This document shows, piece by piece, positions 1 to 58,657 of a DNA stretch of 58,657 bases. The DNA lies in assembly GCA_964621395.1 (NCBI GenBank), contig CAZULS010000002.1, positions 236,252 to 294,908 on the forward strand. Reading direction: 5' to 3'. The stretch's first letter is position 1. Each line of letters opens with the position of its first letter. Below the pieces are notes generated by a model that was given only the letters and a program-made list of their open reading frames with translations, ran no database searches and had not been told where the DNA came from. The stretch comes from an uncultured Candidatus Saccharibacteria bacterium (GTDB lineage Bacteria; Patescibacteriota; Minisyncoccia; Phycocordibacterales; JACNGX01). A program made the translations under genes and the position numbers.

Positions 1-696
1 CGAATTGTCGGTTTCCGCGTCTTCGTTTTCCCAACCGAATTCATTCCAGGTTGGATCTGCGGTGCTGTAGCCAAGGGTGCCGGTGAAGGTGATGTCGGAT
101 GTTCGTCGTACTTGCAGATATTCCGAATCATCCGGCAAGCGAATAATCTGAATACCGGAGCGATTCGCAAACTGATCGGCAGCGTCAGTGGAGGCGGTAT
201 CACCGAGATTTTGCACATGGATGGTGATATCGTCGGCACTGCCACCCGAGACGGTATGATCAATATAAGCAACCGTCACCACGCCATCCTCGGCTGCGTT
301 TCCCGAGTCACGACCATATCCGGACGCCATGCCGTATACACTTGAAAGCGCTGTGCCTCCCACCTTAATCGTGGTGCGGACAACGTGACGATTGTTGTTG
401 CCAATATCGTTGTAGTCGAAGCTCGTATTGGTGATGATGAGATAACGGCCTGAATTTTGGATACGGAACGCTTGATTGCCCGTTTGCCGCGTAATATCCG
501 ACGACGTTTTCACTTCCGTGTCATAGGTTAGCGTGTTTTCGACATCATTAAGGTTGGTGATAAGCGATCCGCTTCCGGCACGCGCAATGTAGGCATCACC
601 CACCGCTGCATGCACGTTGACGAACGGCGTAAGCGCACACAGAAGCACCCCACACACCAAGACACTCTTTATGAGGAAGGGTGAATGTATACTCAT
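1..696 (-). CDS. secreted surface protein, 3' end outside window (partial)
   Basis: An rc ATG at 694-696 opens a stop-free frame that runs to nt 1. The N-terminus MSIHSPFLIKSVLVCGVLLCALTPFVNVHA looks like a signal peptide. It is absent from the ORF track because it is truncated. Confidence 0.5.
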   Translation of the reverse strand, partial: MSIHSPFLIKSVLVCGVLLCALTPFVNVHAAVGDAYIARAGSGSLITNLNDVENTLTYDTEVKTSSDITRQTGNQAFRIQNSGRYLIITNTSFDYNDIGNNNRHVVRTTIKVGGTALSSVYGMASGYGRDSGNAAEDGVVTVAYIDHTVSGGSADDITIHVQNLGDTASTDAADQFANRSGIQIIRLPDDSEYLQVRRTSDITFTGTLGYSTADPTWNEFGWENEDAETDNS

Positions 697-846
697 ATGT
701 GTTTCTCTGATGTGATACCACTCGCTTCGTGCCATGTCACCTTGAATTATACCCCGAACCATTCTCATTGAAAATACACTGAGCGCATGCATGTGGTAGT
801 CATGTCTTAGAGCCTGTTCACGGTTCTTGTGTACAAAAAATATATT

Positions 847-977
847 GTCATTCCGGGCTCCTGCCGAGCTTCACTTTCACTGAACACATTAAAGAATTAT
901 GGACGATAGAAGAAAAAATAAAAAGTATTTTACTATATATGGCATTGGTGGAAGTGGGGCTCTGGTGACCCGGAATC
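847..977 (+). repeat. R145 repeat, copy 1 (GTCATTCCGGG..CCCGGAATC arms around a ~110-nt insert)
   Basis: Alignable over its length to the reverse complement of 29940-30073. Confidence 0.7.
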
Positions 978-1010
978 TTCGTTATTTTGTTTCTTGAAGT
1001 TATTCGGGGA

Positions 1011-1035
1011 GATTCTGAGTCGAGCTCAGAATGAC
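1011..1035 (-). repeat. GTCAT-headed REP-like hairpin (TCTGAG stem class)
   Basis: The rc reads GTCATTCTGAGCTCGACTCAGAATC. Confidence 0.7.
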
Positions 1036-1084
1036 ATGTTTTCGCAGTCCTCACACGCATATCGTAATCATTATTAAATCAAGC

Positions 1085-1114
1085 AATCGCGCCGCACATA
1101 TGTGCGGCGCGATT
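1085..1114 (-). terminator. hairpin terminator candidate after the surface-protein gene
   Basis: Perfect palindrome AATCGCGCCGCACATATGTGCGGCGCGATT just 3' of the stop at 1137. Confidence 0.5.
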
Positions 1115-1136
1115 GAAAGAGAGAACGAAGCCAGTC

Positions 1137-2283
1137 CTAGCCCTTACTCTTTCTCTTGGGAACACGTACTTCCTTGCCCGGAGAGAGGGTGTAGGGTGGT
1201 TTGAGTTTATTCACCTTCACAAAGAGTTTCCATGGGATACGAAACGCCTTTGAAATTGTTTGTATATCGTCCCCTTCTTGCACAGTATAGGATACCCAAC
1301 GTTTAATCCACTGCGCTTTTTTCTTGGCAACATATACCATGAAAAGTAGCCACACGATACCGATGAGGATAATAATCTCCACAATCAATCCTCCAATGGT
1401 CGGCATGGAGAACAGCCAGTACGAAGAACCTTTGAGCGTCGTGAGTGCTTCGCCGCTTTCCGTACCAACACCGGCCGCCTCCCCTTTATCATAACTCACG
1501 GCAAGCGATGTGCGGTACCACCCGCCCCAGAAAGGCTTTTTGAGCTCGAAGTTTTGCTCAAATGTCTCACCGCGAAGAACAGGGAACTGCCCGCCGTGTT
1601 CATGGTAGAGAAATCCAAGGAGATGGCGCGTCTTTACACTGATATCGACATCCACGGAGACATTACCCGAGTTTTCCACTGAGGGCGTGAGGAAGAAACT
1701 GCCGTCGTCGCGCTTTGTAACGACAAAATCGCTGATGGTGATATCGCGTACCAGCTCACCCGGAACAGTGATGGCAACGCGCAACCCAAGACGAGTGGAA
1801 AGATTCACACCGGCTTTCTTTTCTTCATCCTCCTTTCTTTTCCTGAATGACAATACACCCATTATGCTCTCCAACGCTGGCATGTGCGGGAATGGTGATG
1901 GTAAACGGTACCAATTCATTGGTGCCCGGCTCAAGTGTGACCTCGCTCTTCTCAAGCTGAATCCAAGCACCGACAGTGTCTTTCGTATCCGACATCTGCT
2001 CACAGGCAAACGCCCCGCCGGTGGAAGGTGTGGAATCGGTTGCATAGACAAGCGCTGTCTTTGTTTCTTGCTTATTGTTTACCACGCGCACCCCCTCTTC
2101 AATGACTGTGCCCGGTTCCGCCGTATGCACAAAAATAGAATCAGTACGTGGATTATCTTCTTGCGGAAATGCCGGACGTCCGCCCAAACCGCCGTATTCA
2201 ATGGCATAGGTAAAAAACGGGGCAAGGAAAAGAAACGTGGCGAGAATACTACCGACAAGTACGTTGTGTGTCTGACTTACCAT
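1137..2283 (-). pseudogene. frameshifted cell-surface protein (signal peptide, beta-rich ectodomain, TM helix, C-terminal LysM)
   Basis: ORF 1825-2283 (N-terminal part) and ORF 1137-2051 (C-terminal part, with LysM-like YTVQEGDDIQTISKAF..LSPGKEVRVP) overlap in different frames. Joining them needs a +1 shift in the purine tract GAAAAGAAAGGAGGATGAAGAAAAG near 1825-1850. Confidence 0.6.
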
Positions 2284-2285
2284 AA

Positions 2286-2981
2286 TTAGCTTGCAGCAAT
2301 GGAGAGTACCATATCAATACTATAATCGGATGCTGCGGGTTGTTCGGCGGGAATCTCCTGGCTAATGGAAACGCTTCGCACCGTCCAATCACCGATATCA
2401 TCAGATCCTGAAGCACCGGTGACAACGGTGATGGTATCTGTGGTTCCTTCTTCAAATGCGTCTGATGAGCCGAGAGTGACGCTCGTCGTGGTGCATGATG
2501 CGCAATTTCCGGTGGCAAGAGTTGCGCCGGATGCGTCAACGGTCATCTGACCACCAAGACTATCGGTATCACCGCCATCGGTACATCCCGACCCGCTTGC
2601 ATCGTTGAAGTCAAAGTCGGTTCCCGCACTATCCCAGACATCGGTTGTTGCTGAAGCAGCAAGTGTCACCGACCAACCGTTGTCGGCTGCATCAGGATTG
2701 GAAACATAAATTTGCTCCGTTGCGGTACCGAATGAGCCGGTGGATGTTTGACACGAGAAACTAAAGTTGACGGCGTTCATGCTCATGGCAGGTGAGCCGA
2801 CCGATACATAACTGCCGTCTACAATGTCGACAGCAAGTGTTCCCGGGTTAATGGTTTGGGAAAATGTGGATGTGGATGATGCATACACAAGCGCGATGCC
2901 GCTTGAAAGCGCAACAAGTGCGATAGATATCATTACCGCAATTGCGACATTCCATCTTTCCACGATGTATTGAAGTATCAT
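2286..2981 (-). CDS. secreted Ser/Thr/Asp-rich surface protein (possibly WxL-like)
   Basis: 231-aa ORF with an N-terminal signal anchor and GWSVTL / DWTVRSVSI motifs, adjacent to the other surface-protein genes. Confidence 0.45.
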   Translation of the reverse strand: MILQYIVERWNVAIAVMISIALVALSSGIALVYASSTSTFSQTINPGTLAVDIVDGSYVSVGSPAMSMNAVNFSFSCQTSTGSFGTATEQIYVSNPDAADNGWSVTLAASATTDVWDSAGTDFDFNDASGSGCTDGGDTDSLGGQMTVDASGATLATGNCASCTTTSVTLGSSDAFEEGTTDTITVVTGASGSDDIGDWTVRSVSISQEIPAEQPAASDYSIDMVLSIAAS

Positions 2982-3126
2982 ATAACAAAAAAATATGTGC
3001 TATTAATTCCTCTTATTATATCAATTTTGCACCACACAGAACACTCTTTTTCAAGGGATAACACAGCAAACCACACAAAAATATTTTTGGCAAATTATAC
3101 TGTATATGGTACACTTGTACGCGCTA

Positions 3127-3200
3127 CGGGCTGTAGCATAGTGGTAGTGTGCACGATTCGGGTTCGTGCGGCGGCGGTTCGATTCCGCCCAGCCCGACCA
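3127..3200 (+). tRNA. tRNA-Pro (anticodon CGG), CCA encoded
   Basis: Cloverleaf folded by hand: acceptor CGGGCTG/CAGCCCG, anticodon loop TTCGGGT, T-arm GGCGG-TTCGATT-CCGCC. Confidence 0.9.
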
Positions 3201-3214
3201 AAGGGAGGGGTGGA

Positions 3215-3350
3215 ATGCCACACCTCAGATGCTAAATATTCTCCATACATTAAATTACCCCCCAAAGGGTCTAAACTATATGTATTGGGCACTTAGCTTA
3301 TGAGGTGTGGCATGTACGGAATCGAACGGCGGAGTATGTCTGGCGACTTA
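3215..3350 (+). ncRNA. partial tRNA-linked element (TLE-E0): 5' module only
   Basis: Arms ATGCCACACCTCA (3215-3227) and TGAGGTGTGGCAT (3301-3313) are followed by CGGAATCGAAC (3317-3327), which is complementary to the T-loop/stem of tRNA-Pro. The conserved 3' hairpin is missing. Confidence 0.5.
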
Positions 3351-3357
3351 ATTGTTT

Positions 3358-3428
3358 GTCATCCCGCACTTGACCCTAAACCACAAGCGGTCGGATACAA
3401 TACGGGATCTTCCCGAATATCCTCAAAG
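3358..3428 (+). repeat. long GTCAT hairpin variant (GTCATCCCGCACTTGA-insert-CGGGATC plus tail)
   Basis: Near-identical second copy at 26691-26760. Confidence 0.75.
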
Positions 3429-3440
3429 ACAAAAGAAGAA

Positions 3441-3511
3441 CGGGCCATAGTACAGTGGCAGTATGTACCCATGGGGTGGGTATGGCGGCGGTTCGATTCC
3501 GCCTGGCCCGA
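3441..3511 (+). tRNA. tRNA-Pro (anticodon GGG), no encoded CCA
   Basis: Acceptor CGGGCCA/TGGCCCG, anticodon loop ATGGGGT, T-arm GGCGG-TTCGATT-CCGCC. Confidence 0.9.
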
Positions 3512-3695
3512 ACGAACGAAGTGAGTGAGGGTCAGAGGGATGCAACTGCTTGCATCCCGTGCGGAATCGAAGGGCCGGAATATATCCTGCGCTTGCGCAG
3601 GATTTGAGGCGCCGTCCAAGAGTACTTGGCGAAATACAAGCTTCAGCGCAGTATTTCGGTTAGTAACTCTGGGACGATTCGCCTGGCCCGAACGA
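3512..3695 (+). ncRNA. tRNA-linked structured element TLE-E1 plus displaced partial tRNA-Pro 3' copy
   Basis: Hairpin at 3537-3558. GCGGAATCGAA (3561-3571) is the rc of the tRNA T-loop plus 3' T-stem. The conserved terminal hairpin spans 3614-3675 and ends TTAGTAACTCTGGGAC. Positions 3675-3695 repeat the tRNA from C56 to 4 nt past its end. Confidence 0.65.
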
Positions 3696-3696
3696 G

Positions 3697-3748
3697 AAAA
3701 CCCGAGGTTAAACCTTTGGATTTATCCAAAGGTTTAACCTCGGGTTTT
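3697..3748. terminator. 52-bp compound palindrome, probable bidirectional terminator
   Basis: AAAACCCGAGGTTAAACCTTTGGA-TTTATC-CAAAGGTTTAACCTCGGGTTTT, lying between the tRNA operon and convergent genes. Confidence 0.6.
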
Positions 3749-3784
3749 CCCTCGCGCTACAAAAAACCACCGTGTTTCAGGTGG

Positions 3785-4075
3785 TTATATCATGCCAAGC
3801 TCATAGGCAAAGCTTTTTCTTCTTTCCAATTCCTCCTTCGGACTATGTTTTTCCTCACGTGGAGAAAAGAAAGAGGAAAATAGAGCAATTATTTCTGGGA
3901 AAAGAATACCTTCCACATCATCAAGTGGTACATTTACCGCATTAAAAGTAACAAAAGCACTTATGCCTGAATGGAAATCACCGGAAAATGTGCACTGACC
4001 ATTCTCAAGATTAATCAATGTTGTATGTTGCATAGCAAAAAATATTTTTGTTTTGAAATTTTCCACCATTGACAA
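3785..4075 (-). CDS. hypothetical small protein
   Basis: 96-aa ORF 17 nt downstream of ddl on the same strand. No recognisable motif. Confidence 0.3.
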   Translation of the reverse strand: MSMVENFKTKIFFAMQHTTLINLENGQCTFSGDFHSGISAFVTFNAVNVPLDDVEGILFPEIIALFSSFFSPREEKHSPKEELERRKSFAYELGMI

Positions 4076-4092
4076 TACAACATTTTAGAAAA

Positions 4093-5016
4093 TTACACAA
4101 CATCCCCCACGACCATATGCACAATATGCTCCATAACCTCTTTTTTCGTCGCCCCCACGTTCTCCATTGCACTGTGGAGCGGTGAGGTGGCGGTGAAATC
4201 AGGTGTGGTGCGTACATCACGCACGATAATTTTCTTTGGTGTGAGCGTGAGATCCACGCGAATGAATCCTTCAAGCGAGAGCGCATCGGCTGTGGCACGA
4301 GCGGTTCGTTCGGCGTCTTTCCCCTCTTCTTTTGACCATACCTGAGGTATGCCGGCGATTGTAGATACCGGAGGGAATACATATCGTTCTTCTCCGCGAA
4401 ATTCGTCAATGAGGTACACGCTCATATGTTTTCCCTGCACGTCTTCTTCTACAAACACATCGCGCACGCCAGGTTGCATATCTGAAAGTGTATGTTCCAC
4501 CTCTTCAATAGCCATAAGTGGTGAAGCCATGTGGGCATTCTCTTCCACAGGAACACTCACAATGCGGAGCGGTAAAGGATGCGTTCGCACAATCGCCAAT
4601 GCCACCTCTTGAGCACTCGGCGCATCATATGCTCGGAGCGAAACCGCATGCGGTGTGTGTATGTCGTTCTCCTTGAGGAGCGTGGCACGTCTTTCCGGAT
4701 GATGAGCGGCTTGTTCCACAAAAGGAGACGCTCCTATATACGGAATACCATGCTGCTCGGCGAGGGTTACTATGCATACGGACATAGGTGACGCACCGGG
4801 AAAGACGGGCACCACAAGAGAAAGTGTGTCGAGTATACGTGAGGGTTCCACATGTATTCCGCCTTTCCACCACTTCCCTTTCTCATCGACAAAAATATCT
4901 TCCGTATCGTATACAATATCTTCACATGCGCGAATGAGTGCCGCGCCAAGTTCGAGCGAGCGCTCGCGTTCGTGTGCTTCTCCTCCCCGTATGATACCAA
5001 TGCGTTCTGCGTACAT
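4093..5016 (-). CDS. ddl: D-alanine--D-alanine ligase-like ATP-grasp enzyme
   Basis: The N-terminal RIGIIRGGEAHERERSLELG and C-terminal GFIRVDL..TTPDFTATSP resemble Ddl family signatures. Confidence 0.7.
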   Translation of the reverse strand: MYAERIGIIRGGEAHERERSLELGAALIRACEDIVYDTEDIFVDEKGKWWKGGIHVEPSRILDTLSLVVPVFPGASPMSVCIVTLAEQHGIPYIGASPFVEQAAHHPERRATLLKENDIHTPHAVSLRAYDAPSAQEVALAIVRTHPLPLRIVSVPVEENAHMASPLMAIEEVEHTLSDMQPGVRDVFVEEDVQGKHMSVYLIDEFRGEERYVFPPVSTIAGIPQVWSKEEGKDAERTARATADALSLEGFIRVDLTLTPKKIIVRDVRTTPDFTATSPLHSAMENVGATKKEVMEHIVHMVVGDVV

Positions 5017-5066
5017 GGCTTAAGTATAGCAGACAAACAAACGATAAACTATTAACTGTTGAACGA

Positions 5067-5097
5067 CCCTAAAACATGACAAGTCATGCTCGGGCAC
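5067..5097 (-). repeat. S-hairpin repeat (CCGAGCAYGA-loop-TCRTGCTTTAGG family)
   Basis: One of 6 copies; the others are at 10512, 16836, 40631, 52589 and 56682. Confidence 0.7.
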
Positions 5098-5139
5098 GTA
5101 AAAATAAGTTGTCATTCTGACCCCCGAGCCGGAATCTTA

Positions 5140-5191
5140 CAAAACCAAAGACTATCTTTGGTATGTATACCAAAGATAGTCTTTGGTTTTG
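5140..5191. repeat. P52 compound palindrome, copy 1
   Basis: CAAAACCAAAGACTATCTTTGGTAT-GT-ATACCAAAGATAGTCTTTGGTTTTG. Confidence 0.9.
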
Positions 5192-5253
5192 TTCGTCATC
5201 CCCTTTTCGAACAGGAAAATACAACAAAATAAAAAGGGGTGGATATACCCCTT

Positions 5254-5496
5254 TCAAAAACGTGTAAGAAAATTGTAGTAACGCCGGCTCTCAATTTCCT
5301 TTCCCCTGAGTTCTTGTGCTCTCTTCTCCGCGATTTCATAATCACAAAAGAAGGTCTTGATACCTCTTTTAAGGAGAGTAGAGACGTTCTCAAATTTAAT
5401 TCTTCCTGTATACCGTAGATGTTCTACGACACAATAGAGAACGTTAGAATCTTCAGTGACCGCCTGCCCATCAGTAGTTAAAATATTGTGTCTCAT
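5254..5496 (-). CDS. hypothetical small protein
   Basis: 80-aa ORF. The hairpin AAAGGGGTGGATATACCCCTTT overlaps its stop codon. Confidence 0.45.
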   Translation of the reverse strand: MRHNILTTDGQAVTEDSNVLYCVVEHLRYTGRIKFENVSTLLKRGIKTFFCDYEIAEKRAQELRGKEIESRRYYNFLTRF

Positions 5497-5658
5497 GTCT
5501 GCTGTATCTTTTGTTTACCATTACTCTCTATACACAATACTCGAAAAGGTCATTATGTCAATCTCCGAAAGGACGGTCCTGTCTGCAAGATTCTCATTTT
5601 TATGGTGTAATGTTGTCTCGCTTATAATGAGTGAAGACGGACTTCGTTGATTAGACAA

Positions 5659-6870
5659 CTATTTCTTGATTGTATCACGCTTTTTACGATGGCGGGCGAT
5701 TGAGAGGCGATGTGCCTCACTATTGGCAAGGAGGATTGCACTTTCATGCTCGGTGGTAAGCTCTTTATCGCCAAGAATCTCTCGCGGCTTGTGTTTTTCA
5801 TCCTTCACCACAGACACAATCGGGGTACCGACACCCGCTTCTTTGAGCACACGCTCTGCACGATTCTTCTGTGCTTTACCGCCGTCGATCACAATCAGTT
5901 TGGGATACTGCCATTCAGGATGCGCAAGCCTGCGCGAGAGAATCTCGGCAAGCGCACCCACGTCGTCGCCCGGCTTTGCTTCTTTCAGAGAAAATGTGCG
6001 GTATTCACTCGTTGCTTTCTCCCCTCCCTCAACCACACTCATCACCCCCACAGCATCACTGCCTCCCATATGCGCCGTGTCATATCCTTCAATGCGATAG
6101 CTATCCTCCTCTTTTGTATCACGCTTAAGGAGAGCAATATCATGCACGTGCTCCAGATTAAAGAGCATACGCTTGAGCCGTGACGCTTCTTCAAATTCTT
6201 CCTTTTTGGCGGCTCGGAGCATATCGCGCTCCAGCTTTTCAATCAACACTTTTTTCTTCCCTGAAAGAAACATCTCCAAGCGTTTGATATGCTTTCGATA
6301 TTCTCGTGCATTCATCTCACCCGTGCACACACCCGGACACAGTGCAATCTGACAATTAAAACACGGTTTTCCCGAATGTGGTGTGCACGTGTCTCGAAAG
6401 GGAAAAATTTTGCGGATGATTTTAAGCGCTTCACGAATCACACCACCTTTGGGAAACGGTCCGAAAAAAGAGCGCACATCCTGCTGTCCGTCTTCAGCAA
6501 AAAGCTCTCGCCCACGACGAAGCAGTACGCGCGGGAACTCTTCATCGGTAATGACAATATAGTAAAAACTGGTATCGCTCTTTTCTTTGGAATTATATGC
6601 CGGCTGATGCTTCTTAATTAACACTGCCTCACGAATAAGCGCATCAAGGACTGATTCCGTTTCTTCAAACGTCACTTTCTTTGCCGCCTCAGTCATTCTT
6701 TCAATAAGCGGGCCGCGAGAAGTGGCGGTGTCGGCATTGAAATAGCTGCGCACGCGGTCTTTGAGCGACGTGGCTTTTCCCACATATAAAATCTTCCCCC
6801 GCCCATCACGAAAAAGATACACACCGGGCGCATCAGGAAGCGTTATTTTTTTGAGATCTTCGCGGGTCAT
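5659..6870 (-). CDS. uvrC: excinuclease ABC subunit C, short form lacking the C-terminal HhH domain
   Basis: GIY-YIG N-terminus (GVYLFRDGRGKILYVGKA), a UVR motif region, and an RNase H-like endonuclease domain (RIEGYDTAH). Confidence 0.9.
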   Translation of the reverse strand: MTREDLKKITLPDAPGVYLFRDGRGKILYVGKATSLKDRVRSYFNADTATSRGPLIERMTEAAKKVTFEETESVLDALIREAVLIKKHQPAYNSKEKSDTSFYYIVITDEEFPRVLLRRGRELFAEDGQQDVRSFFGPFPKGGVIREALKIIRKIFPFRDTCTPHSGKPCFNCQIALCPGVCTGEMNAREYRKHIKRLEMFLSGKKKVLIEKLERDMLRAAKKEEFEEASRLKRMLFNLEHVHDIALLKRDTKEEDSYRIEGYDTAHMGGSDAVGVMSVVEGGEKATSEYRTFSLKEAKPGDDVGALAEILSRRLAHPEWQYPKLIVIDGGKAQKNRAERVLKEAGVGTPIVSVVKDEKHKPREILGDKELTTEHESAILLANSEAHRLSIARHRKKRDTIKK

Positions 6871-6937
6871 AGATGAGTTGAGAGTAAAGAGAGGAGAGTT
6901 GAGAGAATGTAACTCCTTCAGTATATATTATTTTGGG

Positions 6938-7048
6938 CCGTGAATCTCAAAACTATTTTTGAAAAACCTTATTTTTAGCCATTTTTGAATTTTTTATCGG
7001 ATTTTCACACACACATTTAAGCCATATTTTGAGTTTTGAGATTCACGG
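6938..7048. repeat. 17-bp inverted repeat pair in the divergent uvrC / 7145 promoter region
   Basis: CCGTGAATCTCAAAACT (6938-6954) pairs with AGTTTTGAGATTCACGG (7032-7048). Confidence 0.6.
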
Positions 7049-7057
7049 TTTGGGGTG

Positions 7058-7086
7058 TTGACAAAATATGTGTCATGGTATATATT
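7058..7086 (+). promoter_or_regulatory. sigma70-like promoter candidate
   Basis: TTGACA, a 17-nt spacer, then TATATT, located 59 nt upstream of the ATG at 7145. Confidence 0.45.
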
Positions 7087-7144
7087 TATTTTCAGTTTCG
7101 CAATAGCTTAGAAAAATACCTTTGATCCTTCAAAAGAAAAAACT

Positions 7145-7516
7145 ATGGAAAAGAAAATTGTCATATGCAACTGGGGTTCATGGGGATACATGGATCGTAG
7201 CAATCCCGTAGACGAAGCTTGCTACAATGAACAAACAGAAATCATTCAGAAATACCTTGAGGGAAAAGGATTCTCTGTAACTGTTGTTAAACAAAAATTA
7301 CAGCCCGGTGATTTTGAGCCATACATGGGTGTAATTTTCCTCACGAGAGGAGAGATTGGATTCGCTCAAGAAGTAAAAGCCATGTTCCCTCATATCAACG
7401 TTTTGCTTTTAAGTGCCATGCCGCCGGCACAAGGGTCTGGCGGGGTCAAAATTCTCGATAAGGATATTGACTGGAAATTCTTACCAAAGATAGTCGCATT
7501 GCTTTCGGAAGAATGA
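7145..7516 (+). CDS. hypothetical protein
   Basis: 123-aa ORF with its own promoter-like motif and a downstream terminator. Confidence 0.55.
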   Translation: MEKKIVICNWGSWGYMDRSNPVDEACYNEQTEIIQKYLEGKGFSVTVVKQKLQPGDFEPYMGVIFLTRGEIGFAQEVKAMFPHINVLLLSAMPPAQGSGGVKILDKDIDWKFLPKIVALLSEE

Positions 7517-7532
7517 CATAACAAGGTGCTAA

Positions 7533-7558
7533 AGCTGGGGAAACACCCAGCTTTTTTG
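7533..7558 (+). terminator. rho-independent terminator candidate
   Basis: AGCTGGGGAAACACCCAGCT followed by a T-run. Confidence 0.6.
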
Positions 7559-7619
7559 TTGCGGGTAATAAGCGGCGCTGTGCATTTATGCACAGCGCCG
7601 CTTATTTAAATAATAACTT

Positions 7620-7702
7620 GTCATCCTGAACTTGATTCAGGATCCAGGCAGACACGAATATGTGCACAAAACTCTAGATTCCGGCTCGGGGGCCGGAATG
7701 AC
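7620..7702. repeat. convergent doublet of GTCAT hairpins (REP/BIME-like)
   Basis: GTCATCCTGAACTTGATTCAGGATC (7620-7644) and, on the rc strand, GTCATTCCGGCCCCCGAGCCGGAATC (7677-7702). Confidence 0.75.
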
Positions 7703-7722
7703 AGGAATATAGATTTGGAAGA

Positions 7723-7826
7723 GGTAACGTTGGGACAACGTTGTACCAACGTTATCTGAAAAACAATGCGCGGGCGTCCCCACTCCGCCAAGACTCCGAC
7801 GGGGCAAGTAGCCCGCGCATTGCTTT
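7723..7826. repeat. N35 module (AACGTTGG palindromes) plus CAATGCGCG..CGCGCATTG hairpin; a composite 3' flank shared with uvrB
   Basis: Homologous composite at 12030-12131. Confidence 0.65.
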
Positions 7827-7846
7827 CCATTCTTCATTCATAATTC

Positions 7847-10492
7847 TTACTTCTTAATTCTCTTCTTGAGTTCCTTCTTCAAATATTTTCCCGTGTGTGA
7901 TTTCTCACTCGCAGCTACGTCTTCGGGCGTGCCTTTTGCCACGATGGTACCGCCACCTTCGCCTCCTTCAGGACCCATATCGACGAGAAAGTCGACGGAT
8001 TTAATCACGTCCATATTGTGCTCAATGGTAATCACCGTATTACCGCGCTTCACAAGCTCGTCGAGGATTCCAATCAATTTACGCACGTCTTCATAATGGA
8101 GGCCGACGGTCGGCTCATCGAGAAGATACACCGTCTTCTCCGTATGCGGACGATACAGCTCTGAAGAAATCTTCACGCGCTGCGCTTCCCCACCTGAAAG
8201 CGTCGTTGCCGATTGTCCAAGTTCGAGATATCCCAAGCCCACATCTACCAGCGTCTTCAATCGATCATAAATTGCCGGAATGTCAACGAAAAAGTCGGTT
8301 GCTTCCTCTACCGTCATGGAAAGCACATCGGTAATGCTTTTCTTCTTGTATTTCACCTCCAGTGTCTCTTTATCAAAACGCTTCCCGCCACAGACATCAC
8401 ACGTCACATACACCGTGGGCAAGAAATGCATTTCCACGGCAATGACACCATTTCCCTGGCACGCTTCACAGCGTCCGCCACCGCGCTCATTGGGCACATT
8501 AAATGAGAAGCGCCCGGATTTCCATCCGCGAATACGCGCTTCTTCCGTTGAGGCAAAAAGATCACGGATGTGGGTGAATGCGCCGGTATAGGTTGCCGGA
8601 TTGGAGCGCGGTGTGCGTCCGATGGGCGATTGATCAATCAAAATACTGCGCGAGACATATTCCGCTCCCTCAAATGACGCACAATTGTACACATCATTAC
8701 TGCGATATTTCTTCTCAAAGCGTGCACGAAGATTCTGATACAAAATCTCATGCATGAGCGACGACTTCCCCGATCCGGACACGCCGGTAATTGCCACAAA
8801 GCGCCCGAGCGGAATATCGAGTGAGAGATTTTTAATATTAAAGACCTTCCCACCGCGAATTTTAAGCGCACCTTTATTACTATCCCTGCGCTTCTCGGGC
8901 ACGGGGATGAGTTTTTCACCGCGGAGATATGAAAGGGTCTCTGATTTGGAAGGATTGGTTTTTGCTGAAAGGAGTTTGTCGAGATAGCCGGAAACAACAA
9001 CATCACCCCCGCGCACGCCGGCACCCGGCCCAATATCCACGATATAGTCGGAAGCAAAAATAGTATCTTCATCGTGCTCAACAACGAGAATGGTATTGCC
9101 CAGATCACGGAGATGCTTCAGTGTGTGAATGAGACGGTCATTATCACGCTGATGGAGGCCGATGGTCGGCTCATCAAGCACATACAGCGCACCCACAAGC
9201 TGACTGCCGAGCTGTGAAGCAAGACGAATGCGCTGTGCCTCTCCGCCTGAGAGCGTATTGGCACGGCGATCAAGCGTGAGATAATCCAAGCCTACATCAA
9301 GAAGAAATTGCAGACGATGCTCAATTTCTTTGAGGATGACCTTGGCGATTTCGTGCTCACGTTTGCTCAGCTTGAGCTCAATGAAGAAATCGGCGGCATC
9401 ACGTACCGACATAGCCGTAAGCTCCACGATATTCACCCCTATATCTTTTTTCTTCCCTTTATTTTTATTTGCTGTGCCCGGTTTTGGGTCCCCTAATGTG
9501 ACATGAAGCGCCTCTTGTCGCAGTCTGGCGCCATGGCACACTTCACACAGCTCTGTGCCAAATGCGTATTTCGTCCCCAATCCATTACATGCCGGACACG
9601 CACCATAAGGTGAATTGAATGAAAAGAGGCGTGGCTCAATTTCCGGATACGAAAAGCCATCATGCGGGCAGGCAAAGGTAGCCGAAAGAAGCGTCGTCTT
9701 CTCTCCGATACGGATACGCACCGAACCATCAGATTCCACAAGCGCGCGCTCCACCGCCTCAGCCATGCGTTCGCGTGTCGTTTTAGGGTCGGAATCAAAA
9801 TCAAGGAGATCAATCGTGTCTACCACGACATCAATTTCGTGTTTTTTCGTTTTGGTGAGGGTGATATTGTCGCGCAAACTCTTTTTCTCTCCATCCACGC
9901 GCACATGGGAAAATCCTTTGCCGAGAAGATCATAGAGGAGCTGATAGTGTTCGCCCTTGCGTCCGCGCACCACGGGCGCGCCGAGCTCCACGCCGAGTGA
10001 TTCATATGCCACGCCCATAACCTCTTTCGTATTTTTCTTCGCCTCCTTTTGCGCTGCTTTCACTTCTTTCAAAACAAAATTGATGATTTCATCCGGCGAC
10101 AATCGCTCAATCACCCTGCCACACACAAGACAATGCGGTTTGCCCACACGCGCATACAGCACGCGGAGGTAGTCGTATATTTCTGTGATGGTTGCCACCG
10201 TTGAACGCGGATTATTTGAACGGCTCTTCTGATCAATGGAAATAGCCGGCGAAAGCCCCACAATTTCATCAACATCCGGCTTCTGCATCTGACGAAGAAA
10301 TTGTCGCGCATATGCCGAAAGCGATTCCACATAGCGCCTCTGACCTTCGGCAAAAATCGTATCAAACGCCAAAGACGACTTTCCCGATCCGGAAAGCCCT
10401 GTGAAGACGACCATGGTATTGCGTGGCATTTCCACGGTAATATCCTTGAGATTATGGGTTCGCGCCCCTTTGACGATGATTTTTTCTTCCAT
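7847..10492 (-). CDS. uvrA: excinuclease ABC subunit A
   Basis: 881 aa with two ABC ATPase modules ([26 protein letters not shown] twice) and zinc-finger cysteines. Confidence 0.97.
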
Positions 10493-10511
10493 ACGCTAGG
10501 AGATTGAGGGT

Positions 10512-10544
10512 GCCTAAAACATGATAAATCATGTTCGGCCACAG
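10512..10544 (-). repeat. S-hairpin repeat
   Basis: GCCTAAAACATGATAAATCATGTTCGGCCACAG. Confidence 0.65.
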
Positions 10545-10604
10545 TAGGAGATTAAAAGTTACATATGCCTATAGCATCGCGAGCGATGCTCGGCCACGTA
10601 AGAG

Positions 10605-10652
10605 CCGCCAAAGTTACGCTTTGGCAGAATTGCCAAAGCGTAACTTTGGCGG
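10605..10652. repeat. 48-bp compound palindrome of the CCAAAG..CTTTGG class
   Basis: CCGCCAAAGTTACGCTTTGGCAG-AAT-TGCCAAAGCGTAACTTTGGCGG. A half-copy lies at 39196-39218. Confidence 0.85.
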
Positions 10653-10840
10653 CTCCGCCCATACACACCATACCACCCCGCGCTTTGTGCATGGGGTGTA
10701 TAGAGAACCATTCTTGCAGGTCTCGTGTATACTAGTATAGACGAAATGTTTGAGATGCGCTCTATTGACATAAAATACACATCATGTACTATCGTGGTAG
10801 CATTTCTTTTCAATTTCATTCACCGAAAAACAACCCGACA

Positions 10841-11629
10841 ATGAAAAAACTATTCTCTTTCTTGATTCTGGTTTCGTCTGTCATAATCATCAGTTGCAAT
10901 AAAGTTGAATGGGAGACAACCGTAAGCCCCAAAAATACAACTTACACATACTTCATAACTGAAGATTACAGTGTTGAAATTAAAAAAGATTCCGTAAACA
11001 CTCTTATCTATGTCCGAGACGGAAAACGAGCGGAGCGGATATCTTACTCTCGGGGTCCATTGGGCGAAATTCGTTCACTTCTTCTCTGTACAAGAGAAAA
11101 AGGAGAGCGGTTTGAGGTAAAGTTAAGTGAGAAAAATGATCTTCTTCGTACAAAAAGATTCTTCTCTGTTCTCAAACACGCCCCCGAAGATGTTCGGAAA
11201 ATCATGGACATTTACTATGCGCGTCAGAAATACGGCGCCGGTTTCTGGTATAGAAAAAAGTGGGGTAACGGTGGACGGTATTATCGCTACGAAAAAGAAC
11301 TTCAAGGACACAATGGTAGTGACTTTGTAGCGTACAGTTTTTCCATTGACCCTGACGGTCGGATTAAGATAGACGCTCAACAATATGCCAGCATTCAATA
11401 TATTAGTTTCGCTATTGATGCGGATAATCTGAACTTTCTTCTAGCCGCGGAATATACAGAAAAGAGCGACTTTGCTGGTTTTGGTGAATACCGTTCTTAT
11501 CCCACAAAAGAAACCGATCTACTCATGAAAGAAGAATTCACGGAGGCACTTGAAAAGCTTCCAGAAGAAGCAAATGAGGTTTTAGGCGCATACAAAAAGT
11601 ACCTTGCACTGATGGGGTATGAAGATTGA
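10841..11629 (+). CDS. hypothetical lipoprotein
   Basis: The internal Met start gives MKKLFSFLILVSSVIIISCNK, a lipobox-like signal. TTGACA at 10765 lies upstream. The track ORF begins at 10784. Confidence 0.55.
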   Translation: MKKLFSFLILVSSVIIISCNKVEWETTVSPKNTTYTYFITEDYSVEIKKDSVNTLIYVRDGKRAERISYSRGPLGEIRSLLLCTREKGERFEVKLSEKNDLLRTKRFFSVLKHAPEDVRKIMDIYYARQKYGAGFWYRKKWGNGGRYYRYEKELQGHNGSDFVAYSFSIDPDGRIKIDAQQYASIQYISFAIDADNLNFLLAAEYTEKSDFAGFGEYRSYPTKETDLLMKEEFTEALEKLPEEANEVLGAYKKYLALMGYED

Positions 11630-11676
11630 TTCACAACACCGGCAGCCCCGGTGCTTTTTTGTGGCAAAATGACGGA

Positions 11677-11702
11677 GATTCCCGCTCGGAGGCGGGAATG
11701 AC
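11677..11702 (-). repeat. GTCAT hairpin (CCCGC stem class)
   Basis: The rc reads GTCATTCCCGCCTCCGAGCGGGAATC. Confidence 0.7.
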
Positions 11703-11718
11703 AGTGGAAAGTAATATG

Positions 11719-11861
11719 CTGTCACCAAGCACCAAACTTATGACTGAGATGGCACAGAGAACATTAAGAAGTAAAATCACTGAGGATGACATACCAGATT
11801 TCCAAACACATAGGTTTGGTGCTCAGTCTCGAGCGAGTTGTTTCGGAAAGTGGATTGCGGA
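11719..11861 (+). repeat. M140 module, copy a
   Basis: CTGTCACCAAGCACCAAAC..CATAGGTTTGGTGCTC..GTTTCGGAAAGTGGATTGCGGA. Other copies at 14399, 35023 and 56500. Confidence 0.8.
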
Positions 11862-11913
11862 CAAAACCAAAGACTATCTTTGGTATACATACCAAAGATA
11901 GTCTTTGGTTTTG
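11862..11913. repeat. P52 compound palindrome, copy 2 (centre AC)
   Basis: Same 24-bp arms as copy 1. Confidence 0.9.
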
Positions 11914-12029
11914 CAAGATCCCGCATTCCAGCCCCACATTTATGATTCTGAAAAGTCTATGGTACTCACCAGTAGTATTACTGCTGAGTTGGGCATGTAC
12001 ATTCTCGTGCTCACCAATGTGGGGTTGGA

Positions 12030-12131
12030 CGGGATGACAAGAATATACATTCTGGAGAGACAACGTTGGAGCAACGTTGTTCCAACGTTACCTTGAAAAC
12101 AATGCGCGAGCGTGAGCCCGCGCATTGTTTT
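12030..12131. repeat. composite 3' flank of uvrB (GTCAT remnant, N35 module, CAATGCGCG hairpin terminator)
   Basis: Module-for-module similar to 7690-7826 downstream of uvrA. Confidence 0.65.
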
Positions 12132-12180
12132 CCTTTTTAGTGTTTAATCTTCCAACTTTTAATCTCATTACTTATATCGT

Positions 12181-14244
12181 TTATCGTTCGCTCTTTTTCC
12201 CCTTGCTTCGTGCTTCGTGAACCGTGCTTCGTTCCTTTAATATTTTTATCTCATCCCGCAAAATTGCTGCTGTTTCAAAGTCGAGAATTTTTACGGCTTC
12301 TGCCATTTCTGTTTCTTTGCGCTTGATCAAGCGTTTCGGGTCTTTTGCAAACGCCACCTCATCGGCTTCCACATTCGCACGCACCGCTTTTTCACGATCA
12401 CTTTCAAGTGCTTCGGTGATATCATGAATCTTTTTCCGAATCGTCTGCGGTGTGATGCCGTGCTCTTCATTGTATGCAAGCTGCAGAGAGCGGCGACGTT
12501 TCGTTTCTTCAAGAGCGCTATTCATTGAATTGGTTATGGTGTCGGCATAGAGAATCACCCGTCCATCAACATTACGCGCAGCACGGCCAATCGTTTGTAC
12601 AAGCGCTGTCTCACTGCGCAAAAATCCTTCCTTATCAGCATCCAAAATACCAATGAAGGTTACTTCCGGCAAATCCAAGCCCTCGCGCAAGAGATTTACT
12701 CCCACCAGACAATCAAATCCCCCTCCCTTCTTTCCCTTGCGGAATTCGGTCAGAATTTTAATGCGGTCAATTGTCTTTACATCGCTGTGGAGATATTCCG
12801 CCGAAATACCTTCCTCTTTGAGAAATGTGGAAAGGTCCTCGGCCATACGCTTGGTTAAGGTATTTGCAATAACGCGATTGCCTTTACCGATTTCTTTTTT
12901 CGCTTCCTCAATAAAATCTTTAATCTGTCCGGGATATTCCCCTTTTTCCACCACACCGCGCACCGATACATCAGGATCAACCAATCCTGTCGGGCGAATA
13001 ATTTGCTCCACCACCTGCTCGGATACTTCCTCTTCATACGGCCCCGGTGTGGCAGATGTGTAGACCACGCTCCCTACCCGCTCTTTGAATTCTTCAAAGC
13101 GAAGTGGACGATTATCGAGTGCCGAAGGGAGTCTGAAACCATATTCAACAAGATTTTCCTTGCGTGAACGATCGCCGGCATACATACCATTGAGCTGTGG
13201 AATGGTCATGTGTGATTCATCAATGATGGTGAGAAAATCAGGCTCGCCGTTCTTCGTCTTGGGAAAATACGAAAGCAATGTATCGGGCGCTTCACCTTCT
13301 TTTTTACCGGAAAGATGACGCGAGTAATTCTCAATACCATTACAGTATCCCACTTCGCGAATCATTGCCAAATCTTGATTGGTGCGGCGCTTGAGTCGAT
13401 CGGCATCGAGCTCTCGCCCTTCTTTTTTGAGCTCTTTTAAGCGTTTCTCCAACTCCTTCTTAATATTTTCAAGTGCACGTTTGCGTACCTCACTATCTGC
13501 GAGAAAGTGTTTTGCCGGAAAGAGGAAGAATTCCTCCAGGTCTTCAAGAGTAACCCCGCTTGTCGGATCAATCGTGATAATTCTTTCAAGAACATTGCCG
13601 GAAAGCTCAAGCCGATACATCACGCGCTCCGATACCGGCATGATTTCAATCACATTACCAATGACCCGAAATTGCCCGGGCGAAAGATCGGCATTGGTGC
13701 GTTCATAAAAAATGCGCACCAATTCCCCCATGAATTCTTTGCGCACGATATTCATGCCCTTTTTGATACGCAGATGTTCTTTCTCATATTCTTCTGGACT
13801 TCCCAAACCATAAATACACGACACCGATGCCACGATAATTACGTCTTTGCGCGAGAGAAGTGCTTGTGTGGAAGCATGGCGGAGTCGATCGATTTCTTCA
13901 TTCACTTGTGCATCTTTTTCAATATAGGTATCCGATGAAGGCATGTATGCCTCGGGGCGATAAAAATCATAATACGAGACAAAATAGTGCACGGCATTGT
14001 CGGGGAAAAATTCTTTAAACTCTTGCGCGAGCTGGGCGGCGAGCGTTTTATTATGTGCAATAACAAGCGTCGGCTTCCCTATCTTTTCAATCACATTCGC
14101 CACGGTGAATGTTTTCCCTGAGCCGGTCACACCAAGTAAAGTTTGATGACGCAAACCTTTTTTCATACCCTTCACCAGTCCTTCAATTGCCTTGGGCTGA
14201 TCCCCCGCGGGCGTAAAATCTCCTTTGAGCGTGAGCTTATTCAT
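12181..14244 (-). CDS. uvrB: excinuclease ABC subunit B
   Basis: Helicase motifs (GVTGSGKT, DESH) and a C-terminal UVR motif. The start was moved to MNKLTLKG, which matches the usual UvrB N-terminus; the track ORF runs to 14262. Confidence 0.96.
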   Translation of the reverse strand: MNKLTLKGDFTPAGDQPKAIEGLVKGMKKGLRHQTLLGVTGSGKTFTVANVIEKIGKPTLVIAHNKTLAAQLAQEFKEFFPDNAVHYFVSYYDFYRPEAYMPSSDTYIEKDAQVNEEIDRLRHASTQALLSRKDVIIVASVSCIYGLGSPEEYEKEHLRIKKGMNIVRKEFMGELVRIFYERTNADLSPGQFRVIGNVIEIMPVSERVMYRLELSGNVLERIITIDPTSGVTLEDLEEFFLFPAKHFLADSEVRKRALENIKKELEKRLKELKKEGRELDADRLKRRTNQDLAMIREVGYCNGIENYSRHLSGKKEGEAPDTLLSYFPKTKNGEPDFLTIIDESHMTIPQLNGMYAGDRSRKENLVEYGFRLPSALDNRPLRFEEFKERVGSVVYTSATPGPYEEEVSEQVVEQIIRPTGLVDPDVSVRGVVEKGEYPGQIKDFIEEAKKEIGKGNRVIANTLTKRMAEDLSTFLKEEGISAEYLHSDVKTIDRIKILTEFRKGKKGGGFDCLVGVNLLREGLDLPEVTFIGILDADKEGFLRSETALVQTIGRAARNVDGRVILYADTITNSMNSALEETKRRRSLQLAYNEEHGITPQTIRKKIHDITEALESDREKAVRANVEADEVAFAKDPKRLIKRKETEMAEAVKILDFETAAILRDEIKILKERSTVHEARSKGKKSER

Positions 14245-14318
14245 GTGGGTATACTGTAGCATAAAATGAGGAGATTAGGAGATTAAAGGTTAAGAATTAA
14301 CAGCACACTCTTTTTAGT

Positions 14319-14343
14319 GTCATCCCGCACTTGATGCGGGATC
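14319..14343 (+). repeat. GTCAT hairpin (CCCGCA stem class)
   Basis: GTCATCCCGCACTTGATGCGGGATC. Confidence 0.8.
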
Positions 14344-14346
14344 TTG

Positions 14347-14398
14347 CAAAACCAAAGACTATCTTTGGTATACATACCAAAGATAGTCTTTGGTTTTG
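14347..14398. repeat. P52 compound palindrome, copy 3 (centre AC)
   Basis: Same arms as the other P52 copies. Confidence 0.9.
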
Positions 14399-14535
14399 TT
14401 CCACTTTCCGAAACAACTCGCTCGAGACTGAGCACCAAACCTATGTGTTTGGAAATCTGGTATGTCATCCTCAGTGATTTTACTTCTTAACGTCCTCTGT
14501 GCCATCTCAGTCATAAGTTTAGTGCTTGGTGACAG
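14399..14535 (-). repeat. M140 module, copy b
   Basis: Reverse complement of the 11719-11861 family. Confidence 0.8.
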
Positions 14536-14611
14536 GAGTTGGAGTATGGAATGACAAAAAGAGTATAGGGACAAAAAAACGGCGCTCGCTTACGCTCGCG
14601 CCTTCTTTACG

Positions 14612-14965
14612 CTACTTTTCCGTTTTCTCCTTTTTCATCTTATCAAGTCTTGCACTGACTTTCAGATAAAAATCTTTATTGAAGATGCAGTCCAGTGCTC
14701 CTGATTTTTCAAGCTCATTCAATTTCCCGAAAAAAGCGTCAATGTTTCCCTTGGCACACTCAACCAATCGCTTATCTTCGTCGTCGTTTATCGACAATTT
14801 TGCTTTTTTCATTGCTTTTTCCGCATCGCAATCAACGACCGGAAATGCTTCTTTGTCGGAGACTTCGAGTTTCTTCCCCGTTGTTTCCTCAACGATTTTG
14901 TCGACTTCCTCCACTGTCCCAGGGACTTTTTTTCCTGTCAGTTTCTCAAAAATTTTTCCTGCCAT
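14612..14965 (-). CDS. hypothetical Lys/Glu-rich protein
   Basis: 117-aa ORF in a repeat-free stretch. Confidence 0.5.
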   Translation of the reverse strand: MAGKIFEKLTGKKVPGTVEEVDKIVEETTGKKLEVSDKEAFPVVDCDAEKAMKKAKLSINDDEDKRLVECAKGNIDAFFGKLNELEKSGALDCIFNKDFYLKVSARLDKMKKEKTEK

Positions 14966-15041
14966 AATTCCTCCTTATGAATTACAGATTATACAAACTA
15001 CTTTCAGTCTCCCATAAACCGAAGAAAAAATCAAACGAAAA

Positions 15042-16277
15042 TCACCTTGTGTATCTCTGTATAAACTTATCTTTGAATTCGGTGAATGTGCCGTTTAGAA
15101 TCGCTTCTCGTGCGTGCTTCATGAGATTGACCAGGAAATACACATTGTGAATCGATGCGAGCGTGGCGGCAAGCATTTCGCGGCTGCGAAAGAGGTGTGC
15201 GAGATATGCGCGCGGGTAATTCCGGCAAGTATAGCATCCGCACCCTTCTTCAATCGGATTCATGTCTGAAACATACTTGGCATTCCAGAGATTAATACGC
15301 CCATCTTTGGTGTAGACCATGCCGGTGCGTGCGATACGCGTGGGTCCCACGCAATCAAAAAGATCCGCGCCCTCTCCAGCGCCAATAAGCATATCAATCG
15401 GCTCACCAATCCCCAGAAGATGGCGTGGCTTCTCTTCCGGAAGACGCTCATTGACCCAGCCAACGGCAGTGTCCATATCTTCCTTCACAAATGATCCACC
15501 GATACCAAAGCCGTCGAAATCCATCTCCGCAAGGGTCTTGGCTGATTCCTTGCGCAAATTTTCAAAACGCCCACCTTGGACCACACCAAAAAGCGCTTGC
15601 GGTGCTCTTTCTCCGCGGTTGTTCTGAAGCTCACGAAATCTTTTCACGCTCCGCTCCGCCCATCGGTGTGTGCGATCCATTGCCTCTTTTTGATACTCAT
15701 ACCCGGCTGTGGGTGATGTACATTCATCAAAGGCGAATGTCATGTCCGCACCGAGAGCGTGCTGAATCTCCATGGATTTCTCCGGTGTAAAGCGATGTGC
15801 AGAGCCATCTTTATATGAGCGGAAGGTAACACCGTCTTCATCAATCTTTGCTAGTTTCCCCTCTCGTTCACGTTCATGCTCAAGCGGCGCACCCTCGGAT
15901 GTCGCTTCCTCGGCCTTGGCCACTTTCGACACGCTCGTCCCAAATGCAAAGCCCAGAGAGAAGACTTGAAAACCGCCCGAATCAGTCATGGTCGGACCTT
16001 CCCAATGCATCATTTCGCCCAGCCCGCCCATCTTCTCTACCATTGCCTCACCCGGCTCAAGATACAAATGATAGGTATTACCGAGCACCACCTGCGCGCC
16101 TGTGTCTTTCACTTGCTCCGGGGTCATCGCTTTGACTGTGCCTTTGGTGCCCACCGTCACAAAAGCCGGTGTTTCAATGGTGCCGTGCGGCGTGGAAAGC
16201 ACGCCGGCGCGCCCGAGCGCACCGGGAATCTTTTTCTCTATCGCAAACAAAAATCCTTCATGCATGTTGACAATCAT
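15042..16277 (-). CDS. tgt: queuine tRNA-ribosyltransferase
   Basis: TPAFVTVGTKGTVKAMTPEQV, LGNTYHL, and the zinc motif CGCYTCRNY..H. Confidence 0.93.
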   Translation of the reverse strand: MIVNMHEGFLFAIEKKIPGALGRAGVLSTPHGTIETPAFVTVGTKGTVKAMTPEQVKDTGAQVVLGNTYHLYLEPGEAMVEKMGGLGEMMHWEGPTMTDSGGFQVFSLGFAFGTSVSKVAKAEEATSEGAPLEHEREREGKLAKIDEDGVTFRSYKDGSAHRFTPEKSMEIQHALGADMTFAFDECTSPTAGYEYQKEAMDRTHRWAERSVKRFRELQNNRGERAPQALFGVVQGGRFENLRKESAKTLAEMDFDGFGIGGSFVKEDMDTAVGWVNERLPEEKPRHLLGIGEPIDMLIGAGEGADLFDCVGPTRIARTGMVYTKDGRINLWNAKYVSDMNPIEEGCGCYTCRNYPRAYLAHLFRSREMLAATLASIHNVYFLVNLMKHAREAILNGTFTEFKDKFIQRYTR

Positions 16278-16332
16278 AGCACATCGTGTAGTCTTTGGGG
16301 AGATGTATTTGCTTTAAACTTACGCAAACAAA

Positions 16333-16785
16333 ATGTTACATGCTATGGAGAATATCACTCTCTTGGTCCTGCAGAACACTTTGCAGAGAGAAAGTATCAT
16401 AGAGAATATAGAGGAGGGTCTTTTCTCACTTGCAAAAAGAGAAGATGTTAAGATTACAATTCGGGAAGTTAGTCTCTTCTCCAGAGCCCACGCTCAAGCC
16501 GTTGACCCGAGAAATGATGTTGAACTGATTATATGGCATCATCTCTTTGAGTCACCCATTGATGACAAGGTAAAGAACATGCAGGATGTCCTTGAGTACG
16601 GTATTCCTGTACTCTTCATACGAGAAAGGAATGAGCTGTATAAAAACAGGAATGCAAATGACAAGCTATGCAAACGACTGCAAGCATTAGACAATTTCTA
16701 CGTATGCCATATGAAAGAATACTTGGAGAACGTAGAAAACATCTTGAAAGATATTATCGGGAGAAGGCGTGAACTCCTCATGTAA
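16333..16785 (+). CDS. hypothetical protein
   Basis: 150-aa ORF followed by a terminator hairpin. Confidence 0.5.
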   Translation: MLHAMENITLLVLQNTLQRESIIENIEEGLFSLAKREDVKITIREVSLFSRAHAQAVDPRNDVELIIWHHLFESPIDDKVKNMQDVLEYGIPVLFIRERNELYKNRNANDKLCKRLQALDNFYVCHMKEYLENVENILKDIIGRRRELLM

Positions 16786-16812
16786 AAGGCGACCGTTTCG
16801 GTCGCTTTTTTT
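16784..16812 (+). terminator. rho-independent terminator candidate
   Basis: GGCGACCGTTTCGGTCGC followed by a T-run. Confidence 0.6.
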
Positions 16813-16835
16813 GCTTATATTTTATAGTTTACCGA

Positions 16836-16864
16836 GGCCGAGCATGACTTGGCATGCTTTAGGC
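16836..16864 (+). repeat. S-hairpin repeat
   Basis: GGCCGAGCATGACTTGGCATGCTTTAGGC. Confidence 0.65.
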
Positions 16865-16887
16865 TCGTTAGATGGTTTATCGCTTTC

Positions 16888-17307
16888 TCACTCCTTCAAC
16901 CAGCTCTTTGCTTCGTCGATATCGGAAAACCACCGTACACGATCGGATTTGTTTGTCATCCGAGCAAGAACACCAATCAAACTTGCCACGAAAGCATTCG
17001 CTCCTAGAAAGGCGACTTTACCGACGCGCGGATGATTCATGAGCTCGGCGTATTTTTCGCGTGATTCAGGCACCAACACTCGCATTTTTTCACCAATGCC
17101 CGCAAGATCAATCAATGCGTGGCACGTCTCGTGAGACGACTCTTCAATGAGCTTTCGTGCGTCTTCAATCACCAGTTCTGTCGCGCGAACATTATCTATC
17201 GCATCCTCCTCATTACGGAAAAAGCTCACGACAATAATTGAATTCTTGTCGTTCTCCTCCTCTTTATATACCTTGAAGCCGTCACGAAGACGTTCGTCTG
17301 TTTTCAT
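16888..17307 (-). CDS. hypothetical protein (possibly STAS/SpoIIAA-like fold)
   Basis: 139-aa ORF. The fold guess rests only on overall pattern. Confidence 0.4.
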   Translation of the reverse strand: MKTDERLRDGFKVYKEEENDKNSIIVVSFFRNEEDAIDNVRATELVIEDARKLIEESSHETCHALIDLAGIGEKMRVLVPESREKYAELMNHPRVGKVAFLGANAFVASLIGVLARMTNKSDRVRWFSDIDEAKSWLKE

Positions 17308-17309
17308 AT

Positions 17310-17522
17310 GTGTGTATAGGTGATACCATGTTCCTTATGGAACCAATCATTTTCTTTCTCATCGTTTTTTTGCCGATTCTTGCCGTGGTGCTTTTTACCC
17401 AAAACGATAATAAACACTCTCAACAAGAACCGGGCGCGCCCAATCGGAAGCATGCACGTATCATATTCGGAGTCGGCATACTTGTGCTCATTGCAATCGT
17501 TGGTTTGTATTTCTTATCCTAA
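17310..17522 (+). CDS. small two-TM membrane protein
   Basis: 70 aa with two hydrophobic helices. Confidence 0.4.
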   Translation: MCIGDTMFLMEPIIFFLIVFLPILAVVLFTQNDNKHSQQEPGAPNRKHARIIFGVGILVLIAIVGLYFLS

Positions 17523-18397
17523 GCATGTGTGTCATGCGCGGTACATGCATCAGGACATACCATTCGCATTTCATTATACACCTGAGTGATGCGTTTTGGC
17601 GAGAGACCAAGATCGACAAGCGCCGTTCTGTGTTGCGCCAGATCAGCACACGTTACAATACCTTGTTCCAGAAGTGCTTCTCTGTGGGAACGAGATAATC
17701 CAGGCAGTACGGTAATCGGATAAATATTTGTTTCTTCCACCAATTCACGCAAGCCCTTTCCTTTCGGGTATCCCCATCCGATAAGTGTCATACCAACGCA
17801 TGAGGCGTACGAAATCGCATTGGCGGTAAACTTGGTATTAGTGACGAGCCACGCTTCATGGAAACGATCTGTCTCAATGTGTTTCTGCGCGTGACGTTTC
17901 TCGATATCTTCAAATCGCGCCTGAACATACAGCACCGTCTTCAGATCACTGCGCAATGCATGGTTGTTGTGGAATTTGCACTCCACCAGCGTGTGAGTAC
18001 CTTTTTGGCGAGCTGAGACATCCACTTCATGCGGTGCACACCACCCCCTCACATCCACACCCACCCGCACATCATAGCCTTTGCGTTTGAGTATTTCACC
18101 AAAGAATGTTTCAAACGGATATCCCGAAGGACCCAGTTCGGCAATCGCGCGTCTGAGGGAATATTTAATCGCTATCGGCTTGGTGCCTCGTTTTTTGCGG
18201 AGCATGCCGAATGCCAGGCGGTACATTTCTTTTGTAGACATTCCTTCTTTTAATTCGGATATAACAGAGGAAACAATTCCTTCAATGATGTTTTTTTGTG
18301 CACCGGCACGTGCAAGCGAAGTACGCAATTTTTCAGGATCAAATTGCTCGTATTCTCCATTTGCCTTTAGCACTTTCGGATAGATACCGGATGTCAT
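17519..18397 (-). CDS. ATP-cone domain fused to an Mrr-like (PD-(D/E)xK) restriction-endonuclease fold
   Basis: The N-terminal VLKANGEYEQFDPEKLRTSL is ATP-cone-like. The centre HEVDVSA..HTLVECKF is nuclease-core-like. Confidence 0.6.
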   Translation of the reverse strand: MTSGIYPKVLKANGEYEQFDPEKLRTSLARAGAQKNIIEGIVSSVISELKEGMSTKEMYRLAFGMLRKKRGTKPIAIKYSLRRAIAELGPSGYPFETFFGEILKRKGYDVRVGVDVRGWCAPHEVDVSARQKGTHTLVECKFHNNHALRSDLKTVLYVQARFEDIEKRHAQKHIETDRFHEAWLVTNTKFTANAISYASCVGMTLIGWGYPKGKGLRELVEETNIYPITVLPGLSRSHREALLEQGIVTCADLAQHRTALVDLGLSPKRITQVYNEMRMVCPDACTAHDTHA

Positions 18398-18414
18398 ATG
18401 TCTTGTGTCTTGTA

Positions 18415-19209
18415 TTAGTTTACCTCGATACCAAATATGTCTTGGGTTGTTGTTGCTGTTTCTTCAAAGAAGACGGTCACTTCGTGTGCATCGTCGTGTT
18501 CGGGGAGACCTGATGGATTGTTCTTTTGGAATATCACGGTACCGGAATGATACGGCATGTCTTCAGAAACCGTAAATGCGATGTTGCCTTCAAACGGTAC
18601 AAATGATTCATTCATCCAATCACCTTGAGCGGTCGCAAACCCTTCTCCGATAATCCGCCCGTCCCAATCCGTTATGACCACAGGGAAATCACCCTCAAAG
18701 AACCACGTCCCTTTTGCTTCTCCTTCAACGTGAAGAGGAGACGAAACAACATCGGAAAAAACAGGTTGCATAACGGTAATATCCGGATGCTGCTTTTCTT
18801 CTTTGCTATCATGCTCGTCTTCTTCCATTATATCACTATCACTTAGAGCGCCTTTTTCACCCTCACATACAAGTTCCCAATCGCTCACCTCAAGCATGCC
18901 GCGGCACTCATCACTCATTGTCTCCGGTGCGACCACAGGACATTGGAATGAAGTTTCCTGCACAACATGGTATGTGGCACCGCCTCCGGGGAGCATGCTT
19001 ATCACCTTTACTGTCTTTACAGAAGAAGAATACTCAACTCTATCGAGGTACGCATCATTACAATACATAAGCGCCGTCTCGCTCGGGACGTTCAGACGGG
19101 CGGGAACCTGCCACGATGACACGGCTGCAATAATAATGATGAGCGCAAAGAATATGAGGTAATCGGGCGAGAAAAGTGCTGATTGATTCGCGCGCGTGCG
19201 TTTCTTCAT
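18415..19209 (-). CDS. membrane-anchored Gmad2 Ig-like domain protein
   Basis: GTWFFEGDFPVVITDWDGRIIGEGFATAQGDWMNESFVPFEG. Confidence 0.65.
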   Translation of the reverse strand: MKKRTRANQSALFSPDYLIFFALIIIIAAVSSWQVPARLNVPSETALMYCNDAYLDRVEYSSSVKTVKVISMLPGGGATYHVVQETSFQCPVVAPETMSDECRGMLEVSDWELVCEGEKGALSDSDIMEEDEHDSKEEKQHPDITVMQPVFSDVVSSPLHVEGEAKGTWFFEGDFPVVITDWDGRIIGEGFATAQGDWMNESFVPFEGNIAFTVSEDMPYHSGTVIFQKNNPSGLPEHDDAHEVTVFFEETATTTQDIFGIEVN

Positions 19210-19298
19210 TGCCTTACAGTATACTATGAATCAAGCTTGGTGGAAATACGCTTGGGGGTACACCTAGCCCGTGCGACCGGCACGGTCGGCCTAGGGAA

Positions 19299-19402
19299 GT
19301 ACGAATGCATACGAACATACGAAGAGAGGATTGTTTCCCGGACCGAATATACTCGCAATGCCCTATGTTCGTATGTTCGTACACGTTCGTAGTTCGTAAC
19401 CC
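19299..19402. repeat. word-like ACGAA/TTCGT inverted arms
   Basis: GTACGAATGCATACGAACATACGAAG pairs with CTATGTTCGTATGTTCGTAC. The same words occur at 43780-43967. Confidence 0.6.
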
Positions 19403-19453
19403 ATTAACAATTAACTTTTTTGTTTAAAATATTCCTTAAGATACATGCTGTGC

Positions 19454-19482
19454 TTGACACATACCCCAGGCGGGTATATGCT
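19454..19482 (+). promoter_or_regulatory. promoter with embedded CsoR-type operator
   Basis: TTGACA (19454-19459), then the GC-tract inverted repeat ATACCCCAGGCGGGTAT (19461-19477), then a TATGCT -10-like hexamer. Confidence 0.55.
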
Positions 19483-19744
19483 CTCTTCTATGATCACTGA
19501 AGATATCATTCACCGCTTAAACCGTGTGCAGGGTCAAATCGAAGGTCTGAAAAAGGCGATTTCTTCTTCCGAAAAAGAATGTGCGGACATTCTCTATCAG
19601 ATAAAAGCCACTCGTAGCGCACTGCGCAAGGTAGGCGAACTCTATGCGGAAGCATCCATGTGTGAGTGCGTCGATGAGAATTGCCCATCGGAAGCAAAAA
19701 AGAAGCGCATTACCGATACGCTGCATGCGATTTTGAAGCAGTAA
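19478..19744 (+). CDS. csoR: CsoR/RcnR-family metal-sensing repressor
   Basis: RLNRVQGQIEGLKKAI..IKATRSAL..C.C pattern. The start was moved downstream of the operator; 19490 is also possible. Confidence 0.8.
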   Translation: MLSSMITEDIIHRLNRVQGQIEGLKKAISSSEKECADILYQIKATRSALRKVGELYAEASMCECVDENCPSEAKKKRITDTLHAILKQ

Positions 19745-19868
19745 AGGAACGATAAACTGTAAACGATAAACGAAAAAACACAAGCGGCGTCGTTTGTGTG
19801 TTTAGAGTTTACTCTAGAGTTAATTACGTAATTAATTATGTAGTTAATTACGTAATTCTTTTTGACAT

Positions 19869-20519
19869 TTACTCCGGCAATGTCTGTTTTATGATATCAA
19901 GTACTTGCATGCCATTCGTATCCCAAAATGCAGTGGCGGGAATAGTGATATGCGCAAGCTCTGCATATTTGCCCACACGATATTGAAGAAGTGTTGGATA
20001 CGAAGCTCGAATGGCATCCTCCACACTTTGCCCTTCTTCTTTTACAAACATATCTCCCCATACGAGTGGTTTAATATTTTTGAAAAAGCGCTCCATCATC
20101 TCTTCCATATCATCCTCGCCAATGGAAAGATACACGATAAGAGTGTTGTCTCTCAACCAATTGAGTATGTCTTCGCAGTGGTACACGACGCTGCCTGTCG
20201 TATCGAAAACCAAATTCTTTCCATCGGTATCGAGAGTGCGGAGATTGGTATGTGTTTGTTCCAAATCAAGATATTGTTTTTCTCGCTCTCCATATTCGGG
20301 GGTATCAGGATACCCCAACCATCCGCCGACTTCATCGACATGATTAAAGCCAAGATCCTTGGCGATACGTTTGTCAACATTGTGATGGAAAAAATTGCAA
20401 TCTTGTGCGAGCGACAGCGCCCGCTGACTCTTCCCAACATTCGACATACCCACAAAAGCGAGACGCAACGTCCCTTCGTTTACATGCGCATCAAATTCAT
20501 ATTGTCGCAATTGCTCCAT
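19869..20519 (-). CDS. P-loop NTPase/kinase-like protein
   Basis: Walker A motif FVGMSNVGKS. Confidence 0.45.
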   Translation of the reverse strand: MEQLRQYEFDAHVNEGTLRLAFVGMSNVGKSQRALSLAQDCNFFHHNVDKRIAKDLGFNHVDEVGGWLGYPDTPEYGEREKQYLDLEQTHTNLRTLDTDGKNLVFDTTGSVVYHCEDILNWLRDNTLIVYLSIGEDDMEEMMERFFKNIKPLVWGDMFVKEEGQSVEDAIRASYPTLLQYRVGKYAELAHITIPATAFWDTNGMQVLDIIKQTLPE

Positions 20520-20566
20520 GATAGTGCTTTTAACATTTAACTTTTTAATCTCCTAATCTCCTGCCA

Positions 20567-21316
20567 CTACTTCTTTCGCACCGGTGCCTGAGACACCATT
20601 GCAACCGCTTCATCAATATCATCGGTAATCACATACAAATCCGGATCCTCCGGACTGACGGTGCCGTGTTTTTCCAAAAGCTCTTTGCGAATAAATTCGT
20701 CGAGCGGTTTCCAATACTCACTTCCCATGAGAATGATGGGGAGTCGTTCCGCCTTTTTTGTTTGTACGAGTGTGAGAATCTCAAAAAATTCATCGAGTGT
20801 ACCAAAACCGCCCGGGAAATAGATATACGCCTCGGATGAATAACTCAGAATCACTTTCCGAGAAAAGAAATAATAGAAGGATGCCTCATGCTCAACATAA
20901 TCATTCGTGCGCTGCTCAAACGGCAAACGAATCGTAATACCTACCGACGGCGCATTTCCTTCCACCGCACCGCGGTTCCCCGCCTCCATAATACCCGGAC
21001 CGCCACCCGTGACCACAGCATAGCCAAGCTCATCGGCAATGCGTCGTGCTGTTTCTCGTGCCATTTCGTAGTATTTGTTGTCTTCGGTAAAACGTGTCGA
21101 ACCAAAAATAGTCACCGACGCCGGATACCGATGAATAAGCTCAAACCCTTGGCGAAACTCCCGATCCACGGCACACATACGCACATCAATGTGATCGTCG
21201 TGCGTGTCGTGGCATTCTTTACGAATGGTATCTGCATCAAAACGCTTCCCTCCTCCAATCCGCGGACTGTTCAGCGGATCCCGTTTCTTCTTGGAAAATA
21301 TTTTCATATGGGACAT
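20567..21316 (-). CDS. LOG-family (TIGR00730) nucleotide phosphoribohydrolase
   Basis: VVTGGGPGIMEAGNRGA and PGGFGTLDEFFE motifs. Confidence 0.88.
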   Translation of the reverse strand: MSHMKIFSKKKRDPLNSPRIGGGKRFDADTIRKECHDTHDDHIDVRMCAVDREFRQGFELIHRYPASVTIFGSTRFTEDNKYYEMARETARRIADELGYAVVTGGGPGIMEAGNRGAVEGNAPSVGITIRLPFEQRTNDYVEHEASFYYFFSRKVILSYSSEAYIYFPGGFGTLDEFFEILTLVQTKKAERLPIILMGSEYWKPLDEFIRKELLEKHGTVSPEDPDLYVITDDIDEAVAMVSQAPVRKK

Positions 21317-21409
21317 AGTATAGCAAAAGGAGTTGCGAGTTGCGAGTATCGAGCCATCCCAATGCCTTTATTGCCAAGAAGCATGAAACGAGTATTATTA
21401 TGAGTATAC

Positions 21410-21943
21410 ATGAATACAAAACGCAAGAAAAACATAATTGAAATCTTGATTCTGATTGGAGTCCTCGGATCAATAACTGCTCTTATCTCTCTTGGAAATC
21501 TGAAAGAGGAACACCAGCAGCAATACAACGCGGACAGTCAAAACACTGAGGTGTATGCGGAGAAAGTCATTGACGGAGACACGATTCATATAAACGCGGG
21601 CGAGAGAATACGCTATGCGGGCATAGACGCGCCGGAAACACATCATCCCGAAGTCGGCGAAGAATGCTACGACGAGGAGGCAACGGCATTCAACAAACAG
21701 CTTGTAATGGGAAAACAACTGTATCTTGTGTCTGACAAAACGGACTCAGATCATTACGGCAGACTTCTTCGCTATGTATTCACGGACGACGGTGTATTCG
21801 TAAATTACGCATTAGTGCGGAATGGGTACGCTCAAGTCTTGAACATACCACCGGACGATATGTTTTATGACTACTTTGCAGAAGCTCAAAGGCAAGCAAA
21901 AGCCGAGGGCTTGGGCATATGGACTCATTGTTTTAATAGATAA
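21410..21943 (+). CDS. nuc: thermonuclease (SNase-like), membrane anchored
   Basis: VIDGDTIHI..RYAGIDAPE..GRLLRYV. Confidence 0.85.
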   Translation: MNTKRKKNIIEILILIGVLGSITALISLGNLKEEHQQQYNADSQNTEVYAEKVIDGDTIHINAGERIRYAGIDAPETHHPEVGEECYDEEATAFNKQLVMGKQLYLVSDKTDSDHYGRLLRYVFTDDGVFVNYALVRNGYAQVLNIPPDDMFYDYFAEAQRQAKAEGLGIWTHCFNR

Positions 21944-21952
21944 CACATTCTT

Positions 21953-22381
21953 ATGAAAGATTACAAAAATATAATCATTGCGGTGTTGGTTATAGTTTCA
22001 GTGACATTTGGTATACGTCTGTTTACCGGTGATTCGGATACACCAATAGCGACAACACCCGACGCGGTATACAGTGCCGACACGCAATCCGCAGAGTGTA
22101 TCACGGCGGAAGAATCATGGGATCACATAGGTGATTTTATGTGCGTGGAATATTTTGTTGCCAGCCCGTATACGTCCAACAAAGGCAACGTGTTTCTCAA
22201 CGAAAAGAGAGACTACAAAAACGGTTTTACAACCGTCATATTTGCAACATCCGCCAACAACTTCAAAGCACCGGAAAGTACATACGGCTACAAAACAATT
22301 CAAGCAACCGGTTTGATTAAGATGTACCAGGGACATCCCGAGATTATCGCCAATGACCCGTCACAAATTAGAGTAAAATAA
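21953..22381 (+). CDS. hypothetical membrane-anchored protein
   Basis: 142-aa ORF 10 nt after nuc, with an N-terminal TM helix. Confidence 0.5.
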   Translation: MKDYKNIIIAVLVIVSVTFGIRLFTGDSDTPIATTPDAVYSADTQSAECITAEESWDHIGDFMCVEYFVASPYTSNKGNVFLNEKRDYKNGFTTVIFATSANNFKAPESTYGYKTIQATGLIKMYQGHPEIIANDPSQIRVK

Positions 22382-22559
22382 TCGTGCTGCCGGACTAGGA
22401 GTGCTCACTGCTCCCAAGCACCACTTTCGTAAACGAAAGGTGGTGTTCGGTCCGCTCGCGGAACCCACGGTTCCACGGACATCCTCCACGGGGCCGTTCC
22501 GGCGACCCCGACCCCCGACGAGTTCGAGTCCTAGTTCGTCGCTCTCGCTATCGCTCGTG
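22382..22559 (-). ncRNA. variant tRNA-linked element (TLE-E5) with displaced tRNA-Gln 3' copy
   Basis: The 19-nt direct repeat TCGTGCTGCCGGACTAGGA occurs at 22382-22400 and 22555-22573. A hairpin at 22516-22541 presents, in tRNA sense, ACTAGGACTCGAAC, the rc of the T-arm of tRNA-Gln. It shares the ACACCACYTTC/GAAAGTGGTG stem with TLE-E4. Confidence 0.5.
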
Positions 22560-22630
22560 CTGCCGGACTAGGACTCGAACCTAGATTGACGGGACCAAAA
22601 CCCGCTGTCCTACCATTAGACGATCCGGCA
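22560..22630 (-). tRNA. tRNA-Gln (anticodon TTG)
   Basis: Acceptor TGCCGGA/TCCGGCA (U1-A72), anticodon loop TTTTGGT, T-arm CTAGG-TTCGAGT-CCTAG. Confidence 0.9.
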
Positions 22631-22685
22631 ATGTCGTGTCATGATAACACTTTTTTGTGTTTAGTCAAACGGATGCACAAAATCT

Positions 22686-22748
22686 GTCATTCCGGGCTTG
22701 ACCCGGAATCTAGGACAACGATAGATTCTGAATCAAGTTCAGAATGAC
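22686..22748. repeat. convergent doublet of GTCAT hairpins
   Basis: GTCATTCCGGGCTTGACCCGGAATC and, on the rc strand, GTCATTCTGAACTTGATTCAGAATC. Confidence 0.75.
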
Positions 22749-22775
22749 ATAAAAAACACAAATCTCATTACGTTT

Positions 22776-23804
22776 TTACTCCCCTACACAATCCATAAGT
22801 GCAAGTTCGAGTGGGAGTTCGGGGATGAAGGTGCGGGAGATTTCGTATTCGGCTTGGATGAATGTGCGGAGGGTATCGGCGGTGATGCGTGCACCTCCAT
22901 CTTTGGCGAGCATTTCGAGTTTGGTGAGTTCGTCTTCTGACACATCCTCGGCAAGGATCGCTTTTATTTTCGGATTAAAGCGAAGAAGCAACAATGTGCG
23001 GAGGTTGCGCAAGAGGAGTTTCGCAAAGACATCCATTGCCACACCGCTTTCTTTTGCCGTGCGGATTGCTTCGAGGCCTTTGGCACCATCGCCATACGCC
23101 ACTGCTTCAATAAGCGCGTGAATGGTTTCGGCCTGCGGAGCACCGGTCACCTCCTCCACCTCTTTTCGGGTGAGTTTTTTGTCTGAGGAAGCGCCGATCA
23201 CCTTTTGCAACATGCCAAGCGTGTCGCGGAATGAGCCGTCGCCTAAAAGCGCGATGAGGCCGGCAGACGAAGCGTCGAGTGTGTAGCCTTCTTTTTTGGC
23301 AACATCTCGCACGATATCAGAGAGTGTTTCAATGCCGGGCTTTTTGAAGGTAAAGACTTGGCAACGTGAGACGACTGTGTCGAGAAGCTTGTGCGGTTCT
23401 GTCGTCGCCAGGATAAAGATGACATGCGCGGGCGGTTCTTCCAGTGTCTTCAGAAGCGCATTAAAAGAATCCTTGGTGAGCATGTGCACCTCGTCGATAA
23501 TATACACCTTATACGACGAAGAAAACGGCAACGTGCGCACCGCCTCACGAAGCTCGCGAATATCATCAATACCGCGATTCGATGCCGCATCGATTTCATA
23601 GATATCTTCCGGTACACATCCCAGGTCTTTGGCAAAGATGCGGGCAACGGTTGTTTTTCCCGTGCCGCGTCCACCGGCGAAGAGATAAGCGTGGGCGGGA
23701 TTTTTTGCGAGAATTGCCGCCTTGAGCGCCGCAACAATACTCTCTTGTCCGCGGACCTCGCTCCATGTGGCGGGGCGATAGGTACGATACAGTGCTTGTG
23801 ACAT
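22776..23804 (-). CDS. dnaX: DNA polymerase III gamma/tau subunit (short)
   Basis: GGRGTGKTT, IIDEVHMLT, LKTLEEPP, SRCQ. The start was set at MSQALYRTYRP; the track ORF runs to 23837. Confidence 0.93.
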   Translation of the reverse strand: MSQALYRTYRPATWSEVRGQESIVAALKAAILAKNPAHAYLFAGGRGTGKTTVARIFAKDLGCVPEDIYEIDAASNRGIDDIRELREAVRTLPFSSSYKVYIIDEVHMLTKDSFNALLKTLEEPPAHVIFILATTEPHKLLDTVVSRCQVFTFKKPGIETLSDIVRDVAKKEGYTLDASSAGLIALLGDGSFRDTLGMLQKVIGASSDKKLTRKEVEEVTGAPQAETIHALIEAVAYGDGAKGLEAIRTAKESGVAMDVFAKLLLRNLRTLLLLRFNPKIKAILAEDVSEDELTKLEMLAKDGGARITADTLRTFIQAEYEISRTFIPELPLELALMDCVGE

Positions 23805-23861
23805 ATGGAAGATTATACCATACAGGAGTTTGGGCACAAAAAAAGAGGCTGATTAGGCCTC

Positions 23862-24191
23862 TCATTTCATTTTCTGTAACGCCGACTGTACCGCCTCAAC
23901 ACCATACACTTCTGTGACTCTGCTCAGTGCTTCGCGAACAGGATTACCTTCAAACATAAATTCCAGCGAAACACCGGCTATTTCCGTGGCATCAAGCAAT
24001 ACTTCTAATTTTGGATACTTTTTCCCTAATTCGACCAGGGAGACATAATTTCGACTCACTCCGAGTTTATCTGCAAACTCTTCTTGAGAAAGGCAGGTCT
24101 TGTCCCTGGCAGCCTTGAAATTCATGCCCACGATTCGCATCATGGTCTCGTGGTCCACAAGTAGCTTTTTATCCTCTTTCATAATGAACAT
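23862..24191 (-). CDS. XRE-family helix-turn-helix regulator
   Basis: LSQEEFADKLGVSRNYVSLVELGKKYP. Confidence 0.75.
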   Translation of the reverse strand: MFIMKEDKKLLVDHETMMRIVGMNFKAARDKTCLSQEEFADKLGVSRNYVSLVELGKKYPKLEVLLDATEIAGVSLEFMFEGNPVREALSRVTEVYGVEAVQSALQKMK

Positions 24192-24295
24192 GTTAGTGTG
24201 TTATCGAAGTTCTTTATTCTTGTTATCATAAGTAAGATTGTTTGTAAAGCAAATCAAATCAAAAATTCCGCTTGCGCGGAATTTTTGATGTTTTG

Positions 24296-25016
24296 AAGGA
24301 CCATGTCTGTAAGCCGAATTCTGTACGCGCTACGCGCGCGATAATGATTTATCTGGGATGTGTGTTGCCACACACCTCAATGCGGCACTCCGAGCACCAC
24401 TTTTGGTAAAAAATCTTTTTCACCAAAAGTGGTGCTCAGCACGGCCTTGCACACAGGTAAGGATTTAGCCGTTTCACTAAAACATTCGCTTGCGAATGTT
24501 CGTGCGAACATCATGCGCTTCTGCATGATGTTTTAGCACCCGCGTTACCACGGTACTAACCCTGCTCTCCTGAAAAAGAAAAACCGGGTTTCGATTCCTT
24601 TCGGAATACGACGTCTCTGCTCGCACCTCTATAGCCCCTTCAAGCTACCGACGGGCGTTACCCGCTACCCTTTTCCGACACCACTTTCATGTACTTGCTC
24701 TTTAAGAGCCTGTTCATAATCTCATGTCGTGCGTAATGCATCATATACCGAGCGAAAATCGTGAAAAATGACGAAGGAGTACTCTCGTACTTCAAGGCAT
24801 TTTGAGCGATTTGCAGCCGGTATATGATGTGTTAAGCCGACAAGGATATATTGTTCTTCATTCAATGCCGTTGAGATTATGAACAGGCTCTAAGGACGAA
24901 TAACCAACATGCTCGGTATCGCCCCTTCTCTCTGCAACTCCACAAAAGTGGTGTCGGATGTGTTCGGACTTTCCTCTAATGTTTCAAGAAACATCAGCCA
25001 TTACCCAACATGGCGT
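24296..25016 (-). ncRNA. rnpB: RNase P RNA, about 720 nt, expanded by repeat insertions
   Basis: The minus strand carries GAGGAAAGTCCGAACAC (CR-I like, ~24962-24978) and ACAGAATTCGGCTTAC (CR-V like, ~24309-24324), plus GGGTAACGCCCGT. P1-like CCATGT/ACATGG ends are present. A terminator hairpin lies at 24261-24286. Confidence 0.85.
24705..24891 (+). mobile_element. R185 TIR element inserted inside rnpB
   Basis: 20-bp terminal inverted repeats AGAGCCTGTTCATAATCTCA / TGAGATTATGAACAGGCTCT. A near-identical copy lies at 38879-39060. Confidence 0.8.
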
Positions 25017-25075
25017 ACAAAGCATTATATCACAATGTAACAATATGTCAAAAGAAAAAAGCGGGTACTCCCGCT

Positions 25076-25378
25076 TTATTTGAACACGGCCTTTGGAAAA
25101 ACAATATTTGTCGCTTTTACCACCACGTCTTCAGTCCATGCCATACCCTCTAAGGTCCACCCTGCAATATAAGTTATCCCCAGGAGAACATAAAATAGCG
25201 GAATTGCAATGATGTTTGGCAGGAACTTTTTAAAGATAAGGCGTGGAAAACTCATTTCTCTCACTCTTCCTCCCTCAAAGAAGAAGGCGACCTGGGCAAT
25301 AAACCCTTTCTTTTTCAAAGTTATTTTCATATCGTCCTGATTTAGGTTCGAAAAAATACTGCTTTCTTGAGTATACAT
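25076..25378 (-). CDS. hypothetical membrane protein
   Basis: 100-aa ORF with a TM helix. The terminator hairpin GCGGGTACTCCCGC lies just 3'. Confidence 0.45.
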   Translation of the reverse strand: MYTQESSIFSNLNQDDMKITLKKKGFIAQVAFFFEGGRVREMSFPRLIFKKFLPNIIAIPLFYVLLGITYIAGWTLEGMAWTEDVVVKATNIVFPKAVFK

Positions 25379-25399
25379 ATGGACAGGAAAAAGTCAAAA

Positions 25400-26668
25400 C
25401 TAAAGCCGTCTCAGAAACTCCCCTGCTATTCTGTATACATCTTGATACGTGTCTGCATTCATGAGCTTCATGCGGAGTTCTTTTGCTCCAGGGAATCCAC
25501 GGACGTATGCGGAATAGTGCTTTTTCATGATGGCGAAGTTTTTGTTTGGGTGCATTTTTTCATAGAGTTTCGTGTGCTCGGTGAGTGTTTCAAGAATTTC
25601 TTCTACACTGCATGTATGCTCACCCCGCACCACGAGGGGTGCGGGGTTCTCTTCGTGCATGCCGCGCTGCTCACGCGGTGTATGAAGGAATATCCAAGGA
25701 TTACCAAACACCGCGCGACCAATCATGATGCCGTCGGCGCCGGTCTCTTGTGCTTTGTGTATACCGTCGGAAATGTTCGTAACATCACCATTACCGATAA
25801 TGAGCGTATGAGGTGCGTATTCATTTCGCAGCTCCACTGTACGTGCAACTCGCTCCCAACGTGCCGGTACTTTCGACATATCCTTGCGCGTGCGGGCATG
25901 GATAGTCAACGCGGGAAGATTGAGTGAAAGAAGCTCGGGAATCCACTCTTCCAGTATATCTTTCGAGAAACCAATGCGCGTCTTCACCGACACCGGCGTA
26001 TCTTTTCCCGCCGCTTTTACTCCTTCGCGCACCGCTTCCACAATCTCCTTTGCGCGCTTGGGATCACGAATAAGATCGGCGCCGGCGCGCTGCTTGATAA
26101 TCGCCTCTTGAGGGCATCCCATATTGATATCGATGCCATTGAAATTAAGCTTCGCCACTTCGCGCGCACCGATACACATCGTCTCCGGATTACCCCCAAA
26201 AATCTGCGCGATAATCGGTCGTTGCTTTTTGGTATAGGCGAGGTCGGAAATGAGATGAGGTCGCCCTTCATCGCTCGCTAATCCGTCGCAAGCGACGAAT
26301 TCAGTCCACATGATGTCCGGTCCCCCGTGTTTTGTGCTCATCAACGAATCAAACCCTCTAAAAACAGGAAAAGGTAAGAAGGAATTTTTCATGAGCTCCG
26401 CTTGGCAGTCCTCGCATCGAATATTCGGCTGCGCCTCGTTACTCAAACACGCCGCACAGGAGTGCGCCGTATTTTCCGTAACATCGGCTCGCACGAATCT
26501 TCGCCACGAGAACAAGCCATTTTCAGAGGGTTCAATTCTACTTTTCCTCGCAATAATTTCACGGAAGGCATTGTCGGTGGCATCTGCCATCGGCGCAAGC
26601 GCAAAAAACGGCTTCTTTCCTCGAACCGTATCCCACACATTCTTTTCTTGTCGGTGAAAGGTGAACAT
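25400..26668 (-). CDS. dus: tRNA-dihydrouridine synthase carrying a ~70-aa repeat-derived insertion
   Basis: LAPMADATDNAFR, IDINMGCP and a TIM-barrel Dus pattern. The start was set at MFTFHRQEK (26668). The track ORF extension to 26893 runs through repeats. Confidence 0.88.
   Translation of the reverse strand: MFTFHRQEKNVWDTVRGKKPFFALAPMADATDNAFREIIARKSRIEPSENGLFSWRRFVRADVTENTAHSCAACLSNEAQPNIRCEDCQAELMKNSFLPFPVFRGFDSLMSTKHGGPDIMWTEFVACDGLASDEGRPHLISDLAYTKKQRPIIAQIFGGNPETMCIGAREVAKLNFNGIDINMGCPQEAIIKQRAGADLIRDPKRAKEIVEAVREGVKAAGKDTPVSVKTRIGFSKDILEEWIPELLSLNLPALTIHARTRKDMSKVPARWERVARTVELRNEYAPHTLIIGNGDVTNISDGIHKAQETGADGIMIGRAVFGNPWIFLHTPREQRGMHEENPAPLVVRGEHTCSVEEILETLTEHTKLYEKMHPNKNFAIMKKHYSAYVRGFPGAKELRMKLMNADTYQDVYRIAGEFLRRL
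26346..26538 (+). mobile_element. R200 TIR element, copy C, inside the dus reading frame
   Basis: DNA alignable to 32527-32721 and 41329-41524 (CTTGGCA..CTCGCA..ATATTCGGCTG..CATCGGCTCGCACGAAT..CACGAGAA.AAGCCATTT). Its own arms are GAATCAAACCCTCTAAAAA / TTTTCAGAGGGTTCAATTC. Confidence 0.75.
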
Positions 26669-26690
26669 TGTTAGACAAAAGATAACAGGT

Positions 26691-26760
26691 GTCATCCCGC
26701 ACTTGATCCTAAACCACAAGTGGTCGGATGCAATGCGGGATCTTCCCGAATAACCTTCAA
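26691..26760 (+). repeat. long GTCAT hairpin variant, copy 2
   Basis: Matches 3358-3428. Confidence 0.75.
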
Positions 26761-26775
26761 AAATAATATATCGAA

Positions 26776-26801
26776 GATTCCGGCTCGGGGGCCGGAATGA
26801 C
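26776..26801 (-). repeat. GTCAT hairpin (CCGGC stem class)
   Basis: The rc reads GTCATTCCGGCCCCCGAGCCGGAATC. Confidence 0.75.
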
Positions 26802-26810
26802 AGGAGAAAA

Positions 26811-27668
26811 TCATTCCGCCTCCCCTTTCTCTCGGAAAAATACCTTATTCCCGAAACGCATATCAAGATACTCCCAATCGGTGTTTTCTTCAAGCGATTC
26901 CAAGACCGCTATAATATCGGTACCCACTTTATCCGGATTCACGTCAAGCGGATACATGAGATAGGTATCGTCCTCAAAGAAAAGGTAGCCGTCTTCTCCG
27001 CGAAATTCATGACGCACACCAATCAAACCACCCTCTTCCACACGTTCAACCACGGCAACAGTATTTTCAAACACCTCATCCGGAGCGATATATGTGCCGA
27101 CAGCCTCTTTTTCCACTTCGCCACCATACCACTGAAAAAACGCCGAACCGGAAAAGAGCGGTGCCTCGTCAAAGATAAATCCTTCCGTGTCCACAAAGTA
27201 ACATGTCGGTGTATATTCCTCTCCGATGAGCGCTTTGTCACGTTCACGATCGATGTATGAATCTTCACACCACAGAGACACAGGAACGCGTTCGGTAATA
27301 TCGATGATAATTGCCGTCATATTCTCTCGCTTCACAGAAAGTGTATCCACTCGAAGAAATGTTTCCATGATGCGAGTAATAATATCGTTCTTGGGGTACC
27401 AGAGCGTATTGGCACGATTCCACATGAGAAAATTATTTCCCTCCAGTTCTTGTTGTGCCAAGTCAATGACACTTTCCTCATCAATCGTCTTCACACCCTC
27501 CACCTTCACAGAACGTATGGATACCGCTTCGTGATGCGAGCCCCATGCGAGAAGTCCGACAATGCAGCACATGCCCAATACACCAATGCCGAAAAAGACG
27601 CCGAGCTTCTTGTGTTCTTTACGGCGTTTTTCTTTTCTCTTTCGATGGATGAGTGTATGGCGACGCAT
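26811..27668 (-). CDS. ftsQ: cell division protein FtsQ/DivIB-like (POTRA)
   Basis: Basic N-terminus, a TM helix, then IRSVKVEGVKTIDEESV, which is POTRA-like. Confidence 0.65.
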   Translation of the reverse strand: MRRHTLIHRKRKEKRRKEHKKLGVFFGIGVLGMCCIVGLLAWGSHHEAVSIRSVKVEGVKTIDEESVIDLAQQELEGNNFLMWNRANTLWYPKNDIITRIMETFLRVDTLSVKRENMTAIIIDITERVPVSLWCEDSYIDRERDKALIGEEYTPTCYFVDTEGFIFDEAPLFSGSAFFQWYGGEVEKEAVGTYIAPDEVFENTVAVVERVEEGGLIGVRHEFRGEDGYLFFEDDTYLMYPLDVNPDKVGTDIIAVLESLEENTDWEYLDMRFGNKVFFREKGEAE

Positions 27669-27670
27669 GG

Positions 27671-27862
27671 AAATTACGAATTACGAATCTGTACGAATAT
27701 ACGAATACTCAATAATGCCTCGCAGGATTTCTCACTATACATAAACCACATATCTCCTTCAATGCATCGTCTAAAAACATAGAATGCAAAAACAAAAATC
27801 GTAAGCCTGGAGCGGTCAAATAACCCTTTCGCGTATTCGCGTTTATTCGTAATTCGTAATTT
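27671..27862. repeat. word-like TTACGAA/TTCGTAA inverted arms spanning the ftsQ-serS spacer
   Basis: AAATTACGAATTACGAAT.. (27671-) pairs with ..ATTCGTAATTCGTAATTT (-27862). The right arm encodes the last residues (ITNYE) of SerS. Confidence 0.6.
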
Positions 27863-29111
27863 TATCCTTCCCCATATACGGGCGAAGTACTTCGGGAACC
27901 ACAATAGAGCCGTCTTCTTGCTGATTGTTTTCGATAATCGCCACAAGTAAGCGCGGCGTCGCAATAGCGGTATTATTGAGCGAGTGTACAAAACGAAGTG
28001 TGCCTTCCTCATCACGATACCGAATATTTAAACGACGTGTTTGGAAATCGTGAAAATACGAAGATGAATGTGTTTCGCGATATGTCTCTTCCGAAGGAAC
28101 CCACACCTCAATATCATATTTCTTCACCTGTCCGAGCCCGAGATCACCACCGCAGTTCACTACCACGTGATACGGCAAACCGAGTTTCTGGATACACTCC
28201 TCGGCATTCTGCGTAAGTTCTTCATGCATGCGCACAGATTCTTCATGCGACGCTTCACACAAGACCACCTGTTCCCATTTAAAAAATTCGTGCACGCGGA
28301 TAAGTCCTTTTGTATCTTTTCCATGACTTCCCGCCTCCCTCCTGAAACACGGAGAAAAAGAAAGATATTTTTTCGGCAATTCCTCACGCGATAGTGTTTC
28401 ATCCATGTGATAGCCCATGGTGGCTACCTCACCGGTGCCGGAAAGAAATTCACCGTCTTGTGTTTTATACAAATCCTCTTCGCTTTGCGGCAAATATCCC
28501 GTACCCAAAAAAGATTCGCGGCGCACAAGAGACGGCACAAACATCTGTGTAAATCCTTTCGCGCCAAAATACTCCTGCGCGTATTGCCAGAGCGCCATGG
28601 AAAGTTTCGCACCATCACCCTTCAAGAAATACCCGCGAAAGCCCGACACCTTTGCCCCACGCTCTAAATCAATCATATCGTGAGCGAGCATGAGATCAAT
28701 ATGATTCTTTGGCGTGAATGTGAAGGACGGCTTTTCCCCCCATGTGCGTATTTCGACATTGTCGGCATCGTCGTTCCCCTCGGGCACCGACATATCAGGA
28801 ACATTGGGCACTTGAAGCATGAGTGTGTGCCATGTCTTCATCGTCTCTTTGAGCTCTTCTTCCTTGGTCTGAATTGTTTCTTTGAGCTCTTGCATCTCAG
28901 CTATTTTTACCGCTCGCTCTTCGCTTTCTAATGTGGCAATCTCTTTTGACACCACATTTTGCCACGCTTTCATTTCTTCCGTTTCAGCGACGAGTGCTTT
29001 ACGCGCATCGTCGGCGACAAGAAGTGCCTCAATATCAACATCCACGTGCTTTTTCTTCGCACCGGCAATAACGATATCTTTATTCTCACGGATGAATTTG
29101 ATGTCGAGCAT
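27843..29111 (-). CDS. serS: seryl-tRNA synthetase
   Basis: Class II motifs (FRREAGS, GLIRVHEF, GGDLGL..). The start was set at MLDIKFIREN (29111); the track ORF runs to 29261. Confidence 0.95.
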   Translation of the reverse strand: MLDIKFIRENKDIVIAGAKKKHVDVDIEALLVADDARKALVAETEEMKAWQNVVSKEIATLESEERAVKIAEMQELKETIQTKEEELKETMKTWHTLMLQVPNVPDMSVPEGNDDADNVEIRTWGEKPSFTFTPKNHIDLMLAHDMIDLERGAKVSGFRGYFLKGDGAKLSMALWQYAQEYFGAKGFTQMFVPSLVRRESFLGTGYLPQSEEDLYKTQDGEFLSGTGEVATMGYHMDETLSREELPKKYLSFSPCFRREAGSHGKDTKGLIRVHEFFKWEQVVLCEASHEESVRMHEELTQNAEECIQKLGLPYHVVVNCGGDLGLGQVKKYDIEVWVPSEETYRETHSSSYFHDFQTRRLNIRYRDEEGTLRFVHSLNNTAIATPRLLVAIIENNQQEDGSIVVPEVLRPYMGKDKITNYE

Positions 29112-29289
29112 GGTAAAAACGATGAACGATAAACTATAAAAAATAAGGAAGTAAAGGGCGGTTTTTGCGCGAGCGCAAAAACCGCCCCGCCTCAAGTGTG
29201 TACTGCCAGTATAGCAAAATACGACACACGATGCACGAAGCACGGAGAAAACGCCAGGCAATATAACCTATGCCGCAAACTACGAGGTA

Positions 29290-29319
29290 TTGACACAGGT
29301 ATGGACATATGCTTATATA
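29290..29319 (+). promoter_or_regulatory. sigma70-like promoter candidate
   Basis: TTGACA, a 17-nt spacer, then TTATAT. Confidence 0.4.
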
Positions 29320-29368
29320 GGTCTAGTAGTTAAAAGGCACGTTCTTCTCAACTAAAATCTTACAAAAG

Positions 29369-29848
29369 ATGGAACATTTTGACGTTATTTTCGGAATACT
29401 TTTATTTCTGGGTTTTTACCTCGGATACCGTACAGAGGGGCAGCAAGGCCTGCAAGATCTTTCCTATGGAACAGCTCTTTTTAGCGCGGCAACTCTTTGT
29501 CTAATAGCGGGCACACCCTTCACGTTTCTCACTCTCCAAGGAGATTTCGGAGACCTGGTTGCCTCTATATCGTTCATATTACTTTGCCTAGCAGTAGTTT
29601 ATGGACTCATATATTTCATTCAGGAGCTTGGTCTTGCCGAAGGAGTTTTTACCTTCCTGTTTATGCTCGCCTTTCTTATTCCATTCTTTGTCGTGTCATT
29701 GTTGTTTCTGTCCGTGTTCGGCTTCTTCCTGTATCATCCATTGATGCTTGTGGGGGTAGTAATCATTATTCCTCCATTTATTGTTTTCTCTTTTACGGAT
29801 TGCTGGGTGAAAACAATACCCGAATACAAAGAGGGTTACATCACATGA
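29369..29848 (+). CDS. hypothetical polytopic membrane protein
   Basis: 159 aa with 4-5 hydrophobic helices. Confidence 0.55.
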   Translation: MEHFDVIFGILLFLGFYLGYRTEGQQGLQDLSYGTALFSAATLCLIAGTPFTFLTLQGDFGDLVASISFILLCLAVVYGLIYFIQELGLAEGVFTFLFMLAFLIPFFVVSLLFLSVFGFFLYHPLMLVGVVIIIPPFIVFSFTDCWVKTIPEYKEGYIT

Positions 29849-29939
29849 GCGAAGGCTGTGTTGCACAGCCAAAGCGGTCCGTTGAGGCCGCTTTTTTTAG
29901 TGCTCAAAAACTATTCGCTATTAGAAACGATACAGAGAA

Positions 29940-30073
29940 GATTCCCGTTCACCAGAGCCCCACTTTCACCAATAATGTTTATGGCAAAATACTTTTTTTA
30001 TTCTTTACTTCTATCGCCTAAGGCTTCTTAATGTATCCAGTGAAAGTCGAGCTCGGCAGGAGCCGGGAATGAC
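29940..30073 (-). repeat. R145 repeat, copy 2
   Basis: The reverse complement aligns to 847-977. Confidence 0.7.
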
Positions 30074-30138
30074 AAGTAGATGTTCTGCCATAATTCTTAA
30101 CTCTTAATTCGTAATTCTATCCCTGCTATACTATACCC

Positions 30139-31017
30139 ATGTCTTCCCCCGACATCATTGCAATCAATCCTGCTGAAATATTTCCTCTCACTTCTGAAAT
30201 GCCGGATGCGCCGAGTGAGCTTTTCGCTTGTGGCACACTTCCCTCTCCTGAAACCAAGCTTCTCACTGTCGTTGGTTCTCGTTCATGTACCACTTATGGT
30301 CGTGATGCATGCGAAGAACTTATTGCCGGACTCACCGGTTACGGCATCGAGATCGTCTCCGGCCTTGCGCTTGGTATTGATGCTATCGCCCATCGCACAG
30401 CCATGCGCGCAGGGCTTCCAACAATCGCCGTGCCCGGCTCCGGGCTTTCACCCGAAGTGCTCTATCCCGCTTCGCACAGAGGACTCGCTGAAGAGATTGT
30501 TGCAAAGGGCGGAGCGCTCATCTCAGAGCTTCCTTCCGATACCCGTGCTGCACAATGGACATTCCCCAAACGCAATCGCATCATGGCGGGTATGGCACAT
30601 GCTACACTCATTATTGAAGCCGGAGAGCGGAGTGGCACGCTCATCACCGCGCGCTTGACACTTGATTACAATCGCGAGCTCCTTGTGGTGCCTCACAGCA
30701 TTTTCTCCGAAGGAGCTCAGGGCTCAAATCGACTTCTTCGCCAAGGCGCTGCCCCGGCAATTGATTCCTCCGATATCCTGCGCGCACTCGGTTTTGACCC
30801 CGAATCGAGGAGCGGGAAAAAAGACGCCTCCGCAATACCCACCGACCTCCCCGCTCCGCAACTAAAACTCCTCTCTCTTCTTACTGAGCCGCTCTCGCGC
30901 GACGAGCTTATCAGAACATCAGAGCTTCCCACAACAGACGCCAACATCGCACTCTCAGCTCTCGAGATTAAAGGATTTATTAAAGAGTCTGTTGGATTGG
31001 TACGGAGAGTGAAGTGA
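30139..31017 (+). CDS. dprA: DNA processing protein DprA/Smf
   Basis: VVGSRSCTTYG, SGLALGIDAIAHR, and a Rossmann-like DprA core. Confidence 0.88.
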   Translation: MSSPDIIAINPAEIFPLTSEMPDAPSELFACGTLPSPETKLLTVVGSRSCTTYGRDACEELIAGLTGYGIEIVSGLALGIDAIAHRTAMRAGLPTIAVPGSGLSPEVLYPASHRGLAEEIVAKGGALISELPSDTRAAQWTFPKRNRIMAGMAHATLIIEAGERSGTLITARLTLDYNRELLVVPHSIFSEGAQGSNRLLRQGAAPAIDSSDILRALGFDPESRSGKKDASAIPTDLPAPQLKLLSLLTEPLSRDELIRTSELPTTDANIALSALEIKGFIKESVGLVRRVK

Positions 31018-31034
31018 CGGATATATTTTTATCC

Positions 31035-31109
31035 GTCATCCCGCACTTGATGCGGGATCTCGAGAGAGTTGTTTCAAAAAGTAAGATCCCGCATCGAGTG
31101 CGGGATGAC
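31035..31109. repeat. convergent doublet of GTCAT hairpins (both CCCGCA class)
   Basis: GTCATCCCGCACTTGATGCGGGATC and, on the rc strand, GTCATCCCGCACTCGATGCGGGATC. Confidence 0.75.
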
Positions 31110-31150
31110 AATGGATAAGAGAAATACGAAAAACGAAACATGAAATACGT

Positions 31151-31187
31151 AAAAGCGGCGGCGGGATTTCAGCCCGCCGCCGCTTTT
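31151..31187 (-). terminator. hairpin terminator after hicA
   Basis: AAAAGCGGCGGCGGG-ATTTCA-CCCGCCGCCGCTTTT. Confidence 0.6.
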
Positions 31188-31201
31188 GCATGTTTATGTC
31201 T

Positions 31202-31405
31202 TTACACCTCAATTCCCGTATCATCCCAAATACGCTTCACAATCTTCGGATGAAGAATCTTCCCGGCATGAAACGGAACCGTCACTCGTATTCCATCATC
31301 GTTTTTATATATCTTGTGACTCCCACTTTGTCGCGCGAGAGAAAAACCGTTCTTCTCCAAGAGAGTAATCATCTCACGTGCTGTCATGCGAGGAAGTTTG
31401 GGCAT
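31202..31405 (-). CDS. hicA: HicA-family mRNA interferase toxin
   Basis: 67 aa. MTAREMITLLEKNGFSLARQSGSHKIY is typical of HicA. Confidence 0.85.
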   Translation of the reverse strand: MPKLPRMTAREMITLLEKNGFSLARQSGSHKIYKNDDGIRVTVPFHAGKILHPKIVKRIWDDTGIEV

Positions 31406-31407
31406 AT

Positions 31408-31638
31408 TTATACAGCAACTTCCACGAGAGACACACTCACATCTCCTTGCGCTTTCACTTCTTCTTTCGCCTCACGACGATCCTCAACATGAAGCGCAAT
31501 CACATCACGAATATTCTCCATCACCTCCTCATAAGTGTCCCCCTGAGCATAGCAACCCGAAAGAGCCGGACATGTTGCAATGTATCCGTCTGCATCGTGC
31601 TCCACCACAACCGACATATTGTAGAGCGTCTTTTTCAT
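31408..31638 (-). CDS. hicB: HicB-family antitoxin
   Basis: VVVEHDADGYIATCPALSGCYAQGDTYEEVMENI. The start was set at MKKTLYN. The gene ends 3 nt before hicA. Confidence 0.8.
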   Translation of the reverse strand: MKKTLYNMSVVVEHDADGYIATCPALSGCYAQGDTYEEVMENIRDVIALHVEDRREAKEEVKAQGDVSVSLVEVAV

Positions 31639-31706
31639 GCCTGTATGATACCACTGGATTAAAATACGCACAAGACACACAAAAACCCCGCTTTGCTGTG
31701 CGGGGT

Positions 31707-32333
31707 TTATTCGTATCGATCAAGGCTTTTAACGATTCTTGAAACCGTTTCTCCTGTCTTTGTCTTTTGATACGGACCAAGAAATGTCCACGCAACAACC
31801 TTTCTGTTATCCCCCTTCTCAATGAGAGTCAATAGCTTTGAGAGCCAATCTTCGTCGGAAGGAATCATCTGACCGTATGGAATCTCATCGAATGAATACC
31901 AGGTTGGTTTTTTCATCTCCTCACTGCCCTGTATTTCTTCTCTATTTAAAACCCAATCCCGAGCAACAAAAAAGTCAACACGACATGTCTTTTTTGTTCC
32001 ATCTTCTCGAGTATTTTCTGCAAAGACAATGGCTCTTTTTTCAAGATCATTAGGAGAGACGATAACGCTTCCGCCTGTTTCCTCTTTTACCTCACGAGCC
32101 GTTGCAATCTCAAGAGACTCTCCGTCATGAGGAGCTCCTCCGGGACCATTCCACGTTTCTTCTCCCATACGTCTATGCCCTTCGTCTTTACCCTTCCACA
32201 TGAGGAGGACTTGGTATTTTTGCAAAGAAGAATTGTGTGCAACAAGAAGACACACAACCGCCTGCCCAAGGACCTTATCTTTTGGAATATTTTTATCCAT
32301 ATCGTTGGTGATTTTAATTTTCGATTTCCTCAT
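31707..32333 (-). CDS. NUDIX hydrolase
   Basis: Nudix box GGAPHDGESLEIATAREVKEETGG. The start may instead be the internal Met at 32300. Confidence 0.75.
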   Translation of the reverse strand: MRKSKIKITNDMDKNIPKDKVLGQAVVCLLVAHNSSLQKYQVLLMWKGKDEGHRRMGEETWNGPGGAPHDGESLEIATAREVKEETGGSVIVSPNDLEKRAIVFAENTREDGTKKTCRVDFFVARDWVLNREEIQGSEEMKKPTWYSFDEIPYGQMIPSDEDWLSKLLTLIEKGDNRKVVAWTFLGPYQKTKTGETVSRIVKSLDRYE

Positions 32334-32526
32334 TCAAGACTACCAATTTCTCACTAAAATGCAATGGTGTGGGAGGCGGGACCGCAGGTCCCGCCTTCTT
32401 TTGAGGCGCGCGAAGCGCGCCTATTCTTTATTCTTAACTCTTAATTCATAATTCTATTCACTATCCCCATTTGCACAAAATACAAACATGGTGTACTAAT
32501 AGTGCCTATACGGAACCGAAAAGCCT

Positions 32527-32721
32527 AGAACCCATCTCACATTAAACCGCTAAAAATAACACTTTGCACTTCGTGTAGATGCTTGGCAATTCTCGCACTC
32601 TCTGTTCTGGCTGCGTCTCGTCGCTCAACCAGAGCGCACGAGAGTGCGGCACGGTTTCCGCGACTGCAACTCGCTCAGCGAGAGAGTGCGAGAATAAGCA
32701 ATTTAATGTGAGATGGGTTCT
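32527..32721 (+). mobile_element. R200 TIR element, copy A, 49 nt upstream of topA
   Basis: Arms AGAACCCATCTCACATTAAA / TTTAATGTGAGATGGGTTCT. An internal long imperfect palindrome has a central CGCAC-GAGA-GTGCG hairpin. Confidence 0.8.
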
Positions 32722-32770
32722 CATTATCGCACGCCAGAATCACATTCGTATTATTTGTAATTCGCATTCT

Positions 32771-34942
32771 ATGAAATTAGTCATTGTTGAATCACCGGCG
32801 AAAGCCAAAACAATTGAGAAATATCTCGGTAAGGATTACACCGTGCGTGCCAGTGTTGGCCATGTGCGCGACCTTCCCAAGAGCAACAAAAAAGCCATTG
32901 ATATTCCGGCTGGTTTTGTGCCGCATTATGAAAATCTTCCCGGGAAAGAAAAGGTGATCAAGGAAATCAAGACACTTGCAAAGAAAGCCAACGATGTCAT
33001 TCTTGCAACCGACCCCGACCGTGAAGGTGAGGCTATTGCTCATCATGTGGCAGCAGTGCTTGAACTAAAAAAACCAAAACGTATTGCTTTCAATGAAATC
33101 ACCAAAGATGCAGTACAAGAAGCCATTGAACATCCTCGCGCTATTGATAAGACACTTGTTTCCGCTCAGGAAGCACGTCGTGTGCTCGACCGACTCTTCG
33201 GCTATGATCTCTCCGGCCTCATCTGGAAGAAAGTGCGCTACGGACTCTCCGCCGGTCGTGTGCAATCTCCGGCACTTCGTATTTTGATGGAACGCGAACG
33301 TGAGATCCGTGCATTCATTCCGGAAACCTACTACACACTCACACTCGACACCACTCACTCCAAGAGTAAGAGTGATATCGTCTTCACCTGTCCGGAAGAG
33401 CCAGAGAGCGCGGCGCGCGCGGAAGAGATTGTGGAGAAGGGAAAAGCATCGTCTTGGGCTATTGGCGAGGTAAAAGAATCGAGTCAAAAGCGCGCGCCGC
33501 GTCCGCCGTTTACCACATCAACCCTGCAACAAACAGCAAGTACTCGTCTTGGCTTCCCTCCTTCAAAGACAATGAGCGTCGCTCAAAAGCTCTACGAAGC
33601 CGGCTACATCACCTATATGCGCACCGACAGCACCACCCTTTCCAAAGAAGCAATGGGAGGCATTGCATCTCACGTATCGAAAACATATGGCAAAGAAAAA
33701 CTCGCTCCACGCACCTATGCAAAGAAAGCAAAGAATGCTCAGGAAGCACATGAGGCAATCCGCCCGAGTAATTTTGGATTAAAAACCGCCGGTTCTTCCC
33801 CCGATCAAAAGAAGCTTTACGAGCTCATCTTTGCACGTGCCGTCGCCTCACAGATGATTGATGCAACTATGCAGAAAACCCGTGTCTCTGCCAAAGCAAG
33901 CGATGAGAGCGTGCCTGATTTTATTGCCAATGGTTCACGCGTGGTTTCTCCCGGATGGCTTCTTGCCGAGCCGGCGGCGCGCGGTGAAGATACTGAGCTT
34001 CCGAAATGCGAAGAGGGAGACGCGCTCAAGATGAATGCTCTTGAATCAGAAGAAAAGCAAACCCAGCCACCCGGACGCTACACCGAGGCCGGTCTTGTGA
34101 AAGAGCTTGAGAAGCGCGGTATCGGCCGTCCGTCGACATACGCTGCCATTATCAAGACACTCGTCGATCGTGGGTATGTGGAGCGCGAAAAGCGCACACT
34201 TTTCCCCACCGATACCGGCGACGTGGTGAGCTCTTTCCTCGAGGAACACTTCACCCATTATATTAGCGACGACTTCACCGCACATATGGAAGACGAGCTC
34301 GACGATATTGCCGGAGGAAGCCGTACCTATAAAGGAACGCTCGAGGAATTCTACGGGCCGTTTACCGATGCCGTGGAAGCTAAGGGCGATATCCCGAAGC
34401 TTACCACTTTGGGTGACGCTGATCCGAAATATACATGTCCGGAATGTGGAAGCGGTATGGTGATTAAGCTCGGCAAAACCGGCATCTTTCTTTCATGTGA
34501 AAAATTCCCTGGGTGTACCGGTGCACGCACGAAAGACGGCGACGCGATGGAAGGCCCCAAACCGATTGGCAAGAAGTGCCCGAAGTGTGAAGGAGAACTC
34601 ATAGAACGCACCGGGCGTTTCGGCACCTTTATTGCCTGCAGCAATTATCCGAAATGTAAGTATGTGGAATCTGATCCGGAAGAAGAAGCACGCAAGGATA
34701 CCGGCGTGAAGTGTCCGAAATGTGACAAGGGAAATATTATCGAGCGTCGCGGTCGCTTCGGTCCTTTCTTTGGATGTTCCAATTATCCTGACTGTAAGTA
34801 TGCGATGAAGGCACGCCCAACGGGCGCAAAATGCCCGATGTGCGGCGAACTCATGATGGAAGGCACCAAGACTATTCCCGAGCGCTGTTCGGATAAATCA
34901 TGTCCGAATCATAATCCGCATAAGCTAAAGCCAGGAGATTAG
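32771..34942 (+). CDS. topA: DNA topoisomerase I with C-terminal zinc ribbons
   Basis: Toprim start MKLVIVESPAKAKTIEKYLG and four CxxC..CxxC fingers. The track ORF start at 32579 lies inside repeat R200-A. Confidence 0.96.
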   Translation: MKLVIVESPAKAKTIEKYLGKDYTVRASVGHVRDLPKSNKKAIDIPAGFVPHYENLPGKEKVIKEIKTLAKKANDVILATDPDREGEAIAHHVAAVLELKKPKRIAFNEITKDAVQEAIEHPRAIDKTLVSAQEARRVLDRLFGYDLSGLIWKKVRYGLSAGRVQSPALRILMEREREIRAFIPETYYTLTLDTTHSKSKSDIVFTCPEEPESAARAEEIVEKGKASSWAIGEVKESSQKRAPRPPFTTSTLQQTASTRLGFPPSKTMSVAQKLYEAGYITYMRTDSTTLSKEAMGGIASHVSKTYGKEKLAPRTYAKKAKNAQEAHEAIRPSNFGLKTAGSSPDQKKLYELIFARAVASQMIDATMQKTRVSAKASDESVPDFIANGSRVVSPGWLLAEPAARGEDTELPKCEEGDALKMNALESEEKQTQPPGRYTEAGLVKELEKRGIGRPSTYAAIIKTLVDRGYVEREKRTLFPTDTGDVVSSFLEEHFTHYISDDFTAHMEDELDDIAGGSRTYKGTLEEFYGPFTDAVEAKGDIPKLTTLGDADPKYTCPECGSGMVIKLGKTGIFLSCEKFPGCTGARTKDGDAMEGPKPIGKKCPKCEGELIERTGRFGTFIACSNYPKCKYVESDPEEEARKDTGVKCPKCDKGNIIERRGRFGPFFGCSNYPDCKYAMKARPTGAKCPMCGELMMEGTKTIPERCSDKSCPNHNPHKLKPGD

Positions 34943-35022
34943 TAAATTAGTATGTTAGGAGGTTAGTAAAAAAACGACAAACTATAAACGATGAACGATA
35001 AAACCGCGGGATATTCCTTTCC

Positions 35023-35128
35023 ACTGTCACCAAGCACCAAACTTACGACTGAGATAGCGTGGAGAACGTTAAGAAACAACATCGCTGAGGATGACATGCC
35101 AGATTTCCAAACACATAGGTTTGGTGCT
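35023..35128 (+). repeat. M140 module, copy c (lacks its P52 partner)
   Basis: CTGTCACCAAGCACCAAACTTACG..CATAGGTTTGGTGCTCGG. Confidence 0.75.
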
Positions 35129-35203
35129 CGGTCTTGCTAGAATTGGCAAAAAAGAAATAGCGGTCAAAAGCGGCGCAGTCCTAAAGGACTGCGCCGCCTT
35201 TGC

Positions 35204-35232
35204 TTGACAATATATTATATATGTGTATATTG
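35204..35232 (+). promoter_or_regulatory. sigma70-like promoter candidate
   Basis: TTGACA, a 16-17-nt spacer, then TATATT. Confidence 0.4.
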
Positions 35233-35275
35233 GTATTAGTACGTTGTCTACTTCGTAAACTAAATACACAGAGCC

Positions 35276-35722
35276 ATGTTAGAAGAAAAATCTGCAAGAA
35301 AAATCACCTTCTCAAATCTATTGGATGAAGAATTCGAATATTTGAGAAGTACGCCTGTAATAATCCATTCTAATCTCTCTAAAGACAATCTGGAAGAAAT
35401 GCTCAGAGGGATTTTAAAAAACATTGATTATTTGCACTGGCTTTTAAAAACCATTAGATCAATGGGCGCAAAACCAAGCATTGAACTTATCGGTTGCGAT
35501 TCGATGGGTGAGAAACGCCAATTCGACATCTTGGCAACATTTCAACGAAAAGGTTATGCTCGTATAAGCTTCGAAGGCGGCTTTTCCAGGGAAAACATGG
35601 ATCGACTAAATATCTGGAGGTTCGTGAAAGGAAAGGAAGAGCATGTAAAACATTTCAGCCAATTCTATGTTGGGGAACTTGAAATGCATGCTAAATGGTA
35701 TCTCGGAATACCAAAAGGGTAA
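35276..35722 (+). CDS. hypothetical protein
   Basis: 148-aa ORF with its own promoter-like and terminator motifs, flanked by halves of the M140/P52 composite. Confidence 0.55.
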   Translation: MLEEKSARKITFSNLLDEEFEYLRSTPVIIHSNLSKDNLEEMLRGILKNIDYLHWLLKTIRSMGAKPSIELIGCDSMGEKRQFDILATFQRKGYARISFEGGFSRENMDRLNIWRFVKGKEEHVKHFSQFYVGELEMHAKWYLGIPKG

Positions 35723-35734
35723 ACCCTGATTTAC

Positions 35735-35760
35735 AAACCGGCAGGAATGCCGGTTTTTTT
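35735..35760 (+). terminator. rho-independent terminator candidate
   Basis: AAACCGGCAGGAATGCCGGTTTTTTT. Confidence 0.65.
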
Positions 35761-35772
35761 GTGTTTGATATG

Positions 35773-35909
35773 GGTAACGTTGGGACAACGTTGTTCCAAC
35801 GTTGGGTGTTTCAAAAAGTGGATTACGGACAAAACCAAAGACTATCTTTGGTATGTATACCAAAGATAGTCTTTGGTTTTGAAAGATCCTGAATCAAGTT
35901 CAGGATGAC
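35773..35909. repeat. N35 module + P52 copy 4 (35830-35881) + GTCAT hairpin (35885-35909, rc)
   Basis: GGTAACGTTGGGACAACGTTGTTCCAACGTTGGG, then ..GTGGATTACGGA plus P52, then the rc of GTCATCCTGAACTTGATTCAGGATC. Confidence 0.8.
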
Positions 35910-36055
35910 AGATTATTATTTTTCGCAGGCGCGGCGAAGCCGCGCCTGACTAACAACTACCAACTAAAAACTAAAAACTTGTCTGTATAAGTCGAACACG
36001 TTAAATCCTCTCGATACTCGCAACTCGAAACTTCTTTTGGTATACTACCCTTACT

Positions 36056-37558
36056 ATGGTCGCTCAGAAACCCATCGACAATCCGAAGCCTACCCATCCG
36101 AGTTTGAAGGATGTTATTGCACTTATGGGTGAATCGCCTAAGGCGGATATTGAGTTGGTTACCAAAGCCTATGAGACGGCAAAGAGGGCGCACGAAGGAG
36201 TGAAGCGTTTTTCCGGAGAGCCGTATTTCAATCATGTGTATGAGACGGGAAAGACGCTTGCCTCCATGCACATGGACGCCACGACCATTGCCGCCGGCTT
36301 CTTGCACGACACAATAGAAGACGGACACTTCACCGACGCGGAAATGAAGAAGGAATTTGGCGATGAAATTGCCTTTCTTGTCGAAGGTGTCACCAAGCTT
36401 GGAAAGCTCAAGTACCGCGGTATGGAACGACACACCGAAAGTCTCCGCAAACTTTTCGTCGCAACGGCAAAAGACATCCGTGTCATCATGATTCGTTTGG
36501 CTGATCGACTCCATAACGTGAAGACACTGCACGGGCATCCGAAGCCGGAAAAACGAAAGCGTATCGCTCTTGAAACACTCGAAATCTATGCTCCGCTTGC
36601 CGATCGCTTGGGTATCGGTTTTCTCAAAGGTGAACTTGAAGACTATTCATTCAAATATGCGTATCCGGAAGAATACGAAAAAGTGCACGAACTCTTGAAA
36701 CAAAAAAGTAAAACCGATCAAACATATCTGGAGAAGGTGCGTCGCTCTTTGGTAAAGAAACTTGCTGAAGAAGGTATCGAGGTGGAAAAAATGGACTACC
36801 GCATCAAGCGCATGTATAGCTTATACCGCAAGCTTAAGCGCAAGAATATGGAAATCGATAAGGTGTATGACATCGTGGCGCTGCGTGTGATTGTACCAAC
36901 AGTTGCCGATTGTTATCGTGTGCTCGGTGTGATCCATCATACCTGGCGTCCGCTTCCCGGGCGTATTCGCGACTATATCGCACTTCCCAAGCTCAATGGA
37001 TACCAGAGTATTCATACGACCATCTTTACCGGCGACGGCGGTATTGCCGAAATTCAAATGCGTACACCGGAAATGCACAGAGAGGCGGAGTATGGTATCG
37101 CATCGCATGTTATGTATAAAGAACGTGGCGCTTCATTACCGAAATCAGCCGATAAACATACTCAGTGGATTGACGAACTTCTTGAGGCGCAGAAAGAAGC
37201 GGCTAAATCGGGACAATTCCTGGAACACTTGAAAGACGACTTATTTAACGACCGCGTGTTTGTCTTCACTCCAGACGGCGACGTGATCGACTTGCCGACG
37301 GATTCTTCACCGATTGATTTTGCTTTTGCCGTACATACCGATCTTGGTATGAAAATGTCCGGAGCGAAGATCAATAGTAAGATGTCGGGGCTTCACACGC
37401 CGCTCAAAAACGGCGATATCGTAGAAATCATTACCAATAAAAACGGTAAACCATCGGCAAAGTGGCTCAGGCACGCAAAGACATCGCTCGCTCAGCGCCG
37501 CATTCGCTCCTATCTCCAAAAACACGGCAATCCGATTACGAATTTGTTTAAGATGTAG
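36056..37558 (+). CDS. relA: bifunctional (p)ppGpp synthetase/hydrolase, short (HD + synthetase + TGS)
   Basis: The HD motif HDTIEDG, the RelA/SpoT synthetase core (YRIKRMYSLYRKL, NGYQSIHT) and a TGS-like C-terminus. Confidence 0.9.
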   Translation: MVAQKPIDNPKPTHPSLKDVIALMGESPKADIELVTKAYETAKRAHEGVKRFSGEPYFNHVYETGKTLASMHMDATTIAAGFLHDTIEDGHFTDAEMKKEFGDEIAFLVEGVTKLGKLKYRGMERHTESLRKLFVATAKDIRVIMIRLADRLHNVKTLHGHPKPEKRKRIALETLEIYAPLADRLGIGFLKGELEDYSFKYAYPEEYEKVHELLKQKSKTDQTYLEKVRRSLVKKLAEEGIEVEKMDYRIKRMYSLYRKLKRKNMEIDKVYDIVALRVIVPTVADCYRVLGVIHHTWRPLPGRIRDYIALPKLNGYQSIHTTIFTGDGGIAEIQMRTPEMHREAEYGIASHVMYKERGASLPKSADKHTQWIDELLEAQKEAAKSGQFLEHLKDDLFNDRVFVFTPDGDVIDLPTDSSPIDFAFAVHTDLGMKMSGAKINSKMSGLHTPLKNGDIVEIITNKNGKPSAKWLRHAKTSLAQRRIRSYLQKHGNPITNLFKM

Positions 37559-37597
37559 AAAAAGAGAATAAAGAATAACGAGTTACGAATTAAGAAG

Positions 37598-37680
37598 AAT
37601 CAAATGCGGAGCTCGCGCTCCGCATTTGATTTACACAAACACGAAAACAAGCAACGGAGCGTGGCTCCGTTGCTTGTTTT
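37598..37680. terminator. two convergent terminator hairpins (relA, parB)
   Basis: AATCAAATGCGGAGC..GCTCCGCATTTGATT and AAAACAAGCAACGGAGC..GCTCCGTTGCTTGTTTT. Confidence 0.6.
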
Positions 37681-37718
37681 ATTTTTTATTCGTAATTCAT
37701 AATTCTTAATTCTCGATT

Positions 37719-38867
37719 CTAGACGGAGAAATTATGAATCGAATACAAATCTTCTTCGTCATTCTTTTCCTGCTCTTCTTTGGGTGCGTATTCCTCTTCA
37801 GGCGACATCTCATGTGACTGCATCGTTTCTTCTTTCGTACGGTCATCGACAGGCACTTCTTCCGTTTCTTCCGATACGGTCGCAACAACATTCCCGGTAA
37901 GCGCTTCGGGAGCTTCAGGAATCGTCTCTTCCATTTCCTCTTTCACTTCCGGCGCCTCTTCGGTGGATTGCACATCGCTCCCCACTGCGCCGGCAGTGGC
38001 CATGCGCGCAAGTGGTACATGACCATTGCGGTTACCGTCACTTTCCTTTTTAAGGGCAGTGAGGATGAAGCGAATGTCGTCGTTGGAGAAGAAATCGATG
38101 GTGATTTTGCCGCCCACATCTTTGCGGTCAATACGCACACGAGTCCCGAGTGCTTCTGTAAGCTTCTCTTCCATTTCTACCATTTCCGGATCAAGTGTGT
38201 GTTTACGCACACGGTCGTAGGCAATGCGACGCGCAACACCTTCCGCCTCACGCACCGACATCTTCTTAAAAGTAATTTCTTTAAAAAGCGTCACCTGCTC
38301 CTCAGGGCGGTCATCAAGCATGAGAAGCGGGCGTGTATGTCCTTCGCTGATTTTTCCTTCTGAAAGAGCGCCGAGAATCTCTTCCGGAAGTGCAAGCAAA
38401 CGCATGGTATTGGAAACATACACGCGACTCTTCCCCACTTTCTTCGCAATATCGTTGTGCTTAAAACCGAATTCATCAGCCAACTTCTTAAACGCCACCG
38501 CACGATCCACCGGATTCAAATCTTCACGCTGGAGATTTTCAATAATCGCCAATTCAAGCTTCATGCGACTGTCATCTTCCATCGCGCGAATCACTGCCGG
38601 CACCTGGATGAGACCTGCGATTTTTGACGCACGGAGACGGCGCTCTCCGGCAATAAGCTCATAATCCACACCAATACCACCGTCTTCTTTTTCGAATTCA
38701 CGACGCGTCACCACAAGCGGCTGAAGAACGCCATACATGCGAATGGAATCGGCGAGTTCGCGAAGCGCCCCCTCGTCAAACTCCTTCCGCGGCTGATATG
38801 GATTTGGCTTAATCTTATCAACCTCAATATGAAAAATAGCGTTTTCAAAATATGATGCGTTGGACAT
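37719..38867 (-). CDS. parB: ParB/Spo0J partition protein with acidic C-terminal extension
   Basis: IKPNPYQPRKEF, LIAGERRLRASK, and an HTH region. The start was set at MSNASYFEN (38867). The track ORF extension to 38918 lies in repeat R185. Confidence 0.88.
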   Translation of the reverse strand: MSNASYFENAIFHIEVDKIKPNPYQPRKEFDEGALRELADSIRMYGVLQPLVVTRREFEKEDGGIGVDYELIAGERRLRASKIAGLIQVPAVIRAMEDDSRMKLELAIIENLQREDLNPVDRAVAFKKLADEFGFKHNDIAKKVGKSRVYVSNTMRLLALPEEILGALSEGKISEGHTRPLLMLDDRPEEQVTLFKEITFKKMSVREAEGVARRIAYDRVRKHTLDPEMVEMEEKLTEALGTRVRIDRKDVGGKITIDFFSNDDIRFILTALKKESDGNRNGHVPLARMATAGAVGSDVQSTEEAPEVKEEMEETIPEAPEALTGNVVATVSEETEEVPVDDRTKEETMQSHEMSPEEEYAPKEEQEKNDEEDLYSIHNFSV

Positions 38868-38878
38868 GGTAGGCGGGA

Positions 38879-39060
38879 AGAGCCTGTTCATAATCTCATG
38901 CCGTGCGTAATGCATCATATACCGAGCGAAAGTCGTGAAAAGTGTCGATGGAGTACTATCGTACTTCGAGACGCTTTGAGCGATTTGCAGCCGGTATATG
39001 ATGCATTAAGCCGGCAAGTATTTATTCTTCTTTTTTACGTTGAGATTATGAACAGGCTCT
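38879..39060 (+). mobile_element. R185 TIR element, copy 2, 12 nt upstream of the parB start
   Basis: Same 20-bp TIRs and interior (CATCATATACCG..CGGTATATGATG) as 24705-24891. Confidence 0.8.
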
Positions 39061-39238
39061 TAGATAGTGAAAGGCAGTGTGTAATGGAGGAATTATAGCA
39101 TAGATTTTTCGGAGACGTATATAACGAAGTTTTTAGTCATTAGTTGTTAGTTTTTAGCACGCGTGCTCACGCACGCTTAACACAAAACGAACAGTCCGCC
39201 AAAGTTAAGCTTTGGCGGACTACTTTACCTATATACCT

Positions 39239-39306
39239 GTCATCCCGCACTCCGTGCCGAGCACTTTTTTCGCTTTGGCGAAAATGGTGCTTGGTGATGC
39301 GGGATC
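39239..39306 (+). repeat. R68: GTCAT hairpin with ~45-nt insert
   Basis: GTCATCCCGCAC..GAGCACTTTTTTCGCTTTGGCGAAAATGGTGCTTGGTGATGCGGGATC. Other copies at 52404 (rc) and 56377. Confidence 0.75.
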
Positions 39307-39390
39307 TCGAGAGAGTTGTTTCGGAAAGTTGGCTACGGACAGTGGGGGGGAATTGATTTCAGCACTTATTTACAGTATCATGTCCCCTAT

Positions 39391-39472
39391 GCCGGGGTGG
39401 CGAAATTGGTAGACGCGCACGACTCAAAATCGTGTTCCTTACGGAGTGGGAGTTCGATTCTCCCTCCCGGCA
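39391..39472 (+). tRNA. tRNA-Leu (anticodon CAA)
   Basis: Acceptor GCCGGGG/TCCCGGC, anticodon loop CTCAAAA, long variable arm, T-arm GGGAG-TTCGATT-CTCCC. There is no TLE downstream. Confidence 0.9.
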
Positions 39473-39486
39473 CATAAACACATCTT

Positions 39487-39948
39487 ATGCAGATACGAAA
39501 AGCAACACGGAATGACCTTGAAGGCATTGTACGCCTCTCAGAGGAGATGCTTGATTTCCACTGCTCTCTTGATCCCTATTACGGTATTTATCGAGCCCAC
39601 GAAGACAGTAGTGAATTTTACAAAGGAGAGCTGCAAAAGAAAGATAGATTATATCTTGTAGCTGAAAATGGAAATGGGGGCATTGTTGGTTTTGCATCCG
39701 CCTCAATCACATCTATACCTGATACTAACGCTCCATCTATTGGAATATTGATTACCAATTTTGTATCAAAACCATACCGCGGAAAGGGTATTGGTACTGC
39801 ATTCCATGAAAAGCGCATGGCGTGGTTCAAAGAACAGAATGTAAAGCACGTAGAAATGAATGTTGATGCGCGAAACGTAAAAGCTCTGGAGATTTGGAAG
39901 AAAATAGGTTTTAAGGAATATCAGATCAAGTTGAAAAAAGATTTATGA
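39487..39948 (+). CDS. GNAT-family N-acetyltransferase
   Basis: VSKPYRGKGIGTAF is an acetyl-CoA-binding motif. Confidence 0.85.
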   Translation: MQIRKATRNDLEGIVRLSEEMLDFHCSLDPYYGIYRAHEDSSEFYKGELQKKDRLYLVAENGNGGIVGFASASITSIPDTNAPSIGILITNFVSKPYRGKGIGTAFHEKRMAWFKEQNVKHVEMNVDARNVKALEIWKKIGFKEYQIKLKKDL

Positions 39949-40490
39949 TTAACAGACAACAGCTAGACGAAATCATTATGAGAAACACCGACGCGTGGTG
40001 GAAGCCCAACTTGTTTGTGAAGAAAACACTTTCTCTTCTCCCGAAAGAAATTGAGGTCTTGAAATATCCACCATCTTCAGAAAAAAATTATAATTGTTTC
40101 ATTTACGCATTTAGTCTTTCGCAAAACACTGCTTTTATTGAGAAAACGAATGGTTTTATCTATGACACTCTCGTGCTCAAACTTATTGCAGATGGACACC
40201 TCCTCATCACTGAAGAGCCGGAAGATGGTGACTATATCGTATATCAAGATAAGGAAAGCAATCCCCAATATCTTACCCATATAGGAGTTATTGAGGGAGA
40301 AAAAATCGTATCGAAGTGGGCATGGGGTCCTCTTATACGGCATTCTGTTTGGAGTGTCCCTCAATCGTACGGGAATCACATTTTCTATCTTAAGAAAGTG
40401 ACTTCAGATTATTTTCTAGAGCTTTTTAAGAAATACCAGAAATATAACGTAAAACAAGAGGAACCCAATAAGAAAAACACGGGCGCGTAG
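39945..40490 (+). CDS. hypothetical protein (possible Cys/His papain-like fold)
   Basis: 181-aa ORF overlapping the GNAT stop by 4 nt. The NCFIYAF and THIGVI motifs are only suggestive. Confidence 0.45.
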   Translation: MINRQQLDEIIMRNTDAWWKPNLFVKKTLSLLPKEIEVLKYPPSSEKNYNCFIYAFSLSQNTAFIEKTNGFIYDTLVLKLIADGHLLITEEPEDGDYIVYQDKESNPQYLTHIGVIEGEKIVSKWAWGPLIRHSVWSVPQSYGNHIFYLKKVTSDYFLELFKKYQKYNVKQEEPNKKNTGA

Positions 40491-40529
40491 CGCCCGTGTT
40501 TTTCTTTTTTCTTATTTCAAAAAATTATT

Positions 40530-40613
40530 GTCATCCCGCACTTGATGCGGGATCCAGAGCAAGACAAACTCATGAGACAAATCTCTAGATTCCGGCTCAG
40601 AGGCCGGAATGAC
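40530..40613. repeat. convergent doublet of GTCAT hairpins
   Basis: GTCATCCCGCACTTGATGCGGGATC and, on the rc strand, GTCATTCCGGCCTCTGAGCCGGAATC. Confidence 0.8.
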
Positions 40614-40630
40614 AACTTATTTTTTACTGT

Positions 40631-40659
40631 GCCCGAGCACGACTCGTCGTACTTTAGGG
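40631..40659 (+). repeat. S-hairpin repeat
   Basis: GCCCGAGCACGACTCGTCGTACTTTAGGG. Confidence 0.65.
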
Positions 40660-40695
40660 TCGTTTATCGTTTTCTTTTTTATCGTTTATCGTTTT

Positions 40696-41301
40696 TTATA
40701 TCTTCCCCACCAAATCCAACCCCGGCTCAAGCGTGTCGTCTCCCGGGTTCCAGCTTGCCGGACATACCTTACCTTCGTGTTCGGCGACAAACTTTGCCGC
40801 GCGTACTTTTCGCAAGAGTTCTTTTGCACTGCGACCGATGGAATTGTCGTTTATCTCCGTTCCCACGATCTTCCCTTCCGGATTCACAATGAATGTACCG
40901 CGGAGCGTGACACCTTCGTCGGGCAAGTACACACCGAGTGCACGAGCAAGCTTCCCTGCCGGATCAGCAAGCATCGGATAGGTCACTTTCTTAATTGCCT
41001 CTGAAGCATCATGCCATGCCTTATGCGTGTATACCGTATCGGTGCTCACCGACATCACCTCCACCCCTTCTTTTTGAAATTCTCCATACAATCCCGCGAG
41101 TTCTTCGAGCTCTGTAGGGCACACAAAGGTGAAGTCTGCCGGATAAAAAACAAACACCGCCCACTTCCCCTTCATGTCGTTTGTGCTTATCGTCGTAATC
41201 TTTCCTTCATGATATGCCTCAAGCGTTACATCGGGCACATGGCGACCAACCATTGGCATATCTTCTTCAAACAAAAAATCGTCCATATATGTGTTTTCCA
41301 T
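40696..41301 (-). CDS. 2-Cys peroxiredoxin
   Basis: FYPADFTFVCPTELEEL. The start may be an internal Met (MPMVGRHVP). Confidence 0.92.
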   Translation of the reverse strand: MENTYMDDFLFEEDMPMVGRHVPDVTLEAYHEGKITTISTNDMKGKWAVFVFYPADFTFVCPTELEELAGLYGEFQKEGVEVMSVSTDTVYTHKAWHDASEAIKKVTYPMLADPAGKLARALGVYLPDEGVTLRGTFIVNPEGKIVGTEINDNSIGRSAKELLRKVRAAKFVAEHEGKVCPASWNPGDDTLEPGLDLVGKI

Positions 41302-41328
41302 AGTAGTGTATAATATTGACTAATATAT

Positions 41329-41524
41329 AGAACCCATCTCATATTAAACCGCCTAAGATAATACTTTTTACACTTCGTGTAAGAGCTTGGCAATTCTCGC
41401 ACCACATATTCGGCTGTGCCTTGTCTCTCAACCACACCGCACGAAAGTGCGGCACGGTCTCCGAGACATCGGCTCGCACGAATATGCGGCACGAGAATAA
41501 GCCATTTAATATGAGACGGGTTCT
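41329..41524 (+). mobile_element. R200 TIR element, copy B, between the divergent prx and miaA genes
   Basis: Arms AGAACCCATCTCATATTAAA / TTTAATATGAGACGGGTTCT, with a central CCGCAC-GAAA-GTGCGG hairpin. Confidence 0.8.
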
Positions 41525-41564
41525 AGGTCTCGTACGTTTTGAGACATCGCAAGTATACCACACT

Positions 41565-42482
41565 ATGTCGTCTTCTCCTCGTCAGAAAAAACAAAAGGTG
41601 ATTGTCATCGTCGGACAAACCGCTTCGGGAAAAAGCGCTCTTGGTGTGGAGATTGCGCGTGCAGTGGAGGGAGAGATTATCTCCGCCGACTCGCGGCAAG
41701 TGTATCGCGGATGTGATATCGGTACCGGGAAAATCACACGCCGTGATATGAAGGGTGTTCCTCATCATCTTATTGATGTGACAAGTCCGCGCAAGGCATT
41801 CACCGCCGCGCAGTTTAGAGAAAAAGGGCGCAACGTAATCACCGATATTGGAAAGCGTGGAAAGGTGCCAATCATTGCCGGTGGTACGGGATTTTATATT
41901 GATACACTTCTTTTCGATGATGAGCTTCCCGCCGTGGCACCCGACTCAACACTTCATGCGTTTTTAGAGAAAAAAACAGCTGCCGAACTTTTTGCCCGTC
42001 TTTCCGATAGCGACCCCGAACGTGCCGCCTCTATCGACAGAAACAACAAACGTCGCCTTATCCGTGCACTTGAAATAGCTGAAACACTCGGCCACGTACC
42101 CAAACGAGCGACACGTCGAACTTCTCCGTATAATATCCTTTGGATCGGTATTCGTTTGCCGGACGGACTCTTGCGTGAGCGGATTCACGATCGTAATGCC
42201 GACATGATTGGCAAAGGGCTCGTGGCCGAAGTAAAACGACTCAAGGAATCACGCATATCCGACAAGCGCATGTATGAGCTTGGTTTTGAGTATCGCTTTG
42301 CTCTTGATTACCTCAAGGGAGAAATCGATCGCGAGACTATGCTTGAGCGCATGAATACCAAAACATGGCACTATGCGAAGCGCCAGAAGACGTGGTTCCA
42401 GCGCAATGCCGATATTAGTTGGTTTGCTCCCACAGATACCGTCCATATCATGGCGACGGTGTGGTCGTTTCTCGCGGATTAA
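41565..42482 (+). CDS. miaA: tRNA dimethylallyltransferase
   Basis: IVGQTASGKSALG and SADSRQVYRGCDIGTGK. The start was set at MSSSPRQKK. The track ORF start at 41421 is inside R200-B. Confidence 0.92.
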   Translation: MSSSPRQKKQKVIVIVGQTASGKSALGVEIARAVEGEIISADSRQVYRGCDIGTGKITRRDMKGVPHHLIDVTSPRKAFTAAQFREKGRNVITDIGKRGKVPIIAGGTGFYIDTLLFDDELPAVAPDSTLHAFLEKKTAAELFARLSDSDPERAASIDRNNKRRLIRALEIAETLGHVPKRATRRTSPYNILWIGIRLPDGLLRERIHDRNADMIGKGLVAEVKRLKESRISDKRMYELGFEYRFALDYLKGEIDRETMLERMNTKTWHYAKRQKTWFQRNADISWFAPTDTVHIMATVWSFLAD

Positions 42483-42625
42483 AAGCGCCCTTAAAGGCGC
42501 TTTTAATCCGCGAGAGTTTCGAGTTGCCAGTTTCGAGTATCGAGCCAAAAGCGCCGTAAGGCGCTTTTCTCAGCCGCCGCGTTGCGGCGCCTCTCTCGTA
42601 ACTCGTAGCTCGATACTCGAAACTC
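42481..42625. repeat. terminator hairpins enclosed by word-like CGAGTATCGAG inverted arms
   Basis: The hairpin AAAAGCGCCCTTAAAGGCGCTTTT, plus arms AGTTTCGAGTATCGAGC / GCTCGATACTCGAAACT enclosing AAAGCGCCGTAAGGCGCTTT. Confidence 0.6.
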
Positions 42626-43196
42626 ATTTGCTTCTCATCCGTCGCTCCACCACACGCCAATCAATCGCGTTCACAAAGGCGTCGATATATTCCGCGCGCT
42701 TGAGTCCGTAATCTTTGAGATAAGAGTGTTCAAATACATCCATCACGAGAAGCGGTGTCGCACCAGCACAGTGTCCGGCGTCATGTTCATTCACCCACGT
42801 ATTCAAAAGTCCGCCAGTCTCAGGATCCTCAGAAAGAATGACCCAACCAATACCACGCGCGCTCCCTGCTGTACGAAAATCTTTCTCCCATATTTCCAAA
42901 CTTCCATACTCTTCGGCAAGGCGCTGCCCGATAATACTTTCCGGATCAAGTTCTTCAGCGTCTTTTGTAATATTCCCAAAGTAGAGCTCGTGGAGCTTCA
43001 TGCCATTATACTCCCATCCGAAGCGTCGACGTATTTCCGCTCCTTCCGGTGTGCTCATATCTATCTTCGCCATCTTTTCCAAAAGCACATTCGTATTCTT
43101 CACATACCCTTCATACAACGTGAAGTGATCCGAAAGCATGTCTTCGGAAAATCCCGGCGTGCCGATAATGTGTTCGAATTTTTTGGCGGTGTACAT
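42624..43196 (-). CDS. sodA: Fe/Mn superoxide dismutase
   Basis: HFTLYEGYV, NEHDAGH and DVFEHSY motifs. The start was set at MYTAKKF. Confidence 0.85.
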   Translation of the reverse strand: MYTAKKFEHIIGTPGFSEDMLSDHFTLYEGYVKNTNVLLEKMAKIDMSTPEGAEIRRRFGWEYNGMKLHELYFGNITKDAEELDPESIIGQRLAEEYGSLEIWEKDFRTAGSARGIGWVILSEDPETGGLLNTWVNEHDAGHCAGATPLLVMDVFEHSYLKDYGLKRAEYIDAFVNAIDWRVVERRMRSK

Positions 43197-43306
43197 AAGC
43201 GTGAACGATAAGTGATATGAGTATAGTGTACCACACAAAGTATATTAACGTCCCAAAAGCTATGAGCTATAAGCTAAAAGCTAATCTATGCTATAATAGT
43301 GCGCAT

Positions 43307-43780
43307 ATGTTTACCCTTGACCCCACAACCTCCCTTATTCTCCTTGGCATTGTCGCTCTTTTTGCCCTCATTGCATTCTTTTGGGCATTGCGCCTTGAGA
43401 TTCGTATCAATAAACTCCTCGGCGACACAGAGGCATGTTCGCTTGAAAAGACAATGCTTGAGCTTCATGAAAAAGCAGATCGACTTGCGACAACGCAGGG
43501 GGAAATCAAGAGCTATCTTTCCGAAGCCGAGAAGCGCATCCAAGGAAGTGTGCGCGGTATAGCGACGGTCCGATTCAATCCCTTTCAAGGGCAAGGTGCC
43601 GGCAGTAATCAATCATTTGCAACAGCACTCTTGAATGAACACGGTGATGGTGTCGTCTTCTCCAGTATTTACTCTCGCGACCGTGTGAGTATCTTTGCTA
43701 AGCCAGTTGTCCAAAAAGGTTCCGAATACGAGCTTTCTGCCGAAGAAAAGCAAGCGATCGAAGGGGCAATGAAGCAATAG
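43307..43780 (+). CDS. DUF4446-like membrane-anchored protein
   Basis: A TM helix, a coiled region, then VRFNPFQGQGAGSNQSFATALLNEHGDGVVFSSIYSRD. Confidence 0.6.
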   Translation: MFTLDPTTSLILLGIVALFALIAFFWALRLEIRINKLLGDTEACSLEKTMLELHEKADRLATTQGEIKSYLSEAEKRIQGSVRGIATVRFNPFQGQGAGSNQSFATALLNEHGDGVVFSSIYSRDRVSIFAKPVVQKGSEYELSAEEKQAIEGAMKQ

Positions 43781-43967
43781 GTTACGAACTACGAACGTAT
43801 ACGAACATACGAATACAGCTTCTGTCACCCTATCCATTTTAGTGTCATTCTGAACTCGATTCAGAATCTTCGTCAGTATTCTGGATTCCTGGTCAAGCCA
43901 GGAATGACGGGAGAGTAGCTTACACTAGGATATTTTCGTATGTTCGTATACGTTCGTACTTCGTACC
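43780..43967. repeat. word-like ACGAA inverted arms (36 nt) enclosing a GTCAT hairpin doublet
   Basis: GGTTACGAACTACGAACGTATACGAACATACGAATA pairs with ATTTTCGTATGTTCGTATACGTTCGTACTTCGTACCC. Hairpins lie at 43844-43868 and 43884-43908. Confidence 0.75.
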
Positions 43968-44014
43968 CATACCAATAGACAAAAGCCCTCTCTTGCTGTA
44001 GGGTATACAATACT

Positions 44015-45520
44015 ATGTCAGACACCGCACCACAGGAAAAGACACAGCGCGACCCCATTATTGTCATCATGGGGCATATTGACCATGGAAAATCAACACT
44101 TCTCGACTATATCCGAAAGACCAATGTGGTAGCCACGGAATCAGGTGGTATCACCCAGCACATCTCCGCATATGAAGCGATGCACACGGATGAAAGTGGC
44201 GTGGAAAAACGCATCGTCTTTTTAGACACTCCGGGCCACGCTGCATTCTCCTCTATGCGTGGTCGTGGAGCAAAAGTGGCGGATATCGCTATCTTGGTTG
44301 TCTCCGCTGAAGACGGTGTGAAAGAACAAACCATGGAGGCACACAAAGCCATCGAAGAAGCGGGTATTCCGTATATCGTCGCTATCAATAAGATTGACCG
44401 CCCCGAGGCAGATGTGGAAAAGACTAAAGGATCTCTCGCTGAGCATGGTATCTATGTGGAAGGATATGGCGGTAATATTTCATTTGTTCCCATTTCAGCA
44501 AAAGAAGGCACCGGTGTTTCCGAGCTTCTCGACATGATGCTTCTCACCGCTGAGCTTGAAGAACTCTCTGGAGACCCTTCCGCGCATGCAAAGGGCGTGA
44601 TTATTGAATCTAATATCGATCCGCGCAAAGGAATTTCAGGGACTATCGTCGTCACCGACGGCACACTCAAGAAAGGACAATTCGTGGTTGCCGGACCATC
44701 CCTCTCCCCTGTGCGTATTATTGAAAACTTCGCTGGTAAAGCAATTGAGACGGCGGCACCTTCGACTCCCGTGCGTGTTACCGGCTTTTCTGCCGTCCCA
44801 CCCACAGGAAGTACTATTGAGGTTTTCGACAAAAAGAAAGATGCTGAAGCGGTAGCAAAGCGCAATTCAGAAACGCTCGCAGGATGTATCACCAACGGCA
44901 ATACCGATGCAGAAGTGGTCATTCCTCTTGTGATTAAGGCAGACACGCTCGGCACCCTTGAAGCTGTGCAAAAAGAATTGGAGAAAGTAACTCACAATAA
45001 CGTCTGCTTGCATATTATCCACGCGGAAGTGGGTGATATTGGCGAAAACGACGTCACCATTGCATCGGGTTCGAGCGATTCCATTATTGTTGGTTTTCGT
45101 GTGAAGGCAGATCGCCAGGCACTTGCCGCGGCAGAGCCTCTCGGTATACAGGTGGAGACATTCGCTATTATCTATAACATCACCGATTATCTGAGCGAGA
45201 TTGTGAAGAAACGCGCACCAAAGAAGGAGGTGGAGGAGCGCGTGGGTGCGGTGAAGATTCTGAAAACATTCAGCCGTGTGAAGGATAAGCAGGTTATTGG
45301 CGGCCGTGTGAAAGCCGGCTACATCATGCCGAAGCATGAAGTACTCATTGAACGCCGTGAGACAGTTATCGGTCGCGGACTCGTGACCGAGCTCCAGGAG
45401 CAGCGCACAAAGGTGGGTCGTTCTAATGAAGGATCGGAGTGCGGTATGCTCGTAGAAGCAAAAACAGAAATCGCCGAGGGCGATTTGATTATTCCGATTG
45501 AGATGAAGATTGTTCAATAA
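44015..45520 (+). CDS. infB: translation initiation factor IF-2, short form without N-terminal region
   Basis: GHIDHGKSTLLD, DTPGH and NKID G-domain motifs. Confidence 0.95.
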   Translation: MSDTAPQEKTQRDPIIVIMGHIDHGKSTLLDYIRKTNVVATESGGITQHISAYEAMHTDESGVEKRIVFLDTPGHAAFSSMRGRGAKVADIAILVVSAEDGVKEQTMEAHKAIEEAGIPYIVAINKIDRPEADVEKTKGSLAEHGIYVEGYGGNISFVPISAKEGTGVSELLDMMLLTAELEELSGDPSAHAKGVIIESNIDPRKGISGTIVVTDGTLKKGQFVVAGPSLSPVRIIENFAGKAIETAAPSTPVRVTGFSAVPPTGSTIEVFDKKKDAEAVAKRNSETLAGCITNGNTDAEVVIPLVIKADTLGTLEAVQKELEKVTHNNVCLHIIHAEVGDIGENDVTIASGSSDSIIVGFRVKADRQALAAAEPLGIQVETFAIIYNITDYLSEIVKKRAPKKEVEERVGAVKILKTFSRVKDKQVIGGRVKAGYIMPKHEVLIERRETVIGRGLVTELQEQRTKVGRSNEGSECGMLVEAKTEIAEGDLIIPIEMKIVQ

Positions 45521-45849
45521 TGTATATGGATACCCAGAAAGAAAAAATTCGAAGCTATATCATCCGTCTCGCGGCGGAGTTTATTCTTGTTGAGGCAAGC
45601 AAGGCATCGCTCATTACCGTGACCAATTGTCAGCTCTCTGACAATATGCGTAATGCCACCATTCTCCTTTCCGTCCTTCCTGAAAGTGAAGAGGCGCATG
45701 CACTTGAATTTGTGAAGCGAAAACGATCACATTTTCGCGATTATGTAAAAAAACATTCACGTCTGAAATATATCCCATTTTTCGACTTCGATATTGATTA
45801 CGGTGAGCGCAATCGACAAGCGATTGAAGAAATCGCTCAAAACCGGTAA
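45520..45849 (+). CDS. rbfA: ribosome-binding factor A
   Basis: Lies directly after infB and has an RbfA-like pattern (ITVTNCQLSDNMRNATILLSVL..IPFFDFDID). Confidence 0.75.
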   Translation: MYMDTQKEKIRSYIIRLAAEFILVEASKASLITVTNCQLSDNMRNATILLSVLPESEEAHALEFVKRKRSHFRDYVKKHSRLKYIPFFDFDIDYGERNRQAIEEIAQNR

Positions 45850-45911
45850 AATGGGAAAATAAAAAATCAAAAAGTTAATTAAAAGCCGCGTTGCGGCTTT
45901 CCGTAATATAC

Positions 45912-45986
<75 letters not shown>

Positions 45987-46072
45987 GTAGAAAATCCCCG
46001 CAAGGGGATTTTCTACTGGAGGCCACGGAGAGCAAGGCAATTGCTTGCCTTGCGTCGGGAATCGAACCCGCC
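45987..46072 (+). ncRNA. partial tRNA-linked element (TLE-E6): inverted copy of the tRNA-Cys 3' half split by a hairpin
   Basis: Hairpin at 45987-46016. TGGAGGCCACGG (46017-46028) is the rc of the tRNA 3' end. A second hairpin lies at 46032-46053. CGGGAATCGAACCCGCC (46056-46072) is the rc of the T-arm. Confidence 0.5.
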
Positions 46073-46086
46073 AGAGACTTCTGTGA

Positions 46087-46746
46087 TTAGACAATGTCAT
46101 ACTCCTCCGGCGTAAATATCAACTCATCCCAATCCGTAATCGCCTGATATTGAGACATCAGCATGTCAAACACCTCTAGTAGAACAGTGTCCCATTCCAT
46201 ATATTTCCGTTTCTTACTAATCACATCTTGTACCGAAGCATTGAGATGTGAGAACCGCCTCATGGTTACCCTAGGCATATCAACTTCGTGAATATTTGGA
46301 GCAAGGACATCCATTGATCTGGCATATTTTGCATCAAAAGTTTCATTTGCTTCATATTCGTCAAGATACGGATGTAGGCTTGGGTGCAGTACCTTTAATG
46401 CGGCCTCATACTCATCAACGCTATCTTGTTCTGTTTTATGATATGCAAATATCTCACCCACGACAGTCTCTCCAATATCGTGCACCGAGAGCATAATCAT
46501 TGCTCTACCCAAATCTACTTTATCCGAGTGTTCTATATGGGGGTAAAAATAAGAAGCAAGAATTGGTAAATGACCAACGTGTTCAATTAACGGCTCACGT
46601 AATACCTCATTACTATAGTCTTGTTTGTCCACTAATCCTTTTAGAGCAATCTGTGAATACCTATCGGCGGTTACAAGTGCACGCTTGGTAAACGAATAAG
46701 TATTCTGTAGCTTTAAAAAATCTTGAACTAATTCTTTTACTGTCAT
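46087..46746 (-). CDS. HD-domain phosphohydrolase
   Basis: H..HD motif (MLSVHDIGETVVGE). Confidence 0.6.
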   Translation of the reverse strand: MTVKELVQDFLKLQNTYSFTKRALVTADRYSQIALKGLVDKQDYSNEVLREPLIEHVGHLPILASYFYPHIEHSDKVDLGRAMIMLSVHDIGETVVGEIFAYHKTEQDSVDEYEAALKVLHPSLHPYLDEYEANETFDAKYARSMDVLAPNIHEVDMPRVTMRRFSHLNASVQDVISKKRKYMEWDTVLLEVFDMLMSQYQAITDWDELIFTPEEYDIV

Positions 46747-46779
46747 ATAGTTTACAGGTTAAGTGTAAATATGCCTAAA

Positions 46780-46951
46780 GGGATTCGGTCACAAGTCACT
46801 AAGCATAATACTTCGCCAAGGCTCGTATTCTGCTAAGTGCTTCCGACATGGCTGCGGCTTTCGAATCCCACGGCGCGACACATGGTCGCGCATCGCTTAT
46901 AGATTGGAGAGGTCAATTCGTGTTCACATCGACCACAGGAGTCTCTACATG
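46780..46951 (-). ncRNA. tRNA-linked structured element TLE-E3 (after tRNA-Leu-TAA)
   Basis: In tRNA sense: the hairpin GCGCG-ACCATGTGT-CGCGC, GTGGGATTCGAA (rc of the T-arm), and a conserved terminal hairpin (46788-46847) ending TTAGTGACTTGTGAC, followed by CGAATCCC (46780-46787). Confidence 0.6.
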
Positions 46952-47036
46952 TGCCCGGGGTGGGATTCGAACCCACGCGATCGCAATGATCAGGGGATTT
47001 TAAGTCCCCCGTGTCTACCAACTCCACCACCCGGGC
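46952..47036 (-). tRNA. tRNA-Leu (anticodon TAA)
   Basis: Acceptor GCCCGGG/CCCGGGC, anticodon loop CTTAAAA, long variable arm, T-arm GTGGG-TTCGAAT-CCCAC. Confidence 0.9.
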
Positions 47037-47039
47037 AGT

Positions 47040-47255
47040 AAAGCACGATGTTTGTGCTAGTGCGGACGGAGAGACTCGTCCCACGATTACTAATTATAAT
47101 GCTTCGCTAAAGCTCGCATTCTAATAAGTATCGCTGGACGCGGCTCGCAATTGTCGCAACAAGTTGCTCCAATATAGCTGCGCCGTTCGAGTCTCTCGGA
47201 CAAGACACATGGTCTTGTCCAGATATACACGTCCGTCATGACTTCAGTCTCTCTC
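47040..47255 (-). ncRNA. tRNA-linked structured element TLE-E2 (after tRNA-Leu-TAG) with 39-nt displaced tRNA 3' copy
   Basis: The core is 47079-47255. The 39-nt direct repeat at 47040-47078 equals 47256-47294 (tRNA C56 to 21 nt past the 3' end). It contains CGGACGTG (the 5' acceptor strand), the hairpin GGACAAG-ACCATGTGT-CTTGTCC, GAGAGACTCGAAC, and a terminal hairpin at 47078-47139. Confidence 0.7.
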
Positions 47256-47276
47256 AAAGCACGATGTTTGTGCTAG

Positions 47277-47358
47277 TGCGGACGGAGAGACTCGAACTCT
47301 CATGGGTTGCCCCGCCAGCTCCTAAGGCTGGTGCGTCTACCAATTTCGCCACGTCCGC
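47277..47358 (-). tRNA. tRNA-Leu (anticodon TAG)
   Basis: Acceptor GCGGACG/CGTCCGC, anticodon loop CTTAGGA, long variable arm, T-arm GAGAG-TTCGAGT-CTCTC. Confidence 0.9.
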
Positions 47359-47414
47359 TTTTTCTTTCCTGAAAAGAGCCGCTCTATCGTATGCTGATAA
47401 AACGGCTTTCTCGT

Positions 47415-47721
47415 GTCCATCCACCAGTCTCGTCCCACAGTCACTAAGTAAAATGCTCCGGGCACTCGCATTTTACAAAGTGCTACTGGACGCCGAACAC
47501 CACTTTCACTTACAACAAAAGATGGTCACTGCTCGTTAGGAGAAATTCCTAACATTTAATTCACCAATCAAAGTAATCAGTGAAAGTGGTGTTTGGTTCG
47601 ATTCCTGACATGCCACACCTCACATGCAATTTTTCTCAAGCACTATATATTTACAATACCATCGCAGTAAGTCTCTACAAAAGTATTCCGTGTGAGGTGT
47701 GGCATTGTGTCTGGACTAAAG
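47415..47721 (-). ncRNA. tRNA-linked structured element TLE-E4 (after tRNA-Lys) with a nested inverted-repeat hairpin
   Basis: A nested hairpin with ATGCCACACCTCA/TGAGGTGTGGCAT arms lies at 47610-47705. CAGGAATCGAACC is the rc of 47595-47607. Also present are an ACACCACTTTCAC/GTGAAAGTGGTGT stem, a terminal hairpin at 47432-47491, and the tRNA 3' copy CTGGTGGATGGAC (rc of 47415-47427). Confidence 0.65.
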
Positions 47722-47794
47722 TCCATCCACCAGGAATCGAACCTGGAACCTGCCGGTTAAGAGCCGGATGCTCTACCAATTGAGCTATGGATGG
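47722..47794 (-). tRNA. tRNA-Lys (anticodon CTT)
   Basis: Acceptor CCATCCA/TGGATGG (C1-G72), anticodon loop CTCTTAA, T-arm CCAGG-TTCGATT-CCTGG. Confidence 0.85.
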
Positions 47795-47830
47795 GTTCAA
47801 ACATCATATAATAAAAAACGTGTTCTCGCA

Positions 47831-47958
47831 ACAACAAAACCGTCCGACACCACTTACACAGAGTAAGTATGCGCTGATTAAAAACTCAAAACGACCACTG
47901 TTATGTTAGTGGTCGTTTTGAATATGCGAGTGTAAGTGGTGTCGGACGATTTTGTTGT
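47831..47958. repeat. 29-bp inverted repeat arms around an inner hairpin
   Basis: ACAACAAAACCGTCCGACACCACTTACAC pairs with GTGTAAGTGGTGTCGGACGATTTTGTTGT. The inner hairpin is CAAAACGACCAC..GTGGTCGTTTTG. Confidence 0.75.
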
Positions 47959-47972
47959 TCTTCTAAGAACGT

Positions 47973-48218
47973 CTATACTCCAATTGTATTCTTGATCAAA
48001 TTAATGATACCGGCGACGGCAACCATGATGAACATGCCAACCAAACCCCAGGTGATGTGTTTCTTTCCATTTTCTCGTTCCGCGTCGTTACCGGAATAAA
48101 ATATATACCGTACGACGCCAAAAAGGAAAAGTACAAAACCGAGAGCAAATATCACGCCAATGACCGGATTGATAATATGCTCTACGATATTACCGATGAG
48201 GTTGTGGATTGCTTCCAT
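47973..48218 (-). CDS. TrbC/VirB2-like T4SS pilin-family small membrane protein (paralog 5)
   Basis: 81 aa with two TM helices flanking a charged loop (SGNDAERENGKK). Confidence 0.55.
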   Translation of the reverse strand: MEAIHNLIGNIVEHIINPVIGVIFALGFVLFLFGVVRYIFYSGNDAERENGKKHITWGLVGMFIMVAVAGIINLIKNTIGV

Positions 48219-48239
48219 GAGAAACGTACCAAATCACTA

Positions 48240-48629
48240 TTAATTTGACGGCCATCTATCGGCATCAGATGAGCCGGGAAGTCGTACCTCTGGAATCGGA
48301 GCAGTTCCTCCTCTATTGATGTCAAATGTTTCTGCAATTACACCAACAAGACCCCATACGGCAACCATAACAAAGAGTGTAATGATTCCGTAGATCATGA
48401 TAGTGCGTCCTTTTTCTTTGTCTTCATCTGCTTTTACAAGATACATTGCTAAACCGAAGAAGAAAATAACAACCGCCAAGGTAATCACAATCGGAATGAG
48501 CAAGTCAAGAATCCTCTTTACGACACCGAGGATGCTTATTGCCGAAGTTGCGGCAAGCACAACGCTCGGGAGAAGTGTCACTGCAAGCCCTACAATTGTG
48601 CCCTTAAATATAGACTGTTTCATAAACAT
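48240..48629 (-). CDS. TrbC/VirB2-like pilin-family protein (paralog 4)
   Basis: 129 aa with a signal-like N-terminus and two TM helices around KADEDKEKGR. Confidence 0.55.
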   Translation of the reverse strand: MFMKQSIFKGTIVGLAVTLLPSVVLAATSAISILGVVKRILDLLIPIVITLAVVIFFFGLAMYLVKADEDKEKGRTIMIYGIITLFVMVAVWGLVGVIAETFDINRGGTAPIPEVRLPGSSDADRWPSN

Positions 48630-48734
48630 ACGTGAATAAAAAATAAATAAATATTGATCCCAAAAGGATTATTCTCTAATAATACCGCAACGCGTCTCTA
48701 CTGACAATATGCGTGTGGACAGCATGGTGGCCCG

Positions 48735-49106
48735 TTATATATCAGAATAAATGCTTTCAATGATACCGCTATCGACGGTTGCATTTCCTTCCGTGCCAAA
48801 AATCGTTTGATGAGCCACTGCCATAAGCCCCCAGATAGCAACAATGACGAAAAGGGAAATAATGCCGTACGCCATAATTTTCCCTCCCTCAGCATATTTC
48901 TTAGTATCTCCTGCCGAAAACAATGTTTGTACCAGTCCGATAAGAAATGCTGCCAGAGCTGCGGTGATGAGTATCGGAACTACAATATCGGTCACACGTA
49001 TAATATTGTTCATGAGATCGCCAAACGTTCGAGGAGCAGCAAAGGCGATTATCGGCACACCGAATACGGAAGCGAATATAAGAGATGTGTGATACAGAAA
49101 TTTCAT
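48735..49106 (-). CDS. TrbC/VirB2-like pilin-family protein (paralog 3)
   Basis: 123 aa with the same architecture (SAGDTKKYAEGGK loop). Confidence 0.55.
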   Translation of the reverse strand: MKFLYHTSLIFASVFGVPIIAFAAPRTFGDLMNNIIRVTDIVVPILITAALAAFLIGLVQTLFSAGDTKKYAEGGKIMAYGIISLFVIVAIWGLMAVAHQTIFGTEGNATVDSGIIESIYSDI

Positions 49107-49126
49107 ATGCTAATCTAATGCTAGAA

Positions 49127-49441
49127 CTAAATACCTGCTCCTACCTGCTCAACTGTTGCCCGAAGAAGCTCAGCGATTGCAAGCGCGCCGAGGAGAATGG
49201 CTCCGCCGATGATTGTCCAGGTAAATGCCGTCCGTGCATCTTTAATTTTATCAGGATTCCCCTGGGCACTAATAAAGAGAAAGCCGGTATAAATAATTGC
49301 CAAAACAAGCACGGGAAATCCCACGGCAATGACAACGCGCAGAATCGCAACAATAAGCTCGGGGAGTGTGTCGATGCCACCAAGCGGGTTTGTTAATTTT
49401 TCTGTCACCGCATGTGCAACGGGTATAATGTGATGAAGCAT
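49127..49441 (-). CDS. TrbC/VirB2-like pilin-family protein (paralog 2)
   Basis: 104 aa with the same architecture (SAQGNPDKIKDAR loop). Confidence 0.6.
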   Translation of the reverse strand: MLHHIIPVAHAVTEKLTNPLGGIDTLPELIVAILRVVIAVGFPVLVLAIIYTGFLFISAQGNPDKIKDARTAFTWTIIGGAILLGALAIAELLRATVEQVGAGI

Positions 49442-49462
49442 ATAAAATATATGAAAAAATAA

Positions 49463-49846
49463 TTAACGACTTAAGAACCAAAAGTCGGCGCCCACACCAA
49501 GCCCGCTCATAATTGCGAACACAACCAACCAGGCCGCCAAGACAAGTACCAAGCCCAATGCGGCATATCCGAAGACCGTATGTGCTTTTTGGATACGACT
49601 TGGGTTTCCTCCTGCAGTGATATATAGGATACCTCCCCAAGCAAACAGCGCGGCAGCAACAAACGCAACAGTGTATGAGAAGAATCTGAGAATATTTCGT
49701 ACGAGAACAATGAGCTGATCAACATCACAATCAGGGCCATCACAGGGAATAAGGCCCCCTGCTGCATGAATCACAAAAGGAGAGACGAACATCAATACGC
49801 CGAGAAAATAAATACCAACTGTGTAGAAAGGATGTGTATTCATCAT
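49463..49846 (-). CDS. TrbC/VirB2-like pilin-family protein (paralog 1)
   Basis: 127 aa with the same architecture (TAGGNPSRIQKAH loop). Its start overlaps the stop of the upstream gene. Confidence 0.6.
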   Translation of the reverse strand: MMNTHPFYTVGIYFLGVLMFVSPFVIHAAGGLIPCDGPDCDVDQLIVLVRNILRFFSYTVAFVAAALFAWGGILYITAGGNPSRIQKAHTVFGYAALGLVLVLAAWLVVFAIMSGLGVGADFWFLSR

Positions 49847-49848
49847 AA

Positions 49849-51129
49849 TTAATATCCCGTTCCTGTTCCGGTTTGTCTGATAAGCGTTTGGAGGTCGCGT
49901 GTCAGTGTTCTCGATGCTTCGCTCACACGAGCGCGACCGGATGTAATCGATTCAACGACATCCTTGAGGATAGTATACGATGTTTCCGGCTGTGGGTCGA
50001 GCCAGCCGCGTGCGAAGAGTGCTGATTCATAATACACCTCCTTAAACGCATCTTCTTGAGAACCACCCAATAGAGACGTGCGCGCGGGGGCAACATTTAA
50101 GCTCTGCGCAAGCGAAGAGACCGCTTCTTCGCTTACAAAACCGGTTTGAACGTATTGCGCCCCGGGAAGATTATCGGTGTAGCGCGCGATGGCAACACCA
50201 ACAAGAGAACCATATGTGGTACGTGTTGGTATGCTTTGGAGCTGCGGAACGGTTGTCATGTCAATATCCAGGTGGGGATTTTGCATGACTATACCCGGCA
50301 ATTCGCTCGCATACCCAAAGTATATCGGTAGGTCACCGGCAACAAACATGTCCCTCGCTTCATCAAGTGATCTGTTCCATGTGTAGGTATCTTTGCCCGG
50401 ACGAGCAAATTCCGTGTAGAAACGCAACACTGATTCATCGGCACCATCAACAAACGACACTTCCAATCCATCGTCACTTATGTGAGTAATGTCACTTCCT
50501 GTTTGCAGAAGAAGGAGACTGAGAATATCTTTGGCGTGCGCAATATTCACAAATTCACCCAGTGCCACAGCCGGGGAAATAATCTCACCGGCATCAGTAT
50601 ATGACACCAACGTTTTCACATCGTCCACCAGCGCCGTCCAGTATTGCGGGGGTGTGGCAATATTCGCACTCGTAAATGCATCACGGTTCCAATACATCAC
50701 GAGCGGATCAACATACATCGGAAGCCCGAGTGCGCTGTCGCCATAGCGGAAGAGCTCTCCTTCTCGAATAAAAATATCTCTGAAGTCTCGCTCGGAAATC
50801 ATGTCGCTCGAGAGCGGATATACCTTATCGGAAAAACGCACAATCAACTCATGTGGCAAGAAAAATACATCGGGACCCTTTCCTCCGGCGAATGCTTCAA
50901 TGAGTTCGCTGACGTATGTAGACTCTGCTTTTTGTTCGTACGAAATGTTTATTTGATTTGTCTTTATCATATCAATCAGCGGACGAACATACTCGCTTTT
51001 TACTGTCCCCCATATCTCCACATCTCCTTTTGCTGATGTTGTGCTTTGTGGTGACATAACCAAGAACAACACACCTACGATGATGAAAAAGCCGAAGAGA
51101 ATACTGATGAAGAGTTTGAAATTTGTCAT
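49849..51129 (-). CDS. extracellular solute-binding protein-like (SBP family 1)
   Basis: An N-terminal TM/signal segment and an SBP-like pattern (GKGPDVFFLPHE). Confidence 0.55.
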   Translation of the reverse strand: MTNFKLFISILFGFFIIVGVLFLVMSPQSTTSAKGDVEIWGTVKSEYVRPLIDMIKTNQINISYEQKAESTYVSELIEAFAGGKGPDVFFLPHELIVRFSDKVYPLSSDMISERDFRDIFIREGELFRYGDSALGLPMYVDPLVMYWNRDAFTSANIATPPQYWTALVDDVKTLVSYTDAGEIISPAVALGEFVNIAHAKDILSLLLLQTGSDITHISDDGLEVSFVDGADESVLRFYTEFARPGKDTYTWNRSLDEARDMFVAGDLPIYFGYASELPGIVMQNPHLDIDMTTVPQLQSIPTRTTYGSLVGVAIARYTDNLPGAQYVQTGFVSEEAVSSLAQSLNVAPARTSLLGGSQEDAFKEVYYESALFARGWLDPQPETSYTILKDVVESITSGRARVSEASRTLTRDLQTLIRQTGTGTGY

Positions 51130-51202
51130 ATTCTTACGAATCTACAAATCGATACAAATCTACAAATGGTACGAATAATACAAATGCGTTTCTTTGAGGC
51201 AA

Positions 51203-51733
51203 CTACGCTGTCTTTTCAAAAATAAATCCATAATGATGCGTTCCTGCGTCGAATGATTCTTTCTCTGAAAAGCCTCCGCGAGAACACACCTCCTGCACGG
51301 CAGAGGGAGCCACAATTCTGTCCGGCTGCGGGCCGAGACCATTGAATGAATCTCTCCACTCAACAACAAGCACTCTCCCGCCGGGCTTGAGCACACGTCG
51401 CACCTCTTCGAAAAGAGCGCGCATGTCCTCAACCTGGAAAAGTACGTTGGAGAGAATGACCGCATCGACAACGCCATCGGGGATACTCGTACCTCCCTTC
51501 TCTTCAATATCACCCCAAAGCACCTTTATATTCGACACACCGGCATCGCGTGCTGTATTGGTAATACGAGAAAGGAGTGCGTCCTGTACCTCCACGGCGT
51601 ACACACTACCGTCTCTTCCCACCGCTTTTCCTGCGGCAATAGCGTAGGCGCCCGTACCGGCACCAAAATCAGCTACCTTCTCCCCTTCCTTTAAGTGGAG
51701 CCGTGCAACATTTTCTTCAGGATTGGCAAACAT
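51203..51733 (-). CDS. class I SAM-dependent methyltransferase
   Basis: Motif I VADFGAGTGAYA, followed by LKPGGRVLVVEW. Confidence 0.85.
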   Translation of the reverse strand: MFANPEENVARLHLKEGEKVADFGAGTGAYAIAAGKAVGRDGSVYAVEVQDALLSRITNTARDAGVSNIKVLWGDIEEKGGTSIPDGVVDAVILSNVLFQVEDMRALFEEVRRVLKPGGRVLVVEWRDSFNGLGPQPDRIVAPSAVQEVCSRGGFSEKESFDAGTHHYGFIFEKTA

Positions 51734-51828
51734 ATGTGATTACTATTATACATGATTTTGTTTGTATGGGGGAGATATTGCGTTTGTGGATAGAAAAGCG
51801 GCGCGCCCTTCGGGCGCGCCGCTTTTCT

Positions 51829-52347
51829 TTACCTATCACTTCTATCTTTGGGATATATAATTATAATTTGCCGAATAATCATTTCATCCCAAGATTTAAT
51901 ATACGAACCAGTAAAATCAAACCACACTTTCATGAAATCACCTCTTTTGATTTTACGTATGCCACCGATTTCAGGGTCTTGTAGAAAAATATATTCACTG
52001 TCCAATCCACATACTACTGAGTAGTGACCGTCGGCAACAGTAGAGTCAGAATAATCTGTTCGTCCACGTGTAAACCAATTCACAATAACCGGAATATCTT
52101 TCTTGAGCAATTCTTCAATATCACCGAATGATGCTTTGTCTTTGATAGTTGTCTCAAACCCGAGTGTTTGTGCAGCGTTAACAATATCTCTATCGGAAAC
52201 ACCAAGCTCCTCATCGACACCACACATATCTGCCAATTCCTTCTCTGTTTTTTTGATCCCAAAATATTCAGCGACAATCTTCAAAGAAGCAGGTCCACAC
52301 ATACCGGCATAAAGTGTTTCTTGGAACGGTTGTACATTGAGCATCAT
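51829..52347 (-). CDS. peptidase C39-like cysteine protease domain protein
   Basis: The catalytic-type motifs GMCGPASLKIVAEYFG and DGHYSVV. The start was set at MMLNVQPF. The track extension to 52419 lies in repeats. Confidence 0.65.
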   Translation of the reverse strand: MMLNVQPFQETLYAGMCGPASLKIVAEYFGIKKTEKELADMCGVDEELGVSDRDIVNAAQTLGFETTIKDKASFGDIEELLKKDIPVIVNWFTRGRTDYSDSTVADGHYSVVCGLDSEYIFLQDPEIGGIRKIKRGDFMKVWFDFTGSYIKSWDEMIIRQIIIIYPKDRSDR

Positions 52348-52353
52348 ATTTTT

Positions 52354-52379
52354 GTCATTCCGGCCTCTGAGCCGGAATC
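52354..52379 (+). repeat. GTCAT hairpin (CCGGC class)
   Basis: GTCATTCCGGCCTCTGAGCCGGAATC. Confidence 0.8.
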
Positions 52380-52403
52380 TAGATTTATTATATTTGTCCT
52401 CTG

Positions 52404-52471
52404 GATCCCGCATCACCAAGCACCATTTTCACTAAAGTGAAAAAAGTGCTCGGCAAAGAGTGCGGGATGAC
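52404..52471 (-). repeat. R68 repeat copy
   Basis: The rc matches 39239-39306 and 56377-56444. Confidence 0.75.
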
Positions 52472-52588
52472 AGCGTAAGAGGACTATAATTTCTCAGGCG
52501 CGGCGTCCCACTTCGCTCAAGCTCCGACGGGACACATAAGCCGTGCCTGTATACATATTTCATTTTTCGTATTTCTAATTTCTACTGT

Positions 52589-52617
52589 GGCCGAGCACAA
52601 TTTGTCGTGCTTTAGGC
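52589..52617 (+). repeat. S-hairpin repeat
   Basis: GGCCGAGCACAATTTGTCGTGCTTTAGGC, directly 3' of the gyrA stop. Confidence 0.65.
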
Positions 52618-52625
52618 ATCTTTTT

Positions 52626-55160
52626 CTACTCCCCCGTATTCTCCTCCACATCACTCTTTAAAAGCACTACCGACGCGATTGAATCACCCGCGCGGAGCTT
52701 CATGATGCGCACGCCTTGTGTTTGGCGTCCGAGCGACGGAATGTCAGACACAGCCGTGCGAATCACCTGTCCCTTTTTGGAAATCGCCACGATTTCCTCG
52801 GCATCCTCACGCACAATACGCGCCCCAATGAGATTTCCCGTCTTCTTCGTCACCTGCGCTGTCTTAATACCCGAACCACCGCGCTTCTGCGCCTTGTATT
52901 CGGTGAGCTTCGTCTTCTTTCCATATCCTTCGGAGCCCACCACGAGCAGCTCCTCGCTCTTTTCATCGTTGACCACGCCACTGCCGACAATCACTTCACC
53001 CTTACCAATCGTCATTGCTTTCACACCCGCCGCTGATCGTCCCATCACCCGCACATCACTCGAAGCAAAGCGAATCGACTTGCCACCATCGGTTACCACC
53101 ACCACGTCGTCCTCGTCGTGCACCGGAAGCACTGAGAGAAGCTCGTCTCCCTTCGCTAAGTTGATCGCAATCAAGCCACTGCGACGCACATCTTTAAAAC
53201 TCTCAGCCGCCACGCGCTTCGCCACACCCTGTTTGGTAATCATCATGAGCGACAAACCGTCCACCTCTTTCATCTCTTTTGGCATAGGAAGCACTGAGGT
53301 AATCTCCTCGCCATCCTCAAGCTGAAGGAAGTTGACAATGGCCTTTCCTTTCGTGGCTCGGCGCCCTTCAGGGATATCATACATCTTCACGCTGTAGACC
53401 TTACCGCGATCAGTGAAGAAGAGCAGATCGCTATGCGTGCTTGCCGAAAGGAATGAGAAAACAAAATCTTCTTCCTTGGTATTCATATCCACAACACCCA
53501 CACCCCCACGCTTCTGCGCCTTGTATTCAGAGGGATCCGTGCGCTTTACATAGCCACCACGCGTAAGCACCAACATCGCCATCTTCTCCTCCACCAAATC
53601 TTCCGGCGCCATAATCTTTGCCCCCGATTTCACCACGACAGTCTTGCGTTCGTCGCCAAATGCTTCACGCACCTCTTCAAGCTCGTCTTTCACCACACCC
53701 ATAAGCTTCTTCGCGCTCTTCAAAAGCCCCTGGAGATACTCAATGAGCTTCTTTTTCTCCTTGAGCTCATCTTCAATGGCCTTACGCTCAAGACCGGCAA
53801 GCTTCTGTAAACGCATTTCCAAAATCGCCGTTGCCTGCACGTCAGAGAACTTAAACTTCTTCATCAAGTTGGCATGCGCCGTCCCGGTATCTTTCGATGC
53901 CTTGATCACTTTAATCACCTCATCGATATGATCGAGTGCCTTTTTCAAGCCCTCCAAAATATGCGCGCGCTCCTGGGCTTTGCGCAAATCAAATTGCGTG
54001 CGGCGTGTTACCACTTCCTTGCGATGCTTCACAAATTCAGAAAGAAGGGACGTGAGCGAGAGTGTTTGTGGTACACCATCAACAAGCGCCACCATATTGT
54101 AATTAAAGGAAGATTCGAGCTCCGTGTATTTATAAATCTGATTGAGCACTTTCTGCGGCTGCGTACCTGTTTTAATATCCACCACCACACGAATGTCTTT
54201 CGCTGATTCATCACGCAGGCCCTTAATACCCTCCACCTTCTTATCACGCGCCAAATCTGCAATTTTCATGATGAGGTCTGCCTTATTCACTCTGTATGGC
54301 ACGGAAGAAATCACAATCTGGAATTGCCCTGCTTTTCCTTCCACAATCTCGGCGTGTCCGCGACACACCACACCACCGCGACCGGAAGCATACGCATGCT
54401 TAATGTCGGATGCTCCGAAGACATATCCGCCCGTGGGAAAATCAGGCCCCTTCACAAATTGCAGCAAGTCTTCTGTGGTTGCCTCGGGATTATCGATGAG
54501 GTGGGTTGTGGCATCAATGAGCTCGGTGAGATTGTGCGGCGGGATGTTGGTCGCCATACCCACGGCGATGCCAAGGGTGCCGTTGGCAAGAAGCGCCGGA
54601 AATGCCGCAGGAAGGACTGTCGGCTCTTTGTGGGCACCGTCGTAATTGGGCACGAAATCCACCGTCTCTTTCTTGATATCACGAAGAAGTATTTCGGCTG
54701 TCTTTGCCATCTTTGCCTCAGTATAACGATATGCGGCGGCCGGATCACCATCAATAGAACCAAAGTTACCCTGGCCAATCACAAGTGGATAACGATATGA
54801 GAAATCCTGCGCCATTTTCACCATTGATTCATACACGGCAACGTCACCATGTGGGTGATATTTACCGAGTACGTCTCCCACGATAAGAGCCGACTTACGA
54901 AACTTCGCACCGGGTGTGAGCCCGAGACCTTCCATGGCATAGAGAATACGGCGATGTACCGGCTTCAAACCATCACGCACATCAGGAAGTGCGCGCGAAA
55001 CAATCACGCTCATGGCGTAATCAAGATATGAAGAACGCATTGCCGAAGAGATATCGGTTGCCACCACACGGCCGCCTTGCTCGGGAGCAGGAGATGCGGT
55101 GTCTTTAGTGTTGTCCTTCGGAGCATCCTCCGAAGCGGATTGTTTCTTCTTTGATGGCAT
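52626..55160 (-). CDS. gyrA: DNA gyrase subunit A
   Basis: [12 protein letters not shown], the YHPHGD motif, and a C-terminal beta-pinwheel repeat region. Confidence 0.97.
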
Positions 55161-55213
55161 ACGTTAGGAGAATAGGAGATTAAAAGTTAAATGTTAAGAA
55201 CGAAAATCGAGGA

Positions 55214-55263
55214 GCGCCCAAGGTTAAACCTTGGTATGAATACCAAGGTTTAACCTTGGGCGC
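55214..55263. repeat. 50-bp compound palindrome (CCAAGG..CCTTGG class)
   Basis: GCGCCCAAGGTTAAACCTTGGTAT-GA-ATACCAAGGTTTAACCTTGGGCGC. Confidence 0.85.
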
Positions 55264-55274
55264 TCCCATACATT

Positions 55275-55299
55275 GTCATTCCCAACTCGATTGGGAATC
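55275..55299 (+). repeat. GTCAT hairpin (CCCAA class)
   Basis: GTCATTCCCAACTCGATTGGGAATC. Confidence 0.8.
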
Positions 55300-55437
55300 T
55301 TCACAAATAACCCCCACATTATACCAAAAATCCCCCATTTCTGCGCTATTGACTTATACAACTATATATTATATCATGCATTCAGATTTGCCCCTTTCTT
55401 TCAAACGAACCGTTCAAAACACTTTCAGGAGAACATT

Positions 55438-55908
55438 ATGCCAATGAAACGAATTCTTCAGATGTCTCAAAAAGAACTGCGAGACACATTCGCACGTGCC
55501 GGACTCATTCAAATAAGAATGGCCGCCCTAAAGGAGCTCGACCCACTCGACGATAAATCACTTATGGTGATGAAGTCTTTCATCCTTGATGAGAGTGAGT
55601 CACCGGGACTGAGGCTAGAAACTATCTTTAAGATAGTAGAAAAGATTACGGATGTGGAACTCGTCAGAAACATCCTTTTGGGGTTCTATGAAATAATCGA
55701 TCCGCTCATTTCTCAGAAAGTACGTGAGATGCTTGAATTAACGTATGGACCAGATTCTTTTCCTGAAGAAGACGATCCTGATGGCGTTGAATCAAGCCTC
55801 TACGAAAATCTTATGTACCAAAGAGAGTATAAGCGTCCCGATACACGAGCAGACTTATCCTTGGGTCAGAAAATTGTAACCACGTATTTTGAACCTAAAG
55901 ATGCATAA
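55438..55908 (+). CDS. hypothetical helical-repeat protein
   Basis: The start at MPMKRILQ is preceded by CAGGAGAAC. The track ORF start at 55273 lies in a repeat. Confidence 0.5.
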   Translation: MPMKRILQMSQKELRDTFARAGLIQIRMAALKELDPLDDKSLMVMKSFILDESESPGLRLETIFKIVEKITDVELVRNILLGFYEIIDPLISQKVREMLELTYGPDSFPEEDDPDGVESSLYENLMYQREYKRPDTRADLSLGQKIVTTYFEPKDA

Positions 55909-55933
55909 CATCGCATCTGACGTTTTATTTATG

Positions 55934-55960
55934 AAGCCGTTGGTAACACAACGGCTTTTT
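55934..55960 (+). terminator. rho-independent terminator candidate
   Basis: AAGCCGTTGGTAACACAACGGCTTTTT. Confidence 0.6.
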
Positions 55961-56051
55961 ATATCCACACCGACGTGGACATTTCATGCCCACGCTGTTT
56001 TTACTGACTAACAACTACCAACCTCACGTCGCTAAAGCTCTGCGAGGCATG

Positions 56052-56318
56052 CTAAAAACTAAAAACTTTACTTGTGATATCCCCCCATCCAATCCCGACA
56101 TAATACAGTACATCATTGGCAGCGTCTTTCCCTGCTTCATAGAATTCCATGTGCACACCTGACTCTTCTTTCTGCTCCTCTACCTTTTCTTCCGCTAAAA
56201 GCGAGGAGACAGTAAAACTCCCGCCGATAATGACAACGGTGAGCACAAGCGCTGTCCCCAGCGCAATACGCTTTCGCGAAGATTCGGGTAAATTTTGAAT
56301 GTTCTCTAGAAAGGACAT
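56052..56318 (-). CDS. hypothetical membrane-anchored protein
   Basis: The start was set at MSFLENIQ. One TM helix is present. Confidence 0.45.
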   Translation of the reverse strand: MSFLENIQNLPESSRKRIALGTALVLTVVIIGGSFTVSSLLAEEKVEEQKEESGVHMEFYEAGKDAANDVLYYVGIGWGDITSKVFSF

Positions 56319-56376
56319 GGGAAACGAATTACAAATAGATACAAATATACATATTACAAATATCGCTCTATTGGCT

Positions 56377-56444
56377 GTCATCCTGTACTCTTTGTCGAGC
56401 ACTTTTTTCACTTTAGTGAAAATGGTGCTTGGTGATGCGGGATC
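56377..56444 (+). repeat. R68 repeat copy
   Basis: GTCATCCTGTAC..GAGCACTTTTTTCACTTTAGTGAAAATGGTGCTTGGTGATGCGGGATC. Confidence 0.75.
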
Positions 56445-56447
56445 TTA

Positions 56448-56499
56448 CAAAACCAAAGACTATCTTTGGTATGCATACCAAAGATAGTCTTTGGTTTTG
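56448..56499. repeat. P52 compound palindrome, copy 5 (centre GC)
   Basis: Same arms as the other P52 copies. Confidence 0.9.
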
Positions 56500-56642
56500 T
56501 TCGCAATCCACTTTTCGGAACGATTCTTTCGAGACCGAGCACCAAACCTATGTGTTTAGAAATCAGATATGTCATCCTCAGTGATGTTACTTCTTAACCT
56601 CCTCCGCGCCATCTTAGTCATACGTTTGGTGCTTGGTGACAG
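56500..56642 (-). repeat. M140 module, copy d
   Basis: The rc aligns to 11719-11861. Confidence 0.8.
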
Positions 56643-56681
56643 CGTAGCTGTCTTTATCGTTCATCGTTTATAGTTTACCGC

Positions 56682-56710
56682 GCCCGAGCACGACTTGTCG
56701 TGCTTTAGGC
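56682..56710 (+). repeat. S-hairpin repeat overlapping the stop codon of the 56705 gene
   Basis: GCCCGAGCACGACTTGTCGTGCTTTAGGC. Confidence 0.7.
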
Positions 56711-57337
56711 CTTACTCGCCTTGAGCACAATCACCTCCCCTTCCATAGCGCTCACATCTTTTTTCTTGAGTGTTGCTTTCTCCACCGCCTTCACCCCTTC
56801 AGCACCGGCTTCTTTGAGAAAGGTCTTCAGCATTGCCGCATCGGTATCGACGGGAATAATTACACTGGCGCCGAGCTTGGTAGCAAGCTTGTGTGCAGCA
56901 TTCGGCGCAAGAAGATCACCGTCACCCACAGGTGTAATCAAAATATCCACATCCTCACCAATTCCCTCATATACTTCCGGTGAAAGCTCGTTGGAGGAAA
57001 GTGCGCCCAAGACAACCACATTCATCTGCTCAAGTGAGATGCGATATACGGTGTTGATGTATGAATCTTTGCTGAGCTTTGTTTCAGACGGCATCCCCTT
57101 CACATACACACCGCTCACTTCATACTCCCCCGGACCGGAAATCACAAACGGCTCTTTATCGCCGTAGCGCACACTGTCCACGCCGTTGTAATCGGGATGC
57201 GGCACCGACGAAAGCGCCACATCAGCGCCAAAACGAGCACCGGAAAGCTTGGAATCTTTGCTGATGGGATTCACCGCGATAACCGTATCGCCAAGCTGAA
57301 TACGAATAAACTGTTTGTCGTAATATGTGATAATCAT
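56705..57337 (-). CDS. MBL-fold (UPF0173-like) hydrolase
   Basis: The N-terminal MIITYYDKQFIRIQLGDTVIAVNP pattern. The metal-binding motif looks degenerate. Confidence 0.5.
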   Translation of the reverse strand: MIITYYDKQFIRIQLGDTVIAVNPISKDSKLSGARFGADVALSSVPHPDYNGVDSVRYGDKEPFVISGPGEYEVSGVYVKGMPSETKLSKDSYINTVYRISLEQMNVVVLGALSSNELSPEVYEGIGEDVDILITPVGDGDLLAPNAAHKLATKLGASVIIPVDTDAAMLKTFLKEAGAEGVKAVEKATLKKKDVSAMEGEVIVLKASKA

Positions 57338-57341
57338 GATG

Positions 57342-57529
57342 AGAACCTGGCTCAGTAAAAATGGCTTGCTCTCGTGTTCGTCATTCGTGCGAGACGCTGG
57401 CGCGGAGTGCGAAGCGTATTACAATACGGTGAGCGCGAGTGGCAAGTCGCAGCCGAATGGCGGACGCGAGAGTTGCCAAATGAAACCATAGATTATGTAT
57501 ATAAATGTTTTTTACTGATGCCAGGTTCT
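57342..57529 (-). mobile_element. R200 TIR element, copy D, 4 nt upstream of the 57337 start
   Basis: The rc has arms AGAACCTGGCATCAGTAAAAA / TTTTTACTGAGCCAGGTTCT and a shared interior (TTGGCAACTCTCGC..ATTCGGCTG..CTCGCACGAAT..CACGAGAGCAAGCCATTT). Confidence 0.7.
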
Positions 57530-57536
57530 AGTATAT

Positions 57537-57580
57537 CACACCGCGGATTTTGTGCATGCATGCACAAAATCCGCGGTGTG
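57537..57580. repeat. 44-bp perfect palindrome
   Basis: CACACCGCGGATTTTGTGCATG/CATGCACAAAATCCGCGGTGTG. Confidence 0.85.
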
Positions 57581-57654
57581 ATTAGGAGATTAGTAAATTA
57601 GGAGACTAGGAGATTAAAGAATAAGAATCTGAACCGTTTTTCAAAACATAACGC

Positions 57655-57667
57655 ATGAGGTGTGGCA
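57655..57667 (+). repeat. solitary TGAGGTGTGGCAT arm
   Basis: Identical to the right arm of the hairpins at 3301-3313 and 47693-47705. No partner arm is nearby. Confidence 0.5.
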
Positions 57668-57716
57668 TTGCCAGTACGTCAGTAAATCAGGAGGTTAGTA
57701 TAAAAAAATAAGCAGC

Positions 57717-57742
57717 AAAAAAGCCGGTCGTACTGACCGGCT
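57717..57742 (-). terminator. rho-independent terminator candidate
   Basis: AAAAAAGCCGGTCGTACTGACCGGCT, 3' of the stop at 57765. Confidence 0.6.
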
Positions 57743-57764
57743 CAACTTCATGAGAAAAGGAATA

Positions 57765-58556
57765 CTATTCACTCCCTGCAGCAGCAATAACATCAAGTGT
57801 CACTTTGCTATTACCGAGAAAGACATCCCTCCGTTCTGCTTCGTCCTTTGGCCAATGCCTGACCACATCTTCAATCATGTTCAGGCAGTCAATAAGAGGT
57901 GCGCAAACCGACTGGAGCCCGGCACTATAGATATCAGGGTCATCGTCCTCTGCGAGGAACGAAACTGTAAGCTCACCACCCTCAATCTTACGGGCAAAGG
58001 TAAACATGAGACGACCTGCCATAACAAACGTGCGAAGCTCGGTCTTTCCAAAGACTCCGCTCATTCCCCGTCCTCTTTCCTGCTGAATGATTTCATACAG
58101 ACCACAACGGTAGACTTCCCGAGCAAATTTATCAAAGAATTGCTGAAGTACATGCCCTTGGGCATTGAGATATGCATCACACGATGCCTCCATATAATTC
58201 CCGACAATGTCCTTGAGGAGAAATCCTATTGCTTGCGTTCTGAGTACACGATCAACGGTGTCACTCTCCCCGACAGCAAGCAGGCTCGGTACAGGCCTTT
58301 CTGTTTCCATTTCGTATGACTCCCTGAATACAGCAACCCATTCCTCGTCACTGTTCTTAAGGACATCAAATGCGTCGCCTGTAATCTGGGGAAGATAAGG
58401 GCTGACGTTATAGAAATCATATTTTTCGTCGTGATTAATCTTTAGGCGACGGAGATATTCGAGAAAAAATTGAAGGAATGGTTCATCTCCTTTTGTCCTG
58501 AATTCTCTTGTCGCAAGTGCGTTTTCGATTTTCTCGATGAGTTCTGCTTTTTTCAT
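57765..58556 (-). CDS. hypothetical protein
   Basis: 263-aa ORF in a repeat-free stretch. No motif recognised. Confidence 0.55.
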   Translation of the reverse strand: MKKAELIEKIENALATREFRTKGDEPFLQFFLEYLRRLKINHDEKYDFYNVSPYLPQITGDAFDVLKNSDEEWVAVFRESYEMETERPVPSLLAVGESDTVDRVLRTQAIGFLLKDIVGNYMEASCDAYLNAQGHVLQQFFDKFAREVYRCGLYEIIQQERGRGMSGVFGKTELRTFVMAGRLMFTFARKIEGGELTVSFLAEDDDPDIYSAGLQSVCAPLIDCLNMIEDVVRHWPKDEAERRDVFLGNSKVTLDVIAAAGSE

Positions 58557-58657
58557 TTTAATCCCATGATTTAAGGTTATGTAAAGAAATGCTGTAAATC
58601 AACTCCTCCCTACCTTTAAATACGAATTGATATAATCATTCGTATGAAAAACAAAAA

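Follow-up and report, generated by a model that had tools for sequence, protein, structure and literature searches.

R200, a probable new family of hairpin-forming, non-autonomous mobile repeats in a genome of likely Kaiserbacteria affinity

Introduction

Known repeat families of the MITE type have dispersed copies, strain polymorphism, in-frame intragenic copies, positions at gene starts and compensated RNA hairpins (PMC10969869, PMC3184786, PMC2759123). The Rickettsia palindromic elements (RPE; Ogata et al. 2000; reviewed in PMC10969869, PMC3184786) are small palindromic repeats of reduced genomes that lie both between genes and in frame within housekeeping ORFs, and R200, the repeat described here, does the same. 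In both, a copy within an ORF adds a peptide segment and leaves the frame intact, and the intragenic R200 copy likewise occupies a permissive site. For neither is a cognate transposase known, and the target duplications of both are poorly defined. R200 differs from RPE in its host (CPR versus the Alphaproteobacteria), in its greater length (182-218 versus about 105-150 bp) and in that only one of the six copies analysed here lies within an ORF, with no conserved element-encoded peptide.

In enterobacteria, the imperfect palindromes ERIC (IRU, RU-1) and YPAL (RU-2), 127-168 bp long, adjoin genes in transcribed regions and, like R200, they fold into a long RNA hairpin, have occasional intragenic copies with open frames (PMC2759123) and vary in presence or absence between strains. 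ERIC-type elements have orientation-dependent effects on mRNA through RNases (PMC10969869). The sequences of R200 and ERIC are unrelated and their hosts differ; in addition, the arms of R200 differ, with compensation, from one subfamily to the other, and ERIC has a single consensus. The bcr1 repeat of the Bacillus cereus group is a mobile repeat of ~155 bp that is unevenly distributed between close strains, as is R200 (PMC3184786). It is transcribed, and compensatory changes keep its double-stranded RNA structure (PMC3184786) as they keep the rod of R200. Unlike R200, bcr1 is flanked by clear 5-bp direct repeats where it has inserted, and the two sequences are unrelated. Correia elements (CREE) of Neisseria share with R200 a boundary of terminal inverted repeats, a length of about 100-200 bp and a frequent position directly upstream of genes. 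Their hairpins are cut by RNase III in transcripts, and they can carry promoters (PMC10969869). Correia elements also have a TA duplication, an IHF site and defined outward promoters, none of which is established for R200.

Two other kinds of hairpin repeat differ from R200 in form. Integron attC sites have the core RYYYAAC...GTTRRRY, are 57-141 bp long and stand in cassette arrays next to intI, whereas R200 has arms of the form (T)AGAACC...GGTTCT(A/C), is ~190 bp long, solitary and dispersed, and has no integrase in the stretch of host DNA analysed. REP/BIME and IS200/IS605-derived PATE are palindromes of 20-40 nt with a GTAG/CGTC tag, or subterminal hairpins without terminal inverted repeats, unlike the ~190-nt rod of R200 with its true terminal inverted repeats. 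All of these comparisons are by described behaviour, and membership of a named family (RPE, ERIC, bcr1, Correia) is not claimed. Full-text literature searches found no published description of MITE-type elements in CPR/Patescibacteria. Here, we describe R200 and propose that it is probably a new family of non-autonomous, hairpin-forming mobile palindromic repeats of the MITE type, similar to RPE, ERIC and bcr1.

Results

The sequence examined comprised ~59 kb of the R200 host genome and ~60 kb of close relatives. The genes of the window (the whole 58.7-kb stretch of host DNA that was analysed) are housekeeping only, as judged by Pfam, and 21% of it is non-coding. For TopA, Dus and a solute-binding protein, the best named relatives are in Parcubacteria/Paceibacteria (Kaiserbacteria and Yonathbacteria MAGs) at 50-70% identity, and by these relatives the host is most likely a Kaiserbacteria-like, ultra-small CPR (Patescibacteria) bacterium. 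An SD-like tetramer precedes only 2 of the 52 genes in the window, and in many genes an extended -10 box of the TGnTATACT/TATAAT type ends 6-9 nt before the ATG (for example 5023-5031, 30124-30132, 36038-36046 and 57530-57538). The organism appears to have mostly leaderless mRNAs and SD-independent translation. Other palindromic repeat families, separate from R200 and including REP-like ones, also occur in the window (for example at 5139-5191, 11862-11913, 14347-14399, 35830-35881 and 56447-56500): a perfect 53-nt palindrome (CAAAACCAAAGACTATCTTTGGTAT...) in five copies, composite repeat units of 120-212 nt (11715-11926 and 56435-56646) and ~15 REP-like hairpins of the GTCATCCCGCACTTGATGCGGGATC type. 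Five small T4SS_pilin (PF18895) genes lie in tandem at 47973-49846, adjoining a solute-binding protein gene.

There are six R200 copies (A-F) in the window, and a seventh, diverged copy in a Kaiserbacteria MAG. Copy A (32527-32721, plus strand) lies between a NUDIX gene (start 32333, minus strand) and topA (ATG 32771), and copy B (41329-41524, plus) between the start of a peroxiredoxin gene, prx (41301, minus), and the ATG of miaA (41565). Copy C (26342-26536, plus; palindrome proper 26351-26533) is an in-frame insertion of 195 nt in the minus-strand gene dus, and copy D (57342-57529, minus) precedes the ATG (57337) of a Lactamase_B_3 (MBL-fold) gene. A sequence-only reading of the window had listed these four copies, and both their positions and their distances to topA (49 nt), miaA (40 nt) and the MBL-fold gene (4 nt) were correct. 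The four are real but the count was incomplete, since a covariance model built from copies A-D found two more. Copy E (38879-39060, minus; 85 bits) is 11 nt upstream of the minus-strand parB ATG (38867), and copy F (24705-24891, minus; 71 bits) is in a peripheral hairpin of rnpB. Unfiltered matches of this model at ≤34 bits were rejected as generic palindromes of other families.

Copies E and F form subfamily 2, with 87% identity between the two and 38-50% to copies A-D. Their arms (AGAGCCTGTTCATAATCTCA) are unlike those of subfamily 1 in sequence, yet fully complementary to each other. E and F share with A-D both the architecture (arm, one-sided AT-rich unpaired stretch, long interrupted helices, apical hairpin) and the internal motifs CG-N-GCGA ... 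GCAGCCG. Exactly four places in the window (A-D) match a core motif, TTGGCA-N3-CTCGC-N8-TTC-(N)-GGCTG, which none of 100 shuffles contains. In copy A, which belongs to subfamily 1, arms of 20 nt each (AGAACCCATCTCACATTAAA and TTTAATGTGAGATGGGTTCT) bound an element that is, as a whole, a 195-nt imperfect palindrome. Arm complementarity is 20/20 in A, E and F and 19/20 in B, with one bulge in D and arms of ~13 bp in C, in agreement with the earlier statement that the arms differ between copies but match within each. The arms start with AGARCC in five copies and with AAACCC/TGAACC in C, and the polarity of the element comes from one AT-rich unpaired stretch of ~40 nt beside one arm. Dispersed copies within one genome, terminal inverted repeats (~13-20 bp), a small size (182-218 bp) and the lack of a transposase of its own, with only short or stop-interrupted frames in six-frame translation, are all features that R200 has in common with MITEs.

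Every copy folds into a single long rod (as RNA, -97.8 and -87 kcal/mol for A and B; z = -10 and -11 versus shuffled sequences), which bears out the long imperfect palindrome that had been read in the interior. RNAalifold on copies A-D gave 67 pairs, 26 of them with compensatory double changes. In an alignment of eight sequences (the six window copies and two orthologs), the counts of which lean towards structure because it was fitted to the model and includes two orthologous pairs, 95.3% of cells are paired (standard pairs) versus 72% in column shuffles and 34-42% with slid partners, and 48 of the 67 pairs have changes on both sides; none of 500 shuffles reached any of these measures. The covariation signal far exceeds the caveats of model fit and orthology, and strongly confirms that the rod is kept by compensatory substitutions. 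Thus, structure is indeed conserved while sequence drifts, as had been proposed. The GNRA tetraloop cap noted earlier is present in A and B, and also in F, but was rejected as a family feature, since only 3/6 copies have it (apical loops of A-F, in the orientation used in the sequence-only reading: GAGA, GAAA, AGGA, UGUA, GAUA and GAGA).

Contigs of relatives were reached via homolog searches with Dus and the solute-binding protein. A 318-kb TARA scaffold is syntenic with the window over ~19.5-57.7 kb at 80-92% nucleotide identity, and in the 42 kb examined it has one R200 copy versus five in the window. Site A is empty in this scaffold (L118), with the flank 95% identical up to 2 nt before the element. 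In L121, site B is empty and the entire prx-miaA spacer measures 46 nt versus 263 nt in the window. Copy C is present in L120 (193/195 nt identical) and site C is empty in L118, L127 and P0003-P0010; seven other Dus orthologs lack exactly the 65 residues IEPSEN...GFDSL. Copy D is present in the TARA scaffold (L121; 4 differences in 189 nt) and site D is empty in the more distant relative L123, and copy F is missing from L118. Each of A, B, C, D and F is therefore empty in at least one close relative, which is the insertion polymorphism typical of MITEs. Since close relatives have empty sites at these five loci, R200 is inserted DNA and not an ancestral leader, and the comparison of genome sequences shows that it is mobile.

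No consistent target-site duplication was seen at the sites compared with relatives. The flanks of B are TA/TA, with a single TA in the empty site; those of A and D are TA/TC, C has at most AT, and F is nested in other inserted DNA. Directly 3′ of copy B is a 27-nt hairpin (GGTCTCGTACGTTTTGAGAC..., 41525-41551), also missing from the relative's empty site, so either the insertion at B was composite or a second event came later. Two element-free Dus orthologs, P0002 (L118 10001-10999) and P0006, also lack MGKRGGG exactly at the insertion point, and this loss may be the footprint of an imprecise loss of R200. Other differences from the TARA relative are ~1.3 kb between dprA and topA (31024-32370), with the NUDIX gene (31707-32333), that is missing there (L118 5661-5789), and a large serine recombinase gene (L118 14171-15652) that is not in the window.

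Two copies lie within genes. The tRNA-dihydrouridine synthase gene dus (25400-26668, minus; Pfam PF01207, with alignments to 1vhn and to orthologs) is extended by copy C through exactly 65 in-frame codons between the first strand/helix motif and the next strand, in a loop between 'LAPMADATDNAFREI' and 'GGPDIMWTEF', and this frame is open in two genomes. In the alignment to the Thermotoga Dus structure 1vhn, the insert falls between 'LAPMAxxTDxAFRxL' and 'GxDxxxSEMV'. This is a helix-to-strand loop that, from general TIM-barrel geometry, presumably faces away from the active site. The insert peptide (26342-26536) has a zinc-ribbon-like four-cysteine pattern, CAAC-N12-CEDC, which is kept in L120 and which the other copies lack in that frame. 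Searching 5.8 billion proteins with a profile of the R200 open reading frame returned nothing, and therefore there is no conserved element-encoded peptide.

The RNase P RNA gene rnpB (class A-like; 24294-25016, minus) is split by ~265 nt, including copy F, which expand a peripheral hairpin after the GAGGAAAGUCC strand. As a result, it scores only 59.6 bits against RF00010, below the Rfam gathering threshold of 100 bits, and the uninterrupted rnpB of a relative (L118 11042-11527) scores 90.3 bits. In agreement, Rfam 15 at gathering thresholds returned only tRNAs from the whole window, and rnpB was returned by a permissive E-value search limited to 24150-25150, around copy F.

Copies A, B, D and E end 4-49 nt before start codons (gene identities at A, B and D by Pfam). 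Thus, 4/4 intergenic copies are <50 nt from a start, compared with 16.5% of intergenic positions (p ~7e-4, on an approximate gene map). The genes on either side of A and of B are divergent (NUDIX<-A->topA; peroxiredoxin<-B->miaA), and the prx start codon, in the opposite orientation, is only 27 nt (41302-41328) away from copy B. Upstream of copy B is a conserved, putative -10 for miaA (TATAAT, 41308-41313, plus) and on its other flank a putative -10 for prx (TGGTATACT, 41560-41552, minus). An extended -10 box (TGATATACT, 57538-57530, minus) stands directly before copy D, such that the MBL-fold gene begins TGATATACT-(copy D)-CATC-ATG in the window and TGTTATACT-N7-ATG in the empty relative L123. 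Copy E is 31 nt downstream of TGCTATAAT, and additional in-frame ATGs lie inside its arm at 38918 and 38891 (a ParB alignment was made). With promoters assigned from these motifs, B, D and E most probably lie in 5′ leaders, B in two of them and in opposite orientations. Around A, B and D, scans for sigma-70 promoters and for terminators gave results at the level of chance, and therefore no element-borne promoters are claimed. The topA, miaA and parB frames stay open into the R200 copy (32579-32770, 41421-41564 and 38868-38918), so that mechanical ORF calling adds spurious N-terminal extensions (787, 353 and 399 aa). Next to copy D, a perfect 44-nt palindrome (CACACCGCGGATTTTGTGCATGCATGCACAAAATCCGCGGTGTG, 57539-57582) has the same sequence in the TARA relative. 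Over its first 39 nt (57299-57337), the Lactamase_B_3 gene is identical in three genomes, third codon positions included, and the remainder of the gene has 14% third-position differences; the reverse complement of these 39 nt contains TGTGATAAT, a -10-like box pointing into copy D.

The sequence-only reading also held that the element keeps a constant orientation, with its GGTTCT end towards the start codon. The latter is true but automatic for a terminal inverted repeat, and therefore this end carries no orientation, which only the asymmetric interior defines. By the interior, the strand used in that reading (hereafter, the reference strand) runs in the same direction as topA, miaA, the MBL-fold gene, parB, rnpB and, in L126, GAPDH, and opposite to dus. 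The orientation rule holds at 6/7 loci, with B ambiguous; the bias is suggestive and falls short of significance (p ~0.13).

The strand opposite to the reference strand is the well-folding one. It is the more stable in 5/6 copies (minimum free energies, reference/opposite, in kcal/mol: B -87/-110, C -56/-84, D -69/-96, E -84/-104 and F -76/-93), with both strands of copy A equal. The difference arises because the wobble pairs lie on that strand: in the common structure of the six copies there are 35 G-U versus 2 A-C wobble cells, with G-U on the well-folding strand, and the bias is present both by pair column (24 versus 2, p = 1e-5) and by copy-specific case (17 versus 2, p = 7e-4). Two mutational causes were considered and rejected. 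A replication-strand mutation bias disagrees with the uniform GC skew of the window and the 3:3 split of the well-folding strand between chromosome strands. Transcription-coupled deamination predicts wobbles on the coding strand, and C and F, where the well-folding strand is sense (dus) and antisense (rnpB), respectively, are transcribed in opposite element orientations and have the same asymmetry. Because the asymmetry tracks the element, and neither the chromosome strand nor the direction of transcription, a mutation bias is unlikely, and one defined strand of R200 appears to be selected to fold, as RNA or as single-stranded DNA. The well-folding strand would be the non-transcribed strand at most loci, in which case tolerance at the RNA level alone cannot explain the asymmetry. 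The G-U asymmetry contradicts a simple reading of R200 as the leader of the downstream gene.

We compared divergence within and around the occupied sites. Between the window and the TARA scaffold, codon positions 1, 2 and 3 differ by 7.9%, 5.2% and 32.5%, alignable intergenic DNA by 11.5%, and tRNA and rnpB genes by 2.4%. Copy D differs by 2.1%, with four differences that are all transitions and all in stems, and the third positions of the adjacent MBL-fold gene differ by 13.9%. Similarly, copy C has 2 differences in 195 nt from its counterpart in L120 and 0/65 third positions changed, versus 24.8% third-position divergence in the rest of dus. Recent recombination as the cause of low divergence was rejected, since the density of mismatches in dus jumps from 0-1 within the element to 14 per 60 nt right at its edge. 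Fixed R200 copies are thus under nucleotide-level constraint, evolving about as slowly as tRNA and rnpB genes, with 1-2% divergence between orthologous copies versus 14-33% at third codon positions.

By Pfam, neither the window nor the relatives' loci that adjoin copies contain a transposase or recombinase. A scan for the R200 arms across 185,579 species genomes found no autonomous element and only another non-autonomous copy, near GAPDH in a Candidatus Kaiserbacteria MAG (L126 2824-3041; 42 bits); a cognate IS could still be carried by the unsampled rest of the host genome. One arm of the L126 copy is identical to that of copy A (20/20) and the other differs at 1/20, and the interior is longer and much diverged. 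Arms kept while the interior diverged in a distant MAG would fit recognition of the arms by a protein. Two core-motif scans of GTDB species genomes, JGI metagenomes and IMG/VR, collections that do not include the close relatives, gave chance matches only (nhmmer check), and exact look-ups of window proteins returned only a 1-kb Logan contig, which carries copy D.

Discussion

The empty sites, the dispersed copies and the anatomy of R200 all point to a mobile palindromic repeat, and we consider a MITE-type family probable. R200 would be moved in trans by an enzyme encoded elsewhere, which may recognise the arms and/or a folded single strand. In a transcribed place, a copy would do no harm, and be tolerated, only as long as it folds up into an independent rod of its own, which RNase III might trim, such that mutations that break the rod would be selected against. 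The places where R200 survives are before starts of the leaderless type, in the in-frame dus loop and in the peripheral rnpB hairpin. In addition, the G-U asymmetry may reflect a strand-specific folded intermediate in propagation. A purely selfish repeat should evolve neutrally at fixed loci and does not predict the constraint observed; therefore, either the assumption of a self-contained fold or a real host function is needed. For ERIC, too, Wilson and Sharp (2006) reportedly found an unusual degree of conservation of copies between species. Strand-specific wobble pairs and RNA-gene-like conservation set R200 beyond an ordinary MITE.

The sequence-only reading had offered two explanations, a folded leader RNA or hairpin-recognised mobile DNA. 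Mobility is shown by the empty sites at five loci. A functional, structured 5′ leader, in which the rod in the mRNAs of topA, miaA, the MBL-fold gene and parB controls translation or stability (e.g. through RNase III), is unlikely in our view, although several observations agree with it. At D, B and E the element separates a -10-like box from the start codon; compared with L123, the insertion at D turns a leaderless gene into a leadered one in a genome where SD motifs are rare (2/52 genes); in situ, copies are as conserved as RNA genes; compensatory changes maintain the rod; and at 6/7 loci one and the same strand runs in the direction of the adjacent or host gene. However, relatives at 80-92% identity have the same housekeeping genes without the element, and the flanking genes (topA, miaA/prx, MBL-fold, parB, GAPDH) are unrelated, with no stable gene association. 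Other copies are found within rnpB and, oppositely oriented, within the dus ORF, and B sits in the leaders of two divergent genes and hence in both orientations. The wobble-pair signature is on the antisense strand of the leaders, the orientation bias is not significant (6/7, p ~0.13), and no Rfam family matches R200 at gathering thresholds in the whole window. The leader reading is therefore partly supported: it is plausible for the position of R200 and fails as its defining function. That same wobble signature, usually taken as the mark of the transcribed strand of a structured RNA, could instead suggest small RNA genes on the well-folding strand, cis-antisense to the leaders of adjacent genes. 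RNA-gene-like conservation would agree, as would the boxes seen by eye just 5′ of the well-folding strand (TGnGATAAT-like at A and D, TGGTATACT at B). These promoter-like boxes are outside the element and not common to C, E and F, no terminator follows the rod in the scans around A, B and D, the copies within dus and rnpB cannot be genes in their own right, and Rfam at the same thresholds and scope is again without a match, so we regard independent small RNA genes as highly improbable.

A folded strand could also matter at the DNA level, as a single-stranded recombination or transposition substrate of a tyrosine, HUH or serine enzyme that cuts and joins it, much as integron attC bottom strands, IS200/IS605 ends and CTX-phage attP are processed. 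The strand tolerant of G-T/G-U is the same in every copy, regardless of gene direction or chromosome strand, clear target-site duplications are absent and the arms end ...AAC/GTT.... Against such a substrate, there is no integrase or transposase nearby and no cassette array, the arms differ from the RYYYAAC/GTTRRRY core sites of attC, and the 3:3 split of the well-folding strand with uniform GC skew gives no link to the lagging-strand template. The conservation of fixed copies would also remain unexplained, and we judge this reading very unlikely. Parts of these ideas combine in a further one that is speculative and, taken jointly, improbable: the host might have come to depend on R200 copies as mobile, self-insulating modules of RNA/DNA. 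RNase III would excise the rod between the -10 and the AUG (or the rod would be bypassed) to give a near-leaderless mRNA, each fixed copy would be under host-level selection to stay a rod, and spread would occur via a strand-specific folded single strand and a CPR enzyme. The MITE-type family remains the reading that we prefer.

Genomes of CPR/Patescibacteria are usually described as small and streamlined, and this window is packed with palindromic repeats, of which R200 is one family. For annotation, R200 accounts for an rnpB missed at Rfam thresholds, an over-long Dus and the spurious N-terminal extensions of topA, miaA and parB. Its copies are clean, datable insertions into a protein loop, a ribozyme gene and the promoter-to-start gap of leaderless genes. 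Thus, R200 is suited to asking how compact genomes tolerate or exploit hairpin repeats, whether RNase III processing may rescue leaderless translation after an insertion, and which strand and enzyme move such elements.

Follow-up and report, generated by a model that had tools for sequence, protein, structure and literature searches.

Direct repeats that run from the T-loop to the 3′ end of a tRNA, or beyond it, are the classical mark of tRNA-gene integration, and the tyrosine integrases of tRNA-gene integrative elements cross over in the T-loop. Elements of the IS91 family produce no target duplication; a GTTC, GTCC or CTTG target lies beside one of their ends, a subterminal palindrome abuts the cleavage site at the other end, and an IS91 mini-element with 89 and 82 bp of the ends (~170 bp) is sufficient when the transposase is provided in trans (PMC13181058). 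For the bridge RNA it was reported that the 5′ guide has the sense of the left target and the 3′ guide is antisense to the right target (PMC11208160). The elements described here share traits with each of these systems. They were found downstream of tRNA genes in a window of 58,657 nucleotides (the whole stretch of DNA analysed) and in related genomes. No earlier description of such elements was found in the literature, and they quite possibly constitute an undescribed family of small, non-coding, non-autonomous insertion elements that a single Paceibacteria/Parcubacteria clade carries in its tRNA genes.

The initial annotation of the window reported three tandem tRNA genes on the minus strand, each trailed by a homologous element, and every module could be located at exact coordinates in all three. 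The tRNA positions also agree: tRNA-Lys(CTT) occupies 47721-47794, tRNA-Leu(TAG) 47276-47358 and tRNA-Leu(TAA) 46951-47036, and in each of them the tRNA from position 57 onward is at the same time the left end of the element that follows, i.e., elements 1, 2 and 3 (in tRNA-Lys, position 57 to the 3′ end is 47721-47738). The three genes are apparently transcribed as a single unit, with its sole promoter-like site upstream of tRNA-Lys and no terminator between the genes. Being placed inside an apparent tRNA operon, these elements must be transcribed, which leaves room for a role as RNA.

Following tRNA-Lys on the minus strand, element 1 shows a long version of the first hairpin (47612-47703; arms GCCACACCTCACA at 47691-47703 and TGTGAGGTGTGGC at 47612-47624), a type also present 3′ of tRNA-Pro(CGG), then an antisense copy of the T-arm (anti-T segment; CAGGAATCGAACC, 47595-47607), which is the reverse complement of tRNA positions 52-64, a linker hairpin (47497-47592; arms ACACCACTTTCACT and AGTGAAAGTGGTGT), and the conserved terminal hairpin (47432-47492) with the 3′ end ...GTGGGAC. 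The element is closed by the displaced old 3′ end of the tRNA (47415-47431), decayed near the T-loop (GAGA-CTGGTGGATGGAC); 13 nt of this copy are exact, as first described, and the decayed form can be traced to C56 (CGAGA-CTGG... versus CGATTCCTGG...). In tRNA-Leu(TAG), the live 3′ piece together with its trailer hairpin (47256-47294, minus strand) is the first copy of a 39-nt direct repeat. It is followed, on the same strand, by a segment complementary to the acceptor stem (anti-acceptor segment; CGGACGTG, already noticed initially and located at 47228-47235, whose CGGACG part complements the 3′ acceptor strand), the first hairpin (47198-47220; GGACAAG-ACCATGTGT-CTTGTCC), the anti-T segment GAGAGACTCGAAC (47185-47197), the linker hairpin (47140-47184; GGCGCAGC...GAGCCGC) and the terminal hairpin (47078-47139). 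The displaced original 3′ end with its native trailer (47040-47078, minus strand) is the second copy of the repeat and adjoins tRNA-Leu(TAA); both copies agree at 39/39 nt, and at 40/40 with the preceding C that is common to both. The Leu-TAA element, also on the minus strand, comprises the first hairpin (46873-46891; GCGCG-ACCATGTGT-CGCGC), the anti-T segment GTGGGATTCGAA (46860-46871), a terminal hairpin of sub-type B (46788-46851) with the 3′ end ...GTGAC, and a truncated old 3′ piece, CGAATCCC (46780-46787), of 8 nt, the length given before. The direct repeats that bound the elements therefore measure 40 nt in Leu-TAG, 13-19 nt in Lys and 8 nt in Leu-TAA, and 20 nt in the Pro-GGG element described below.

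Most of what was first proposed for these three elements stands. The loop ACCATGTGT is common to both Leu hairpins, on different stems, and each of the three anti-T segments is an exact reverse complement of the tRNA to which it belongs. A common ending had been assigned to the terminal hairpins; the hairpins are present in all three elements, but the end motif of Leu-TAA is one base shorter. Likewise, the modules listed are all there, but the anti-acceptor segment and the linker hairpin were overlooked as modules.

Elements of this kind follow seven of the eight tRNA genes in the window, namely Lys, Leu-TAG, Leu-TAA, Pro-GGG, Pro-CGG, Gln and Cys. A profile search found exactly four terminal hairpins in the window, the fourth of them after tRNA-Pro(GGG). 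The initial count of four full copies, the fourth being implied, is thus correct, but the partial or divergent elements at Pro-CGG, Gln and Cys had been overlooked. The complete Pro-GGG element (3512-3695, plus strand) follows its tRNA (3441-3511) and consists of an anti-acceptor segment (3529-3535), first hairpin (3537-3558), anti-T segment (3561-3571), linker (3572-3613), terminal hairpin (3614-3675; 3610-3677 in the profile search) and displaced copy (3676-3695) with a 1-nt deletion. Next to tRNA-Pro(CGG) (3127-3200) lies a truncated element (3201-3440, plus strand), with a long first hairpin (3217-3311) and an anti-T segment (3316-3327), from which the terminal hairpin and the displaced copy have been deleted. 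The element after tRNA-Gln (22559-22630) belongs to a second family (22382-22558, minus strand); its anti-T segment is CTAGGACTCGAAC (22522-22534) and its terminal copy CCTAGTCCGGCAGCACGA (22382-22399). The partial element after tRNA-Cys (45912-45986) spans 45987-46071 on the plus strand; its first part is a terminator-like hairpin, followed by a 12-nt anti-acceptor segment (46017-46028), the first hairpin (46032-46053) and a 16-nt anti-T segment (46056-46071).

In related genomes (Paceibacteria/Parcubacteria contigs) the family is found at more than 20 tRNA species, and homologous elements were seen in 8 or more independent MAGs or SAGs as well as in numerous metagenome contigs. Further copies also match their own tRNA: in these contigs, 31 of the 55 testable tRNAs have an antisense copy of their own T-arm downstream (a 12-mer within ≤160 nt, with ≤2 mismatches), versus 4/53 when the upstream side was searched and 6.6% for the antisense of other tRNAs. 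The match between the antisense segment and the tRNA is not due to chance. Profile matches to the terminal hairpin amount to 51 in the fetched DNA, i.e., those of the window plus 47 in related loci that include some duplicate fetches of one contig, and all of them lie within the tRNA-linked contexts examined. Four loci with this hairpin have no called tRNA (L025, L028, L036 and L039); L025 and L036 stop short of the tRNA, a tRNA 3′ copy is still present at the end of L028, and the array of L039 has no tRNA within ~1 kb upstream. When GTDB genomes were scanned by pattern for the terminal hairpin, the strict form gave no match and a looser form gave matches.

The unit runs from position 57 in the T-loop to a conserved hairpin of ~65 nt that ends in ...GGAC. 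It is non-coding and has a length of ~160-330 nt, and its order is the live tRNA 3′ end with trailer or terminator, the anti-acceptor segment, the first hairpin with its invariant apex, the anti-T segment, the linker hairpin and the terminal hairpin. The unit starts directly 3′ of the universal G53-T54-T55-C56 (GTCC instead in tRNA-Gly-CCC), and the last paired base of the terminal hairpin is a C (...GGAC, GAAC or GACC). In all the parsed elements having this hairpin (18/18), which span 15 different tRNA anticodon species, the tRNA sequence resumes at position 57 right after ...GGAC/GACC. At its left end the unit carries a replacement for the tRNA stretch between position 57 and the 3′ end, along with the native trailer or terminator; since the unit supplies this 3′ end, the tRNA gene stays intact, and the original 3′ end is displaced to the right border, where it decays. 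What had been described as a variable target duplication is indeed a duplication, but it is better read as a carried replacement 3′ end plus the displaced original.

An empty orthologous site, of the kind that the initial annotation had suggested looking for, was found for Pro-GGG in NIOZ-UU136 (L011), the closest relative, and delimits the inserted unit. The window flank to the right of the displaced Pro-GGG copy matches the trailer of this empty site. The Pro-GGG elements of the window and of locus L031 are homologous, left trailer included, and share the identical 1-nt deletion in the displaced copy; their flanks to the right of this copy are unrelated. The empty site could, however, be the product of loss through the direct repeats instead of marking a gain. 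Copy number varies as well: NIOZ-UU136 has two identical units and one older unit at Pro-CGG, locus L006 has two units at Leu-TAG, and at Val-CAC a single unit in one sample contrasts with two or more identical units of 163 nt in another. Such tandem arrays and copy-number shifts can come from unequal crossing-over without transposition. The terminal hairpin of the window Leu-TAG element and that of the Pro-CGG elements of NIOZ-UU136 have the same sequence (100% identity), and within one genome the backbones at Arg-TCT and Ser-TGA are identical at 103/106 positions (~97%) and the variable 9 nt differ; in these ~97%-identical backbones at different tRNAs, differences occur only in the antisense segments.

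The terminal hairpin shows compensatory changes at 11 of its 20 pairs, and folding z-scores range from -3.6 to -9.6. In the predicted minimum-energy folds of the Lys, Leu-TAG and NIOZ-UU136 units, the live 3′ piece pairs with the anti-T and anti-acceptor segments; for Leu-TAA such pairing is seen in the centroid structure only, and the minimum-energy fold pairs the anti-T segment with the displaced copy. Since the antisense segments pair with the replacement 3′ end, the left end is predicted to fold as a three-way junction. The anti-T segment extends across the junction (4 nt on the left, 8-9 nt on the right), and Watson-Crick complementarity to the live tRNA holds at 369 of 403 anti-T positions (sense-strand mismatches, 8 G.T versus 2 A.C). 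It is the live tRNA, and not the displaced copy, that the antisense segments follow, as seen in Arg-CCT of L014, in Arg-TCT of L019 and, in three genomes, in Lys-CTT; a comparison of the window with L031 shows the anti-acceptor segment shifting together with acceptor-stem substitutions (GGGTCAG versus GGGCTAA), the window keeping one T.G wobble. A perfect anti-T segment in old copies whose displaced 3′ end has decayed could equally mean a host function. In many loci, an intrinsic terminator lies between the tRNA and the remaining element.

The initial annotation saw no integrase, transposase or reverse transcriptase nearby, and none was detected, HUH-Y2 transposases included, when the 43 window ORFs were scanned against Pfam and NCBIfam (8 of these also against PHROGs). 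Among the 25 commonest of 116 Pfam families in 150 ORFs flanking the relatives' elements, there was no HUH-Y2 domain and no recombinase family with at least two ORFs; a tyrosine integrase inside or beside the elements was found neither in the window ORFs nor, among the families listed, in these flanks. An autonomous protein-coding copy, proposed initially as something to look for, did not appear in GTDB representative genomes, JGI metagenomes or IMG/VR; the IMG/VR motif scans yielded only chance matches inside coding sequence, thus no phage or plasmid parent was found there. In Rfam only tRNAs reach the gathering threshold and no described RNA family matches, the models at issue being tRNA-like RNAs, ribozymes, introns, HEARO/omega RNAs, Y RNA and tmRNA; permissive E-values gave only noise (up to 5 for the region and up to 1 for two related loci). 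An origin from a tRNA primer-binding site was discarded, because the copies include the trailer and lack CCA and the antisense lacks TGG, as was an omega-RNA (TnpB), by the reasoning that a guide equal to the displaced copy would also target the occupied allele.

The explanation that we favour, although tentatively, is a non-autonomous, T-loop-homing element that folds in single-stranded form and in which the antisense segments make up the second arm of its own left-end palindrome. Among the three hypotheses put forward initially, a T-loop-targeting mobile element is the best supported, on account of the constant C56 junction, the empty site, the tandem arrays and the copy-number differences between strains; as for its "RNA-guided" part, the antisense segments are explained equally well as the second arm of a palindrome. 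The seemingly customised antisense segments would then belong to a subterminal palindrome, and given that the first arm must be a working tRNA 3′ end, the second must covary with the tRNA. The element would move or duplicate as a folded single strand, with cutting and joining 3′ of a C, between GTTC and R in the target and between ...GGAC and R at the element end, by an enzyme supplied in trans; the tetranucleotides GGAC and GTTC are different. This geometry would be nearest to HUH/IS91-type single-strand transposition, and a tyrosine recombinase that works on an att site in folded form, as in CTX-phi and integron attC, would fit equally well. Since a functional gene would result only after insertion into the cognate tRNA, each lineage would be locked to its own tRNA, and many copies would be old and vertically inherited. 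Retargeting, that is, the gain of a new tRNA 3′ end together with both antisense segments, is outside what this single-strand reading accounts for.

It is also conceivable, although rather unlikely, that the elements are functional RNAs, co-transcribed or produced by read-through, whose antisense segments pair with the 3′ third of their own tRNA or, as a variant, form an acceptor/T-arm minihelix with the terminal copy. Their roles would be in tRNA processing, modification or quality control, or they would be tRNA-like small RNAs released by RNase P/Z, and the direct copy and tandem units would be by-products of duplication. The apparent single transcription unit of the three window tRNAs agrees with this proposal, and so do the strong covariation and very negative folding z-scores, the bias of sense-strand mismatches to G.U, and the old, vertically inherited copies that keep their complementarity to the live tRNA and follow acceptor-stem substitutions; conserved scaffolds with short variable antisense segments resemble guide-RNA gene families, and no linked protein was seen among the families listed for the 150 flanking ORFs in relatives. 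However, in stand-alone tRNA loci a canonical intrinsic terminator separates the tRNA from the antisense segments, and the terminal copy required for the minihelix is decayed or truncated. The same decay speaks against the second of the initial hypotheses, a mimic RNA processed by RNase P/Z: it requires an intact displaced copy, yet this copy decays or is truncated while the antisense follows the live tRNA. By inspection, the two antisense segments leave no unpaired nucleotide of the target between them; a modification pocket of the H/ACA type is therefore lacking, and a guide of that type was rejected. In addition, cis pairing with the tRNA would compete with the cloverleaf, there is no Rfam match at E-values up to 5, identical tandem units and strain differences in copy number are unexpected for a housekeeping RNA, and other Patescibacteria that have the same tRNA-Leu(TAG) lack the element.

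Guidance was also considered at the level of recombination, which is quite improbable: a bipartite guide, of RNA or single-stranded DNA, directed at the T-arm and the acceptor 3′ strand would lead a trans-acting recombinase or nuclease to the cognate tRNA, and its reprogramming would explain the presence at more than 20 tRNA species. The ~97% identical backbones that differ only in 8-9 anti-T nucleotides and the anti-acceptor segment point in this direction, as do the anti-T segment that spans the junction and the presence in the clade of IS110/IS1111-type bridge recombinases, one of them inserted exactly in an anti-T segment; the right end of the IS110 in L028 carries GGATTCGA, in the same sense as its own left target plus core. 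Nevertheless, the IS110 is a secondary insertion whose ends and inverted repeats are its own and bear no relation to the element, and in the flanks searched the families listed include no recombinase linked to an element. The geometry is also unlike that of bridge RNAs, given that both segments pair with one DNA strand (PMC11208160) and none has the sense of the left target, and complementarity to the target follows automatically from pairing with the element's own 3′ piece. A highly improbable reading is that phages, plasmids or integrative elements once integrated at the T-loop and internal deletions left attL-attR remnants, comparable to the integrase-less CIMEs that accrete in tandem. The direct repeat from the T-loop to or past the tRNA 3′ end, the tandem accretion, and a size of 160-290 nt, near that of a typical attP, are in line with such scars. 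These decayed att insertions, the third hypothesis of the initial annotation, explain the 3′ duplication but leave the covarying structure, the antisense segments and the common backbones unexplained. One complete small architecture at more than 20 tRNAs in several genomes is not what random deletion would leave, covarying hairpin stems indicate single-strand folding instead of double-stranded protein-binding sites, and antisense copies of the tRNA end do not follow from integrase biology; furthermore, no integrase was found in the window ORFs or, among the families listed, in the relatives' flanks, and the IMG/VR motif scans gave no true match. Finally, an independent Logan contig is identical to the window over the 330 nt covered, a stretch that starts within the second copy of the 39-nt repeat and reaches into the HD gene. 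That the contig breaks inside this repeat indicates that the repeat troubles assemblers, and would agree with a local duplication or assembly artefact combined with chance complementarity; an assembly artefact is nevertheless excluded by the identity of this contig and by the homologues in other genomes, and with the statistics on antisense specificity the whole proposal retains a negligible probability.

If the elements are mobile, or were so once, they would be the first such family to reside in the majority of a genome's tRNA genes and leave them undisrupted, as each carries a replacement tRNA end and the matching antisense copy. They offer a natural series of near-identical scaffolds in which short antisense segments are swapped for each target, the signature behind the discovery of bridge and omega RNAs, and may therefore point to a new targeting enzyme. 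They also explain assembly breaks at tRNA loci and the partial tRNA 3′ fragments annotated in such CPR genomes. If they were instead functional RNAs, they would be the first example in bacteria of antisense RNAs that are tRNA-specific and linked in cis. It is unlikely that they form a naturally programmable homing system, in which a constant scaffold would bear a bipartite antisense guide, made of the anti-acceptor and anti-T segments on either side of the invariant hairpin, and this guide, rewritten for more than 20 tRNA species, would lead a trans-acting enzyme to cut and join at position 56/57 of the cognate tRNA gene; if true, site-specific DNA insertion guided by nucleic acid would gain a new class, separate from those of bridge RNAs, omega RNAs, CRISPR-associated transposons and group II introns.

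Compared with described systems, the elements resemble IS110/IS1111 in that short variable segments matching the target flank a constant stem-loop, and such insertion sequences occur in the clade; they differ by same-strand pairing, unrelated ends, the lack of a donor-binding loop, and a segment 5′ of the hairpin that is antisense to the acceptor strand and not in the sense of the left target. A bridge-RNA model was rejected on this strand geometry, unlike that in PMC11208160. No DEDD recombinase was found in the window ORFs or, among the families listed, in the relatives' flanks. The anti-T segment recalls the internal guide (P1/P10) of group I introns, as its 5′ part pairs with the downstream side and its 3′ part with the upstream side of the junction. 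In contrast with introns, the tRNA here is contiguous without splicing (60-70 bits with the tRNA model), the ~110-nt core is too small, and there is no U.G at the junction, no terminal G and no Rfam intron match; group I and II introns were discarded for the contiguous tRNAs, the absence of intron model matches and the wrong junction nucleotides. REP/REPIN sequences are likewise small, non-coding, hairpin-forming and multicopy, and their enzyme, if any, acts in trans; the 5′ strand of the closing stem of the terminal hairpin starts with CGTC as in CGTC-type REPs (PMC3733652). However, REPs are palindromes of 20-40 bp versus ~65 nt here, with a GTAG or CGTC head; they are dispersed between genes, accompanied by a RAYT gene that REPs flank, and lack the tie to tRNAs and the target-specific segments. 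A CGTC-type REP was rejected since size and distribution differ; no RAYT was found. With tRNA-gene integrative elements and CIMEs the family shares the replacement tRNA 3′ end, the T-loop direct repeat and tandem accretion at one site, but here the units are geneless, of 160-330 nt, and contain covarying hairpins as well as copies of the tRNA end in inverted orientation, and one backbone occurs at more than 20 tRNA species with no integrase found nearby.

The closest geometry would be that of IS91/HUH elements: insertion would take place 3′ of GTTC (G53-C56 of the T-loop; GTCC in tRNA-Gly-CCC) without true target duplication, the latter if the flanking repeat is interpreted as a copy carried by the element. 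In IS91 elements, imperfect subterminal palindromes lie at the target end and a single one abuts the cleavage site of the other end, at GTTC or CTCG; here the left end would likewise be palindromic, and a hairpin abuts the right end, but at GGAC, GAAC or GACC. In contrast to IS91, the left end serves as a working tRNA 3′ end and has a complementary arm specific to that tRNA, the family is strictly tied to tRNA genes, and no HUH transposase was found in the 43 window ORFs or, among the families listed, in the relatives' flanks. The attP of CTX-phi (IMEX) and the attC of integrons differ in their target, dif or attI instead of a tRNA T-loop, and by inspection the elements have no similarity to an R-box or Xer-box. 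They are alike in having a target-like junction with an inverted copy ~40-110 nt inside, which is predicted to form a target-mimicking duplex, and the predicted fold is compatible with recombination of a folded single strand by IntI or XerCD, the recombinase not being encoded by the element. As in those sites, structure is conserved over sequence, and integration would regenerate the target, which allows tandem arrays.

The three tandem tRNA genes reported in the initial annotation, tRNA-Lys(CTT) (47721-47794), tRNA-Leu(TAG) (47276-47358) and tRNA-Leu(TAA) (46951-47036), were recovered on the minus strand with ARAGORN and Rfam, and a minus-strand reading together with exact string location found every module that had been described in the element behind each of them. 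The hairpins (i) of the two Leu elements have the loop ACCATGTGT in common and differ in their stems; the antisense segments (ii, here called anti-T; 47595-47607, 47185-47197 and 46860-46871) are exact reverse complements of the T-loop and 3' T-stem of their own tRNA; and each element carries one conserved terminal hairpin (iv). The direct copy of the tRNA 3' part (v) that had been noted after this hairpin was confirmed as well, with 39/39 identical nucleotides for Leu-TAG (40/40 counting the shared preceding C), 13 exact nucleotides for Lys, where it is traceable back to C56 in a decayed form, and 8 nucleotides for Leu-TAA.

The window contains exactly four matches to a profile built from the terminal hairpin, of which the fourth (3610-3677) lies after tRNA-Pro(GGG). 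Reading the DNA 3' of the remaining tRNAs revealed antisense of the own T-arm also downstream of Pro-CGG, Gln and Cys, in partial or divergent elements; seven of the eight tRNAs in the window are occupied, and Leu-CAA alone is free. The Gln-type elements (window 22382-22558; L039, 1340-1430, and L048, after tRNA-Asp, among the related loci of other genomes and metagenomes) have a conserved core of their own, GGAGGATGTCCGTGGAACCGTGGGTTCCGCGAGCG, after which come an ACACCAC...GTGGTG hairpin and GGGAGCAGTGARCAYT, and the tRNA copy appears to join them at the boundary between T-loop and 3' T-stem, not at 56/57. An independent Logan assembly, which runs from within the second 39-nt repeat into the HD gene, is identical over all of the 330 nt that it covers; an artefact private to one assembly is therefore excluded, and artefact of any kind has a negligible probability.

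The window is ordinary chromosome of a Parcubacteria/Paceibacteria (CPR) bacterium, with genes for a short IF-2, UvrABC, gyrase, topoisomerase I, DprA and T4SS-type pilins, and the closest genome is the MAG NIOZ-UU136 (91% identity in IF-2). Its dihydrouridine synthase (Dus) ORF (25400-26893) is unusually long, with 497 residues, and the Pfam match, which spans residues 99-484 on a model of 311 positions, suggests that it carries insertions. Two small T4SS_pilin (PF18895) genes (47973-48629) lie directly 5' of the tRNA-Lys operon. A 30-nt inverted repeat (47830-47959; AACAACAAAACCGTCCGACACCACTTACAC / GTGTAAGTGGTGTCGGACGATTTTGTTGTT, 97% complementary) surrounds the terminator (47886-47921) that belongs to the pilin gene upstream, overlaps the promoter-like site of the tRNA operon, and has a ACACCACTT core like the linker hairpins of the elements.

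These linker hairpins, and an anti-acceptor segment, are modules that the initial annotation had not listed and that were seen by comparison with relatives. In the complete order, as seen for example in Arg-TCT of L019, the tRNA is followed by its native trailer hairpin or intrinsic terminator, by the anti-acceptor segment, whose complementarity to the 3' acceptor strand and discriminator reaches 10-12 nt, and by hairpin (i), in which the stem covaries and the A-CTGC-T apex is invariant, or by a long hairpin instead; then come a T and the antisense of tRNA positions 53-64, a linker hairpin of one of two types (GGCGGAGCATG...GAGCCGC or GAGCACCACTTTT), the terminal hairpin (iv) and the tRNA sequence again from position 57. 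The Lys and Leu-TAG units and the NIOZ-UU136 unit (L011) gave the same three domains by RNA and by DNA folding. In the first, the 3' piece of the live tRNA is paired with anti-T and anti-acceptor and encloses hairpin (i); the linker hairpin and hairpin (iv) form the other two. For Leu-TAA the first domain is present in the centroid structure only, and the minimum-energy fold pairs anti-T with (v). Folding z-scores ranged from -3.6 to -9.6, and when 18 distinct hairpins (iv) were aligned, compensatory double changes appeared at 11 of 20 pairs; together, folding and compensatory changes indicate that the structure is selected in a single-stranded molecule.

A second repeat family, made up of palindromes of approx. 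100-130 nt that are bounded by CCAGCYCYAYTTTYAT...ATRAAARTRGRGCTGG and AT-rich in the middle, occupies apex positions of the elements in relatives (trailer hairpin, hairpin (i) and linker), and in L021 and L041 also the tip of hairpin (iv). It was found in L006 (10813-10828), L014 (351-449), L020 (7767-7866), L021, L033, L039, L041, L048 and L049, and is absent from the window.

The limits of the inserted unit could be defined from its borders. In 18/18 parsed elements with a hairpin (iv), the last base of this hairpin is a paired C, directly followed by tRNA position 57. Homology between the Pro-GGG element of the window and that of L031 extends over the full length and includes the trailer beside the live tRNA. 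On the right of the terminal copy the two loci have unrelated DNA; this flank in the window matches the trailer that follows Pro-GGG in NIOZ-UU136, where the gene is unoccupied. From this comparison, it follows that the inserted unit extends from position 57 to GGAC, and the terminal copy (v) is probably the displaced original 3' end of the gene. A third type of element (L019, 4373-4575, minus strand; L028, 1525-1720), with a type-B terminal hairpin (...TTAGTGACTCGTGGCC) and without an anti-T segment, is inserted behind the 3' end of a displaced tRNA copy and ahead of the terminator of that copy, with ATAT repeated at either border.

The number of units is variable: Pro-CGG of NIOZ-UU136 has two identical units and one older, Leu-TAG of L006 has two in succession, and Val-CAC differs between two samples, with a single unit in the first and two or more identical 163-nt units in the second. 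The window Leu-TAG element and the NIOZ-UU136 Pro-CGG units have 100% identical hairpins (iv), although by eye their linkers are only about 65% alike. Between the Arg-TCT and Ser-TGA elements of a single Yonathbacteria genome, 103/106 positions agree from CGAAC to GGGAC, but the variable 9 nt of anti-T and the anti-acceptor differ. Some copies are old. The Lys-CTT element is found in the window, in L006 and in L033/L041; L006 and L033/L041 have a common decay of the terminal copy (GGTAGGATGG), the window copy decayed separately, and anti-T is still complementary to the live tRNA at 12-13 of 13 positions despite this decay. Likewise, the antisense segments of L014 and L019 fit the live tRNA and not the diverged terminal copy, and between the window and L031 the anti-acceptor shifts with substitutions in the acceptor stem, one T.G wobble being kept in the window copy.

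When searched with the hairpin (iv) motif, GTDB genomes gave 15 loci and JGI metagenomes 25. Nearly all hits with the flanking closing stem lie within a few hundred nucleotides 3' of a same-strand tRNA, singly or in tandem arrays, and more than 20 tRNA species are involved; hits without this context come from unrelated phyla and are due to chance. The exceptions to this linkage are loci without a called tRNA: L036 is cut off before it, L039 has none within about 1 kb upstream, and the L028 element, although interrupted by an IS110, still ends in a tRNA 3' copy. The own antisense 12-mer was found downstream (within 160 nt, with up to 2 mismatches) in 31 of the 55 testable non-redundant tRNA loci, against 4/53 upstream and 6.6% for the antisense of another tRNA. 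In these 31 elements, 369/403 anti-T positions can form Watson-Crick pairs with the live tRNA, interior exceptions being mostly G.T (8) and less often A.C (2), and an exact anti-acceptor of at least 6 nt is present in 17 (5% in the cross-control). The element is missing from other Patescibacteria whose tRNA-Leu(TAG) is nearly identical, motif scans of IMG/VR gave no genuine match, and no Rfam family matches it. In L005, from the single-cell genome AM-311-L09, a free-standing HNH endonuclease-like ORF (8300-8790; ...LDHVNGTRTDNRLENLRVLCPNCH...) has tRNA-Cys on one side and tRNA-Leu(TAA) on the other.

The insertion sequence in L028 (Ga0268280_1025190, 41-1400) is of the IS110/IS1111 type, with a 358-residue ORF (domains DEDD_Tnp_IS110 and Transposase_20) and subterminal inverted repeats CCCCATAGAACCCTG / CAGGGTTCTATAG, and sits exactly within anti-T, between CAGGATTCGA and CGAAC; bridge-type insertion sequences of this clade therefore target T-loop-like sequence. 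Its long right end contains GGATTCGA in the same sense as the left target and core, as expected of the left target guide of a bridge RNA.

The fixed junction, the delimited unit with its replacement 3' end, the internal pairing and covariation, the tandem and polymorphic copies and the lack of a linked enzyme gene are seen directly, and we tentatively favour a non-autonomous insertion element that acts at the DNA level, homing into the T-loop and folding as a single strand. Its left end would need a subterminal palindrome, and the same end must also serve as a working tRNA 3' end; this would explain why the antisense segments exist, and their customisation would then be a necessity and not a targeting device. 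An enzyme supplied in trans would cut and join 3' of C, between GTTC and R in the target and between ...GGAC and R at the foot of hairpin (iv). Against this mobile-element reading counts that no autonomous copy or enzyme was found: the 43 ORFs of the window include no recombinase, RT or transposase, and among 150 ORFs flanking elements in relatives no recombinase family had at least two matches among the families listed. A further weak point is retargeting to a new tRNA, a step that it does not account for. Tandem arrays can arise by unequal crossing-over, and the empty Pro-GGG site could represent loss through the repeats rather than gain, since the window and L031 share a 1-nt deletion in the terminal copy. 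The lasting complementarity of old copies could also reflect a host function.

That the elements instead act as a functional RNA is possible though unlikely: co-transcription within the tRNA operon of the window is likely, the exceptions show a G.U bias, and complementarity is maintained over long times, but monocistronic elements contain terminators, a minihelix would depend on the terminal copy, which decays, and copy number changes at the strain level. Recombination programmed by a guide is improbable; it would suit the pattern of a scaffold with a variable segment, and the L028 insertion in anti-T, with GGATTCGA matching its left target, is in line with it, yet that insertion sequence is a separate element, and both antisense segments pair with one strand, unlike bridge RNAs (PMC11208160). 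Scars of integrases or CIME-like remnants, which we hold to be improbable as well, account for the duplication but for nothing beyond it.

Searches of the literature found no prior description of these elements, and we class them among site-specific insertion elements at tRNA genes; that they are categorically new, a programmable homing system with its own guide, is doubtful. An element on most tRNA genes of one genome will surprise a specialist, and antisense segments swapped on near-identical scaffolds offer a concrete and testable lead to a targeting enzyme, or to a class of tRNA-linked RNA, that would be new. The elements have no integrase as integrase elements do, differ from bridge-RNA elements in geometry and in having no recombinase, do not fit REPs in size and distribution, and are neither introns nor members of any Rfam family. 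The nearest geometry is that of the IS91 family, in which a GTTC/GTCC/CTTG target abuts one end without duplication, the cleavage site at the opposite end adjoins a subterminal palindrome, and end sequence of about 170 bp suffices (PMC13181058); the elements carry no transposase and have a different terminal tetranucleotide, which speaks against membership. A tyrosine recombinase acting on a folded site, as in CTX-phi and integron attC, fits the same facts, and in their mode of working the elements most resemble miniature single-strand transposons or folded-att integrative elements at tRNA genes.

Follow-up and report, generated by a model that had tools for sequence, protein, structure and literature searches.

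The window, by which we mean the whole stretch of 58,657 nucleotides analysed, contains eight tRNA genes, and seven of these carry at least part of one kind of element downstream. In the orientation of the tRNA, the full unit reads tRNA, trailer, acc', H1, T', H2, H3 and direct repeat of the tRNA, where acc' and T' are arms complementary to the tRNA, H1 to H3 are hairpins, and H2 and H3 together make up module M. Four units, called A to D, possess H3, an imperfect hairpin of about 60 nt that lies on the same strand as its tRNA and 100-230 nt downstream of it. Their hosts are tRNA-Pro(ggg), tRNA-Leu(tag), tRNA-Leu(taa) and tRNA-Lys(ctt), respectively (Table 1). The coordinates that an initial annotation, made from the letters alone, had given for the four hairpins were correct. 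The H3 of element B, on which that annotation centred, is identical to the one found downstream of tRNA-Pro(cgg) in locus L006 of our collection. When the 40 ORFs of the window were scanned with Pfam, only housekeeping genes were returned, namely UvrABC, TGT, Dus, SerRS, DprA, TopA, RelA, ParB, MiaA, GyrA, IF-2 and RbfA, and none linked to mobility.

Table 1. Elements, host tRNA genes and incomplete elements, numbered from the first letter of the window
Feature	Position	Strand	Remarks
Partial element after tRNA-Pro(cgg)	3217..3356	+	long H1, T', start of H2; cut off by another repeat
tRNA-Pro(ggg)	3441..3511	+	host of element A
Element A, H1 to H2	3537..3613	+	H1 3537-3558; T' arm GCGGAATCGAA 3561-3571; H2 3572-3613
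Element A, H3	3614..3675	+	
Element A, distal repeat	3676..3695	+	tRNA-Pro(ggg) from position 57, 1-nt deletion; then terminator 3701-3744
Variant element after tRNA-Gln	22382..22534	-	T' arm, other hairpins, H2b-like hairpin, without H3
Partial element after tRNA-Cys	45987..46072	+	bidirectional terminator, acc', H1, full antisense T arm; without H2/H3
Element C, distal repeat	46780..46786	-	short; GAATCCC = tRNA-Leu(taa) positions 57-63
Element C, H3	46788..46847	-	GGTCG..TGACC subtype
Element C, linker to H1	46848..46891	-	linker; T' arm GTGGGATTCGAA 46860-46871; H1 46873-46891
tRNA-Leu(taa)	46951..47036	-	host of element C
Element B, distal direct repeat	47040..47077	-	38 nt; identical to 47256-47293
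Element B, H3	47078..47139	-	-22.5 kcal/mol, z = -4.8; R1 score 77.6 bits
Element B, H2	47140..47184	-	GGCGCAGC...GCGAGCCGC; with H3 = module M
Element B, T' arm	47185..47197	-	GAGAGACTCGAAC; exact complement of tRNA-Leu(tag) positions 53-65
Element B, H1	47198..47220	-	loop CATGT
Element B, acc' arm	47230..47238	-	TGACGGACG; imperfect complement of acceptor 3' strand
Proximal copy of the 38-nt repeat	47256..47293	-	tRNA-Leu(tag) 3' part and trailer
tRNA-Leu(tag)	47276..47358	-	host of element B
Element D, distal repeat	47415..47431	-	degenerate; GAGACTGGTGGATGGAC
Element D, H3	47432..47491	-	11-nt loop subtype
Element D, H2b-type hairpin to H1	47492..47703	-	long H2b-type hairpin 47492-47595; T' arm CAGGAATCGAAC 47596-47607; long H1 47612-47703
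tRNA-Lys(ctt)	47721..47794	-	host of element D; promoter-like site 47831-47803

RNA folding of the four H3 gave energies of -22.5 to -25.3 kcal/mol (z = -3.9 to -5.2), and none of 200 shuffled sequences folded as well as the window copies. The architecture described in the initial annotation was found in all four, namely GTCC/GGAC, an A.G mismatch, the paired boxes, YACT/AGTR, AATRC/GYATT and a loop of 11-13 nt. In the column numbering of H3, the A.G stands at column pair 5.58, a bulged A (A53) follows box 1, and a T.T at 14.48 precedes box 2. A pattern built on this shared architecture matched just the four H3 sites in the window, against 0.00 matches expected in shuffles. Two details had to be corrected. 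The loop GAGCYTTRGCGAA, said to occur in three copies, was exact in two only, the loop of copy A being AAGCTTCAGCGCA and that of copy D counting 11 nt; and the four copies together hold five G.T or T.G positions where four had been reported, with no A.C pair.

A consensus scan placed a promoter-like site before tRNA-Lys on the minus strand and predicted no minus-strand terminator before 45901, so that Lys-D-Leu-B-Leu-C and the HD-domain gene probably form one transcript. On the plus strand, the same scan gave a promoter-like site at 3087-3115, before tRNA-Pro(cgg), and a strong terminator after element A. By these predictions, all four H3 of the window lie in sense orientation inside tRNA operon transcripts, in which the RNA hairpin should form.

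Covariation and strand preference of H3

The shared architecture of the four window copies was used as a pattern to scan one genome per species and then metagenomes. These scans yielded 68 true H3 copies, which represent 45 distinct sequences. Those in named genomes all came from MAGs of Patescibacteria (Ca. Yonathbacteria W9, Parcubacteria NIOZ-UU136, and others labelled Paceibacterota, Kaiserbacteria or 'Saccharibacteria'), while the metagenome contigs with copies have no taxonomic label. The genome closest to the window is that of Yonathbacteria W9, with a GyrA protein 80% identical and a gyrA gene 73% identical at the DNA level. Where the sequence reached a few hundred bases further upstream, almost every true copy had a same-strand tRNA gene 83-365 nt before it. 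L083 and L058 are exceptions in that their loci lack a tRNA; a second hairpin in L065/L079 is another, its nearest tRNA on the same strand being just over 500 nt upstream. Among the chance matches to the pattern, none folds as an H3 hairpin and none has a tRNA within 600 nt upstream; the four matches in viral contigs included no true hairpin.

The 45 distinct sequences were aligned (alignment A1) and scored on the structure proposed in the initial annotation. All 45 have a foot of one of two subtypes, GTCC...GGAC or GGTCG...TGACC. Standard pairs fill 91.2% of the cells, and both sides change in 13 of the 23 pairs (170 cells). The covariation score was 0.426, compared with 0.171 +/- 0.010 in shuffles (0/500 reached the observed value) and at most 0.112 when the partners were slid. 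The covariation of the paired boxes, first seen by hand in four copies, thus holds in the larger alignment. The search pattern had fixed seven H3 pairs and left the variable boxes unconstrained. A covariance model, R1, brought in 16 further, divergent copies, and in these the pairs fixed by the pattern covary as well (GCTT/AGC, TTCTT/AGAA, ATTGC/GCAAT, CATGC/GCATG). In the divergent copies, the apex of the stem is swapped for other hairpins; a MITE can also take its place, and the foot is retained with its irregularities. Since covariation was detected in A1 and compensatory changes occur even in the 'fixed' pairs of the copies found with R1, we conclude that the pairing of H3 is under selection. 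The 60-nt hairpin is real, and its shape is maintained by compensatory mutations.

We then looked at the strand. On the tRNA-sense strand, A1 contains 40 G.T or T.G pairs against 9 A.C or C.A (22 against 9 when column pair 5.58 is omitted). The same strand bears the conserved A.G (5.58), G.A (19.43), T.T (14.48) and bulged A53; on the opposite strand the two purine-purine mismatches become C.T and T.C. The RNA fold was more stable in the tRNA-sense orientation for 37 of 39 distinct H3, by 4.3 kcal/mol on average, and for 22 of 23 H2. With DNA parameters, this strand was favoured in three of the four window copies, the fourth being a tie. G.T and G.A are the best-tolerated mismatches also in DNA hairpins, for example attC sites and IS200/IS605 ends. 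These results support selection on the base pairing of one strand, not on a duplex DNA word, and they support the tRNA-sense strand as the favoured one for H3, as the excess of G.T pairs noted earlier in that orientation had suggested. The further claim that RNA is the molecule under selection stood only in part: because DNA energy parameters give a like asymmetry, the bias identifies the strand, not the molecule. We infer that the selected form may be single-stranded DNA rather than RNA. Selection on RNA would give the same covariation and strand bias, given that all four window copies are inside predicted sense transcripts. An RNA from the bottom strand, ending at the bidirectional terminator, was also considered and rejected, as the top strand gives the better fold for both hairpins, H2 and H3. 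Readings of H2/H3 as a group II intron domain V, a K-turn or a promoter, compared by eye only, do not fit.

The full unit and its tRNA-matched arms

The trailer of the unit is often a bidirectional terminator palindrome, and a strong one precedes about half of the related copies. The acc' arm complements the acceptor 3' strand, the discriminator and the trailer. H1 is a perfect hairpin with the loop AACTGCTT or CATGT, placed exactly at the junction of tRNA positions 65/66. The T' arm, which complements tRNA positions 54/53-65, ends in ..TCGAA(C) and is followed by H2, a hairpin with two main types. The distal direct repeat starts exactly at tRNA position 57, right after GTTC, and is 17-38 nt long; that of element B covers tRNA-Leu(tag) from T-loop position 57 together with a 21-nt trailer and ends 3 nt before tRNA-Leu(taa). 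The first five nucleotides past H3 equal tRNA positions 57-61 in 29 of 43 distinct copies, including nearly all those of the GTCC subtype, whose junction is at tRNA 56|57 (GTTC|GA). Copies of the GGTCG..TGACC subtype are joined at 72|73 (..GC|ACA) and have an inverted arm of just 3-11 nt; one of them lies in sense orientation in the rplB-rpsS spacer of the ribosomal-protein operon of L083. The variant element after tRNA-Gln has its direct tRNA repeat from position 60.

Each copy carries arms that fit its own tRNA. An exact 12-nt match of T' to the neighbouring tRNA was found in 17 of 43 distinct pairs, and in none of 1754 cross pairs. With a relaxed alignment, arms of 12-13 nt were recognized in about 30 copies, next to Val, Gly, Pro, Leu, Arg, Ser, Lys, Glu, Thr, Phe and Asp tRNAs. 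The arms match the real tRNA, trailer included, rather than the distal copy. A derivation of the arms from the tRNA 5' strand was rejected: at G.U pairs (G2.U71 of tRNA-Glu, G52.U62 of tRNA-Cys) the arm complements the 3' strand. Point changes and indels have eroded the distal repeats, which are often degenerate or only 6-10 nt long. Between arms and distal repeat we saw no excess of G.U and no bias towards keeping pairs (3 G.T against 4 A.C). The units measure 140-300 bp and hold no ORF in about 50 loci, and near-identical modules occupy at least 20 tRNA species.

Direct repeats that run from the T loop to the 3' end of the tRNA or beyond are what a tRNA-targeting tyrosine integrase would leave as attL and attR, with the 3' part of the tRNA as attP. 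The elements could then be remnants or miniatures of such integrated elements, H3 being an arm-type or accessory site beside attR. Tandem accretion at the same site and a proximal copy that keeps the tRNA intact are in line with this. We consider it improbable all the same. Units of this size, with no integrase nearby in about 50 loci, would have had to reach all these tRNA species with near-identical modules, each needing its own attP. Nor do such elements carry the target in inverted, complementary form, and the covariation points to a single-strand fold, not to duplex arm sites.

Comparison of copies at different tRNAs indicates that the unit is modular. Their identity is bounded by TCGAA(C) at the start and by GGGAC|GA at the end; H2+H3 after tRNA-Pro(ggg) in the window and after tRNA-Gly(gcc) in W9 (locus L005) are 97.3% identical over 112 nt. 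The two hairpins of this module combine independently: L020 and L021 possess nearly the same H3 but H2 of different types. Copies with a common H2+H3 differ in H1, and L023 and L045 have no H1. Whole units form tandem arrays in L006, L078 and L025. At the syntenic locus of W9, the tRNA cluster is as in the window, and the number and completeness of the elements differ: tRNA-Cys has H2/H3 in W9 and lacks them in the window, tRNA-Leu(tag) has two units in W9 and one in the window, and the copy at tRNA-Leu(taa) in W9 is interrupted by a MITE. Many copies are truncated or interrupted by IS or MITE insertions. The dinucleotide GA stands on both flanks of the GTCC-type H2+H3 module. No pair of empty and filled sites and no excised form was seen, and element-free palindromes (ANTC|GANT), searched as empty sites, were not above chance. 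Terminal inverted repeats of the H2+H3 module, with 6 of 9 positions matching by eye, were not convincing. We also noted that tRNA-Lys is 100% identical between the window and W9, so that the 97% identity of the modules could in principle reflect a tRNA-like constraint.

In L033, an insertion sequence of the IS110 family sits exactly between T' and H2, with GA duplicated. The IS110 family uses bridge RNAs (PMC11208160). H2+H3 could serve as a guide-RNA scaffold, comparable to a TnpB omega-RNA or a bridge RNA. The flanking tRNA sequence, that is the distal repeat directly 3' of the scaffold, would then be the guide, GTTC the target-adjacent motif, and the nuclease or recombinase, encoded elsewhere, would be aimed at tRNA genes. 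The order of parts agrees with this: directly behind the structured scaffold comes a sequence that differs from locus to locus and recurs exactly in a genomic target, ahead of which stands the constant GTTC. The strand bias, too, fits an RNA. We nevertheless regard a guide RNA as very improbable. The intact tRNA target in the same locus would be attacked, the guide is often decayed, H3 lacks the large internal loops of bridge RNAs, the Rfam models of omega-RNA and HEARO gave no match, and the window holds no gene for TnpB, IscB, Cas or IS110.

The hairpin could also be part of a functional structured RNA, as the initial annotation proposed. In this RNA, acc', H1, T', H2, H3 and the distal repeat would fold as a tRNA-like mini-helix, freed from tRNA precursors by RNase P/RNase Z. 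Its acceptor-like and T-like stems would carry the sequence of the neighbouring tRNA, with H1 where nucleotides 8-48 leave and H2/H3 in place of the T loop, and it could serve as a processing signal (for instance an RNase III-type stem), a decoy or a regulator. A role as RNA is possible, since the window copies belong to predicted tRNA operon transcripts that meet no internal terminator on the sense strand, and it is this strand that folds better. Element B occupies the stretch from one tRNA to another, stopping 3 nt short of the second, the copy in L083 is sense within its operon, H1 falls exactly at the 65/66 junction, and the probable orthologues at tRNA-Lys(ctt) in the window and in L025 differ by several compensatory changes. 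We nonetheless hold this reading to be doubtful. The distal repeat, which would be the 3' strand of the mini-helix, is the part that decays, with no excess of G.U against the arms, and the arms follow the real tRNA instead. H1 is dispensable, the apical loop is not conserved, many copies are broken, and the terminators before about half of the related copies count against an RNA role. Altogether, the reassortment, the arrays, the differences at the syntenic locus, the insertions and the unbiased decay of the repeats are more easily reconciled with selfish or concerted evolution of DNA than with an indispensable RNA for each tRNA.

A proposed mobile module compared with known systems

The reading we prefer, and to which we give an even chance, is that H3 is the end module of a non-autonomous, modular mobile repeat and that its foot is a recognized single-strand structure. 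Among Patescibacteria of the Yonathbacteria/Paceibacteria type, the repeat family sits at the 3' ends of tRNA genes and now and then behind other highly expressed genes. It is akin to REP/BIME mosaics in its general nature and to attC sites in how its hairpin is built. Selection keeps the fold of the tRNA-sense strand, a stem of about 25 bp with fixed irregularities near the foot and a free apex. The irregularities are the A.G or G.U at 5.58, the bulged A53 and a T.T within a CTTAG/CTTAG pseudo-palindrome, and the foot abuts the precise target junction, which is 56|57 for GTCC copies and 72|73 for GGTCG copies. Extrahelical bases at the foot, a free apex, a joining point at the foot and strand specificity are common to attC sites and transposon-end hairpins. 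For these same reasons, the foot may be a structure-specific site at which an enzyme with its gene elsewhere recognizes and joins single-stranded nucleic acid. The element would spread or be homogenized at the DNA level, its mobility depending on the trans-acting enzyme, and in the window it would be passively transcribed as spacer RNA of the two predicted tRNA operons. The Pfam scan showed no transposase, integrase or reverse transcriptase among the 40 ORFs of the 58-kb window, nor did a candidate for the enzyme emerge from any of the data examined, and this counts against mobility.

The hairpin structure and its strand bias, the tRNA-matched arms, the junctions, the modularity and the decay of many copies are direct observations. 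The 3' end of the tRNA is triplicated, forward, reverse and forward, around the terminator loop and H2+H3. We know of no transposition chemistry that would flank an insert with the target in inverted form at one end and in direct form at the other, nor, to our knowledge, has any system been described with such a triplication. One geometry would have the module joined from the bottom-strand 3' end, with a GAA(C) overhang, to the top-strand 5' end at a break at 56|57; another would involve two template switches. It is conceivable, if unlikely, that the elements are of a new kind, with H2+H3 bridging both strands of one DNA end or arising with two template switches, or else that they encode 'shadow' mini-tRNA RNAs. 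With the bridging or the template switches, the triplication itself would equip every copy with antisense arms that fit the tRNA of its locus; with the 'shadow' mini-tRNAs there would be one RNA per tRNA gene. Either case would amount to a mechanism or a class of RNA with no earlier description.

Among known repeats, the REP/BIME (REPIN) sequences of proteobacteria, which are mobilized by RAYT, are likewise short imperfect palindromes in intergenic or operon-spacer DNA at the 3' ends of genes. As in our elements, they are co-transcribed with the upstream gene, form mosaics of reassorting hairpins in many copies, show compensatory change and have no coding capacity. They differ by their length, 20-40 nt for REP against 60 nt for H3, and by the GTAG head, which H3 lacks. 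Unlike them, the window elements are tied to tRNA 56|57 or 72|73 and have the 3' part of the host tRNA both as inverted complement and as direct repeat. No RAYT gene (Y1 HUH, TnpA_REP) lies in the 58-kb window.

The attC sites share with H3 the conservation of structure over sequence, a single active strand, fixed extrahelical bases or mismatches near the foot and a variable apex; an imperfect hairpin on one strand, more conserved in structure than in sequence, is what we found in the 45 sequences. In attC and in the folded attP of CTX phage, moreover, the joining point is at the foot of the stem, and units stack in arrays beside a fixed entry site. However, the core boxes RYYYAAC/GTTRRRY are absent from H3, whose foot is of one of its own two subtypes in 45/45 sequences. 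The units contain no cassette ORF and the window no integrase, and the target repeat measures 17-38 nt, compared with the 7-nt core of attC.

The ends of IS200/IS605 elements and PATEs also have strand-specific subterminal hairpins with mismatches and insert by a short fixed word, for which GTTC would stand here. In IS200/IS605, there is neither target duplication nor an inverted copy of the target, and the cleavage site is outside the hairpin, whereas direct repeats and an inverted target copy flank our module; no tnpA or tnpB was found here. The tRNA-targeting integrative elements of the T-loop sublocation resemble the units by their insertion in the T loop, by attL/attR-type direct repeats from the 3' part of the tRNA, which our elements display, and by the intact proximal tRNA. 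The window elements differ in being about 100 times smaller, in having no integrase, in using many tRNA species and in their antisense arms. Finally, IS110/IS1111 elements with bridge or seek RNAs have a DEDD transposase, duplicate a 2-nt core and use an RNA with two internal guide loops. In the comparison with these, GA flanks the module, but H2 and H3 are without bridge-type internal loops and the window is without a transposase. When the window was searched with Rfam 15 (tRNA-like, tmRNA, Y-RNA-like, HEARO, IS605-orfB and other models), only tRNAs reached the gathering score; with the cutoff relaxed to E = 10, the region 46700-47900 gave just tRNAs and noise. In the literature on tRNA repeats of Patescibacteria/CPR, on mobile elements, on tRNA-like RNAs and on IS110 at tRNAs, we found no description of such elements.

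Of the closest known kinds, attC sites, IS200/IS605 ends and tRNA-targeting integrative elements each have at least one tested defining feature that our elements lack, and REP/BIME mosaics differ in unit length and head. The genomes of CPR bacteria are tiny; still, parts of the element stand behind seven of the eight tRNA genes in the window. Should the element be mobile, the junctions would point to an enzyme acting on the T-loop DNA of tRNA genes and to a copying of the target in inverted form for which present models of transposition have no explanation. If it is an RNA, every tRNA would have a structured companion with its own acceptor and T-stem sequence. Either way, the tRNA-matched arms are a concrete, testable puzzle, and R1 is a ready lineage marker and a tool to map the elements. 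Taken together, the comparison places the elements among structured intergenic repeats, with a real chance that their tRNA-matched arms reflect a new chemistry or a new class of RNA.

Departures from the complete element

An element 3' of tRNA-Gln was found to be a variant. Its T' arm (the complement of the host tRNA around its T arm positions) has the sequence CTAGGACTCGAAC, and its hairpins comprise G+C-rich ones and one that is H2b-like. H3, the terminal hairpin of about 60 nt, is absent, and the direct tRNA repeat begins at position 60 instead of 57. The partial element after tRNA-Pro(cgg) is truncated by one copy of a short palindromic repeat of the TGTCATCCCGCACTTGATGCGGGATC type. We also observed an H2b-type hairpin, GAGCACCACTTTTG..CAAAAGTGGTGCTC, away from any tRNA, in a stretch of about 700 nt (window 24300-25000) that contains no ORF of at least 90 aa, and an Rfam search of this stretch gave zero matches.

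In two loci from other genomes or metagenomes (L021 and L033), two H3 hairpins flank another conserved module, GGGGTGAGAAAGCGAACAC..CCAAAAGGTGTACTGCTCCTGTAAGG, which is about 150 nt long. Since the 28-codon ORF present in one copy is disrupted in the other, this module is probably non-coding. In L083, the spacer between rplB and rpsS in a ribosomal-protein operon contains a GGTCG-type H2 and H3 pair, carrying the second H3 subtype, in sense orientation. The pair is accompanied by a palindrome resembling a terminator, a hairpin resembling H1, and 11 nt that repeat the end of rplB in inverted form. This position indicates that the GGTCG-type module is not strictly bound to tRNA genes.

Repeats within the window

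Throughout the window, at least 60 direct-repeat families and 411 inverted-repeat pairs were counted. A perfect hairpin of 52 nt, CAAAACCAAAGACTATCTTTGGTAT..ATACCAAAGATAGTCTTTGGTTTTG, occurs in 5 copies, each nested in a bigger repeat of 80-210 nt, and the TGTCATCCCGCACTTGATGCGGGATC-type palindrome occupies at least nine sites. Another repeat, of 66-123 nt, lies within the Dus ORF, and in the ORFs of TopA and MiaA it is found at the 5' end; the Pfam domains of these ORFs begin only at residues 66-99. The repeat may be in frame, or it may represent a common leader combined with mis-called start codons.

Coordinates of the variant element, modules, repeats and insertions
Feature	Position	Strand
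tRNA-Gln variant element	window 22382-22558	minus
H2b-type hairpin	window 24392-24437	
52-nt perfect hairpin	window 5139-5191, 11862-11913, 14347-14399, 35830-35881, 56447-56499	
TGTCATCCCGCACTTGATGCGGGATC-type palindrome	window 3353-3382, 7615-7644, 14314-14343, 22681-22710, 26686-26715, 31030-31059, 40525-40554, 43839-43868, 55270-55299	
Dus/TopA/MiaA ORF repeat	window 26400-26522, 32609-32674, 41385-41507	
GGGGTGAGAAAGCGAACAC..CCAAAAGGTGTACTGCTCCTGTAAGG module	L021 about 4080-4370; L033 1515-1660	
GGTCG-type H2+H3	L083 6361-6540	minus
IS110-family IS	L033 41-1400	
MITE replacing H3 apex	L059 about 560-700	

Insertions into the elements

In L033, an IS110-family IS (PF01548 and PF02371, 346 aa) separates the T' arm from H2. 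GA is duplicated at the insertion (..ATTCGA/IS/GAAC..), and the IS carries a subterminal inverted repeat, ATAGAACCCTG, as well as GTGGATTCGAC in its 3' untranslated region, which is similar to the target. A separate MITE family, with the ends CCCAGCYCYACTTTCA...TGAAAGTRGRGCTGGG, takes the place of one H3 apex in L059, and its members are often found directly 3' of the distal tRNA repeat, the direct copy of the 3' part of the tRNA (adjoining distal repeats in L005, L022, L025, and L058).
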